DNA of 32,078 nt from the IMG/VR virus record IMGVR_UViG_3300028886_003642; one strand, 5' to 3'. Numbering within the stretch: the stretch's first letter is position 1; the number at the start of each line of letters is the position of its first letter. This DNA comes from a virus. Taxonomy: Duplodnaviria; Heunggongvirae; Uroviricota; Caudoviricetes. This document shows, piece by piece, positions 1 to 32,078 of this stretch. The translations under genes were made by a program, and so were the position numbers. The notes under the pieces are model-generated. The model had not been told where the DNA came from. It did not search any database and saw only the letters and a program-made list of their open reading frames with translations.

Positions 1-11
1 TTCCTACATTT

Positions 12-40
12 ATTATACCACATTTAAGCCCATTTGTCAA
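12..40 (-). promoter_or_regulatory. sigma70/sigmaA promoter firing out of the window
   Basis: Minus strand TTGACA-17 bp-TATAAT. Confidence 0.7.
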
Positions 41-141
41 GTCATCCACAACTTCAACAAACTCCTTTTGGTGGTTATCCTTCTTTTTATTATACTGATA
101 CTGCTGATAATAAATATTAACCACTGGTTCTATATGCAATT

Positions 142-384
142 TTATCTCTCCCAATCTACGTAATTTCTATGTCCACAATTTAATATGTAAGCTTTCCATC
201 TCGCAATTCTTCTTGAAAATCTAACACGACTATCAAGAATATCTATATGTTTGGCTTTTATAGCGTGTTCTTTACCAAATCTTCTTTCAATAATTTTTAA
301 CCACTTTTTACGTTCTTTAGCTTTCTCTTGACGATATAATACATGTTTAGATTTTCTCATCTTCATTACTCCATGCAGAAACAT
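142..384 (-). CDS. hypothetical basic protein
   Basis: 80-aa ORF co-oriented and overlapping neighbours; true start may be a few codons downstream. Confidence 0.5.
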   Translation of the reverse strand: MFLHGVMKMRKSKHVLYRQEKAKERKKWLKIIERRFGKEHAIKAKHIDILDSRVRFSRRIARWKAYILNCGHRNYVDWER

Positions 385-598
385 TAGTTCCTACTGCCCC
401 ACATTTACTACATACATAAGAACTACTTACCGTGTTATAACCATCGACAACTTCATCAACTTCTATACTATCTACCTTAAACAAAAAAGAATTACCACAA
501 CAACCACAAGTTATAGTGTGCATCACTCCTGTTTTATTTGGATAGTATCTAAGCACAATCCAAATCATCTTTAATTTTTCTTTTAGTAGCTCAATCAT
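347..598 (-). CDS. small Cys-rich, possible zinc-ribbon protein
   Basis: CGCC and CSKC cysteine clusters in an 83-aa ORF. Confidence 0.55.
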   Translation of the reverse strand: MIELLKEKLKMIWIVLRYYPNKTGVMHTITCGCCGNSFLFKVDSIEVDEVVDGYNTVSSSYVCSKCGAVGTNVSAWSNEDEKI

Positions 599-827
599 TG
601 CTTTCCTCCATTTTACCTAAGTATGAAATATCTAATATCTTAACCCTATAGCCACCTGTAGTATCACATTCTGCAAATTCTAATAGTTGTGGGGCTATTC
701 CATAGATATTATTATTACACAAAACAAATTCAGTTTCTATTAACTGCCTGTATATAGTATCATCTACATCTACCCAAGAATTAGAAATTATTACTTGGAC
801 TTTATATTTGATAAAATAGCTATACAT
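591..827 (-). CDS. hypothetical protein
   Basis: 78-aa ORF coupled to neighbours. Confidence 0.5.
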   Translation of the reverse strand: MYSYFIKYKVQVIISNSWVDVDDTIYRQLIETEFVLCNNNIYGIAPQLLEFAECDTTGGYRVKILDISYLGKMEESND

Positions 828-1222
828 TTTTCAGCATCCTCTTTCTGCAATCCTACTTTCATACTAGTTTGTACAAAATTATTGGGAAAATGTTCTTTTA
901 TATCAAATGCTTCATCATCTAAAATAACAAATGACTCTATATCATTATGATTATCTAGCCATTCTTTTATTTCTAATCCACGAATACCATGCTCACTACA
1001 ACATGTTTTATCATATATTGACATAGAAAAATCATTTAATCTTTTCTTTAATGTATCTAACAAGCTACAATTTCTCCAAGAAGAACTTACTACAATTTTT
1101 GCGTTAGTTCTTCTTACTATACATGCTAGTAATATTAAGTGCTTATCAGATTCAATTGTCCATGAAAATCTATCTTGTACTGAATTTAATACACCATCTA
1201 CATCAAGAAATATTATTTTCAT
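791..1222 (-). CDS. HAD-superfamily phosphatase, Swiss-army-knife RNA-repair-like (HAD_SAK) type
   Basis: IIFLDVDGVLNS (motif I), IVVSSSWR (motif II), FVILDD (motif IV). Confidence 0.85.
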   Translation of the reverse strand: MKIIFLDVDGVLNSVQDRFSWTIESDKHLILLACIVRRTNAKIVVSSSWRNCSLLDTLKKRLNDFSMSIYDKTCCSEHGIRGLEIKEWLDNHNDIESFVILDDEAFDIKEHFPNNFVQTSMKVGLQKEDAEKCIAILSNIKSK

Positions 1223-3059
1223 AATGTTTCTCCCATTTAGTTCTTCCAGATCTATATACTTTACATGCCTTTAATTTAAGCATCACATAATCTTCCTTGT
1301 TAGAAGCATTAACTGCAATAGCCTCATCAACTAAAGAAGCAGTTTTCTTATCCTTTTTAAGCTTCTTTAATTTAGTTTTTTCTCTACCAATAGCTTCACC
1401 ATTCAAATACCAATAATATCTAGGAGAAGTCTGAGAAACACAACTAAATCCCAAAGATTCATAAATACCTCCTAAAAAGTAATCATTATCAGAATAAGAA
1501 ACTAAATAATTTGGGCAATACTCCCGTTCAAAAGCCTTAAGCAATTTATTTGCTCCACCAATTATAGTATATCCATTCTTCACACAATATCTATGAAGTT
1601 CATATCTTCCCTCTATATGACTTTTATAAGCTACCCAGTCAAAAGACATAATTGACATAAGCTCATTATTATAGTATAATCCATAATTTATATGATTATA
1701 TTGCGTCTTTCCTTGTAAATGATACTTGTCCATAAATTCATCTGTAATAGCAGAATCTACTTTTTTAATAACACATTTACGAGCCACTATCTTAGTCTGA
1801 GGAATAAATAATGATCTTAAATATGACTTAATTTTATCTTGATTATATTTCCAGTCCACATCAAAAATTGAAATTAAATGTACTCCCTGCATTTTAGCAG
1901 TGAGAAATTTATCTTGATGGTAAGTCTTTTCTTTATCTTCATAAGGAGAACCCTTACTAGCATGATAAACTGATCCATTGTATTCTATACCAATACCATA
2001 ATTCTTATAATAAATATCTATCTCCTTGCCAAAAAGAATATCTGAAGTCTTTTCTGGAGTATCATCAATCAATGTTGCAATATATTTCTTTATTTCATTC
2101 TCTGCAATTGAACCAGATACAGCTGTATTATTACAACCACAACTATGAATTTTACCAGCTAAAACATCTGACTTATTTATTACCTTTTCCTTTTTACAAA
2201 TATCACAGAAAAAAACCCAGTGAGGATGCCCATGCTCATCTGTATGATCATATCTAACAGCAGTTAAATGATCATATACATTTCCAATAATACTTTTAAA
2301 TCCTGGATTATCTTCACCTGTTCTATGCCTCCTGCAACCACAAGATTTAGTATTACCATTAACAAGATTTTTACCAATCACTATAAATTCATCATTATTA
2401 CATCTAGTGCAAAAGCATTTCCAATATGTTCTTTCATTTTTCACATAAGCAAAATCAGTAACAATCAAATCTCCGAACTTCTGCCCAATAAGATTATCTT
2501 GCTTTAACTTTGACAGCTTCTCAGATCTACAATATTTACAGGTTCTATTAACTAATCGCTTATTAGACAGAGAATGTGAATCAAAAATATCATGTCTGCC
2601 ACACTCACAAACACAATCCCATACTGCACGATTATCAGCATTAGTATACAAATATTCCACAGCAGTTACATGTCCAAATACTTGACCAGTCAAATCCTTA
2701 TGTGCAGTAATACACTTACCACAATTCTTTACAGCACCACTAAACAAATCTACTTCTTCTACTACAAGCCTATTTTTAGCCCTACACAAACATTCACAAA
2801 GCCATCTACTCTCCCCAACTTCTGCAATAACAACAAGCTTATTAAATCTTTGACCAATTAAATTATGCTTAATATTAGGATCATAATCTGTACACCCACA
2901 ACTATAAATAGTCCCACTATTCACTTCATCTGTGGATAAAATACATCTAGTACGACTAGAACAGCTACACTCACAAACCCACAACGGTTTACCAGTTTTC
3001 TTTTTATCACTTTTAGCAACTACTTCAAACATATTAAATTTATAGCCAAGCAGATTCAT
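1203..3059 (-). CDS. Hef-like free-standing endonuclease: five Cys-rich repeats, PD-(D/E)XK/Vsr-like domain, GNAT-like C-terminal domain
   Basis: Five repeats of (N/D)LxGxxF...WxCxCxC...SCGC; EIDIY...IGIEYNGSVYH; FMDKYHLQG...YELHRYC...GGANKLLKAF...YSDN...IYESLGF. Confidence 0.75.
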   Translation of the reverse strand: MNLLGYKFNMFEVVAKSDKKKTGKPLWVCECSCSSRTRCILSTDEVNSGTIYSCGCTDYDPNIKHNLIGQRFNKLVVIAEVGESRWLCECLCRAKNRLVVEEVDLFSGAVKNCGKCITAHKDLTGQVFGHVTAVEYLYTNADNRAVWDCVCECGRHDIFDSHSLSNKRLVNRTCKYCRSEKLSKLKQDNLIGQKFGDLIVTDFAYVKNERTYWKCFCTRCNNDEFIVIGKNLVNGNTKSCGCRRHRTGEDNPGFKSIIGNVYDHLTAVRYDHTDEHGHPHWVFFCDICKKEKVINKSDVLAGKIHSCGCNNTAVSGSIAENEIKKYIATLIDDTPEKTSDILFGKEIDIYYKNYGIGIEYNGSVYHASKGSPYEDKEKTYHQDKFLTAKMQGVHLISIFDVDWKYNQDKIKSYLRSLFIPQTKIVARKCVIKKVDSAITDEFMDKYHLQGKTQYNHINYGLYYNNELMSIMSFDWVAYKSHIEGRYELHRYCVKNGYTIIGGANKLLKAFEREYCPNYLVSYSDNDYFLGGIYESLGFSCVSQTSPRYYWYLNGEAIGREKTKLKKLKKDKKTASLVDEAIAVNASNKEDYVMLKLKACKVYRSGRTKWEKHYENNIS

Positions 3060-3110
3060 AAATAAAACTCAACTCCATCCAATTTTTAAATATAATCAGC
3101 GTATGCTTAA

Positions 3111-3139
3111 AGTATATCAGAAAATTATTCTTTTGTCAA
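3111..3139 (-). promoter_or_regulatory. sigma70/sigmaA promoter for the Hef-like gene
   Basis: Minus strand TTGACA-17 bp-TATACT. Confidence 0.75.
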
Positions 3140-3155
3140 GCCCTTTCTACAAACT

Positions 3156-3184
3156 AAAAAAGACTCAGAATATTCTGAGTCTTT
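3156..3184 (-). terminator. intrinsic terminator after the major tail gene
   Basis: Perfect palindrome AAAGACTCAGAATATTCTGAGTCTTT followed by a T-run on the minus strand, just after the exon-2 stop. Confidence 0.85.
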
Positions 3185-3193
3185 AATAAAATC

Positions 3194-3277
3194 TTATTCA
3201 TTCGGATCGTAAACACCGTTTTTGCCAGATCCTTCAGTATTCTCTGCAAGTTTTGTAACTTTATACAGAGGATAATC
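3194..3277 (-). CDS. major tail protein exon 2 (DYPLYKVTKLAENTEGSGKNGVYDPNE*), missed by the ORF track
   Basis: In frame after the terminal intron G; gives ...DYENHP|DYPLYKVTK and ends just before the terminator. Confidence 0.8.
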   Translation of the reverse strand, partial: DYPLYKVTKLAENTEGSGKNGVYDPNE

Positions 3278-3579
3278 CATTTTATTACCTTACAGGCTCT
3301 TTATCCTGTAATTCTAATACTTTATCATTGTATTAGTTTAGACTATATCTTCAACTCATATGAGTTGTTCCCTATTCGTGGGTATTTCTTCCTCTTGGGA
3401 TTACTTTACCTAGTCGTTACACTTCCTATATGTTACCACATAGTTTAGCTCGGTATTATCCTATAATTATTTGAAGGACTCTCTTCTTTATATACCACAA
3501 TAACTATTAAAATAGTTTGTCGGAACCGAATTAAAGGAAATATACGTATAACTCACGCTACACGCACCCAATTATGTTT
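3278..3579 (-). mobile_element. ORF-less group I intron in the major tail gene (302 nt)
   Basis: Exon ends in U (CAUCCU); core elements GUAACGACUAG and AAGAUAUAGUCU (P7 GACUA/UAGUC); P9 TTACAGGATAAAGAGCCTGTAA shared with terL intron 4; ends in G; P10 AUAAU pairs with exon AUUAU. Confidence 0.85.
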
Positions 3580-4710
3580 AGGATGATTTTCATAATCTGA
3601 CATGATATCTAGTTGAAGCGTAAATTCTCCGAAGTCGTCGCCGATAAGACCAGTCAAATCTCCATCTGGCCTAATATTACACTTCCATGCCTCAATCATA
3701 AGGGCATTGCCTTGGTTTGGATCACCGAGGAACAAAAGCTCGCCAGTTATCTTACCAGCAGCAGAACCACTGACTGTTACATAACTTGCATCTGGTATCG
3801 TACAGGAAATCATTACTGTATCTCCAGCCTTAATTGCACCATCTTTCTTGATCTTAATGAGTCCACCACGAATTGACTCATCTTCAAGTACAAAGTCTTT
3901 ACCTTCTTTAAATGTACTCATACCTGCTGTCACATTAAATGTCATTATACCACTAGGTACAGTAAACATATCAGCAGGAGTTAATGTAAATGTCATTGTT
4001 ACACCTGCAACAGTTAATGTAAGAGATGTAGAACCAGCAGTACCAGTCATAGTTACATAAGTACCAGAAGCAGTAGTTAAATCTAAGGCATTAGATGCTG
4101 CTTCAATTGTGTAACCGTCAAAATCACCCGCAGTTGGTGTACCTGAGTGTGTAATTCTAAATACAAATGTAGCGTCACTTGTACCAGTATAACCAGTACC
4201 ATTAAGTACTATCTGACCACCTGCGGCATCTGTCATAGTAAGTCCATCAGCACTTACATTAGTTGCTGGAGCAAATTTAGCTTCTGGAAGTACTGCACTT
4301 GCTGGTGCTACTGCAACACCAGTTACATTTACATATCTATTACCATCTGCGTCTTTTAGCTCAATAATTCCAGGAACAGAAGGAACTGTATAAGATTCAT
4401 TTACTAGTGTAGTACCTGTCTGAACATGTACACCTTCTGTACCATATAAACCTAGAGCTAGATTATACATATTATATTCATTTAATACTATAGATCCACT
4501 TGCTTTGGTCTGCGTAGTTACTGCTGCCATTAGTTCACGTTTCTTATTCATAGAACTATATTTTTCTACAGTAGTAACATCAGTAGTTATATTAAACTCT
4601 GTGCAGTTTCCTAAAAAGTGGAGCTGATTTTCATCATCTGATCTGCGGAAATATATTCCACCAGCACCGACCATTAAATCAGCGGCTTCTGAAAACGCCT
4701 GATTTGCCAA
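3580..4710 (-). CDS. major tail (tube) protein exon 1; about 404 aa after splicing
   Basis: Tail-tube-like motifs (FLGNCTEFNIT...; IRPDGDLTGLIGDDFGEFTLQLDIM), position after head-tail genes. TTG start at 4710 lies 8 nt after AAGGAG; the track's GTG at 4719 overlaps the SD. Confidence 0.8.
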
Positions 4711-4755
4711 GTCAATCACTCCTTCTTAATTTAATATTTATGCATAAAAATTAAA

Positions 4756-5247
4756 TTACTTCTTACTTTTATACCACTCAATCTCAACAACTATTCTATG
4801 TTGAGTATTTCCAAGTGCCATTGTCTCATCTCCATCGCTTAATACAGCAAGTATATCAAATTTTACTCCAATGCTTAATTCTCTCTGTATTTTCTTTGAA
4901 AAATCATCATGTAGCACTTTTAATAATTCATTCTCAACTTTATAGCTTTGATTATATAAATATTCACTTATCGGTATATCTGGTGTATTTTCTCCTTGAA
5001 GGTATATATCAATCCAAAACTGAACTTTTCCTCCAATTATTTTATCCTGTTTTTCTACAGAGTCTTCTTCGCTAAATATTACCCAAATTGCAGGATATTC
5101 ACCAGTATTGCCTGTTCCAAACCTAAACTGTAATTCGTCCCTATGTTTTAGATATTCAAATAATCTTGAACCATCCAAATATCTATAGGAACGCATAAAA
5201 TCCACCAGCTTTTTTCCTATCTGTCTCCACATTAATTTTTGTAACAT
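4756..5247 (-). CDS. putative tail completion/terminator protein
   Basis: Position before the tail tube; YPAIWV motif; 163 aa. Confidence 0.55.
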   Translation of the reverse strand: MLQKLMWRQIGKKLVDFMRSYRYLDGSRLFEYLKHRDELQFRFGTGNTGEYPAIWVIFSEEDSVEKQDKIIGGKVQFWIDIYLQGENTPDIPISEYLYNQSYKVENELLKVLHDDFSKKIQRELSIGVKFDILAVLSDGDETMALGNTQHRIVVEIEWYKSKK

Positions 5248-5250
5248 GAT

Positions 5251-5661
5251 TTAATTCCTCGCTAAACCTAAAACAGCAGGAAATTTTCTTTTTCTAGCTG
5301 ATGTTCCATTTGTAAAAGAACTTGCATTTAATTGTGCTAAAAGCTCATCTAATGCCTGTTTATACATTTCCCACTTTAGCCTAAAAGAGTCTTTATCCGT
5401 TTCCTTACCTAAACTATACACAGTTCTTAACCATGCTGCTTTCATATATGAATAATATATAGCAATCATTTTAACTATATATGGTGTTGGATCTGCAATA
5501 TTTTCTGGTGCAACCCCATAATTTCTTGCTAAAGATTCAACATACTCACTTGATTCTTTTACTAAATCTTCTGTTACATATGTTTTTAGGAGTGCGTCTG
5601 TTAACGTGGCTTTACTATAATACGCTCTATATGCAGGAACATTAGTCGTGTTTAATGCCAT
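5251..5661 (-). CDS. putative head-tail adaptor/connector
   Basis: 136-aa helical protein in the head-tail region. Confidence 0.5.
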   Translation of the reverse strand: MALNTTNVPAYRAYYSKATLTDALLKTYVTEDLVKESSEYVESLARNYGVAPENIADPTPYIVKMIAIYYSYMKAAWLRTVYSLGKETDKDSFRLKWEMYKQALDELLAQLNASSFTNGTSARKRKFPAVLGLARN

Positions 5662-6211
5662 GTCTATCTAGCACCTCCCCAATAATTTTTCTATAATTAA
5701 CACTATTTCTGGCTCTTGTAAGCCAACCATTATCACCCTTTATACCCTTTACAGTATTTGGTCTTTTTACAAAATGTATTTTTCCATCTTTACCAACAAA
5801 TCTCATTGCTTTTGCATGTTTTGAACTATGTGCATGTGTACCTTCTATTAAATAATTAGCGTAATTTCTAAAAGGGCTATTTGGAAATCTACTATTTTTA
5901 CCAACATCTTGCCCTTCTTTATACTTAGCATTTGGATTTAATATATATGGGCCATTATTTGAATAATATTCTAATGTATCTTCATCTATAAAAACTATTG
6001 CCTTTAATTTATTAGTCACCATACTATCTATAGCTTTATCTAATGCAAAAGTTCTGTTCATCCATTTAGGGTGATCTCTTCTTAAGTGTTCTTTGATTCT
6101 TTTACAAGATAATACAAGAGCCTCTTTAAGTAGAGGCTCAAGTTTATCTTTAACACCATCTAGCCTAGATAGCCATTGTGACATTCTAAGGTTGATGTGT
6201 GGAGTTTCCAT
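5642..6211 (-). CDS. HK97 gp10-like tail/neck morphogenesis protein
   Basis: YANYLIEGT...AMRF...TVKGIKG...WLTRA motifs and synteny. Confidence 0.65.
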   Translation of the reverse strand: METPHINLRMSQWLSRLDGVKDKLEPLLKEALVLSCKRIKEHLRRDHPKWMNRTFALDKAIDSMVTNKLKAIVFIDEDTLEYYSNNGPYILNPNAKYKEGQDVGKNSRFPNSPFRNYANYLIEGTHAHSSKHAKAMRFVGKDGKIHFVKRPNTVKGIKGDNGWLTRARNSVNYRKIIGEVLDRHGIKHD

Positions 6212-6217
6212 ATTTAA

Positions 6218-7279
6218 TTATTTTACATCTGCAATGAGGATAGAACCTGCACCACCATTTACATCTGCACCGAAAGAGGGCAGAGCAATCTGAGATACAA
6301 TAGTTTCAACATTTACAGGATGATCTAATGTACGAGTATATACAGCTACAGCAGTATCCACAATACGAGTATTAGAAGCAAACTTGCTATTGGAAAGCAG
6401 GTCAACCTCTTCTGGAGTCGTACCCATTACCATGTTACCAAGAACACCGCCAGCAGGCAGGAATGTTACAACATCATCTGGGAAGAAGGGAACACCAATG
6501 CCACCAACTTCAGTTGCATATACATTATCGTTAATAAGAATCTCTACACCAACATAGCTACGAATAAGGTCACGTACCTGCTGTGGATAAATTAGTAGAC
6601 CAGAAAGGCTAGTAGCGGTTGGATATAGTGCTTTAGCTACAGACTGAGAATTCTTAATATGATTAAATGTAGTAGTAGTCATTACTGCATAACCAAGTCT
6701 AACATGGAAATCCTTATTAAACTGTGTTACCCAATCAAGCATATCTTCAAGAGGAGTAGAAGATGCAGTAGTGTGCCAAGAAATAGCAGCTTTTACCTTC
6801 TGCTTCTTATGTAGATTATAATTATAAACAAGATTTGAACCATTACCTACTACCTTAATCTGACCAGTAGAAATAAGTTCCATAGCCATACGTTCACGAG
6901 CTACACGAGCACCACGGATTAGATTATTAGCGTCATCAAAAATTCTTTCAACATAAGTAGAAAGAATAGCATCATTAGAAATAGCAAGAATCTGCTGACG
7001 AGTTTCCTCATCTACCTTCATTCTCTCACGGAAGAAAGGCATTTTAGATTTCTGCACTTCTACGCTCAGACGATCTCTATAGGTTGCCTGAGTATCAAAT
7101 GCACTTGGTTTCAATTCTACAGGCAGACCTGCACGACCACCAATTTTATTAAGTTCAATACCTGCAATTTTCTTTACTGGGAATAGACGATCACCAAGAT
7201 ATAGATCCTGAGTAGTGTTGTTATAATTATCCCAATATGCTGTAATATTTGCAGGAGTAATAAGATCAAATAATTTCAT
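6218..7279 (-). CDS. major capsid protein (phage capsid E-like family)
   Basis: LGDRLFP...GLPVELKPSAFD...KMPFFRERM...ARERMAMELISTG...FFPDDVVTFLP...PVNVETIVSQIALPSF; 353 aa. Confidence 0.9.
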   Translation of the reverse strand: MKLFDLITPANITAYWDNYNNTTQDLYLGDRLFPVKKIAGIELNKIGGRAGLPVELKPSAFDTQATYRDRLSVEVQKSKMPFFRERMKVDEETRQQILAISNDAILSTYVERIFDDANNLIRGARVARERMAMELISTGQIKVVGNGSNLVYNYNLHKKQKVKAAISWHTTASSTPLEDMLDWVTQFNKDFHVRLGYAVMTTTTFNHIKNSQSVAKALYPTATSLSGLLIYPQQVRDLIRSYVGVEILINDNVYATEVGGIGVPFFPDDVVTFLPAGGVLGNMVMGTTPEEVDLLSNSKFASNTRIVDTAVAVYTRTLDHPVNVETIVSQIALPSFGADVNGGAGSILIADVK

Positions 7280-7305
7280 GTTATATTCGTTCCTCCCCTT
7301 TCTAA

Positions 7306-8028
7306 TTAGTCTCTACGTGCAAACTGAATGTGTGGCAGTTTAGCTTTAATAGCGGCACCTGGTTCGCTAGGCATCTTATCAATGTTAATAACACCATGAA
7401 TAATCATTGCACCAGTAGCTTCACCATCAGTTACCTTTACAGTATGATAAAGAATACCATCAATATCACTAGCTACAGTAGTTGCACCACCTGAAGCAGT
7501 AGTACCAGTATCAGCAGCAGGAATATCAGCTTCTTTACCAGATACAACAGTTGCTACAACAAGAGAATTAAGAACAAGATCTTCATTAATCTTCTTAGCA
7601 AGCTGTGCAAAATTATCCTTTACATTGCCAGCCTTATCTGTACCAAGTTTAATGGTAATACCTGTAGATGTATTATAACTAAATACATCATTATGTGCGG
7701 TAGTGTCTACTGTCATTGCTACAGGAATAGCTACAGCACCTTCTGCTTTTGCAGTAAGTACAAGACCACTATCAAGAGTTACAGTAGCCTTAGCTTCAGT
7801 TGGTACTACAACTGTTGCAAGCTGATTTGGATCTACAAGTAGAGAAGTACCGTTAGAACCGTAGAGATAAGAACCATAAGGAATGTAATAATTACCCTTA
7901 TCATCTGGAGTAATACCTGCCAGAGAAGTTTTGTCAAGAGTTACAGGACGAGCAAGATAGCCTTCACCAATAAGTAATAGCTCTGGATCAAAACCATCAA
8001 CTGGCTTCATTTTAAAATCAATTGCCAT
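7306..8028 (-). CDS. head decoration/cement protein with an inserted domain
   Basis: Between scaffold and capsid; YIPYGSYL and GILYHTVKVTDGEATGAMIIHGVINIDKMP flank a central insertion. Confidence 0.7.
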   Translation of the reverse strand: MAIDFKMKPVDGFDPELLLIGEGYLARPVTLDKTSLAGITPDDKGNYYIPYGSYLYGSNGTSLLVDPNQLATVVVPTEAKATVTLDSGLVLTAKAEGAVAIPVAMTVDTTAHNDVFSYNTSTGITIKLGTDKAGNVKDNFAQLAKKINEDLVLNSLVVATVVSGKEADIPAADTGTTASGGATTVASDIDGILYHTVKVTDGEATGAMIIHGVINIDKMPSEPGAAIKAKLPHIQFARRD

Positions 8029-8169
8029 GTTTAAATGACCTCCTTAAAAATATTAAAATTTTCTGTTTATTTTTACGCAAGCTTCTCTAGCTTACGCACC
8101 TTTCTTCATAAAAGGAATTTTTATAATAGTAAAATCCCCACACTATACATATGTGGAGATTATTATACA

Positions 8170-8931
8170 TTAAATGCCAAAAGCTTCTGCTAATGATTTA
8201 GTATTATTAGGATTCTGGCTACTCTTCTTTGTATTTAGAAGTGCTTGCATAAATGGAGATACTTCATTGGAAGAATTACCACCACTACCACCAGAACTAC
8301 CTGCACCGCCTTTAGGCTGTACTTCAATAAAGCTTGGATGGTCTTTTGCCCAATCTGCAATATAATCTGCTACAGAAAGTTCTACACCATCATCACCCAT
8401 AATTGTACAAGTCTTACCATCATCTTCTACCTTAGTTTTATGGAAGAAAATATCGGTCATCATATCTGGATCAAGAGCATGTACACTATCAAGAGATTTA
8501 CGAATAGTTGTTCTCTTTACATTGTCCAGTCGCATAGTTTTTTCACTATTAAGCTGTGTAGTAAGATCTTCAATAGTCTTATTATTTTCATCTACAAGAC
8601 GATTTGCTTTTGTAAGACTACGTTTAAGCTCCTTAATCTCTTCTGGAGTTGCACCGCCACCAGCTTCTTTTACAATCTTTTCTTTTGCAAGTTCAATACC
8701 CTCGTCAAAATCTTTAGCGTTTACATCCACACCAAAAGCATTAACAAGAATATTATACTGCTCCAAAGTCTGCTTATTTGCTTCAATTGTTTCATTTAAT
8801 GCTTTTTCCTTATCTTCAAGTTCATGAATAGACTTCTGAAAAGCATTATACTCTTTTTTCAAAATAACAGCTTTGTCTTTAGTTTCTTCGGTATCTAAAC
8901 CGAGTGCTTTAGTTAGTTCTTCTAATTCCAT
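8170..8931 (-). CDS. capsid scaffolding protein
   Basis: Coiled-coil acidic protein with a GGAGSSGGSGG linker and C-terminal hook; between portal and capsid genes. Confidence 0.8.
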   Translation of the reverse strand: MELEELTKALGLDTEETKDKAVILKKEYNAFQKSIHELEDKEKALNETIEANKQTLEQYNILVNAFGVDVNAKDFDEGIELAKEKIVKEAGGGATPEEIKELKRSLTKANRLVDENNKTIEDLTTQLNSEKTMRLDNVKRTTIRKSLDSVHALDPDMMTDIFFHKTKVEDDGKTCTIMGDDGVELSVADYIADWAKDHPSFIEVQPKGGAGSSGGSGGNSSNEVSPFMQALLNTKKSSQNPNNTKSLAEAFGI

Positions 8932-8958
8932 GTTTCTTTTCCTCTCTTTCTAATTATT

Positions 8959-9036
8959 ATTATATCACAAAATTTTAATTTTGTCAAATCACACAACCTA
9001 TAACTATATTATAACATACTTTTCAAAATTTGTCAA
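8959..9036 (-). promoter_or_regulatory. tandem sigmaA promoters upstream of the scaffold-capsid genes
   Basis: TTGACA-17-TATAAT at 8959-8987 and at 9008-9036. Confidence 0.75.
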
Positions 9037-9081
9037 GTCATAAAATAAATTACTGTATATGCTAACTCATTTGGATATGTA

Positions 9082-10593
9082 TTAAGTAGCTGTAGGCTGT
9101 ACTGCTGAAACTCCTTCAACATCTACTGGTGCTCCTTTATTTTCTAGCCCATCTAATTCATCAATAAGTTTTTGAGTAACACTAAAATCAAGATCATCGG
9201 TCATTGCACGAATAACTTTCTTCTTTACTTCATAGTTTAATCCTTCACTTATATTAAAACCAAATGTAGTTAAAGCATTTGCTAATGTTTCTGATACATC
9301 AACTACTCCATATTCTTTATTATAAGTTACAAAATAATTTGACATATCCTCATTCATATAAGAACCAAACATAAATGCTATAATTCTTTCTGTTGCCTGA
9401 AGATTCTCTGCTAAATCCATAATAGTACGGAAAAGCTGTAAATTATCCCACTTCTTAGCAAGCCCAGACACATTAGAAATATTTTGCTGATTTAAGAATG
9501 TTAAATTTGCTTGCCTAAATATCTCCTTTATGATTAATTCTATTTCCTTAACAATCATATCTGTTGGCTTATCACTAGGAGATATAAATTTAGGAGATTG
9601 CTGACCATCTCTAAATAATAATGTATCTGTTACACCTACTCTTATAGGATCATTTTCTGGATCTTCATATTCATCCTCATCACCTATTGGATAAAGAAGT
9701 ATAGAAAAAGCTTGTCCACGATTTATACAGTCAAGAGAACTTAACTGATTATATAAAGCAAAAGAACTTCTAGCAATACCATACAAATCAGATTGTGGAA
9801 TTAAATCATCTGTTGCATTTAATACTCCATATAAAGGTATTACTGGTATTCTTCCAATAGTATTTTCAAATACTTCTTCTTCATCCTTTACTTTTTTTCT
9901 ACATATTGTATCAGTCCATGTCCATGTTTCAGTGATAGAAGAAGTTTCTCCTTTATCATCTATTACTTCATTTTGAACTGTATATGTTATACTTATAAGC
10001 CTACCAAATTTATCCCTTGAATATTTAGTTACTTGACTAGGACTTACTAAATACAAATACGGATATATTCTTTCTTCGGCTATTTTCTTTTTTGTTAATA
10101 CTACATTTGGGTCAACTTTAGGTGCGTCTATTACAATGAATTCTACACCATGTAATTTAGCTCTTATTGCAGCCTTTTTCATAAATCTAGTAAGAGTTGT
10201 ATTATTGCCATCTACATTATTTATAAATAACTTAAATGTATCTGAAAAATTATCCCTTACTGGATCTGATTTAAATATTGGATTTACGTGCGAGTCAATT
10301 ATCGGCTTAATAAAATTTATATAATAAGCTAAATCCTGTCTATGTGCATATTTATCTGCTTTTTCTACTGGAAAGGGTACTAGGTATGTTCCATCCTCGA
10401 ATCCACCACTTCCACGATAAGCATCATCCAGTAATTTATATTTATTTAAATTACCTGCATTATATTTAGCTCCCATTAACAACTGCTGGGTCATCTCATT
10501 AAAAGATTTTTCCACTCTTTCATAATGCTCTATATCACCAGAAGCACCCAATACATTTCTCTTTATACCTATTTCTTTATTATGTACTGACAT
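9082..10593 (-). CDS. portal protein
   Basis: 503 aa directly after terL; YYINFIKPIIDSHV, IGRIPVIPLY, SGLAKKWD motifs typical of SPP1-like portals. Confidence 0.85.
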   Translation of the reverse strand: MSVHNKEIGIKRNVLGASGDIEHYERVEKSFNEMTQQLLMGAKYNAGNLNKYKLLDDAYRGSGGFEDGTYLVPFPVEKADKYAHRQDLAYYINFIKPIIDSHVNPIFKSDPVRDNFSDTFKLFINNVDGNNTTLTRFMKKAAIRAKLHGVEFIVIDAPKVDPNVVLTKKKIAEERIYPYLYLVSPSQVTKYSRDKFGRLISITYTVQNEVIDDKGETSSITETWTWTDTICRKKVKDEEEVFENTIGRIPVIPLYGVLNATDDLIPQSDLYGIARSSFALYNQLSSLDCINRGQAFSILLYPIGDEDEYEDPENDPIRVGVTDTLLFRDGQQSPKFISPSDKPTDMIVKEIELIIKEIFRQANLTFLNQQNISNVSGLAKKWDNLQLFRTIMDLAENLQATERIIAFMFGSYMNEDMSNYFVTYNKEYGVVDVSETLANALTTFGFNISEGLNYEVKKKVIRAMTDDLDFSVTQKLIDELDGLENKGAPVDVEGVSAVQPTAT

Positions 10594-10633
10594 TGATTAT
10601 TATCTCACCTCCCGTACATAATATTTATAAATA

Positions 10634-13600
10634 TTACCAACCAACATTACGCGATACATTTTCTACTTTATGTTTATCTTTAAGCCTCATGCATAAATAT
10701 CTAGAAGCGTCCATTACGTGATCTTCTGTTTTAAGTGGACGATCTTCACCACGCAACTGAGCTTTTGAATCCCATGAATATGTATGTACTTCTTTTATAA
10801 AAAATCTACATTCATTAGATACAAATAAAGTTCTAGCTCCTATAAAAGTAGCCATAGTCCTTATACCATCTATAACAGAATTATTTGCATTTTTAGCCTT
10901 CATATGAAATCTTCTTAATTGAAGTTTAAAACTAGCAGCTGCTGGGTCAATCATTATTTCAATATCACGATACCCTTTACCAGTTAAATACTTATTTTCT
11001 TCTATAAAAGCTCTCATATCTTCTGCAAATTCTAAATCTGTTTTTTGAACGTCATAATCATTTTCCCTTCTAGCTTCTTCTCTACCAGCAAAATAATATT
11101 CTTTCACAATATATATATTACCATCAGTATCTTTACCACCAAGTAAAAATACAGTAGCATTACCAGTACCATAGTCAACACCAATGCACCATTTAATAAT
11201 TTTATCATAAGGTATTTCATTAGGATTAACTATATTTTCTCTATCAGAAAACATATCATATATTAATCCGTCTGCAACTACCCATTTCTAGCTTTACCAT
11301 ACAGGCTCTTTATCCTGTAACTAAGATTTCTCTTAGAGTTGGACTATCTCTTAACCATATCATCTAAGACTTAGGTTGTGGATTTCGTGGACTTTCACCA
11401 TATATTTATAATACTTAGGTTACTTATCTAGTCTCTAAACCTTCAAGACATTTCTATACTTGATTGGTAATTGATTAGCATTTTACAGCTTTCCAATTTT
11501 AACCCACTTTATTTTCAATTAGCTTTCGCTAAAAGGACAGCAAATGTTTACCGTCTATAAATCTTTTCTTAAAAACACCAGAATACATTGTCTTATATCT
11601 ATTTTTTACTTCTTCTGACAATGTTAAATTATCGTCCATAGTAAAATGAACATACATACCATTTTTTTCTTTTAAGTGTTTTAATACATCTTGATAAAAC
11701 CAATGATGTGGTGAAGCTGGGTTACAGCAAACCATACACTTTGATCCATCCACAGATAAACGTGCTGTAGCTTGATTAAAAAAACTTTGTGGTATTAGTG
11801 CAACTTCCAGTTATGTTATCTCTTAGGCTTTTTATCCTAAGATTCTATATGTCACCATATAGCTCGGCATATATTTTCACCATATCTATGTCCATATAGA
11901 CTTAGGTGTTGGAGACTCGTGGAAACATTATATTCTACTAACGTAGGTTCAGTTTCTATGCTCTACAATACTGAATACACTTTAGATTATTCAGTTATCT
12001 AGGTATTATCTTAAAAAGACTTCCACCTATTTTCCCCAATAATAATACAATATATTTCTATACTGCACGACAAATTTTATCAATATATAGCGCACACAAA
12101 GTGATCCCTTGGATCAAGTCTGCTGATGATTCCAATTATGTTATCGTAAAGGCTTTTTATCCTCTACTTCTATATGTCACCATATAGCTCGGCTTAAATC
12201 TTCACCATATTTAATTAAAACTTAGGTGTCGGAGTCTCGTGGAAATATTATATTCTACATAAAAATATAGGTTCAATTTCTAAGCTCTACAATACTAAAT
12301 AATTTTTAATTTATTTAGTTATCTCGGAATTTTCTATATATTCTTCATAACCTCTATGAATGTCCTGAAAATGATCATATACTGCATACATGTCATAATT
12401 ACGCTTTTTCAATCTTGCACTAAGAGTATCTTGTTTTATATTCATAATATCTGACCAATCATGAATAGTCTTAGTCTCACCATTAAACTCAACAAATCTA
12501 ACACTACACTTAATTGGTGTTTCCAATATATCCTCAACAGACCATCCACGCTCATATCTAGAACATAAAGCTCTATAAACTAATCCAAGTTTATCAGCCC
12601 ATTGCTTAAGATTATGTGTTTCACCATTATAAGTTAAAACAACATTTGATCTCATATTATTTCGTTGCTCAAATATAGTTGCCCATCTACAATTTGATGG
12701 TTCGTAGTTACCATTCACATCTATACGGTCTATGGTTAAATCATCACTATATCCACTACTCATTGCCCAATAATAAAAATTAGTGAATCCCAAAATATCA
12801 TCTAACCACTCATCACAAACTGTTATACCACGACCACCATAATGCTTATAATCTTTATTATTAACATTATAGCATCTGTGCTTCATCCTATTCCAACAAC
12901 GATATATTCTTGTATTAGACATTCCAGTTAATGGTTCCATGCTATAATACCTCCAAATAAAAATTTATAAACATATTATAACACAAAACAAAAAAGAAGT
13001 CAAGACTTTTTCCGATTTACCCCGATTATAATACATATAGTTTCCTACATGCACGACAAATCAATATCTTTAGCACCAAAAAGCCAAAATAAATTTGTTA
13101 CACCATTTTTAGTTATTTCTAAATAATTATCTGCTCTATGATCTACACAATCATATCCCATACCTAATAACATTTGCTTTAACGTATTAACTACATTCCT
13201 ACGTAATGCGCCGCTTGATCTCATTATGTTATCCTATAGGCTTTTTATCCTATAGTTCTATATATTACTATATAGCTCGGAGTACATTTTCATCATATCT
13301 AACTAAAGACTTAGATGTTGAACACTCGTGGAGATATTATATTTATTCAATCTCTACTCTCTACACTACTAACTGACCTATTCGCAATTCAGTTAGTTAG
13401 CTCGATATTGTCCTATTTTTTAAACTACACCTACGATTATTTGCTTGTTCTTTATGTGTTGCCCAAGTACAGTTTTCTTTACAATAATTGCCATTAACAT
13501 CAATTCTTTCTATAGTCGTTTCATGTTCACCAAATTCTTCTACATGTTTTAAATAAGACTCATACATGTCTTCTTTAAATTCTTCAAAAGAATTCCAAAG

Positions 13601-14491
13601 ACATTTTATACCTCTACCACCATAATCAGCATACTTATTAGAAGTCTCACAATTACACCTATATTTAATACCATCCCATATCTTATAAAATCGTGTAAAG
13701 TACATGCCATGCTTCATATTTGAATAGGGCAATGCTACATCTTTATAACATCCGCAAGACTTAGTATCATTATTAACTAAATGATCGAGCCTAACACTAA
13801 CTTCATTTCCACACTCGCATAAGCATTTCCAATAAGTACCTCTATAAGGTACACTTCTGTCAATTTCAATTGCAGTCAACCTACCAAACTTTTGACCAGC
13901 AATATCTAAAATATCGTGCTTAATTTTCTTTGCTTTTTCACTAGCCAATTCGCGATTATAACAACCACAAGATTTAGTATGACCATTACGAAGATTTTGA
14001 CCAATTACTACAACTGTATTACCACAATCACATAAACACTTCCAATAAGAACCTTTACCCTTAACCTTATGATCAAGAGAAATAACAAGTAACCTACCAA
14101 ACTTTTTACCAATCATATCTATAGTCTTTTTTCCTGACATTTCAACTTACTCCCCCTAACTTTTTACTTTTATTAAAGCATAAAAAAGTCAAAATGTCAA
14201 ATAGGAATTTTATCGAATTTGCTCAATTTTCTAAATAATGTTTCCATTATTAGGGGCAAATCAATTACCCACCATTGCAGCATTCATTCCATTAAATGTA
14301 TCCATTACAAACAATACAAATGAAAGTGAACAGCAAATAGTTTTGCCACTTCTGACACTACCATCTGCAACCAATAAAAACTTATCACTTACTGGAGAAT
14401 TATCCTGCCAATATGTTAATACTTTCATTTGTTTTTTACTAAAAGGCTTAAACTTAAATCCAGTTAATTTTAATTTTTTCTGATTAGCCAT
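10634..14491 (-). CDS. terL: terminase large subunit, spliced from 5 exons (14267-14491, 13066-13221, 12079-12132, 11550-11807, 10634-11287); 448 aa
   Basis: Exons of 75+52+18+86+217 codons join in frame: Walker A ADGSVRSGKT, MVG|RSSGALRRNV, FGAKD|ESSADLIQG, Walker B LYID|EVAL, RFIDG|KWVVADG, nuclease IGVDYG...DPAAASF...DHVMDASRY. Confidence 0.9.
11288..11549 (-). mobile_element. terL group I intron 4, ORF-less (262 nt)
   Basis: P1: exon GACGGU pairs with GCUGUC (U-G at splice site); P7 GACUA/UAGUC; terminal G; P10 CAUUU pairs with exon AAAUG. Confidence 0.9.
11808..12078 (-). mobile_element. terL group I intron 3, ORF-less (271 nt), inserted inside Walker B
   Basis: Follows GAU; guide GUCG pairs with exon UGAU; P7 GCAUA/UAUGC; 3' end GAUAACAUAACUG. 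Confidence 0.88.
12311..12940 (-). CDS. intron-encoded HNH homing endonuclease
   Basis: IYRCWNRMKHRC...YGGRGITVCDEW...LTIDRIDVNGNYEPSNCRWAT...QRNN; GGAGG RBS. Confidence 0.9.
   Translation of the reverse strand: MEPLTGMSNTRIYRCWNRMKHRCYNVNNKDYKHYGGRGITVCDEWLDDILGFTNFYYWAMSSGYSDDLTIDRIDVNGNYEPSNCRWATIFEQRNNMRSNVVLTYNGETHNLKQWADKLGLVYRALCSRYERGWSVEDILETPIKCSVRFVEFNGETKTIHDWSDIMNIKQDTLSARLKKRNYDMYAVYDHFQDIHRGYEEYIENSEITK
12975..13003 (-). promoter_or_regulatory. promoter inside intron 2 driving the HNH gene
   Basis: TTGACT-17-TATAAT about 35 nt upstream of the ATG. Confidence 0.65.
13222..14266 (-). mobile_element. terL group I intron 1 (1045 nt) carrying an HNH gene
   Basis: P1: exon GGGU pairs with GCCC; P7 GAGUA/UACUC; P10 UGAUUU pairs with exon AGAUCA; 3' end GAUAACAUAAUG. 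Confidence 0.88.
13397..14140 (-). CDS. intron-encoded HNH homing endonuclease with two Cys-rich N-terminal repeats
   Basis: Two GxKFGRL...YWKCLCxCGN...HTKSCGC repeats, then YGGRGIKC...TTIERIDVNGNYCKENCTWATHKEQANN. Confidence 0.9.
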   Translation of the reverse strand: MSGKKTIDMIGKKFGRLLVISLDHKVKGKGSYWKCLCDCGNTVVVIGQNLRNGHTKSCGCYNRELASEKAKKIKHDILDIAGQKFGRLTAIEIDRSVPYRGTYWKCLCECGNEVSVRLDHLVNNDTKSCGCYKDVALPYSNMKHGMYFTRFYKIWDGIKYRCNCETSNKYADYGGRGIKCLWNSFEEFKEDMYESYLKHVEEFGEHETTIERIDVNGNYCKENCTWATHKEQANNRRCSLKNRTISS

Positions 14492-15173
14492 CTTTTAGAG
14501 CTTCTTCTAGCTCATCATCAACCCCTTCAACGGCATCATCATCCCAAACTTCATCTGTCTTACCTTGAATTGCTTTGATAATTGAATCAGAATTATCATC
14601 TTTTTCTTCTTTCTTCTCTCCCCAACCAAAGTATTGACGAAGTTTTTCCCACGCTTGCATTTTATCTGGAAGATTTATAGAAATACCATCTCTGCCTTGC
14701 TTTACTGAAACAATTAAAGATGCATCTACTTCTTCACTATCTACCAAATGCATTTTATTTACAAATTTAGTTATTGGTTCTCCTGTATCTGGATCTCTCA
14801 TTACTGACCCATCTTTATCTAATACTGGAACTTCTTCTTCACTAAATTTTAGATAATCACTAATATCTGCTCTGGCTGATTTTATTAAAAACTCAAGATA
14901 TTCATTAGGATCAATATCAAATACTCTCTGCTGAACTTTCTTCAACTTTTTTATTGCCGATTTTATCTTAGGCTTATTTCTAAGTCTATTGCCCATTACA
15001 GCACCCTTATATTTATCATACTTATAAACTTGCATTGCTGCTTGTGTAGCATTATAAGACTGTAAATATCTTAGGACAAATTCTTGCTCTTTATCTGTTA
15101 AATCAAGACCATCTAATAGATCCGACATAAAATCAACTGAGTCTTCTTTATCTATTTTAGTTTTCTTTGCCAT
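14484..15173 (-). CDS. terS: terminase small subunit
   Basis: LTDKEQEFVLRYLQSYNATQAA HTH, DKMQAWEKL motif; overlaps the terL start. Confidence 0.88.
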   Translation of the reverse strand: MAKKTKIDKEDSVDFMSDLLDGLDLTDKEQEFVLRYLQSYNATQAAMQVYKYDKYKGAVMGNRLRNKPKIKSAIKKLKKVQQRVFDIDPNEYLEFLIKSARADISDYLKFSEEEVPVLDKDGSVMRDPDTGEPITKFVNKMHLVDSEEVDASLIVSVKQGRDGISINLPDKMQAWEKLRQYFGWGEKKEEKDDNSDSIIKAIQGKTDEVWDDDAVEGVDDELEEALKDG

Positions 15174-15303
15174 TTCCTCCCCCTTCCCTTTAATAATTAC
15201 ACATCTTTCTCAATATTAAAATCTACATGAGCGAAAAGCCTGTTTCGGCATCCTCGCCCATGTAAATAATAGAAAGAGAAAGAAATAAGAACTATCTAAT
15301 TCT

Positions 15304-15332
15304 ATTATATCACAATTTTCTGAATTTGTCAA
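15304..15332 (-). promoter_or_regulatory. sigmaA promoter of the terS-terL-portal operon
   Basis: TTGACA-17-TATAAT. Confidence 0.75.
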
Positions 15333-15337
15333 ATTAT

Positions 15338-15469
15338 AAAAAGGAGAGGTGACACCTGCAAGTATTCCTCTCCCACGAGCAGTTATATCATACTCAGGAT
15401 TCTACGGTTGCCTATAGCGGGCTGTAGATAACCCATATTGTAATCACCGCACCCATTGCCTTGATTACA
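15338..15469 (-). ncRNA. candidate standalone structured RNA (~135 nt), family unknown
   Basis: Own promoter (TTGACA-17-TATACT, 15475-15503), 5' hairpin UGUAAUCA/UGAUUACA, central CUAC/GUAG and GCC/GGC stems, terminal GGAGAGG/CCUCUCC-UUUUU; no convincing ORF. Confidence 0.55.
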
Positions 15470-15513
15470 TAATTAGTATAACAAAGAAAAAATAATTTGT
15501 CAACCCCTATAGC

Positions 15514-15540
15514 AAAAAAGAGCCAAATTTTTTGGCTCTT
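15514..15540 (-). terminator. intrinsic terminator of the repeat/tRNA operon
   Basis: AAGAGCCAAA/TTTGGCTCTT stem followed by a T-run on the minus strand. Confidence 0.85.
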
Positions 15541-15588
15541 CTTTACGAAAGGAGTTAATCTATATGTATCACTAAGGAGAAAACAATT

Positions 15589-15662
15589 TGGTAGCAGGTT
15601 CCGAACTCGAATCGGAATTTGAAGATCATGACTCTCCCGTACTACCTTTATACTAACCTGCG
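15589..15662 (-). tRNA. atypical tRNA with CAU anticodon (Met-like), encoded CCA
   Basis: 74-nt cloverleaf; C1:U72 mismatch, loop GUCAUGA, A53:U61 T-stem, UUCGAGU T-loop. Confidence 0.7.
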
Positions 15663-15671
15663 ATTATAACC

Positions 15672-15738
15672 GTAGCAAAGGAGGCTGAACTAGTATTGCT
15701 CCGCACATAAAAGTCGCAGAACCAGCCCCAGATGCTAC
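15672..15738 (-). ncRNA. 67-nt structured element between the two CAU tRNAs
   Basis: GUAGCA/UGCUAC outer stem and GGGGCUG/CAGCCUC inner stem; no ORF. Confidence 0.45.
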
Positions 15739-15777
15739 TATACAATAAACATACATTTCTGTATGATTTTGCTAATA

Positions 15778-15854
15778 TGGTGGATCGTATTGGATTTGAA
15801 CCAATGACCTGCTGATTATGAGTCAGATGCTGCTAACCACTGAGCTAACGATCC
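15778..15854 (-). tRNA. tRNA-CAU, probably Ile2 (lysidine type) rather than Met
   Basis: GGAUCGUUAGCUCAG...CUCAUAA...GGUUCAAAUCC...CGAUCCACCA; GGA acceptor start and CUCAUAA loop resemble Firmicutes tRNA-Ile2. Confidence 0.9.
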
Positions 15855-15860
15855 ATAATA

Positions 15861-15935
15861 TGGCCTCCCTAAGATGACTCGAACATCTGATATAGGATTA
15901 GAAATCCCATGTTATATCCACTTAACTATAGGGAG
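15861..15935 (-). tRNA. tRNA-Arg(UCU)
   Basis: CUCCCUA/UAGGGAG acceptor, UGGGA-UUUCUAA-UCCUA anticodon arm, GUUCGAGUC T-loop, CCA end. Confidence 0.92.
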
Positions 15936-15947
15936 ATAATATAATAC

Positions 15948-16336
15948 TAGACACATTCATGTATCTCTGAAATACCCAAAAGAATATTTGCTGTCTGTGC
16001 CTATTTATTTTACTAGATCCCATTAAAAAGATAATCAGTCTTTAATTATGTTTTAGAAATATATTATTGCTGAAAGGATCTACTATAATTTCTTAATCGT
16101 ACTAGACTCATCAAAACTTAGCTGTTTCCCATTAACGCATATATTTTTGCTGTCAGAATCTACTAAGTCTGCAAGACACATATAAAGTATTCAAATTAAC
16201 AGTTTGAGCTTTTTATTTGCTGTTCGTGTCTTATAAGAGGTGATAAAATGTTGAATTTAAGGAGAAACGAGACACATTTGAAAAAGTAAAATTGGCATAT
16301 TAAGTATTTTCTTCTGTATTTGCTGTTTCGTGTCTC
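15948..16336 (-). repeat. array of five hairpin RNA units with conserved CAGCAA motif (15948-16003, 16014-16082, 16103-16162, 16173-16232, 16269-16336)
   Basis: Each unit: 7-bp closing stem (e.g. GAGACAC/GUGUCUC, UAGAUCC/GGAUCUA), a 3-4 nt linker, CAGCAA(A/U), a variable region, then AUG leading into the 3' stem strand. Stems covary between units. Confidence 0.85.
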
Positions 16337-16348
16337 AACTATGTTTAT

Positions 16349-16377
16349 ATTATAACATAAAATAGGAGGATTGTCAA
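16349..16377 (-). promoter_or_regulatory. sigmaA promoter immediately upstream of the hairpin array/tRNA operon
   Basis: TTGACA-17-TATAAT with TG extension and an A-rich upstream tract; predicted +1 about 5 nt before the first unit. Confidence 0.8.
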
Positions 16378-16425
16378 GCTATTTTTTTTATTTTTTTCTT
16401 CAAGTCCATTCCCCAAGAGGTTTTC

Positions 16426-17982
16426 CTACAATACCTTATCTACTACTGCATATCTTTCTTTATTTAAAACATTTACTAATGCTTTATATGGGTCTAATTC
16501 ACTACTCATTACCATTTCCATAAGTGACTGACTGAATCCACTCAGCAAAATCACTCCTGCTTTACTTTCAGTTAATGGAATAGTATTAGTTCTTGAGTTT
16601 ACATTCCAAAAGATTAATTTTGGAAGTTCATACCCTGCTTTTTCATATTTCTCTGCTATACACTCAAAAAGTACTTCATCTTCTTGAGCAATTGCTTCAT
16701 GATCCCAATCATATGACCAAACATTACCACTTCTTACTGCATCATATTCCATATCACTCAAAATCAATATGCTTTTAGGCATATCATCTTGTGTAGCTTT
16801 TGCTTTAACTGCTGTCTCTAAAATGAGATCAAATACTGCTTCAATATTTGTATTAGAGCAATCAGCATATTTATGCAAATATGTGAGCTTATCTGCAAGA
16901 CTTTCTTTACCATTAACATCTACAATTTGAGGCTTTGAACTAAAAGTGATAAACTTATTATGATACTGACCTTCACTATTTTCTGCACAGTATAATGTTA
17001 ATGCATCAGCTACATCCATTGCAGTTGCACTAGAATTAGGAATATTACAAGTCATTGAACCTGAACCATCACGAACTACCAATGTGTTCTTGAAACCAAT
17101 TACTTTTTCTTGTGCTTTCCACAATTCTTCTAAAGTAGCATCTTCTTTATATTTTGGCTCATACCAAAAATCAATACCACTAGTATACTTATGTACAATA
17201 TCATGTAAAAACAGTGCTTTAGCGTTAATCTTTACAGACTTATCGCCATTAGCTAAATTATTGAGATATTCTTCTCTACGCTCTGCATCATGCTTGAAAA
17301 ATGCATTTGCATATTTAAGATTAGCACAAGATGGAACTTTGCAGTAATCAATTTCTGACCATTGATTAGCTGAAGTCTTAACTTCTACAACATCAAGATA
17401 TTTACGAAGTTTACTAAGCATCTTACGATACTGTTTTGGTGAAACTTTAAATACTTCTTTTGCAAGTTTATTAGCTACCCTTCTTGTTTCTTTACTAGAA
17501 GTTGAAATTGAAGGAAGCCATTTTGCACATAATGAAATATTTTCACCTCTACTCATAGCCTCTAAATCAATATTGATTATAGCACTAAGAGTCATGGCAA
17601 TCATATTCTTTACGTTTTTATCTTTTACATTATCCCAAAGCCATACATAATCATCCCATCTACCATATTCAGCAATGTTAATATGATCTAGAAACTTTAA
17701 TGCTAACTTTGGATGCTTATTGAAAAGATGAAGTGCAAATTCTCTGAATGACTTTCTTTCTCCTGCTCCTCCACGAACATCACGTAAGAATAAAAGCCAT
17801 TTAAGTGCTAAAGCCTTATCCTCTGCAAAAGCTTGATCAAACAAATCTAAATCTGCTTTTGCTCTGTAACTTGGAATACCAAAGTTTAAGTCTACAAGTT
17901 TTTTACCTGTAGATTTATAACCTAAAGCTCCATTCTCTGTTACAGATTTTTCATTTTTCTCTAATTCGTTCATGAAATCCAT
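16426..17982 (-). CDS. DUF2828-family protein (TROVE/Ro60-like helical domain plus vWA domain)
   Basis: TENGALGYKSTG, LRDVRGGAGER, EYGRWDD, AKWLPS, IDYCKVPS, vWA MIDAS-like VVRDGSGSM, ILSDMEYD, LIFWNV, LSGFS; AGGAGG RBS. Confidence 0.88.
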   Translation of the reverse strand: MDFMNELEKNEKSVTENGALGYKSTGKKLVDLNFGIPSYRAKADLDLFDQAFAEDKALALKWLLFLRDVRGGAGERKSFREFALHLFNKHPKLALKFLDHINIAEYGRWDDYVWLWDNVKDKNVKNMIAMTLSAIINIDLEAMSRGENISLCAKWLPSISTSSKETRRVANKLAKEVFKVSPKQYRKMLSKLRKYLDVVEVKTSANQWSEIDYCKVPSCANLKYANAFFKHDAERREEYLNNLANGDKSVKINAKALFLHDIVHKYTSGIDFWYEPKYKEDATLEELWKAQEKVIGFKNTLVVRDGSGSMTCNIPNSSATAMDVADALTLYCAENSEGQYHNKFITFSSKPQIVDVNGKESLADKLTYLHKYADCSNTNIEAVFDLILETAVKAKATQDDMPKSILILSDMEYDAVRSGNVWSYDWDHEAIAQEDEVLFECIAEKYEKAGYELPKLIFWNVNSRTNTIPLTESKAGVILLSGFSQSLMEMVMSSELDPYKALVNVLNKERYAVVDKVL

Positions 17983-17995
17983 TAAAAATTCCTCC

Positions 17996-18056
17996 TAGAC
18001 TGCATTGCATTTAAAAATTTCAAGTTTTTACTGTTAAATTTGCTGAGTTCAGCCTA
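17996..18056 (-). promoter_or_regulatory. sixth CAGCAA hairpin unit in the 5' leader, abutting the DUF2828 RBS
   Basis: UAGGCUG-AACU-CAGCAAA...AAUG-CAGUCUA, whose last A is the first base of AGGAGG. Confidence 0.8.
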
Positions 18057-18156
18057 AATATTGAGAAATTTAAGAGAGCAATTTATTTCCCAACAATTTT
18101 CTGAATTTTACAGCCTAAAGCATCAAGAGAGCAATTTAGCTTTAAGCCATACTCAT

Positions 18157-18349
18157 ATTATATCACATCTGCCAAGCCTTGTCAACTAATTTTTTTTATA
18201 AAATGTAAATATTTTTTGCTCCGTATGTGATTATAACCCTATTATAACACAACTGAATTGATTTGTCAAGTATTTTCTGAAAATTTTTCAAAAAATATCT
18301 AAACTCAAGCTTGCCCATATAGTATAACACAATTTGAACAATTTGTCAA
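18157..18349 (-). promoter_or_regulatory. three tandem consensus sigmaA promoters toward the DUF2828 gene
   Basis: TTGACA-17-TATAAT (18157-18185, 18241-18269) and TTGACA-17-TATACT (18321-18349). Confidence 0.75.
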
Positions 18350-18393
18350 GTATTATTTTATAAGTTATTTATTTCACAAACTAAATATTTCTC

Positions 18394-18422
18394 TTGACAA
18401 AATACTAAAGCTATGCTATAAT
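18394..18422 (+). promoter_or_regulatory. sigmaA promoter pointing into the AT-rich origin region, no ORF downstream
   Basis: TTGACA-17-TATAAT with TG extension. Confidence 0.7.
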
Positions 18423-18429
18423 AATACAC

Positions 18430-18882
18430 TATTATTATATTTAATATTAAAATAGTTATATAATATTAGTAATAAAATTTATGATCATAGACAGATTAAA
18501 CATACTTTAGTATAGCTAAGATGATATCCCTTAATTATTATATAAATACTAAAAATAAATATATTATAGTTAATAAAGACATTTATGATCTCTGTATTCA
18601 TAAACTAATTTTTTAGTAATATTAAGATGTTATAAATATCACTACTATTTTTAGATATAATTTTACTGAAATACCTATTTAGTATATATATTATTTAGTA
18701 TGTATTTAGTATATATTTAGTAGAGGAGCTGAACGCTTATAAATACTGGGCTGAGAACCATTTAAGTGTGCTAATTTAGTCACACTACTGTGCTGGTTTA
18801 ATCACACTACTGTGCTAATTTAGTCACAAATATATCAAATATATGTGCCAATTTAATCACATAATGTGCTGATTTAGTCACA
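18430..18882. other. putative replication origin: AT-rich tract plus iterons
   Basis: Very AT-rich 18430-18720; ATTTAGTA at 18677, 18693, 18704, 18715; five 18-bp repeats; sits where gene orientation switches. Confidence 0.7.
18767..18882. repeat. five quasi-palindromic 18-bp iterons, consensus TGTGCTRRTTTARTCACA
   Basis: Starts at 18767, 18789, 18811, 18844, 18865 (spacing 22, 22, 33, 21 bp). Confidence 0.9.
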
Positions 18883-19449
18883 TTAAAAATCGACCTTTTT
18901 ACCTAAAGCCCTTTGCTCATTTAACCATTTTTCATGAGATATTCTCTGTTCTTCTGTCATAGTTTTTCTTATAACTTTTCCATTATCCCATGGTCTTCCA
19001 GTATTTTTATCCATGCTATTCCAGTGATCTTTAAACATAGTTAATGATTTAACATCAAATATTCTATTAGTATTAAAAAGAAAAGGATTAACATATATCA
19101 ATTGTTTGTTTTCATTATCATGTTTAATTAGTTTATGTTTTTCTAATACTTTAAGTGCTTTACTTAATACTGTACGATCCACACCTAATAGATCAGCTAA
19201 TTTTGTTATTGTACAGTTAATCATAAACTTATAATTAGCATATCCTATTATATCTTTATAATCAGTATTACTATTTAGTATATCTAATATTTTTTGCAGT
19301 ATATTTTGTTCTCTACTGTTTAATTTTAATACTAATTTATGTAATATAGGATCTTCTCTACCATAATGATTTACATACTCAATACTGTCAAACTTAATAG
19401 GACGATTATCACTACTAATTTCTTTGCTATTCATAGATTTTAACCTCAT
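18883..19449 (-). CDS. RepL-like winged-helix protein, candidate replication initiator
   Basis: TITKLADLLGVDRTVLSKALKVLEKHKLI...IYVNPFLF; stop codon abuts the last iteron. Confidence 0.6.
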   Translation of the reverse strand: MRLKSMNSKEISSDNRPIKFDSIEYVNHYGREDPILHKLVLKLNSREQNILQKILDILNSNTDYKDIIGYANYKFMINCTITKLADLLGVDRTVLSKALKVLEKHKLIKHDNENKQLIYVNPFLFNTNRIFDVKSLTMFKDHWNSMDKNTGRPWDNGKVIRKTMTEEQRISHEKWLNEQRALGKKVDF

Positions 19450-19476
19450 TTCATGTACATATAGTCATTCAGATTT

Positions 19477-19634
19477 AGTTTACCACAAATTTTTAAACTG
19501 TCAAGATAATTTTCTTATTGACTTTTTGACCAATGTATGCTATAATATAAGTAGAGTAAGAACTTGAGAGCATTGTAAAAATTTTCAGATTTTTTCAAAA
19601 AGTTCTTGACTTTTAGACTATAATGTGCTATAAT
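19477..19634. promoter_or_regulatory. divergent promoter region between the two wHTH genes
   Basis: Minus TTGACA-16-TAAACT (19477-19504); plus TTGACT-17-TATAAT (19518-19546 and 19606-19634). Confidence 0.65.
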
Positions 19635-19700
19635 GTATGTAGAGAGCAAAAATAAGAGAAGAAATAAGAACTATCAAATTTTTAACTGGAGAAATTAGCC

Positions 19701-20228
19701 GTGAAACACATACATGTAAATGATCTGCAAGGAAAAATCAAAATAGAGAAAGAATCTATTGCAGATTTAATTGAACTTACAAGAGTTTCACCTGTAGCTA
19801 TGAGAATATTGCTTCTACTTTCTGTTTATGTAGATAAAACAAGCTCTTTAATCACTACAGTAAAAACTCTTAACTACATGCTTAATTTAAAATCTAGTCA
19901 AACAGAATATGGACTTAGAAAATTAGCTAAAGAAGGATTTATTGATCTTGAAGCAGTAAAACTAGATCATAAACAAACTGCTGAAGTAGTATCTCATAAT
20001 GATGAACTATACTTTGATTCAGCCTGTACAATTTGGGAAGTAATTAGTAGAGAGAGAGCATCTAATTTTGATCTTACAGGTAAATATATCAAAGTAACAG
20101 TAAATTCAGCAGTAATATCTAGCACTAAAGTAAGAGAAAATCGAGTTTTGTTTAAAGTTAAAGATAATTTATTCTTTGACAAAGATATTAACGAAAATGA
20201 AATTGATTTAACATGGTGGATTGACTGA
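19701..20228 (+). CDS. second winged-helix (RepL-like) DNA-binding protein
   Basis: AMRILLLLSVYVDKTSSLITTVKTLNYMLNLKSSQTEYGLRKLAKEGFI resembles a wHTH. Confidence 0.5.
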   Translation: MKHIHVNDLQGKIKIEKESIADLIELTRVSPVAMRILLLLSVYVDKTSSLITTVKTLNYMLNLKSSQTEYGLRKLAKEGFIDLEAVKLDHKQTAEVVSHNDELYFDSACTIWEVISRERASNFDLTGKYIKVTVNSAVISSTKVRENRVLFKVKDNLFFDKDINENEIDLTWWID

Positions 20229-20386
20229 TGATAGAAAATGGTAAAGCAAGTATGTCATCAACTCTTCAAATAAGGATTCCTCTACATTTGAGAAAGAAAT
20301 TTAGCGAAGTAGCAAATAAAAATAACGAAACTCCTGCTAGACTTATCAGAGAATTTATTCATAAATACATTGCAGAGAATCAATAA
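20228..20386 (+). CDS. ribbon-helix-helix (CopG-like) protein, 52 aa, missed by the ORF track
   Basis: MIENGKASMSSTLQIRIPLHLRKKFSEVANKNNETPARLIREFIHKYIAENQ; TGATG coupling to the upstream gene. Confidence 0.75.
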   Translation: MIENGKASMSSTLQIRIPLHLRKKFSEVANKNNETPARLIREFIHKYIAENQ

Positions 20387-20700
20387 CCCACGACTAAAGT
20401 CGTAGGCTTGTAAAAAAAGCCTTTATTGATTAGCCTAAGTGCTTTGAACACTACGTTACTCAAGAATATATAGGCACTTCAGAACGTGAGTCCAAATTCT
20501 GAACCCTGCGGTTTATAGTTAAACAACTCTGAGAGGTAGGAGTAGTGTTGTAAACATACAAAACCTTGAGATAACATTGGCTATGGACAACTTACCTCCC
20601 TTTGGGGGAGAGTTATTCCCTGCTATGATAGGGAATTATGATTATTATTTAAGGAGATATAGTGGACATTCATTCACCAACTAAAGAAGGTGGTATCCTG
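20379..20700 (+). mobile_element. non-autonomous IS200/IS605-type IscB element: omega (HEARO-like) RNA scaffold without iscB
   Basis: ATCAATAACCCACGACTAAAGTCGTAGGCTTG left end; ATTAGCCTAAGT...CACTACGTT...TAGGCAC...CTGCGG...TTAAACA...GAGAGGTAGG...TAACATTGGC scaffold; degenerate right end ATTCATTCACCAACTAAAGAAGGTGG. Confidence 0.85.
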
Positions 20701-20711
20701 CCCATAACTTA

Positions 20712-21506
20712 ATGATAAAGATGCTAAATAAAGATGATATTTTAACAGAAACATTGCAAAATAATGTTTTTGTATTAAACACAAATAAAGAAAATGCATT
20801 TATATTTACACTTTCAGATCTTCATATTGGACTAGGTAATCAAAAATACATTAAAGCAATTATTGACTTTATTAGTAGTTTAGATAATGCATATGTAATT
20901 CTTGGTGGGGATCTTTTAGATAATCCTATTAAATCTAGTCCTGCTTCACCATTGGAAGATTATCTCACTCCACAACAGCAAATAGATAAAGCTGTAGAAC
21001 TTTTAACACCCATTAAGCATAAGATTGTAGCAATCATAGAAGGTAATCATGAAAAAAGAACTGAGAAAGAAACATATATTTCTATTACACAGATGCTTTC
21101 TACACTTTTAGGTATTCCTAATACATATAAACGTGAATTAGCTATAGGTTATATTACTCTTAATGAGAATTGTTATGTATATGTAGATTTACATAAACAT
21201 AGAAAGACTAAAAATTATTATGCTTTTTATAATGCAGATATATTAGTTTTAGAACATACGCATGAATATAATTATACAGAAAAACCTATAATTTTTCACA
21301 ATAAATATACAAAAAAGCCTTCAGTAAGAACTGTATATGAAATAAATAATGGATCTGCTTTAGCATTTCCACATTATGCAAAATATGCAGGATATTCTAT
21401 ACAATCTATTGGTACATATGTAGTAGAGCTTAGTGGTAAACAAAGAAATATTAAAGTTTGGAAAGATGTAGATTTAATAAATGCAATAGAGAGAGGTTAT
21501 CATTAA
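20712..21506 (+). CDS. calcineurin-like metallophosphoesterase
   Basis: SDLHIG, GGDLLDN, GNHE and EHTH motifs. Confidence 0.88.
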   Translation: MIKMLNKDDILTETLQNNVFVLNTNKENAFIFTLSDLHIGLGNQKYIKAIIDFISSLDNAYVILGGDLLDNPIKSSPASPLEDYLTPQQQIDKAVELLTPIKHKIVAIIEGNHEKRTEKETYISITQMLSTLLGIPNTYKRELAIGYITLNENCYVYVDLHKHRKTKNYYAFYNADILVLEHTHEYNYTEKPIIFHNKYTKKPSVRTVYEINNGSALAFPHYAKYAGYSIQSIGTYVVELSGKQRNIKVWKDVDLINAIERGYH

Positions 21507-21782
21507 ATGAGTCATAAGTATATTGCTCAATGTACAGGATCTTATGATATTAGAGCTGATTTAAAAATAATAGCTATGAGAGAAGCAGTAGATAAAATTT
21601 ATCAAAATCACAGAAGAATTAGTGTAGATGATATTCATTTGAGCATTGCTAATACAGATAGTTATGATGGATTCTATACTGTAGAGTATACATTTTACTT
21701 TACTGCTTTTGGGGAATCAGAGTTAGATGTTGAGAAAATAATTAAAAAAGGTGAGCATTTAGAAATTTTAAGTGCTGAATGA
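21507..21782 (+). CDS. hypothetical protein
   Basis: 91-aa ORF coupled to neighbours. Confidence 0.55.
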   Translation: MSHKYIAQCTGSYDIRADLKIIAMREAVDKIYQNHRRISVDDIHLSIANTDSYDGFYTVEYTFYFTAFGESELDVEKIIKKGEHLEILSAE

Positions 21783-22302
21783 GGAAATGATTATGGCAAG
21801 TAAAAAACAACCAATCGTAACTTTTAAGAATTACGAAGAATTTATTAAGTGTGCATATGAATGGGTAGATATTTTAGGACTTAATAATTGGTTATTTGAG
21901 TTTAGACTAATTAACAATAAAGAAATTGGTAAAACTAAAACAGGAGCATCAGAACTTGGATTAAATTGTTTTAATAGTTCTGATCTTTTAGCGGTAATTA
22001 CTATTGCAAACGGTGCTGGATCTATTGCAGAGTTCAATTTAGTACATGAGCTTTTACATTGTTTGTTAGAATATGGTAATTGTGATTGTGTAGACTCAGA
22101 CGAACAGGATGGCTATGTGAACTTCTATCAAAGGTCTATTCACTCAAGATTAAACCAGATGGCAAAAAGTCTCCTTAAATGTAAATATCCTCAAATTACT
22201 AATGAGTTCTTTAGAATTGAACTTAATGGATTTATTGAACATATGGAGCAAGAAGACATTAAAGATGAATTTCCTTGCAATGGATGTGCTAAGAAGCAAT
22301 GA
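21772..22302 (+). CDS. HExxH zinc-metallopeptidase-like protein
   Basis: LVHELLHCLL motif. Confidence 0.6.
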   Translation: MLNEEMIMASKKQPIVTFKNYEEFIKCAYEWVDILGLNNWLFEFRLINNKEIGKTKTGASELGLNCFNSSDLLAVITIANGAGSIAEFNLVHELLHCLLEYGNCDCVDSDEQDGYVNFYQRSIHSRLNQMAKSLLKCKYPQITNEFFRIELNGFIEHMEQEDIKDEFPCNGCAKKQ

Positions 22303-23021
22303 AAGAAGTTGAAGTTATGGAAAATTTTGAAACTATTACTCTAACAAATAAAGACCATAAACAAGTAATTGTAGATAAAGAATTATTTGATGAATTGTCT
22401 AAACACAAATGGCATGAAAATCCCTATGGTTATGCTTTTAGTAGTAAATTAGGATTTATGCATAGATACATATTAAATTGTACAGACAAAAATTTAATTG
22501 TAGATCATATAAATCATAATATTTTAGATAATAGAAAATGCAATCTTAGGATAGTAACAAGACAACAAAATAATTGGAATTCAAGAAGCAATACGGGTAC
22601 TTCTAAATTTAAAGGTGTTAGACGGATAGAGAGGGACAATAAGTATATTTCTTATGTGTCAAATATTGTATACAATAAAAAAGCAATATTTTTAGGATAC
22701 TATAGCACAGAACTTGAAGCAGCTTATGCATATAATCTACATGTTAAAGATTACTTTGGTGAATATGCTTGTTTAAATGAATTTACTAGTGAAGAATACA
22801 AAACTTTACAAACAATGCTTCCTCTAAGAACTATTTATGAACGTAGTAAAGAACATGCAACTTCTAAATATAAATATATTTGCTATTATAAATCGTTTAA
22901 TCGTTGGGCATATGAAAGAAAAATAAATAAAATTAGATATAGAAAATCTGGTTTTTTAACCGAAGAAGAAGCACATAATGCTTATATAGAGAGGATGAAG
23001 GAAATAGGAGTTGAACCATAA
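22299..23021 (+). CDS. free-standing HNH endonuclease with AP2-like domains
   Basis: MHRYIL...VDHINHNILDNRKCNLRIVTRQQNNWN...SKFKGV...LGYYSTELEAAYAYN. Confidence 0.9.
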   Translation: MKEVEVMENFETITLTNKDHKQVIVDKELFDELSKHKWHENPYGYAFSSKLGFMHRYILNCTDKNLIVDHINHNILDNRKCNLRIVTRQQNNWNSRSNTGTSKFKGVRRIERDNKYISYVSNIVYNKKAIFLGYYSTELEAAYAYNLHVKDYFGEYACLNEFTSEEYKTLQTMLPLRTIYERSKEHATSKYKYICYYKSFNRWAYERKINKIRYRKSGFLTEEEAHNAYIERMKEIGVEP

Positions 23022-23707
23022 TGGGTAAAACAACAAAAGTTGTGGAGAAAGAAAAAACCCTTGATCTTTACAACTCTGATAGAGAAGAATTTTATACACG
23101 CATGAGTGCTGAGCAAAAAGCTATGTACAATAGTATTAGAGATAATATTTTTACTTTTTGTGAAGCTAATGCAGGCAGTGGTAAAACACTTTGCTCTGTA
23201 AATGCTATGGTAGAACTTTTAGCCGAAGGTAAAATATCTAAGATAATATATATTCAAAAACCATCTGAAAGGTATCTTTCAAATGGATTCCTCCCAGGAA
23301 CGGCAGAGGATAAGCTAGAAATGCTATATACACCACTATATGATGCATTAAATACTTTAGGATTTTTTGATTCAGCTATTGAAGAAATGATTGATAAAGG
23401 AATGCTTCAATGTGTTTCAGATATGGCATTGCGTGGTGTAAATATTAAAAGTGCAGGAGTAATATTGGATGAAGGTCAAAATTTGGATTATCATACATTA
23501 AAACTTATCTTAACTAGGTGTTCTGATGATTCCCATATTGTAATGATAGGAGACAGTTTGCAGCGTGATAATAGAAGAGCATCCACAGATTTTGTAGCTT
23601 ATGGTAATTATCTAGCAGAAAAACCTTTTGGTAATAAAGTCAAGCTTACGCATAATTATCGCGGTATTTTTTCACAAACAGCTGAAAAATTTATTTTTGA
23701 GGGTTAA
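23021..23707 (+). CDS. phoH: PhoH-family ATPase
   Basis: ANAGSGKT, GFLPG, ALRG, VILDEGQN, ILTR, GDSLQRD. Confidence 0.88.
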   Translation: MGKTTKVVEKEKTLDLYNSDREEFYTRMSAEQKAMYNSIRDNIFTFCEANAGSGKTLCSVNAMVELLAEGKISKIIYIQKPSERYLSNGFLPGTAEDKLEMLYTPLYDALNTLGFFDSAIEEMIDKGMLQCVSDMALRGVNIKSAGVILDEGQNLDYHTLKLILTRCSDDSHIVMIGDSLQRDNRRASTDFVAYGNYLAEKPFGNKVKLTHNYRGIFSQTAEKFIFEG

Positions 23708-23710
23708 ATT

Positions 23711-24001
23711 ATGAGTAGTGACTGGATAAAATTTCGTGACAATCTTTTAAATAATCTGAAATTTGATAATGTTGATGAAGCTTTAAAGCAAAGCTTGACA
23801 ATCCATATTAAAAATGATATACTACCTTTAGCTAAAGAATCTGCTGATTCGTTTATTTCTCAAATCAAAGAGCAAGCTAAAACGGAAACTGGTTGGGTTA
23901 AAATTAGAGATTTAATTGTCCTTCCATATATTATTTATGGTGGTTTATGGCTTATAGAACAAACAATAATTAAAACTGTTGAAGAAACTAAGAAGGTGTA
24001 G
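23711..24001 (+). CDS. putative holin-like lysis protein
   Basis: Directly before the amidase; hydrophobic LIVLPYIIYGGLWLI segment. Confidence 0.45.
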   Translation: MSSDWIKFRDNLLNNLKFDNVDEALKQSLTIHIKNDILPLAKESADSFISQIKEQAKTETGWVKIRDLIVLPYIIYGGLWLIEQTIIKTVEETKKV

Positions 24002-24003
24002 TA

Positions 24004-24723
24004 GTGAGTATAGATGTAAAAGAAACCTATTTAGATTTTAATAGCCTGTCTGAAAGAAGTTACACAGATATGATTGTAATTCATCATACAGGTAGTCCTG
24101 ATATGGATGCAAGTGCTGAACAGATTCATGGTTGGCATCTTAATAATGGCTGGTCTGGTATTGGATATCATTATGTTATTCGTAAAGATGGTGCTATTGA
24201 ACGTGGTAGACCTGAGTGGTCTATAGGGTCACATGCTTATGGTGAAAATTCTCATACTATTGGTATTCATCTTAGCGGCAATTTTGAGCAAGCTTATCCT
24301 ACTGAAGATCAACTTGATCGTTGTGGGGCATTAATAGCTGATATTTGTGATAGATATGGGATTCCTATTGATCGTAATCATGTAGTAGGGCATGGAGAAC
24401 TTATGTCTACTGATTGTCCTGGTACTAATTTGCAAACTTATCTTGATGATGGTACTATTATTGGAAAAGCTATCTGGTATTATAATAAAGAAAATGGTAT
24501 TGAACAGACTGAAACACAAGTTGTAGAACAAGATGGGGGCAATCAAGGTGGTCGTGGTTCTGAAAGATTTAATACTTTAGATTCTTTACCTGATTGGGCA
24601 AAACCAACTATCGAAAAGATGATTAATAAAGGTCTGTTAAATGGCAATGGTGCAAGTTTAGATATTTCACTAGATATGATTCGTATATTTGTAATAAATG
24701 ATCGTGCAGGTCTATATAATTAA
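24004..24723 (+). CDS. endolysin, N-acetylmuramoyl-L-alanine amidase (Amidase_2) with C-terminal SLH-like domain
   Basis: IVIHHTG...IHGWHL...GWSGIGYHYVI...GSHAYGEN...IGI...GHGEL...TDCPG; LPDWAKPTIEKMINKGLLNG. Confidence 0.92.
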   Translation: MSIDVKETYLDFNSLSERSYTDMIVIHHTGSPDMDASAEQIHGWHLNNGWSGIGYHYVIRKDGAIERGRPEWSIGSHAYGENSHTIGIHLSGNFEQAYPTEDQLDRCGALIADICDRYGIPIDRNHVVGHGELMSTDCPGTNLQTYLDDGTIIGKAIWYYNKENGIEQTETQVVEQDGGNQGGRGSERFNTLDSLPDWAKPTIEKMINKGLLNGNGASLDISLDMIRIFVINDRAGLYN

Positions 24724-24731
24724 TTAGTCTG

Positions 24732-24759
24732 GGGCAAGTTGAACTGACTTGCCCTTTTT
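24732..24759 (+). terminator. intrinsic terminator after the endolysin
   Basis: GGGCAAGT/ACTTGCCC stem plus TTTTT. Confidence 0.85.
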
Positions 24760-24778
24760 CAGTTAGGAGGGGTTATAT

Positions 24779-25174
24779 ATGAAGAAGATTACAGTACAAA
24801 CAATAAAAGATAAAGATAAAGCAAAGACTCTTGCTGAAATGCTGTGTAGATTTTACAACTATGACGCTGTAGTAAATATTACAGATGATTTATTTAAGAT
24901 TACAAACTCAAGTAATAATAGATGGGATGATGTTTTAATTTCTTTGTCTGAGTCTGAAGATAATTATACATATCTTTATTTTTGGGAAAATGGAGAAAAG
25001 GAAATGAATTTAGCTGCATGTCTATCTATGTACGTTAATGCTGTTCCTAATCCTCTTCCTTCTACTTATTTTTTAGTTAATCATACAGATGCTGTATTTT
25101 GTAAGATTGAACTTGGAAAAGAAACTAACGTGGTAGATATTGCTAAAGGTATTCATACTTTCTTTGAGGAATAA
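24779..25174 (+). CDS. hypothetical protein
   Basis: 131 aa, AGGAGG RBS. Confidence 0.65.
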   Translation: MKKITVQTIKDKDKAKTLAEMLCRFYNYDAVVNITDDLFKITNSSNNRWDDVLISLSESEDNYTYLYFWENGEKEMNLAACLSMYVNAVPNPLPSTYFLVNHTDAVFCKIELGKETNVVDIAKGIHTFFEE

Positions 25175-25334
25175 TTTTTGTGGAAATTGGAGAAATAATG
25201 TATTCTCGTCCTGTTGCTATTAAAATAATAAAGAAAAATCCTAATGGCTCATACGTTATTCAGTATTTAGCAACAGGCAAAAAAGAAATTCTTACTGAAA
25301 TTGAACTTTTTCGTAAATTTCAGCCAAGATACTC

Positions 25335-25363
25335 TTGACAAATAGGGCAGTATGTGCTATAAT
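25335..25363 (+). promoter_or_regulatory. sigmaA promoter
   Basis: TTGACA-17-TATAAT. Confidence 0.7.
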
Positions 25364-25592
25364 TTTAGTATGATGAAGGAAAGGGGATATGCTTCATGTT
25401 ATACTTATTATATATCACTACTGCTCTTATTTTATTTACTTATTTTTTGGATAAGAGTAGACATATCTATGTTCGTATTTTCAGTTTTTATGCTAGTATT
25501 GGATGCAGTGTAGAAATGATATGTAAAATGTATGGCTTTTATTAACTTTTCGGCAAGTTTTCTATTTTTGCCAATATGCTACGGAGGTTTGC

Positions 25593-26645
25593 ATGAGAAA
25601 AATATATAATACTAATCAAGGAATTGACATTTATATTGATTTACTTGAAACTAGCTATCACGACCCAGAAACACAAAAATGGCTTTGGGATAAAGCTAAA
25701 GTAGTGTATAGCGGTCTTAATACTTCTCCACTTATGTTTTTAGATAATAAAGTAACCATTGGTTGGGAAGATGACGGACATATTTGCTTTGATTCAGATT
25801 GTCCAGTGTTTAATATTCTTTATTTTGAGATTCTTTTGCGTGACGGACAAAGTTTACTACAAAAGATTCAGAAAATTTCAGAAAAGGGGTGATACTTTTG
25901 CAAGAATCTATTAGATTTCAGTTAAAAGAATTGGAGAAAATGGCATTAGATCCAGAGCGTGAAGAACTTCAGAAAAAAGTTTCTCAATTTGTAGTAGACT
26001 CATTAAATAAATTAGAAGAACTTCAGATTGACCCTATGTATTCTACACAACTTCTTTCTGTTTTAGCTTCTGGCTATCCTGTAGTAACTTTAACAGAAGA
26101 TAACGCTAAGTGGAAAATGAATGAAACAGGAGATTTAGAACATTTTCTTTGCAAGCATGTAATTAAAAGAAATGATCAAATATTCAATACATTAGGCTAT
26201 GTATTTTTTGAGCCAGAAAGTGATAGAGGATTTACGGATAAAACTTACAGTATGAAGAAATTAGAGCTTCCTTGTCCTGCAACAGCATTAAATCCTGTAT
26301 ATTTACAGCTTAAATATAAATTGAATGAAAAATCTCTTGAAGATCAAGTAAAAACACTAATTGATTACAAACAGGCTAAAGAAACAGAGAATGAACATAT
26401 TAGAGAAACGTGAACTTGCTAAAGTTATCATTCAATACAATAAGGGCAACTTAGAACCTTTTAATGATATTACTAAAAAACATTGCCCTTCTGTATTTGA
26501 TTTACCTTGTGCTTGCTCTGATGGAAAAATTACTTGTAAGGGTAACTGTATTCTTTGTTGGAGTTTTGCTTTACGTGAATTTGCTTTTAATAATTTTGGA
26601 GTGGACTTAAATGAAATCAAACCAATGTCGAGAGCTATTGTATAA
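25593..26645 (+). CDS. three coupled hypothetical ORFs (25593-25892, 25889-26413, 26361-26645)
   Basis: Overlapping starts and stops; the last has a Cys cluster (CPSVFDLPCAC...CKGNCILCW). Confidence 0.6.
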
Positions 26646-26871
26646 TGTATTAGTCAAAACATCAAATATTGAAGATATGGAAAAACTTCTTTCTTCTTTG
26701 TGTTCTGAGTCTGAACTAGATAAGATGGCACAAAGACTAAAAGTTGCTAAAATGTTTTTGGAAGGTGCTAAATATAGAGATATAGTAAAAGAGACTAATG
26801 CTAGTACAGCAACTTTAGCTAAGATTAAATTTGACTTATTTTATGGGAAGAAGGGATTAGTAAATGTTTAA
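26611..26871 (+). CDS. YerC/YecD-like TrpR-related HTH protein
   Basis: LSSLCSESELDKMAQRLKVAKMFLEGAKYRDIVKETNASTATLAKI. Confidence 0.82.
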   Translation: MKSNQCRELLYNVLVKTSNIEDMEKLLSSLCSESELDKMAQRLKVAKMFLEGAKYRDIVKETNASTATLAKIKFDLFYGKKGLVNV

Positions 26872-27325
26872 AGGTAGTAGACATAATGGTGGTATTCGCT
26901 GGAGTAAGAAAAGAAGTTGGGATCTTTTTGCATATTTAGCTCCTTTTCTTGCTAGTGAATTACGTGCTTTTAAGAAGGCTAATATAAATGGTGTTCCCAA
27001 TTCTTTTGCTGAACTATCTAATGGAGATGTAGATAAGGGAATGGAACTTTGGCATGAAACTATAGATAAAATGTATTGGAGTTTTAATGAAATAGCAAAA
27101 GATCACCCAAATTCCCCTTGGAATATTGCTTGGGAAAAATATTGGAAAGAATATGGTCAATATAGAAAACCAGAAGATTGGTCTTATGAAGAAAATGGAC
27201 ATCATTATTATAATTCTGATGACCGATTTGTACCGCCACCAAAAGAAGAACAAGAAGAATATAATAATAAAGTAAAAGAAGGATTACATTTATTTGCAGA
27301 GCATTTTGAGGAGTTGTGGGATTAA
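26864..27325 (+). CDS. conserved phage hypothetical protein
   Basis: SWDL...LRAFK...WHETIDKM...GLHLFAEHFEELWD; resembles the C-terminus of 28723-29301. Confidence 0.65.
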   Translation: MFKGSRHNGGIRWSKKRSWDLFAYLAPFLASELRAFKKANINGVPNSFAELSNGDVDKGMELWHETIDKMYWSFNEIAKDHPNSPWNIAWEKYWKEYGQYRKPEDWSYEENGHHYYNSDDRFVPPPKEEQEEYNNKVKEGLHLFAEHFEELWD

Positions 27326-28575
27326 TTATGTATCTCAAACTATTTTTTAAAAGGCTATTTAAGCCTTATGACTTTAAATATATACATACAAATGATTATT
27401 ACTTAAATTTATTTTATGATGACCTTGTTAATTTAGATTGTAAAATCTGCTTAGAGCATGATAAGAATTATGTTAATCATTTATTATTTTTTTCAGATTA
27501 TGGTGGATACGCTTTTAAATTTAAGGATTGTCTTGAGTCTGCTGGATTTAAAGTAAAAACAACATTTTATAGCTTAGACGATGAAGATAGAGGTGGCATT
27601 TTATTTACAGTGTATTTGGACAATCTTTGGGAGCTGATGTAATGTTATCACGCAAAGAAGCTGTTCTTCAAATGATTGAAAGTAGAAATAAAGAATTAAC
27701 TAAAGACATCCCAGATCTTTTAGATAAAGTAAATGATAAAATTCAAATTTCTGTTAATAAAGGTTTTGGAGAGGTAAATGTTAATTTACATGGTGAAGAT
27801 ATTGAGTCTATTAAATCCTTAATAACATACTTAAAGGATAAGGGATTTTATGTTAAATTTTATACAGAAAGATTTGGTAATTTACCTAATGGGTTAAAAA
27901 TTCCTCATATAATTATTAGATGGGATTTGCCTTGGTGGAGGCGTTTATTTTGAGTGTATATAGATTATGTTATGTAGATAATAATATTTTATATTTTACT
28001 GACCATTTTAAGACACAATATGGAGATGATTTTGATGACGCTCCATATGAACATAATGCAGGAACACCGTATGAATGGGTATCTGATTGGACAGATGAAG
28101 AAAACATTAAACATGGTCATGGGCATTTAAGGATATTTGCTTATGAACATAATTGGCTTATTAAAAAACCTTGTGATAGTTATGGCTATAATAGTCCATA
28201 TTCAGTAGAGGATATAAATAATGGTGCTATAGCTTGGCTATTCTATGAGGATGCAGGAGGTTTAATGGCTGGAGCTACTATTAAAGAAGCTAAAGAATGG
28301 TTTAAAAAGGCTAATACTAGATTTGGGGAGCTAAAATTATGATACCTATTCAATATGTAACATTAGAAAAATTAACTCAAGAAGAAATAGATATTATAGT
28401 ATCTGGACTTAGACTTCTTAGAAAGAAAATAGTAGATGAACCTACTGGATTTGAACTTTTACCTATTTTATGCCTTATAGATGGGTTAAAGCCTTATACG
28501 ACTGATTTTAAAAATGGTAAAGACCCTGATACTGAAGAATATCTAAAGTATGTTGATAAAGTAATGGGGGAATAG
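27316..28575 (+). CDS. four coupled hypothetical ORFs (27316-27642, 27627-27953, 27920-28342, 28339-28575)
   Basis: Tight operon-like packing on the plus strand. Confidence 0.6.
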
Positions 28576-28722
28576 TAATGCTCACAAAATTATTACAAAT
28601 TTGGTTAGGAAAATCACAAAATTCTAAGAAACATAGTCTACGTTGGTGGGATCGTAAGTTATAACTAATAAAATGTATAATTTTTGTAAGTTTTACAGTT
28701 ATAACTAATAAAGGAGTATTTT

Positions 28723-29301
28723 ATGCGAAAAAGATTTGATTTTGTAGGGCATACTTTTAGGATTACTAAAAATTTTTCTTACAACATGGCATATGAAGCT
28801 TTTTGTAAGGGATATGTAGATCCTAAAGAGCTTATGGGCAAAGAAGTCTTAATCCCTAATGAATATGGCTATGAAAAAGAATATACAATAGTAGAAGTTG
28901 CTAATAAACAAATGGGATTAGATTTTTTTGGAAAACATGTAACTAGAACGTATATTACTGCTATAGATTCTGGACAAGGTAGACAATTATACTATTATTG
29001 GCAAAGAGATTGGCGAGGTTTTGACGGTTCCGAATTTTGGAGTTTAGATACTAAAATTTTAGAATTTTTAATTCCAAGACTGGAGAGATTTTCTAAAGTT
29101 GGTGGTGATCAAAAATGGTTTACTGGTTTTAAGAATGGGGAAGAAATTTGGGAAAAAGGTTCTAAGTTTGTAGATGAGATGGTTAAAGGTTTTAAAATAT
29201 TAAAAGAAAAGCAGTATACTACGTGTACTAATTATGACAATCAATGTATAAATAGAGCATTTAATTTATTTAAAGAACATTTTGGTAATCTTTGGACATG
29301 A
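28723..29301 (+). CDS. conserved phage hypothetical protein
   Basis: FWSLDTKILEFLIPRLERF...AFNLFKEHFGNLWT; AAGGAG RBS. Confidence 0.65.
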   Translation: MRKRFDFVGHTFRITKNFSYNMAYEAFCKGYVDPKELMGKEVLIPNEYGYEKEYTIVEVANKQMGLDFFGKHVTRTYITAIDSGQGRQLYYYWQRDWRGFDGSEFWSLDTKILEFLIPRLERFSKVGGDQKWFTGFKNGEEIWEKGSKFVDEMVKGFKILKEKQYTTCTNYDNQCINRAFNLFKEHFGNLWT

Positions 29302-29317
29302 TTAGGAGGGATGAGAT

Positions 29318-30496
29318 TTGAAAAGAAATAGATGGTTGATAGCTTTAGCTGCTAGTGGTATACATGTTTCGATTGGTTCAGTGTATAGCTGGAGTGTACT
29401 TACTTTACCTATAATAGCTTTAACTGGTTGGTCATTGACTAGTGTAACATTTATATTTAGTATATCTATTTTATTTTTAGGGTTATCAGCAGGGTTTTTA
29501 GGGAGTTTTGCTGAAAAGTTGGGGCCAATGAAGACGGGGTTAATATCAACAGCTTGTTTTATAACTGGACTGATTGGTTCAGCTTTAGCCATTTCAGTAC
29601 AAAATTTATGGCTCTTATATTTATTTTATGGTGTAATTGGGGGATGTGGGTTAGGGATTGGTTATATTTGTCCTGTAAGTACGTTAGTTAAGTATTTTCC
29701 TAAATCAAAGGGATTTGCAACAGGTTTAGCAATCATGTCATTTGGTTTTGCTTCTGTAATATCAGCACCACTTATGCAATATTTAGTTACAACTTATGGT
29801 TTAGTGTCTAATTTTTTAATTTTAGGATTTGGTTATGCTTTTATAATGATATTATCATCTTTATATCTTGCACCTCCAGAAAATTATGTAGAAGATACTC
29901 ATGTTATTGATGTTCCACCTAATAAAGTATACAAATCTTGGCAATTTAAGGCTTTATGGTTTATATTTTTTATCAATATTTCGTGTGGAATAGCCCTCTT
30001 ATCTGTAAATTCTATGTTATTACAAGATATTATAGGAGTTACGGCTGAACAAGCTGCTGGTATTGTTGGCATAGTTGGTTTAGTTAATGGTGGTGGAAGA
30101 ATACTTTGGTCAAGTTTTTCTGATATAATTGGTAGAAGTTATGCCTACATAATATTTTTTATATTAGAAGTAGTATTATTTTTCTTATTAACTGCAACTA
30201 CAAATCAATTTATATTTGTAATGGCTATATTATTGATAATATCTTGTTATGGTGGTGGATTTAGTTGTATGCCAGCTTATCTTTCAGATATATTTGGCAA
30301 TAAATATTTATCAACAATTCATGGTCGAGTGCTTACTGCATGGAGTGCTGCTGGAATTTGTGGCCCGCTACTAATTTCTTTTGGTAAAGAGGTTCTAGGT
30401 AGTTATACAATGACACTTTATGGATTTTCTTTTTTATTTATGATAAACTTAATTGTAGCGGTCTGGTTACATAGAAATAAAGAAATGATAATTTAA
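29318..30496 (+). CDS. OFA-family (oxalate:formate antiporter-like) MFS transporter
   Basis: NRWLIALA...GIHVSIGSVYSWS...YFPKSKGFATGLAIMSFG...NGGGRILWSSFSDIIGR...CYGGGFSCMPAYLSDIFG...IHGRVLTAWSAAG; about 12 TM segments. Confidence 0.9.
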   Translation: MKRNRWLIALAASGIHVSIGSVYSWSVLTLPIIALTGWSLTSVTFIFSISILFLGLSAGFLGSFAEKLGPMKTGLISTACFITGLIGSALAISVQNLWLLYLFYGVIGGCGLGIGYICPVSTLVKYFPKSKGFATGLAIMSFGFASVISAPLMQYLVTTYGLVSNFLILGFGYAFIMILSSLYLAPPENYVEDTHVIDVPPNKVYKSWQFKALWFIFFINISCGIALLSVNSMLLQDIIGVTAEQAAGIVGIVGLVNGGGRILWSSFSDIIGRSYAYIIFFILEVVLFFLLTATTNQFIFVMAILLIISCYGGGFSCMPAYLSDIFGNKYLSTIHGRVLTAWSAAGICGPLLISFGKEVLGSYTMTLYGFSFLFMINLIVAVWLHRNKEMII

Positions 30497-30518
30497 CTTA
30501 ATTTAATTTTATACAATC

Positions 30519-30550
30519 AAAGTCAAGGAAATTTCTCCTTGACTTTTTTT
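30519..30550 (+). terminator. intrinsic terminator after the MFS gene
   Basis: AAAGTCAAGGA/TCCTTGACTTT stem plus T-run. Confidence 0.8.
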
Positions 30551-30720
30551 ATTTCTTATGGTAAACTTATTTCAGAAAGCTAAAGAAAGGAAGTAATAGT
30601 ATTGGAAGCAGTTTTTGTAGTATTAGTAGCAATAGTTTTTCTGATTGCTGGTTTTGGGGCTTACTACCTCAACAAAGTTCTTAAAAAGTATTTAGGTTAA
30701 ATAGGAAGGAAGTTTTTGTT

Positions 30721-30909
30721 ATGAGTTGTAAAGATTGTGCATGTTATGACTGTGCTCAAAGAGATAATTGTGCAAGTTGTGGTTGTGATGGCGGTGGATG
30801 CACTTATGATGACCCTATTGGTTTTACTTCTGAATGTGATGATTATGAAGTAGACCCTTACAATGAAGCTAATTGGGATTATGACGAGGATGATGAAGAT
30901 GAAGATTAA
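30721..30909 (+). CDS. small Cys-rich protein with acidic tail
   Basis: CKDCACYDCAQRDNCASCGC...C...C; DEDDEDED terminus. Confidence 0.6.
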   Translation: MSCKDCACYDCAQRDNCASCGCDGGGCTYDDPIGFTSECDDYEVDPYNEANWDYDEDDEDED

Positions 30910-31357
30910 AAATTATATCACTACAACGTTAGTAGCAGGTTCTATTTTTTCTTTTTCCTATGCTGAAGCTACTCCTACTATGGTTCAAGCAGTAAATATA
31001 CCACAAGAAATAATGAATCCTAATGAGAATAGCAATTATCTTCTTGTATGGTCTAATTTAGGTAGTAAGTTTTATATAGACTTATCTTCTATTATCGTTA
31101 AGGAAAACGATGATAAAATTAGGTGGTGGGCATTAAATATTGTAGAACTCAATAAAAATAATGCTTATGTAGGTCAATTTCCGAGAGAATTCTGCTATGA
31201 CCGCACTAATGATCATACTCGTGTATGGGATTATAATGCTAAAGAGTGGGAAGATTTCTTCGCATACTCTACAAAATCTCGTATGCAGTTAGATGCAAGA
31301 GCCTTTAATTTAAGCTATATTTTTGCTTTTCAAGGAGGCAATCCTGTAGAAAAATGA
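30863..31357 (+). CDS. putative secreted/periplasmic protein
   Basis: MKIKNYITTTLVAGSIFSFSYAEA signal-peptide-like segment; true start probably about 30 nt downstream of the track start. Confidence 0.6.
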   Translation: MKLIGIMTRMMKMKIKNYITTTLVAGSIFSFSYAEATPTMVQAVNIPQEIMNPNENSNYLLVWSNLGSKFYIDLSSIIVKENDDKIRWWALNIVELNKNNAYVGQFPREFCYDRTNDHTRVWDYNAKEWEDFFAYSTKSRMQLDARAFNLSYIFAFQGGNPVEK

Positions 31358-31761
31358 GTAAATATTCTGCACGAATACAGAAAAATATTCAAGAAAGATG
31401 GGATATTGACCCAAAAGACTATTTTCCTTGGGTTAATTTAGAAAAAGTCTTACATTACTTAGATGTCTTTAAGAACAAATATAATATTTCTTCTGATGTA
31501 AAACTTGCTAAAATAATGGGAATGACTCCACAAGCTATATATCAAGCAAGAAATTCTATGAGATCTAAAATGACAGCTAGTAATGCTTCTAAATGGCTTA
31601 ATAGCTTAAATATTGATCCTAAAAGGGTATTAGTACCTAAAGCTTATACAGTAGAATTTTTAGAAGCCTTTCCAGAACCTCAAATGCAAGAAGCAATGAT
31701 ACGCAACAGAGAGACTATAAAAGCTTTTATCAATAAGCTAGAATCGAGGCAACAATGCTAA
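31354..31761 (+). CDS. HTH DNA-binding protein
   Basis: SDVKLAKIMGMTPQAIYQAR helix-turn-helix. Confidence 0.65.
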   Translation: MSKYSARIQKNIQERWDIDPKDYFPWVNLEKVLHYLDVFKNKYNISSDVKLAKIMGMTPQAIYQARNSMRSKMTASNASKWLNSLNIDPKRVLVPKAYTVEFLEAFPEPQMQEAMIRNRETIKAFINKLESRQQC

Positions 31762-32078
31762 CAATTATATTTGAAAACGGCGATTCATTTTCTATTCAAG
31801 ATAAGTATATCAAAGACCTTAGAATTATAGGAGTTACTGATAATTATTATCAAAATGAATCAAAAAAGTATTGGACTAAGAGTTGTAAGGAAATTTTCTT
31901 AGACTTTGAGCCTAACGATGATATTATTAAGCGTTTGGATATGTTTAGTGATATTAGTATTATTGAAGTAGATGGTCAGCGATTTTATGTACCTTTTAAG
32001 GGCTGTGAAGTAAATATCTATCAAAATATAGAGCATTTACTTAATGGTAATATAAGGATTATAATTAAGGAAGATTAG
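31755..32078 (+). CDS. hypothetical protein
   Basis: 107-aa ORF ending at the window edge with TAG. Confidence 0.55.
   Translation: MLTIIFENGDSFSIQDKYIKDLRIIGVTDNYYQNESKKYWTKSCKEIFLDFEPNDDIIKRLDMFSDISIIEVDGQRFYVPFKGCEVNIYQNIEHLLNGNIRIIIKED

Follow-up and report, generated by a model that had tools for sequence, protein, structure and literature searches.

A group I intron in the gene for the large terminase subunit (terL) is on record for Lactobacillus phage LL-H (Mikkonen & Alatossava 1995, as cited in PMC4299906). Genes with more than one such intron are known from Bacillus phage Moonbeam, Staphylococcus phages Romulus and Remus, the Bastillevirinae and MarsHill-like phages (PMC4299906; PMC11878797; bioRxiv 10.1101/2020.12.14.422802), where the counts that we found are two or three per terL; in the literature that we found overall, a phage terL has between one and three (PMC4299906, PMC11878797). 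Exon skipping between neighbouring introns has been observed in terL of phage SIOphi and in Twort orf142, and several introns of Bastillevirinae are spliced only in vivo (PMC11878797). The idea of splicing as a timing or GTP-sensing gate, which the initial annotation of the present locus also raised, is already in print as the hypothesis of a "molecular on-switch" (PMC11878797).

The window, i.e. the whole 32,078-nt stretch of DNA analysed here, comes from an uncultured rumen/gut phage and is held in IMG/VR as an incomplete "provirus". Its minus-strand terL, from 14491 to 10634, consists of five exons (225, 156, 54, 258 and 654 nt) and four introns (1045, 933, 271 and 262 nt). It is very probably a functional gene with four mobile, phage IA-like group I introns, spliced to an mRNA for a 448-aa TerL. 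As in the terL genes of Herelleviridae and jumbo phages, several group I introns, endonuclease genes within introns and a small internal exon occur together, and intron content differs among close relatives; those phages, however, are large myoviruses or jumbo phages, whereas the window derives from an uncultured phage with a D6E/PBSX-type TerL. Host gene and intron family are shared with Lactobacillus phage JCL1032, Streptococcus phage 2972 and Staphylococcus phage IMEP5, in which terL is annotated as a two-piece join (JCL1032) or as split ORFs (2972 and IMEP5). These phages have one intron per terL in the stretches examined, compared with four of two lineages here, and their TerL proteins are only ~40% identical to that of the window. 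The initial annotation had called four introns a high load, which is true relative to the published one to three. The features of the gene are as follows.

14484 to 15173, minus strand: terS, small terminase gene (Pfam Terminase_2, E 8.9e-29)
14267 to 14491, minus strand: terL exon 1, 225 nt, aa 1-75, containing Walker A DGSVRSGKT (junctions, P0002 alignment, tblastn)
13222 to 14266, minus strand: intron 1, group I, 1045 nt (P1/P10, core helices, model R1 154.8 bits at 13222-13369)
13066 to 13221, minus strand: terL exon 2, 156 nt, aa 76-127 (junctions, P0002 alignment, tblastn)
12133 to 13065, minus strand: intron 2, group I, 933 nt (P1/P10, core helices, R1 165.9 bits at 12133-12295)
12079 to 12132, minus strand: terL exon 3, 54-nt mini-exon, aa 128-145, its last residue the Walker B Asp (junctions, P0002 alignment, tblastn)
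11808 to 12078, minus strand: intron 3, group I, 271 nt, ORF-less (P1/P10, core helices, R1 169.8 bits)
11550 to 11807, minus strand: terL exon 4, 258 nt, aa 146-231, its first residue the catalytic Walker B Glu (Pfam Terminase_3, tblastn)
11288 to 11549, minus strand: intron 4, group I of a different lineage, 262 nt, ORF-less (P1/P10, R1 115.5 bits)
10634 to 11287, minus strand: terL exon 5, 654 nt including the stop, aa 232-448, RNase H-like nuclease domain (Pfam Terminase_6C, tblastn)

The exon-intron anatomy is resolved to the nucleotide. All four introns are in phase 0, inserted between codons; each is preceded by T and has G as its last base. The joined exons, none of which contains a frameshift or stop, form a 1347-nt CDS with a single, terminal stop, and the expected joins read ATGGTGGGT-AGATCAAGC at site 1, GCTAAAGAT-GAATCATCA at site 2, TATATTGAT-GAAGTTGCA at site 3 and ATAGACGGT-AAATGGGTA at site 4. 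Intron 3 separates D145 from E146 within the Walker B motif LYIDE, as the initial annotation had proposed; its four junctions are exact, with all eight junction strings lying on the minus strand where it had placed them. It had further predicted a continuous 448-aa TerL collinear with intron-less homologues. The reading frame is indeed uninterrupted, and residues 1-447 align to an intron-less 448-aa homologue, P0002, with 0 gaps and 66% identity. Independent of the junction prediction, tblastn of P0002 against the window returned identical exon ends. Upstream, the stop of terS overlaps the start of terL (ATGGCTAA).

The encoded protein combines an N-terminal ATPase, with Walker A DGSVRSGKT and a Walker B motif split between LYID and E, with a C-terminal RNase H-like nuclease. 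Since P0002 matches the D6E TerL structure 5OE8 (E 1.4e-137), homology identifies the window protein, with both of these domains, as a PBSX/D6E-type large terminase. It keeps 130 of the 136 family-invariant TerL residues.

Sister phages offer a direct view of the gene with only some of its introns. At 97.6% nucleotide identity, the sister L003 has intron 1 only and lacks introns 2-4; its intron-less allele aligns gaplessly to nt 226-1347 of the spliced CDS and reads GCTAAAGAT-GAATCATCA, TATATTGAT-GAAGTTGCA and ATAGACGGC-AAATGGGTA across sites 2-4. Introns occupy sites 2 and 4 in L089, and the Walker A site together with sites 2 and 4 in L004, so that the introns are polymorphic in presence and absence. 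Around site 3, the exon sequence forms a patch that differs from L003 by 9-15%, compared with 0.6-2.7% elsewhere, as expected of co-conversion. A metagenome scan with exon 5 returned the sister contig as its single match. A scan of viral contigs with a TerL profile yielded 80 genes, mostly uninterrupted and more distant; its ranking by contiguous match disfavours split genes, and it is not taken as a census.

The co-existence of sister strains with one, two or three introns in similar samples, together with the diverged patch at site 3, might suggest that metagenome assembly produced the four-intron allele by fusing strains with fewer introns each. This is exceedingly improbable. L108, a Logan assembly of independent origin (SRR7971122), matches the window at 100% identity, starting at the 3' end of intron 2 and running through exon 5, and a contig from SRR9008757 displays the same 59/209/68/206-aa gene layout, in which the 3' end of intron 1 supplies the ATG of the 59-aa ORF.

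At the RNA level, the splice sites can be paired to guides in all four introns. In each, P10 (3-5 bp) is contiguous with P1 on one guide, P1 has a U.G wobble at the last exon base, and the intron ends in omega G. The guide GCCC of intron 1 pairs with exon GGGU, with P10 as AGAU/AUUU, and GUC of intron 2 pairs with GAU, with P10 as GAAU/AUUU. Intron 3 (P1 UGAU/GUCG), flanked by GAU and GAA, shares the guide specificity of intron 2, and P1 is short in both, with 3-4 exon base pairs. Intron 4 has P1 GACGGU/GCUGUC and P10 AAAUG/CAUUU. Guide and exon thus covary from intron to intron, and in L004 and L092 (GAGGGU/GCUCUC) an exon C-to-G change is compensated within the guide.

The core is equally well defined. 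A core from P3 to P9.1 with the P3/P7 pseudoknot is present and covaries strongly, in line with the conserved group I core (P3-P8 and P4-P6 domains, P7 with a bulged base, R/S-like elements). P2, P3, P4 and P6 are paired in 7/7 introns checked, with differing sequences, and the core helices are intact in all four terL introns; the 5' helices were compared by coordinates in a script because MAFFT alone misaligned the 5' halves of two intron lineages. The 3' core (P7, P7.1, P8, P9, P9.1) is 89.9% paired versus 30-39% in slid controls, 19 pairs are altered on both sides, and none of 500 shuffles reaches the observed covariation. Across 18 distinct sequences, including isolates outside the seed, this core is 89.3% paired with 28 pairs altered on both sides, and P7 is 100% paired with four covarying pairs. 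Taken alone, intron 4 folds no better than its shuffles (z -1.6). The 3' core of intron 3 is 85% identical to that of intron 2 and 80% to that of intron 1, and intron 4 is 55-61% identical to introns 1-3; by these identities, the four introns fall into two lineages (1-3 versus 4). Homology, natural intron-less alleles and RNA covariation together bear out the gene identity, intron number, intron class and all four splice junctions of the initial annotation.

A further 5-bp helix (GAAAC/GUUUC, GAAAU/AUUUC, GAGAU/AUCUC) encloses a small hairpin, and 3-4 of its pairs covary. Subgroup IA, as reportedly defined by Michel and Westhof (1990), has additional helices that lie between the 5' strand of P7 and the 3' strand of P3 (P7.1/P7.2 or P7.1/P7.1a). 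With such a helix at hand, the introns appear to be of a phage IA-like type. They resemble the group IA introns of phage T4 td and Twort orf142 in the P1/P10 guide and general mechanism, in the additional helix that follows P7 and precedes the 3' strand of P3, in an ORF looped out of the core, and in insertion at conserved catalytic motifs. There is, however, no detectable sequence similarity between them, and a further difference is that the extra element of the window consists of one helix around a small hairpin (P7.1/P7.1a-like).

The initial annotation had suggested an Infernal search with group I models. The Rfam model RF00028 (Intron_gpI) gives no match in 10500-14600, either at the gathering threshold or at E<=10, and we attribute the snoRNA and TLS rows at E>1 to chance. 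The same model recognizes the terL intron of phage 2972 at 53.3 bits but not the introns annotated in terL of JCL1032 and IMEP5, and we read its silence on the window as limited sensitivity for this intron lineage. R1, a purpose-built covariance model of the 3' core of the window introns, finds the terL introns of IMEP5 (133 bits), JCL1032 (98.6) and 2972 (82), full length, which places the window introns in one family with them as judged by shared structure and sequence. With RF00028 silent, the class assignment rests on this purpose-built structure analysis and on the Rfam-recognized relative in 2972. Group II introns were rejected, with no reverse transcriptase ORF in the ORF list and no group II match in the Rfam scans, as were IStrons, with no transposase.

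The lack of an Rfam group I match, along with the IMG/VR classification of the record as a provirus, 39% complete, could also be explained by a dead terL in a decaying prophage, the insertions being mobile DNA, intron remnants or otherwise, that has lost the ability to splice. We consider this highly improbable given the intact core helices, the open exons, the intact terS, portal and capsid genes beside terL and the recurrence of the arrangement at 100% identity in other samples. Moreover, the TerL coding sequences of the window and L003 differ at 33 nucleotides, 31 of them synonymous, with two amino acids changed. As judged from these substitutions, the exons are shown to be under purifying selection.

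Two of the introns contain endonuclease-like ORFs, and a further related intron lies in a tail gene.

13397 to 14140, minus strand: intron 1 ORF, 247 aa, endonuclease-like (PHROG phrog_374 "HNH endonuclease", E 1.7e-76)
12311 to 12940, minus strand: intron 2 ORF, 209 aa, endonuclease-like (PHROG phrog_3377, E 3.8e-69)
12975 to 13003, minus strand: promoter-like TTGACT-17-TATAAT upstream of the intron 2 ORF, 11/12 + TG (consensus match only)
3278 to 3562, minus strand, 5' end provisional: fifth related group I intron, near the 3' end of the major tail protein gene (R1 83.2 bits at 3278-3425)

The intron 1 ORF is placed between the two P4 strands, its 3' end running through P4'. Both ORFs share a 95-aa core (39% identity), and both of their PHROG families are labelled "HNH endonuclease"; that of the intron 2 ORF has at least 7976 proteins. 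Searches of Pfam, NCBIfam and PDB sequences gave no match for either. An AF2 model of the intron 2 ORF (pLDDT 92.7) found no convincing fold match with Foldseek and VIA-align, the best being only the HNH enzyme PacI (Z 5.9, rmsd 5.9 over 91 aa). The conserved motif IDRID..NGNY...NCRW is one that we take to have Arg where HNH_3 has His. The ORFs putatively encode active endonucleases. Promoter-like sites in the region are overall no more numerous than expected from shuffled sequence. The tail-gene intron is also carried by the sister phage, and no intron-less allele of its site was found.

In relatives of the window TerL (800-aa forms; L092-L094), the Walker A loop is occupied by LAGLIDADG inteins, selfish elements aimed, like the introns here, at the same conserved motifs. 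Inteins are in frame and spliced at the protein level. The four insertions of the window are not in frame, hold stops in all frames and contain ribozyme cores, and inteins were rejected for them. In the TerL clade, insertions are found at no fewer than five places: at the Walker A loop and at aa 75/76, 127/128, 145/146 (Walker B) and 231/232. Its introns range from endonuclease-bearing (window, L089) through a decaying ORF (L094) and ORF-less forms (L004, intron 3) to the empty sites of L003.

In the mechanism that we propose, each intron RNA would fold after transcription into its P3-P9 / P4-P6 ribozyme core, and its guide would form P1 with the 3-6 bases that close the upstream exon, where the U.G wobble marks the cleavage site, and P10 with the 3-5 bases that open the downstream exon. 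Excision of the intron and joining of the exons into the mRNA for the D6E/PBSX-type TerL would then proceed by two guanosine-dependent transesterifications. Splicing presumably occurs in this way and is autocatalytic. The endonuclease-like genes of introns 1 and 2 probably drive homing at the DNA level into intron-less alleles, while for the ORF-less introns 3 and 4 the probable means of spread is recombination with diverged donor alleles, or else the endonuclease of a neighbour.

The group I introns might be genuine and still not amount to four clean, independent self-splicing events, if exon 3 is skipped or a protein cofactor is needed. Introns 2 and 3 have an identical guide (UUUGUC), identical flanking exon bases and cores as similar as given above, and both exon skipping (SIOphi terL, Twort orf142) and splicing confined to in vivo conditions (Bastillevirinae) are reported elsewhere (PMC11878797). 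Nothing in the sequence points to skipping, however; skipping of exon 3 would leave an inactive product that lacks the Walker B strand, and, as the exons are under purifying selection, enough correct product must be made. We regard this alternative as unlikely. More specifically, introns 2 and 3 could be paralogues with interchangeable splice-site recognition, 54 nt apart, so that splicing order and fidelity decide whether the Walker B mini-exon is retained, a proposal that we offer as a long shot. The exon-3-skipped join would read GCTAAAGAT-GAAGTTGCA. If true, active TerL would be expected alongside an in-frame isoform, 18 aa shorter and ATPase-dead, and packaging would be tuned or delayed by the intron load, which would then not be neutral.

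Read as a functional gene with four spliced introns, this terL is a well-supported but ordinary case of a known phenomenon. It brings no new principle; it is an unusually clean case, and the partial intron sets of its sister phages make it instructive. Because the single group I model of Rfam misses a widespread phage intron lineage, automated phage annotation will go on reporting such terL genes as fragments. One TerL clade displays every stage of the intron life cycle, with the Walker A site of other relatives taken by inteins, and provides ready-made substrates for tests of homing, co-conversion and exon skipping.

In ORF calling, the terminase large subunit gene (terL, minus strand, 14491-10634) appears only as fragments of 76 aa (Walker A loop), 59 aa, 74 aa (Terminase_3) and 206 aa (Terminase_6C nuclease domain), between which lie two unrelated ORFs of 247 and 209 aa. 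The initial annotation had read this region as five exons separated by four group I introns, and all eight of its junction strings are present at the positions assigned to them. The exons measure 225, 156, 54, 258 and 654 nt, and each intron is inserted between codons, preceded by T and terminated by G (4/4). The terL ATG overlaps the stop of terS. As also proposed, intron 3 splits Walker B, leaving the Asp and the catalytic Glu on opposite sides.

14484-15173 (-), terS, Pfam Terminase_2, directly 5' of terL
14266-13222 (-), intron 1, 1045 nt
13065-12133 (-), intron 2, 933 nt
12078-11808 (-), intron 3, 271 nt
11549-11288 (-), intron 4, 262 nt

The spliced coding sequence of 1347 nt encodes 448 aa. 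The expected collinearity holds, as residues 1-447 align to P0002, an uninterrupted 448-aa homologue, with zero gaps and 66% identity, and nine further homologues align near-gaplessly. Exon ends recovered independently by tblastn of P0002 against the window are the same as those predicted. The spliced protein keeps 130/136 family-invariant residues (invariance defined on ten intron-less homologues), and the family matches the phage D6E TerL crystal structure 5OE8 (E 1e-137), with identical numbering up to residue 209. The near-identical sister phage L003 (IMG/VR 3300028048_000399; 97.6% nt identity in terL) carries intron 1 only and aligns gaplessly with nt 226-1347 of the spliced sequence, providing a natural intron-less allele that is continuous at sites 2, 3 and 4. 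Judged from these alignments, the predicted junctions are correct to the nucleotide.

Other assemblies reproduce the arrangement. In L108, assembled independently by Logan (SRR7971122), everything between the 3' part of intron 2 and the end of exon 5 matches the window at 100% identity, and a contig from SRR9008757 has the same 59/209/68/206-aa gene layout and spacing; on these comparisons, the four-intron gene is not an assembly artefact. It is also under selection, with 33 nt differences from L003 and only 2 aa differences.

The group I assignment of all four insertions is borne out by guide pairing, core covariation and matches to known phage introns. Each intron carries a guide sequence within its first 15 nt (4/4). 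The guide base-pairs to the end of the upstream exon, a U.G pair marking the cleavage site, and its adjoining bases pair to the start of the downstream exon. For introns 1-4, P1 is GGGU/GCCC, GAU/GUC, UGAU/GUCG and GACGGU/GCUGUC, and P10 is AGAU/AUUU, GAAU/AUUU, GAA/UUU and AAAUG/CAUUU. Exon and guide compensate each other, as relatives with exon GAGGGU at site 4 have the guide GCUCUC. P2, P3, P4 and P6 form in 7/7 introns checked despite differing sequences (P3 variants include UUGGGG/CUCCAA, UCGGGG/CUCCGA, GUGGGU/AUCCAC, UUGAGC/GUUCAA and UCGAGG/CUUCGA), and GAAA caps P2 in all four terL introns of the window.

The 3' core was aligned for eight introns, covering P7 with its bulged A, P8, P9, P9.1 and the extra helix that lies between P7 and P3'. 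This seed is 89.9% paired, versus 30-39% when the partner is shifted by 1-3 columns as a control, and 19 pairs are altered on both sides; the observed covariation is equalled in 0/500 shuffles. Across 18 distinct sequences, among them introns of phage isolates from outside the seed, pairing is 89.3% overall and 100% in P7, with 28 pairs altered on both sides. The minimum-energy fold of intron 3 regains P2, P3, P6, P8, P9 and P9.1 unaided (z -4.1); for intron 4 the fold stands out less (z -1.6). Phage-type IA group I introns are defined by an additional helix lying between P7 and P3', and this feature places the window's terL introns with that class.

The Rfam Intron_gpI model returned no match in the window, even at E<=10. 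R1, a covariance model built from the 3' core, recovers all five intron copies there. R1 also matches, over the full length, the terL introns of Staphylococcus phage IMEP5 (133 bits), Lactobacillus phage JCL1032 (98.6) and Streptococcus phage 2972 (82). A further full-length match is an intron in the portal gene of Clostridioides phage CD1801 (84.8 bits). Rfam RF00028 detects the related 2972 intron (53.3 bits, cut-off 50) and gives no match to the JCL1032 and IMEP5 terL introns, so its blank in the window reflects model sensitivity rather than absence. The group I reading thus stands on the structure analysis and on the kinship with the Rfam-detected 2972 intron.

Intron content varies among close relatives, a signature of mobility.

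Interruptions of terL in the window and related phages (sites as TerL residues)
Window: four introns, at 75/76, 127/128, 145/146 and 231/232
L003: one intron, at 75/76
L089: two introns, at 127/128 (with the same 209-aa ORF) and 231/232
L004: three introns, td-like in the Walker A Ser codon, ORF-less 273-nt at 127/128, and at 231/232
L092 and L093: intein near the Walker A loop and intron at 231/232
L094: intein near the Walker A loop and 420-nt intron at 127/128 retaining the ORF's promoter region
Many TerL homologues: no interruption

Database ORFs of 206-209 aa and ~300 aa show that many more phages have insertions at sites 231/232 and 145/146. Three of the four window sites (G75/K76, D127/E128, D145/E146) have family-invariant residues on both sides; at G231/K232, only G231 and W233 are invariant. 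The Walker A motif is targeted by both element types: LAGLIDADG-type inteins (L092:3642-5447, L093:3931-5736, L094:4129-5604; homologues P0003 and P0005-P0013) and, in L004, a small phase 1 td-like group I intron (L004:1392-1603). The 127/128 intron occurs with an intact 209-aa ORF (window 12133-13065, 933 nt), without the ORF but with its promoter region (L094:5584-6003, 420 nt) and ORF-less (L004:1852-2124, 273 nt); these three states resemble successive stages in the natural decay of an endonuclease gene.

Exon divergence from L003 is 0.6-2.7% outside a patch at CDS nt 396-516 centred on site 3, within which it reaches 14.8% in exon 3 and 9.4% over the following 85 nt, nearly all synonymous. 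Co-conversion from a diverged donor would be expected to leave such a patch. Every allele seen with intron 4 ends exon 4 in T (GGT; window 11550), and L003 has a synonymous C there (GGC; L003:7967). This difference is consistent with selection for the U that the 5' splice site requires (U.G wobble), or with co-conversion.

The four terL introns belong to two lineages. Introns 1, 2 and 3 have cores with 80-85% identity; the cores of intron 4 and the tail-gene intron share 55-64% identity with them and with one another. The ORFs of introns 1 (13397-14140, -) and 2 (12311-12940, -) lie between both P4 strands, their 3' ends extending into P4' and P6, and share a 95-aa core (39% identity); a near-consensus promoter-like site accompanies the intron 2 ORF. 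Each ORF hits a PHROG family annotated 'HNH endonuclease', with no match in Pfam, NCBIfam or PDB sequences. Their family comprises at least 7976 database proteins, mostly viral, with no representative in those three databases; its conserved motif is YGGRGI...IDRID.NGNY.P.NCRW. A confident AF2 model (pLDDT 92.7) has only marginal fold matches, none of them convincing, to PacI, an HNH enzyme (Z 5.9), and to small DNA-binding modules. Homing endonuclease function is hence a reasonable inference rather than a demonstration.

The window holds one more group I intron from this broad family, its fifth (3278-3562, -; R1 83.2 bits; same L9.1 motif GGATAAAGAGCC), close to the 3' end of the gene for the major tail protein (3553-4719, phrog_807). 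Its 3' end is clear (after ...AAAATG), its 5' junction is approximate, and a downstream 27-codon open frame would serve as a short last exon. The sister phage G001 carries this intron as well. The 40.5-kb record G000 (window plus 8.4 kb) contains exactly five copies of the conserved P9.1 loop motif GGATAAARAGCC, always on the terL strand, one marking each of the four introns in terL and one the intron in the tail gene. Immediately downstream of this intron and mini-exon is a free-standing 618-aa endonuclease-like gene (1203-3059, -; phrog_559 / phrog_3339 'homing endonuclease') with its own promoter-like TTGACA...TATACT site; as it adjoins an ORF-less intron, it is a possible 'collaborative homing' partner. 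Just upstream of terS, relatives carry a TnpB / IS605 OrfB (Cas12f-like) gene (L089:1596-2831, L092:1559-2647, L093:1848-2936), and the window has three tRNA genes in the matching region (15592-15935).

That phage terL genes can carry group I introns has been known since LL-H (1995, as cited in PMC4299906), with two introns in Moonbeam (PMC4299906), two each reported in Romulus and Remus, up to three in Bastillevirinae (PMC11878797) and unresolved multi-intron genes in jumbo Staphylococcus phages (bioRxiv 10.1101/2020.12.14.422802). Given these reports, the window's terL is a well-resolved further example of a known phenomenon. Transcription would yield a 3.9-kb pre-mRNA, from which four guanosine-initiated self-splicing reactions would produce the 1347-nt message. 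Introns 2 and 3 share an identical guide and exon context (GAU/GAA at the splice site) only 54 nt apart, which makes exon 3 skipping mechanistically possible; the SIOphi terminase gene and Twort orf142 are both reported to undergo exon skipping, and splicing as a timing gate or GTP sensor has been put forward for Bacillus phages (both PMC11878797). TerL synthesis, and hence packaging, would require all four splicing events.

What the first reader, a model, noticed from the sequence alone, without database searches (positions are those of the whole stretch)
15948..18056. Variable loops of the CAGCAA units look like tRNA anticodon stem-loops (possible anticodon-nuclease decoys or sensors)
Seen (minus strand): the leader unit has UAAAAA-CUUGAAA-UUUUUA, unit 16173-16232 has UCAAA-CUGUUAA-UUUGA, unit 16014-16082 has AAAGA-CUGAUUA-UCUUU and unit 15948-16003 has GUAU-UUCAGAG-AUAC. 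All are 4-6 bp stems closing 7-nt loops that begin pyrimidine-U. Established: CUUGAAA and CUGUUAA are the standard loops of tRNA-Ser(UGA) and tRNA-Asn(GUU); CUGAUUA is one base from Ile(GAU) CUGAUAA; UUCAG resembles Leu(CAG). The other two units carry weaker CAGCUAA (Ser GCU-like) and AUGCCAA (Gly GCC-like) without clean stems. Inference: a common protein-binding scaffold displays a panel of different anticodon mimics, which could titrate or detect host anticodon nucleases (PrrC/RloC/VapC/PARIS-type defences).
Basis: partly seen in the sequence, partly recalled or inferred. Interest (0 to 1): 0.88.

Follow-up and report, generated by a model that had tools for sequence, protein, structure and literature searches.

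The report
Phage Y-like RNAs displaying anticodon arms
Six small RNA genes around a Ro60-shaped phage protein gene share one constant "handle", and at least two of them display an exact copy of a tRNA anticodon loop. This design recurs far above chance in hundreds of related phage RNAs and may serve as bait in fights over tRNA, though that function is untested.

Summary
All four hairpins are in the sequence as written. U0 (CUUGAAA) and U2 (CUGUUAA) carry loops identical to real tRNA-Ser(UGA) and tRNA-Asn(GUU) loops. U4 and U5 are weaker and lie within chance.

In 201 independent homologous units from other phages, 33 have a stem of 5 bp or more closing a YU-NNN-RA loop, against 2.8 in shuffles. 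27 have a loop identical to a real tRNA anticodon loop, against 0.55 in shuffles. These loops are biased to Lys(UUU), Asn(GUU) and Ser(UGA).

The decoy or sensor function is untested. A homologue, Bas63 gp130, counters the Ppl defence, and RtcB sometimes lies next to the gene.

I found no Rfam family and no paper describing this RNA family. This scan has noted the same family before on other DNA (at least 52 genomes).

The parts
18157..18269 (-). Two perfect sigma-70-type promoters (18269-18241 and 18185-18157; TTGACA, 17-nt spacer, TATAAT, with TG) that would drive the leader, U0 and the DUF2828 gene
   Evidence: 12 of 12 matches each. Consensus matches only; no transcript data.
17996..18056 (-). 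U0, the leader unit. Handle: stem UAGGCUG/CAGUCUA, spacer AACU, box CAGCAA. Its 3' arm abuts the Shine-Dalgarno AGGAGG, 13 nt before the ATG.
   Evidence: R1 37.1 bits, E 5.5e-06. Units ending within 30 nt of the start codon recur in 20 of 141 distinct gene contexts.
18012..18030 (-). Anticodon-arm mimic in U0: 6-bp A-U stem and loop CUUGAAA, identical to the tRNA-Ser(UGA) loop
   Evidence: Forms as the minimum-energy fold only if the box is kept unpaired (probability 0.33). Probability 0.02 in free folding.
16426..17982 (-). 518-aa DUF2828 + DUF7788 protein with a Ro60-like fold (helical-repeat ring plus vWA domain with the DGSGSM MIDAS motif)
16349..16377 (-). Perfect promoter directly after the gene's stop codon. 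It would start the U1-U5 plus tRNA transcript a few bases before U1.
16269..16336 (-). U1: handle GAGACAC/GUGUCUC, GAAA, CAGCAA. The variable part has a 13-nt loop containing AUGCCAA. No anticodon-type hairpin.
   Evidence: (46 bits)
16173..16232 (-). U2: handle AAGACAC/GUGUCUU, GAA, CAGCAA, with an anticodon-arm mimic at 16191-16207 (5-bp stem, loop CUGUUAA = tRNA-Asn(GUU) loop)
   Evidence: 43.2 bits; probability about 0.55; about 0.75
16103..16162 (-). U3: handle UAGAUUC/GAGUCUA, UGA, CAGCAA. The variable part has a 4-5-bp stem with a 6-nt loop AGCUAA. Not anticodon-arm geometry.
   Evidence: (41.6 bits)
16014..16082 (-). U4: handle UAGAUCC/GGAUCUA, UUU, CAGCAA. Candidate arm at 16027-16043 (AAAGA-CUGAUUA-UCUUU). 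Position 37 is U, and a competing 7-bp hairpin is more stable.
   Evidence: 42.6 bits; probability 0.03-0.05. The same loop on a different 6-bp stem occurs in L024 2017-2103.
15948..16003 (-). U5: handle UAGGCACA/UGUGUCUA, GA, CAGCAA. Candidate arm at 15961-15975 (GUAU-UUCAGAG-AUAC, 4 bp) is weak and out-competed.
   Evidence: 44.7 bits; probability 0.09-0.16
15589..15935 (-). Three tRNA genes directly downstream on the same strand: Arg(tct) 15861-15935, Met(cat) 15778-15854, Met(cat) 15589-15662

Best explanation
The six units are genes for small (about 55-70 nt) Y-RNA-like RNAs.

Each has a constant handle. The handle is a 7-8-bp terminal stem formed by the two ends, about 3 spacer bases, a single-stranded CAGCAAW box on the 5' side, and an unpaired G after the 3' arm. 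This handle is most likely the docking site for the neighbouring Ro60-fold DUF2828 protein (inferred).

U0 sits in the protein's own mRNA leader against the ribosome-binding site, so bound protein could throttle its own translation (inferred). U1-U5 are made from a strong promoter together with three tRNAs and would be released by processing (inferred).

The variable top of the RNA is a cargo slot. Across the family it holds a bare anticodon arm, a YrlA-like permuted tRNA body, a tRNA body without its acceptor ends, or other sequence (shown). In this window U0 and U2 carry anticodon arms with the exact loops of tRNA-Ser(UGA) and tRNA-Asn(GUU). U4 is a near miss, and U1, U3 and U5 are not mimics.

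Most likely use (inferred, about 1 in 3): the ribonucleoprotein offers anticodon loops to host factors that attack or read tRNA anticodons, and so baits or traps tRNA-directed defence nucleases.

The confidence given is for the structural reading (partner RNAs of the Ro60-like protein that mimic tRNA anticodon arms), not for the bait function.
For: Handle:
- 95% of cells pair and 8 of 8 pairs show double changes in 39 seeds.
- Covariance model R1 gives 194 matches at E <= 0.01 in 95 DUF2828 loci, all on the gene's strand.
- R1 also matches in Staphylococcus, Bacillus, Listeria, Enterococcus, Campylobacter, E. coli (Bas63) and Mycobacterium phages.
- 47 of 117 loci fetched by RNA pattern alone hold the gene in the fetched stretch, on the same strand wherever seen. 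A further 6 of 9 sampled records hold it elsewhere.

Protein:
- The MIDAS residues are invariant.

tRNA mimicry:
- 33 units versus 2.8 in shuffles for YU-NNN-RA loops; 27 versus 0.55 for exact tRNA loops.
- Reversed-pattern controls are depleted.
- Arms are conserved while flanks diverge, with one compensatory change and one G34-to-U Asn-to-Lys switch.
- Mimic stems are 21% GC against 56% in real tRNAs, and none equals a real tRNA stem, so they are not fresh tRNA fragments.
- Long units contain cores that hit Rfam YrlA (32 bits, E 6e-5) or the tRNA model.

Conflict context:
- Bas63 gp130 counters Ppl.
- The Lys and Asn bias matches PrrC and AriB targets.
- RtcB lies beside the gene in CKA15/A511, L129 and L174.
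- CKA15_055 is Rsr-like by HHpred and was found in virions.
Against:
- Only 2 of the 6 window units are canonical mimics.
- U0's arm is all A-U and is improbable in free folding.
- In the closest relative (98% identical protein, L001) the leader loop reads C-AUUGAAA-A in a 9-nt loop. The exact arm is therefore not strictly kept.
- Only about 15-25% of short units in the family carry an anticodon arm.
- The Ppl mechanism is unknown. Its describers propose DNA degradation, not tRNA cleavage.
- AriB reads the anticodon stem and distal tRNA parts, which the AU-rich mimic stems do not copy.
- The Pfam TROVE model does not match the protein.
- The canonical Y-RNA motif is absent.
Confidence: 0.6

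Rival explanations
1. tRNA repair or quality-control platform rather than decoy. As proposed for Ro60/Y RNA encoded with RtcB in bacteria, the ring protein and its tRNA-like RNAs would help recognise, protect or repair damaged phage or host tRNAs, or recruit tRNA-handling enzymes. The anticodon arms would then be recruitment modules, not bait.
For: - RtcB is 1.3 kb downstream of the gene in CKA15/A511, directly adjacent in L129, and in an rtcB-unit-gene order in L174.
- Canonical rsr-yrlBA-rtcBA linkage and induction by damaged tRNAs are published (PMC7790460, listed; PMC7824862).
- Long units share the YrlA tRNA-like core.
- Units sit inside tRNA arrays: 92 of 117 pattern-fetched loci hold tRNA genes.
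Against: - No RtcB-like sequence is present in this window.
- RtcB was seen in only 6 of about 250 loci, though the flanks were short.
- A bare anticodon arm is a poor handle for most repair enzymes.
- The role of YrlA in repair is itself unproven.
Confidence: 0.25
2. Handle-only function. The RNAs act solely through the handle, for example as titrators or autoregulators of the Ro-like protein. In this window the variable tops are drifting filler whose likeness to anticodon arms is chance or a fading relic.
For: - Four of the six window units lack a credible arm.
- Leader units in some relatives have only 9-12 variable bases and so no room for an arm (L006 2451-2486, L008 2455-2486).
- The variable region differs even from the 98% relative.
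- Handle positions change in 0.5-1% of compared sites, against 11-15% in variable parts.
Against: - Exact tRNA loops on stems of 5 bp or more are about 50 times over chance in independent units.
- The window's two loops are among the three commonest types.
- Arms are conserved where flanks diverge.
- The stems are not copies of tRNA stems.
Confidence: 0.15
3. Processing or stability elements of the tRNA operon. The terminal stems would pair leader and trailer segments to guide RNase cleavage or protect transcripts, with no dedicated protein partner.
For: - Units are interspersed with tRNAs.
- One handle encloses a complete tRNA (L150 4671-4786, holding a 67.5-bit tRNA at 4696-4768).
- No terminator-like sites occur in the region.
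Against: - It does not explain the invariant single-stranded CAGCAA box.
- It does not explain the tie to DUF2828 genes across distant phages, including Veillonella-type loci (mostly Veillonella genome and MAG contigs) with no tRNA genes nearby (0 of 66 such loci).
- It does not explain the leader copies at the ribosome-binding site.
Confidence: 0.05
4. Translation interference. Free anticodon arms would compete with tRNAs on ribosomes, T-box leaders or aminoacyl-tRNA synthetases to skew host translation.
For: Only the mimicry itself and the general knowledge that isolated anticodon stem-loops can bind ribosomal decoding sites in vitro (own knowledge).
Against: - No acceptor end is present and the AU stems are weak.
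- Nothing in the context points to ribosomes.
- It does not explain the Ro-like partner.
Confidence: 0.03

Closest known systems
Ro60/Rsr with Y RNAs: bacterial and phage YrlA/YrlB (Rfam RF02553; Chen et al. 2014, PMC4201824) and Thermus phage phiLo Ro60 with Yrl1/Yrl2 (PMC12135203)
   Same: - A ring plus vWA protein.
- Small RNAs encoded beside it on the same strand.
- A terminal stem made by the two RNA ends, with a conserved motif on the 5' side.
- A variable upper module that in YrlA mimics tRNA.
- Long CAGCAA units hit the YrlA core.
- Occasional linkage to RtcB.
   Different: - The protein belongs to other Pfam families (DUF2828/DUF7788, no TROVE match; 11-16% identity to Ro60).
- The handle motif is CAGCAA, not GNCGAA or GGUCCGA.
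- No Rfam model reaches threshold.
- The units are much shorter.
- The mimic is often the anticodon arm, the one tRNA part that YrlA lacks.
Escherichia phage Bas63 (JohannRWettstein) gp130, bioRxiv 10.1101/2024.10.10.617714
   Same: - Same protein family: 32.8% identity over 96% of the query (H69; L135 2959-4374).
- Its authors noted the Ro60-like fold.
- It lies beside a tRNA array.
- R1 finds a CAGCAA unit between its tRNA genes (L135 4877-4938, E 6e-4).
   Different: - The only datum is a knockout phenotype against the Ppl defence.
- Its RNA partners were guessed to be among the tRNAs and were not identified.
- Its two candidate units show no anticodon arm.
Phage-encoded tRNAs that neutralise tRNA-targeting defences (T5 tRNA-Lys/Thr/Asn against PARIS AriB, PMC11464382 and PMC12409363)
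   Same: - Phage RNA answers to anticodon-directed nucleases.
- Lys(UUU) and Asn(GUU) are prominent in both.
- The authors raise possible inhibition by competition.
   Different: - Those are complete, decoding tRNAs that replace cleaved host tRNAs.
- The units here lack the acceptor, D and T arms and cannot decode.
- No nuclease link has been shown for them.
Dictyostelid Class I RNAs (Kjellin et al. 2021, PMC7919456)
   Same: - About 60 nt long.
- A short covarying stem joins the two ends.
- A conserved, mostly unpaired 11-nt motif lies next to the 5' arm, followed by a variable remainder.
- The paper's conserved positions (T3, C6, C9, A10, A11) fit a motif ending CAGCAA as I recall it (own memory).
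   Different: - They are eukaryotic, have their own promoter element, and their known binder is an RRM protein.
- No Class I RNA match appeared among the Rfam matches listed for the window's units at E <= 10.
- Homology is untested. The lead came from earlier notes of this scan.

Membership tests
Ro60 / TROVE proteins | Helical-repeat ring followed by a vWA domain, over the full length | tested here: met
Ro60 / TROVE proteins | MIDAS motif (DxSxS ... T ... D) in the vWA domain | tested here: met
   D305, S307, S309, T378 and D410 are invariant in 30 homologues. The sequence reads DGSGSM.
Ro60 / TROVE proteins | Sequence match to the Pfam TROVE model (PF05731) or to solved Ro60 chains | tested here: not met
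   Pfam gives only DUF2828 and DUF7788, plus vWA_Ro60 at 18 bits, below its 27.7 cut-off. A profile search of PDB sequences finds no Ro60.
Ro60 / TROVE proteins | Binds a Y RNA stem on the outer ring surface | not testable with these tools
   Needs RIP-seq, EMSA or a structure.
Y RNA / YrlA (RF02553) | Terminal stem formed by the 5' and 3' ends, conserved by covariation | tested here: met
   (the seeds were chosen for pairing, so percent paired is circular; the double changes and the slide controls are not). Strand-locked matches.
Y RNA / YrlA (RF02553) | Encoded next to the Ro60-type gene on the same strand | tested here: met
   194 of 194 R1 matches lie on the gene strand. 118 of 141 distinct gene contexts have an upstream unit.
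Y RNA / YrlA (RF02553) | Ro-binding motif GNCGAAN0-1G (bacteria) or the GGUCCGA bulged helix (animals) | tested here: not met
   The conserved box is CAGCAA, invariant in A2. CGAA occurs by chance of sequence in U1 and U2 only.
Y RNA / YrlA (RF02553) | Rfam covariance model at or above the gathering score | tested here: not met
   No match in the window even at E <= 10. Long relatives reach 32 bits against a cut-off of 69, over the core only.
Y RNA / YrlA (RF02553) | tRNA-like T arm, closed acceptor stem and D arm | tested here: not met
   Absent from the six short window units. Present in long family members such as L143 11241-11341, L150 5337-5459 and L163 3369-3484.
tRNA anticodon stem-loop (mimicry criterion) | 5-bp stem and 7-nt loop with U33 and purine 37, the loop identical to a real tRNA loop | tested here: met
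   Met by U2 (5 bp) and U0 (6 bp). Not met by U4 (U37), U5 (4 bp, no identical real loop), U1 or U3.
tRNA anticodon stem-loop (mimicry criterion) | The hairpin is predicted to form | tested here: inconclusive
   U2 yes. U0 only with the box held unpaired. U4 and U5 no. Needs probing.
   with the window lineage excluded.
Dictyostelid Class I RNA | Terminal stem, adjacent conserved unpaired motif and variable rest, about 60 nt | tested here: inconclusive
   The architecture matches the paper's description. The motif letters come from memory. No Class I RNA match was listed in the Rfam search at E <= 10.

The most novel reading that the evidence does not exclude
A Ro60-like ring protein and its handle-bearing RNAs form a modular display system. 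Phages would use it to present bare anticodon arms (mainly Lys, Asn and Ser types) as RNA bait that traps or saturates tRNA-targeting immune nucleases. The specificity could be retargeted by a single base change in the loop, as in the Asn-to-Lys switch between L166 and L208.
Probability: 0.3. Interest if true: 0.9.

Novelty: new variant of a known kind. Interest (0 to 1): 0.78.

Why it matters
**Ro60 and Y RNA biology.** The role of the tRNA-like part of bacterial Y RNAs is an open question. This family offers hundreds of natural variants of one scaffold carrying different tRNA pieces, down to a bare anticodon arm. That points at the anticodon loop as the working surface and makes the question testable.

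**Phage-bacteria conflict.** tRNA cleavage is a widespread bacterial defence, and the known phage answers are replacement tRNAs and repair enzymes. An RNA bait displayed on a protein would be a third kind of answer.

**Orphan protein family.** The DUF2828 "RNA-binding protein" family occurs in 710 phage records. This work supplies its likely RNA partner. In Listeria phage CKA15 the homologous protein is found in virions.

**Tractable test system.** E. coli phage Bas63 has a gp130 knockout with a defence phenotype, so the idea can be tested there.

Tried and rejected
- **Rfam.** At gathering score and at E <= 10, no family covers the units.
- **PDB by sequence.** A profile search gave nothing useful.
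- **Pooled substitution counts.** These first suggested that arms are no better conserved than flanks. Inspection showed the pool was dominated by a Veillonella cluster whose 'arm' (loop UUAUUGA) is a chance match, plus junk alignments. In the true arm clusters the arm is conserved. I rely only qualitatively.
- **Pattern-fetched locus L138.** It lies in a complete 265-kb genome without the protein. It has no R1 match and no TROVE gene, so I read it as a chance pattern hit. Such hits dilute the enrichment rather than inflate it.
- **CKA15_059-061.** I asked whether this hyper-abundant non-coding region of Listeria phage CKA15 consists of CAGCAA units. It does not. The units lie at record positions 25288-25554, and the paper's text does not give coordinates that would show their expression.
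- **Other readings.** I considered and dropped a CRISPR-like array or REP/MITE repeat (the copies differ, covary, are strand-locked to a gene and are conserved across phyla of hosts) and intrinsic terminators (none found).
- **Complex prediction.** Not used, because an RNA cannot be the partner chain.
Full report
**What is there**

On the minus strand of 15948-18056 lies a 518-aa gene (16426-17982), with one hairpin unit in its leader (U0) and five behind it (U1-U5). Three tRNA genes follow.

Each unit begins with a 7-8-base arm, about three spacer bases and CAGCAA. It ends with the complement of its own arm. The arms differ between units but always pair.

CAGCAA on this strand occurs six times in these 2.1 kb, each time in the same register. 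Perfect consensus promoters stand before the leader and directly before U1. No terminator-like site was found.

**The scaffold is a real RNA family, not in Rfam**

No Rfam family matches the units, even at E <= 10.

A simple scan found the same design beside DUF2828 genes in unrelated viral contigs. I aligned 39 diverse units:
- the seven stem pairs pair in 95% of cells;
- every pair shows changes on both sides;
- sliding the partner destroys pairing;
- CAGCAA and an unpaired G after the 3' arm are invariant.

Because I chose the seeds for pairing, the stronger evidence is independent of that choice:
- The covariance model R1 finds 194 matches at E <= 0.01 in 95 loci fetched through the protein. 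All 194 are on the gene's strand.
- R1 also finds units next to the gene in Staphylococcus, Bacillus, Listeria, Enterococcus, Campylobacter, E. coli and Mycobacterium phages.
- In the window's own 40.5-kb provirus record it finds only these six.
- A pattern scan for one stem variant alone returned at least 117 viral loci. 47 of them held the gene in the fetched piece, on the same strand wherever seen. Six of nine sampled others held it elsewhere in the contig. The one complete genome without the gene had no model-level unit.

**The protein is Ro60-like**

- Pfam gives DUF2828 plus DUF7788 and a sub-threshold Ro60-vWA match. PHROGs gives 'RNA-binding protein'.
- The MIDAS residues are invariant.
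- The family is in 710 phage records, some annotated 'Ro-like RNA binding protein'.

Published data on homologues:
- Listeria phage CKA15_055 matches Rsr by HHpred and was detected in purified virions. Its authors suspected nearby Y RNAs.
- R1 places three units directly upstream of CKA15_055.

**The anticodon-arm claim**

Using 817 distinct tRNAs from the related loci, CUUGAAA and CUGUUAA are indeed the standard Ser(UGA) and Asn(GUU) loops. CUGAUUA is one base from Ile(GAU) but never occurs in a real tRNA.

The set was 201 distinct short units (95 nt or less, de-duplicated on the variable part), excluding the window's lineage and its near copies. Controls were dinucleotide shuffles.

| Measure (stems of 5 bp or more) | Observed | Shuffle mean | Shuffles reaching observed |
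|---|---|---|---|
| 7-nt loops of any sequence | 100 units | 53.5 | 0 of 400 |
| Loops fitting YU-NNN-RA | 33 units | 2.8 | 0 of 400 |
| Loops fitting CU-NNN-RA | 26 units | 0.63 | 0 of 400 |
| Loops identical to one of 69 common real tRNA loops | 27 units | 0.55 (maximum 5) | 0 of 400 |

- Loop sizes 3, 4, 5, 6, 8 and 10 are not enriched.
- Reversed patterns are depleted.
- 9-nt loops are also enriched, partly because some arms have a mismatched closing pair.

The mimicked loops are not a random draw. Lys CUUUUAA occurs 8 times, Asn CUGUUAA 5 times and Ser CUUGAAA 4 times. These counts are over-represented against tRNA-gene frequency (p = 2e-6, 0.007, 0.014) and against base composition (8e-6, 4e-5, 9e-4).

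The stems are AU-rich (21% GC against 56% in real tRNAs), and none equals a real tRNA stem. The arms therefore copy shape and loop, not a gene fragment.

In related unit pairs the 17-nt arm stays intact while flanks diverge. One pair shows a compensatory stem change. In one lineage a single G-to-U change turns an Asn loop into a Lys loop.

**Bigger cargo in relatives**

Units of 100-130 nt carry tRNA parts inside the same handle.
- Some have a T arm, a closed acceptor hairpin and a D arm in the permuted order of YrlA. Rfam's YrlA model hits their cores at 32 bits (E 6e-5), below its cut-off because the handle differs.
- Others hold a D arm, anticodon arm and T arm without acceptor ends, or even a complete tRNA.
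- A rough motif count over 271 distinct units gave 220 with neither T nor D motifs (40 of these with an arm). 11 were permuted, 4 were in tRNA order and 35 had a T arm only.
- Units sit in tRNA arrays. 92 of 117 pattern-fetched loci hold tRNA genes, as do 43 of 66 protein-fetched loci that are not of the Veillonella type.

**This window in that light**

- U2 is a clean member: 5 bp, an Asn loop, and pair probability 0.55-0.75.
- U0 has the Ser loop on six A-U pairs. It folds that way only if the CAGCAA box is kept unpaired (0.33), as it would be if protein-bound.
- U4 and U5 are out-competed by other hairpins and fail the strict pattern. U1 and U3 are not mimics.
- In the 98% relative the leader loop reads C-AUUGAAA-A. 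The UGA triplet is kept on a changed stem, but the geometry is altered.

**How it most likely works**

Shown:
- the scaffold and its link to the gene;
- the Ro60 fold;
- the enrichment and conservation of anticodon arms.

Inferred:
- the protein binds the handle;
- U0, whose 3' arm touches the Shine-Dalgarno sequence, gives feedback control (units ending within 30 nt of the start codon recur in 20 of 141 contexts);
- U1-U5 are cut from a joint transcript with the tRNAs.

The purpose of displaying anticodon loops is open. Bait for tRNA-directed nucleases fits three things:
- the Lys/Asn bias, since these are PrrC and PARIS AriB targets;
- the anti-defence phenotype of Bas63 gp130;
- the phage setting.

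A repair or quality-control role fits the RtcB linkage seen in CKA15/A511, L129 and L174 and the bacterial rsr-yrlA-rtcB precedent. I rate bait at about 0.3 and repair or recruitment at about 0.25.

**Comparison and novelty**

This works like a Ro60/Y-RNA particle with tRNA mimicry. It fails three membership tests: the Pfam TROVE model, the Y-RNA motif and the Rfam model. I therefore file it as a new variant of a known kind.

I found no paper describing the RNA family.

Earlier notes of this scan describe the same family in at least 52 other genomes, and they supplied the lead to dictyostelid Class I RNAs. The paper's description of that class fits the architecture, but homology is untested.

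**Limits**

- There are no expression or binding data for this window.
- Units are de-duplicated but not phylogenetically independent.
- The unit finder requires CAGCAA at a fixed offset and a stem of 7 bp or more, so variants are missed.

Noticed in passing
window 18072-18085 and 18125-18138: Two exact copies of AAGAGAGCAATTTA on the + strand. In the leader RNA these read UAAAUUGCUCUCUU. Each sits in a hairpin loop upstream of U0 and is complementary to the AGCAAAUUUA of U0's box region. This could be an RNA switch or a competitor site for the box.
   Followed up: no
window 20379-20595 (+): Full-length HEARO (IscB omega-type) RNA, 135.9 bits. It lies between small ORFs, and no large nuclease ORF follows in the ORF list.
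   Followed up: no
L150 4671-4786: A CAGCAA handle encloses a complete tRNA (67.5 bits at 4696-4768). The handle here pairs the tRNA's leader with its trailer.
   Followed up: partly
L166 (-) 13253-13313 and L200 versus L208: Orthologous units differ by one G-to-U change at the wobble position of the arm. This turns the Asn loop CUGUUAA into the Lys loop CUUUUAA on an unchanged stem.
   Followed up: partly
L260 (Listeria phage cka15) 6346-7557 and 7875-8378; L129 697-1896; L174 4449-5543 (-): RtcB RNA ligase (Pfam E 4e-60) and a NADAR-domain protein lie downstream of the Ro-like gene in cka15 (A511 has the same RtcB). RtcB is directly adjacent to the gene in L129, and in an rtcB-unit-gene order in L174.
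   Followed up: partly
L260 about 1990-2500 (cka15 record 26,236-26,727): This region is reported to give up to about 67% of phage transcripts (PMC12282133). It has no R1 match and no Rfam family. It is an unexplained abundant non-coding RNA about 1 kb upstream of the Ro-like gene.
   Followed up: partly
L210 1566-2154 (-), L210 5993-6103 (-), L248 10659-10772, L143 189-254: ROOL RNA (332 bits), skipping-rope RNA, drum RNA and cow-rumen-4 RNA lie in the same phage tRNA arrays that hold CAGCAA units.
   Followed up: no
alignment A2, column 84 (first base after the 3' arm): An unpaired G directly after the 3' arm is invariant in all 39 seeds. It may be part of the handle or a processing mark.
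   Followed up: no
L135 4877-4938 and 5332-5403 (Escherichia phage Bas63): Candidate CAGCAA units (E 6e-4 and 0.087) lie between annotated tRNA genes just downstream of gp130. These would be the RNAs to test in the one phage that has a knockout phenotype.
   Followed up: partly
window 15304-15332 and 15475-15503 (-): Two more perfect or near-perfect consensus promoters lie downstream of the tRNAs and before terS. They imply further small transcripts there.
   Followed up: no
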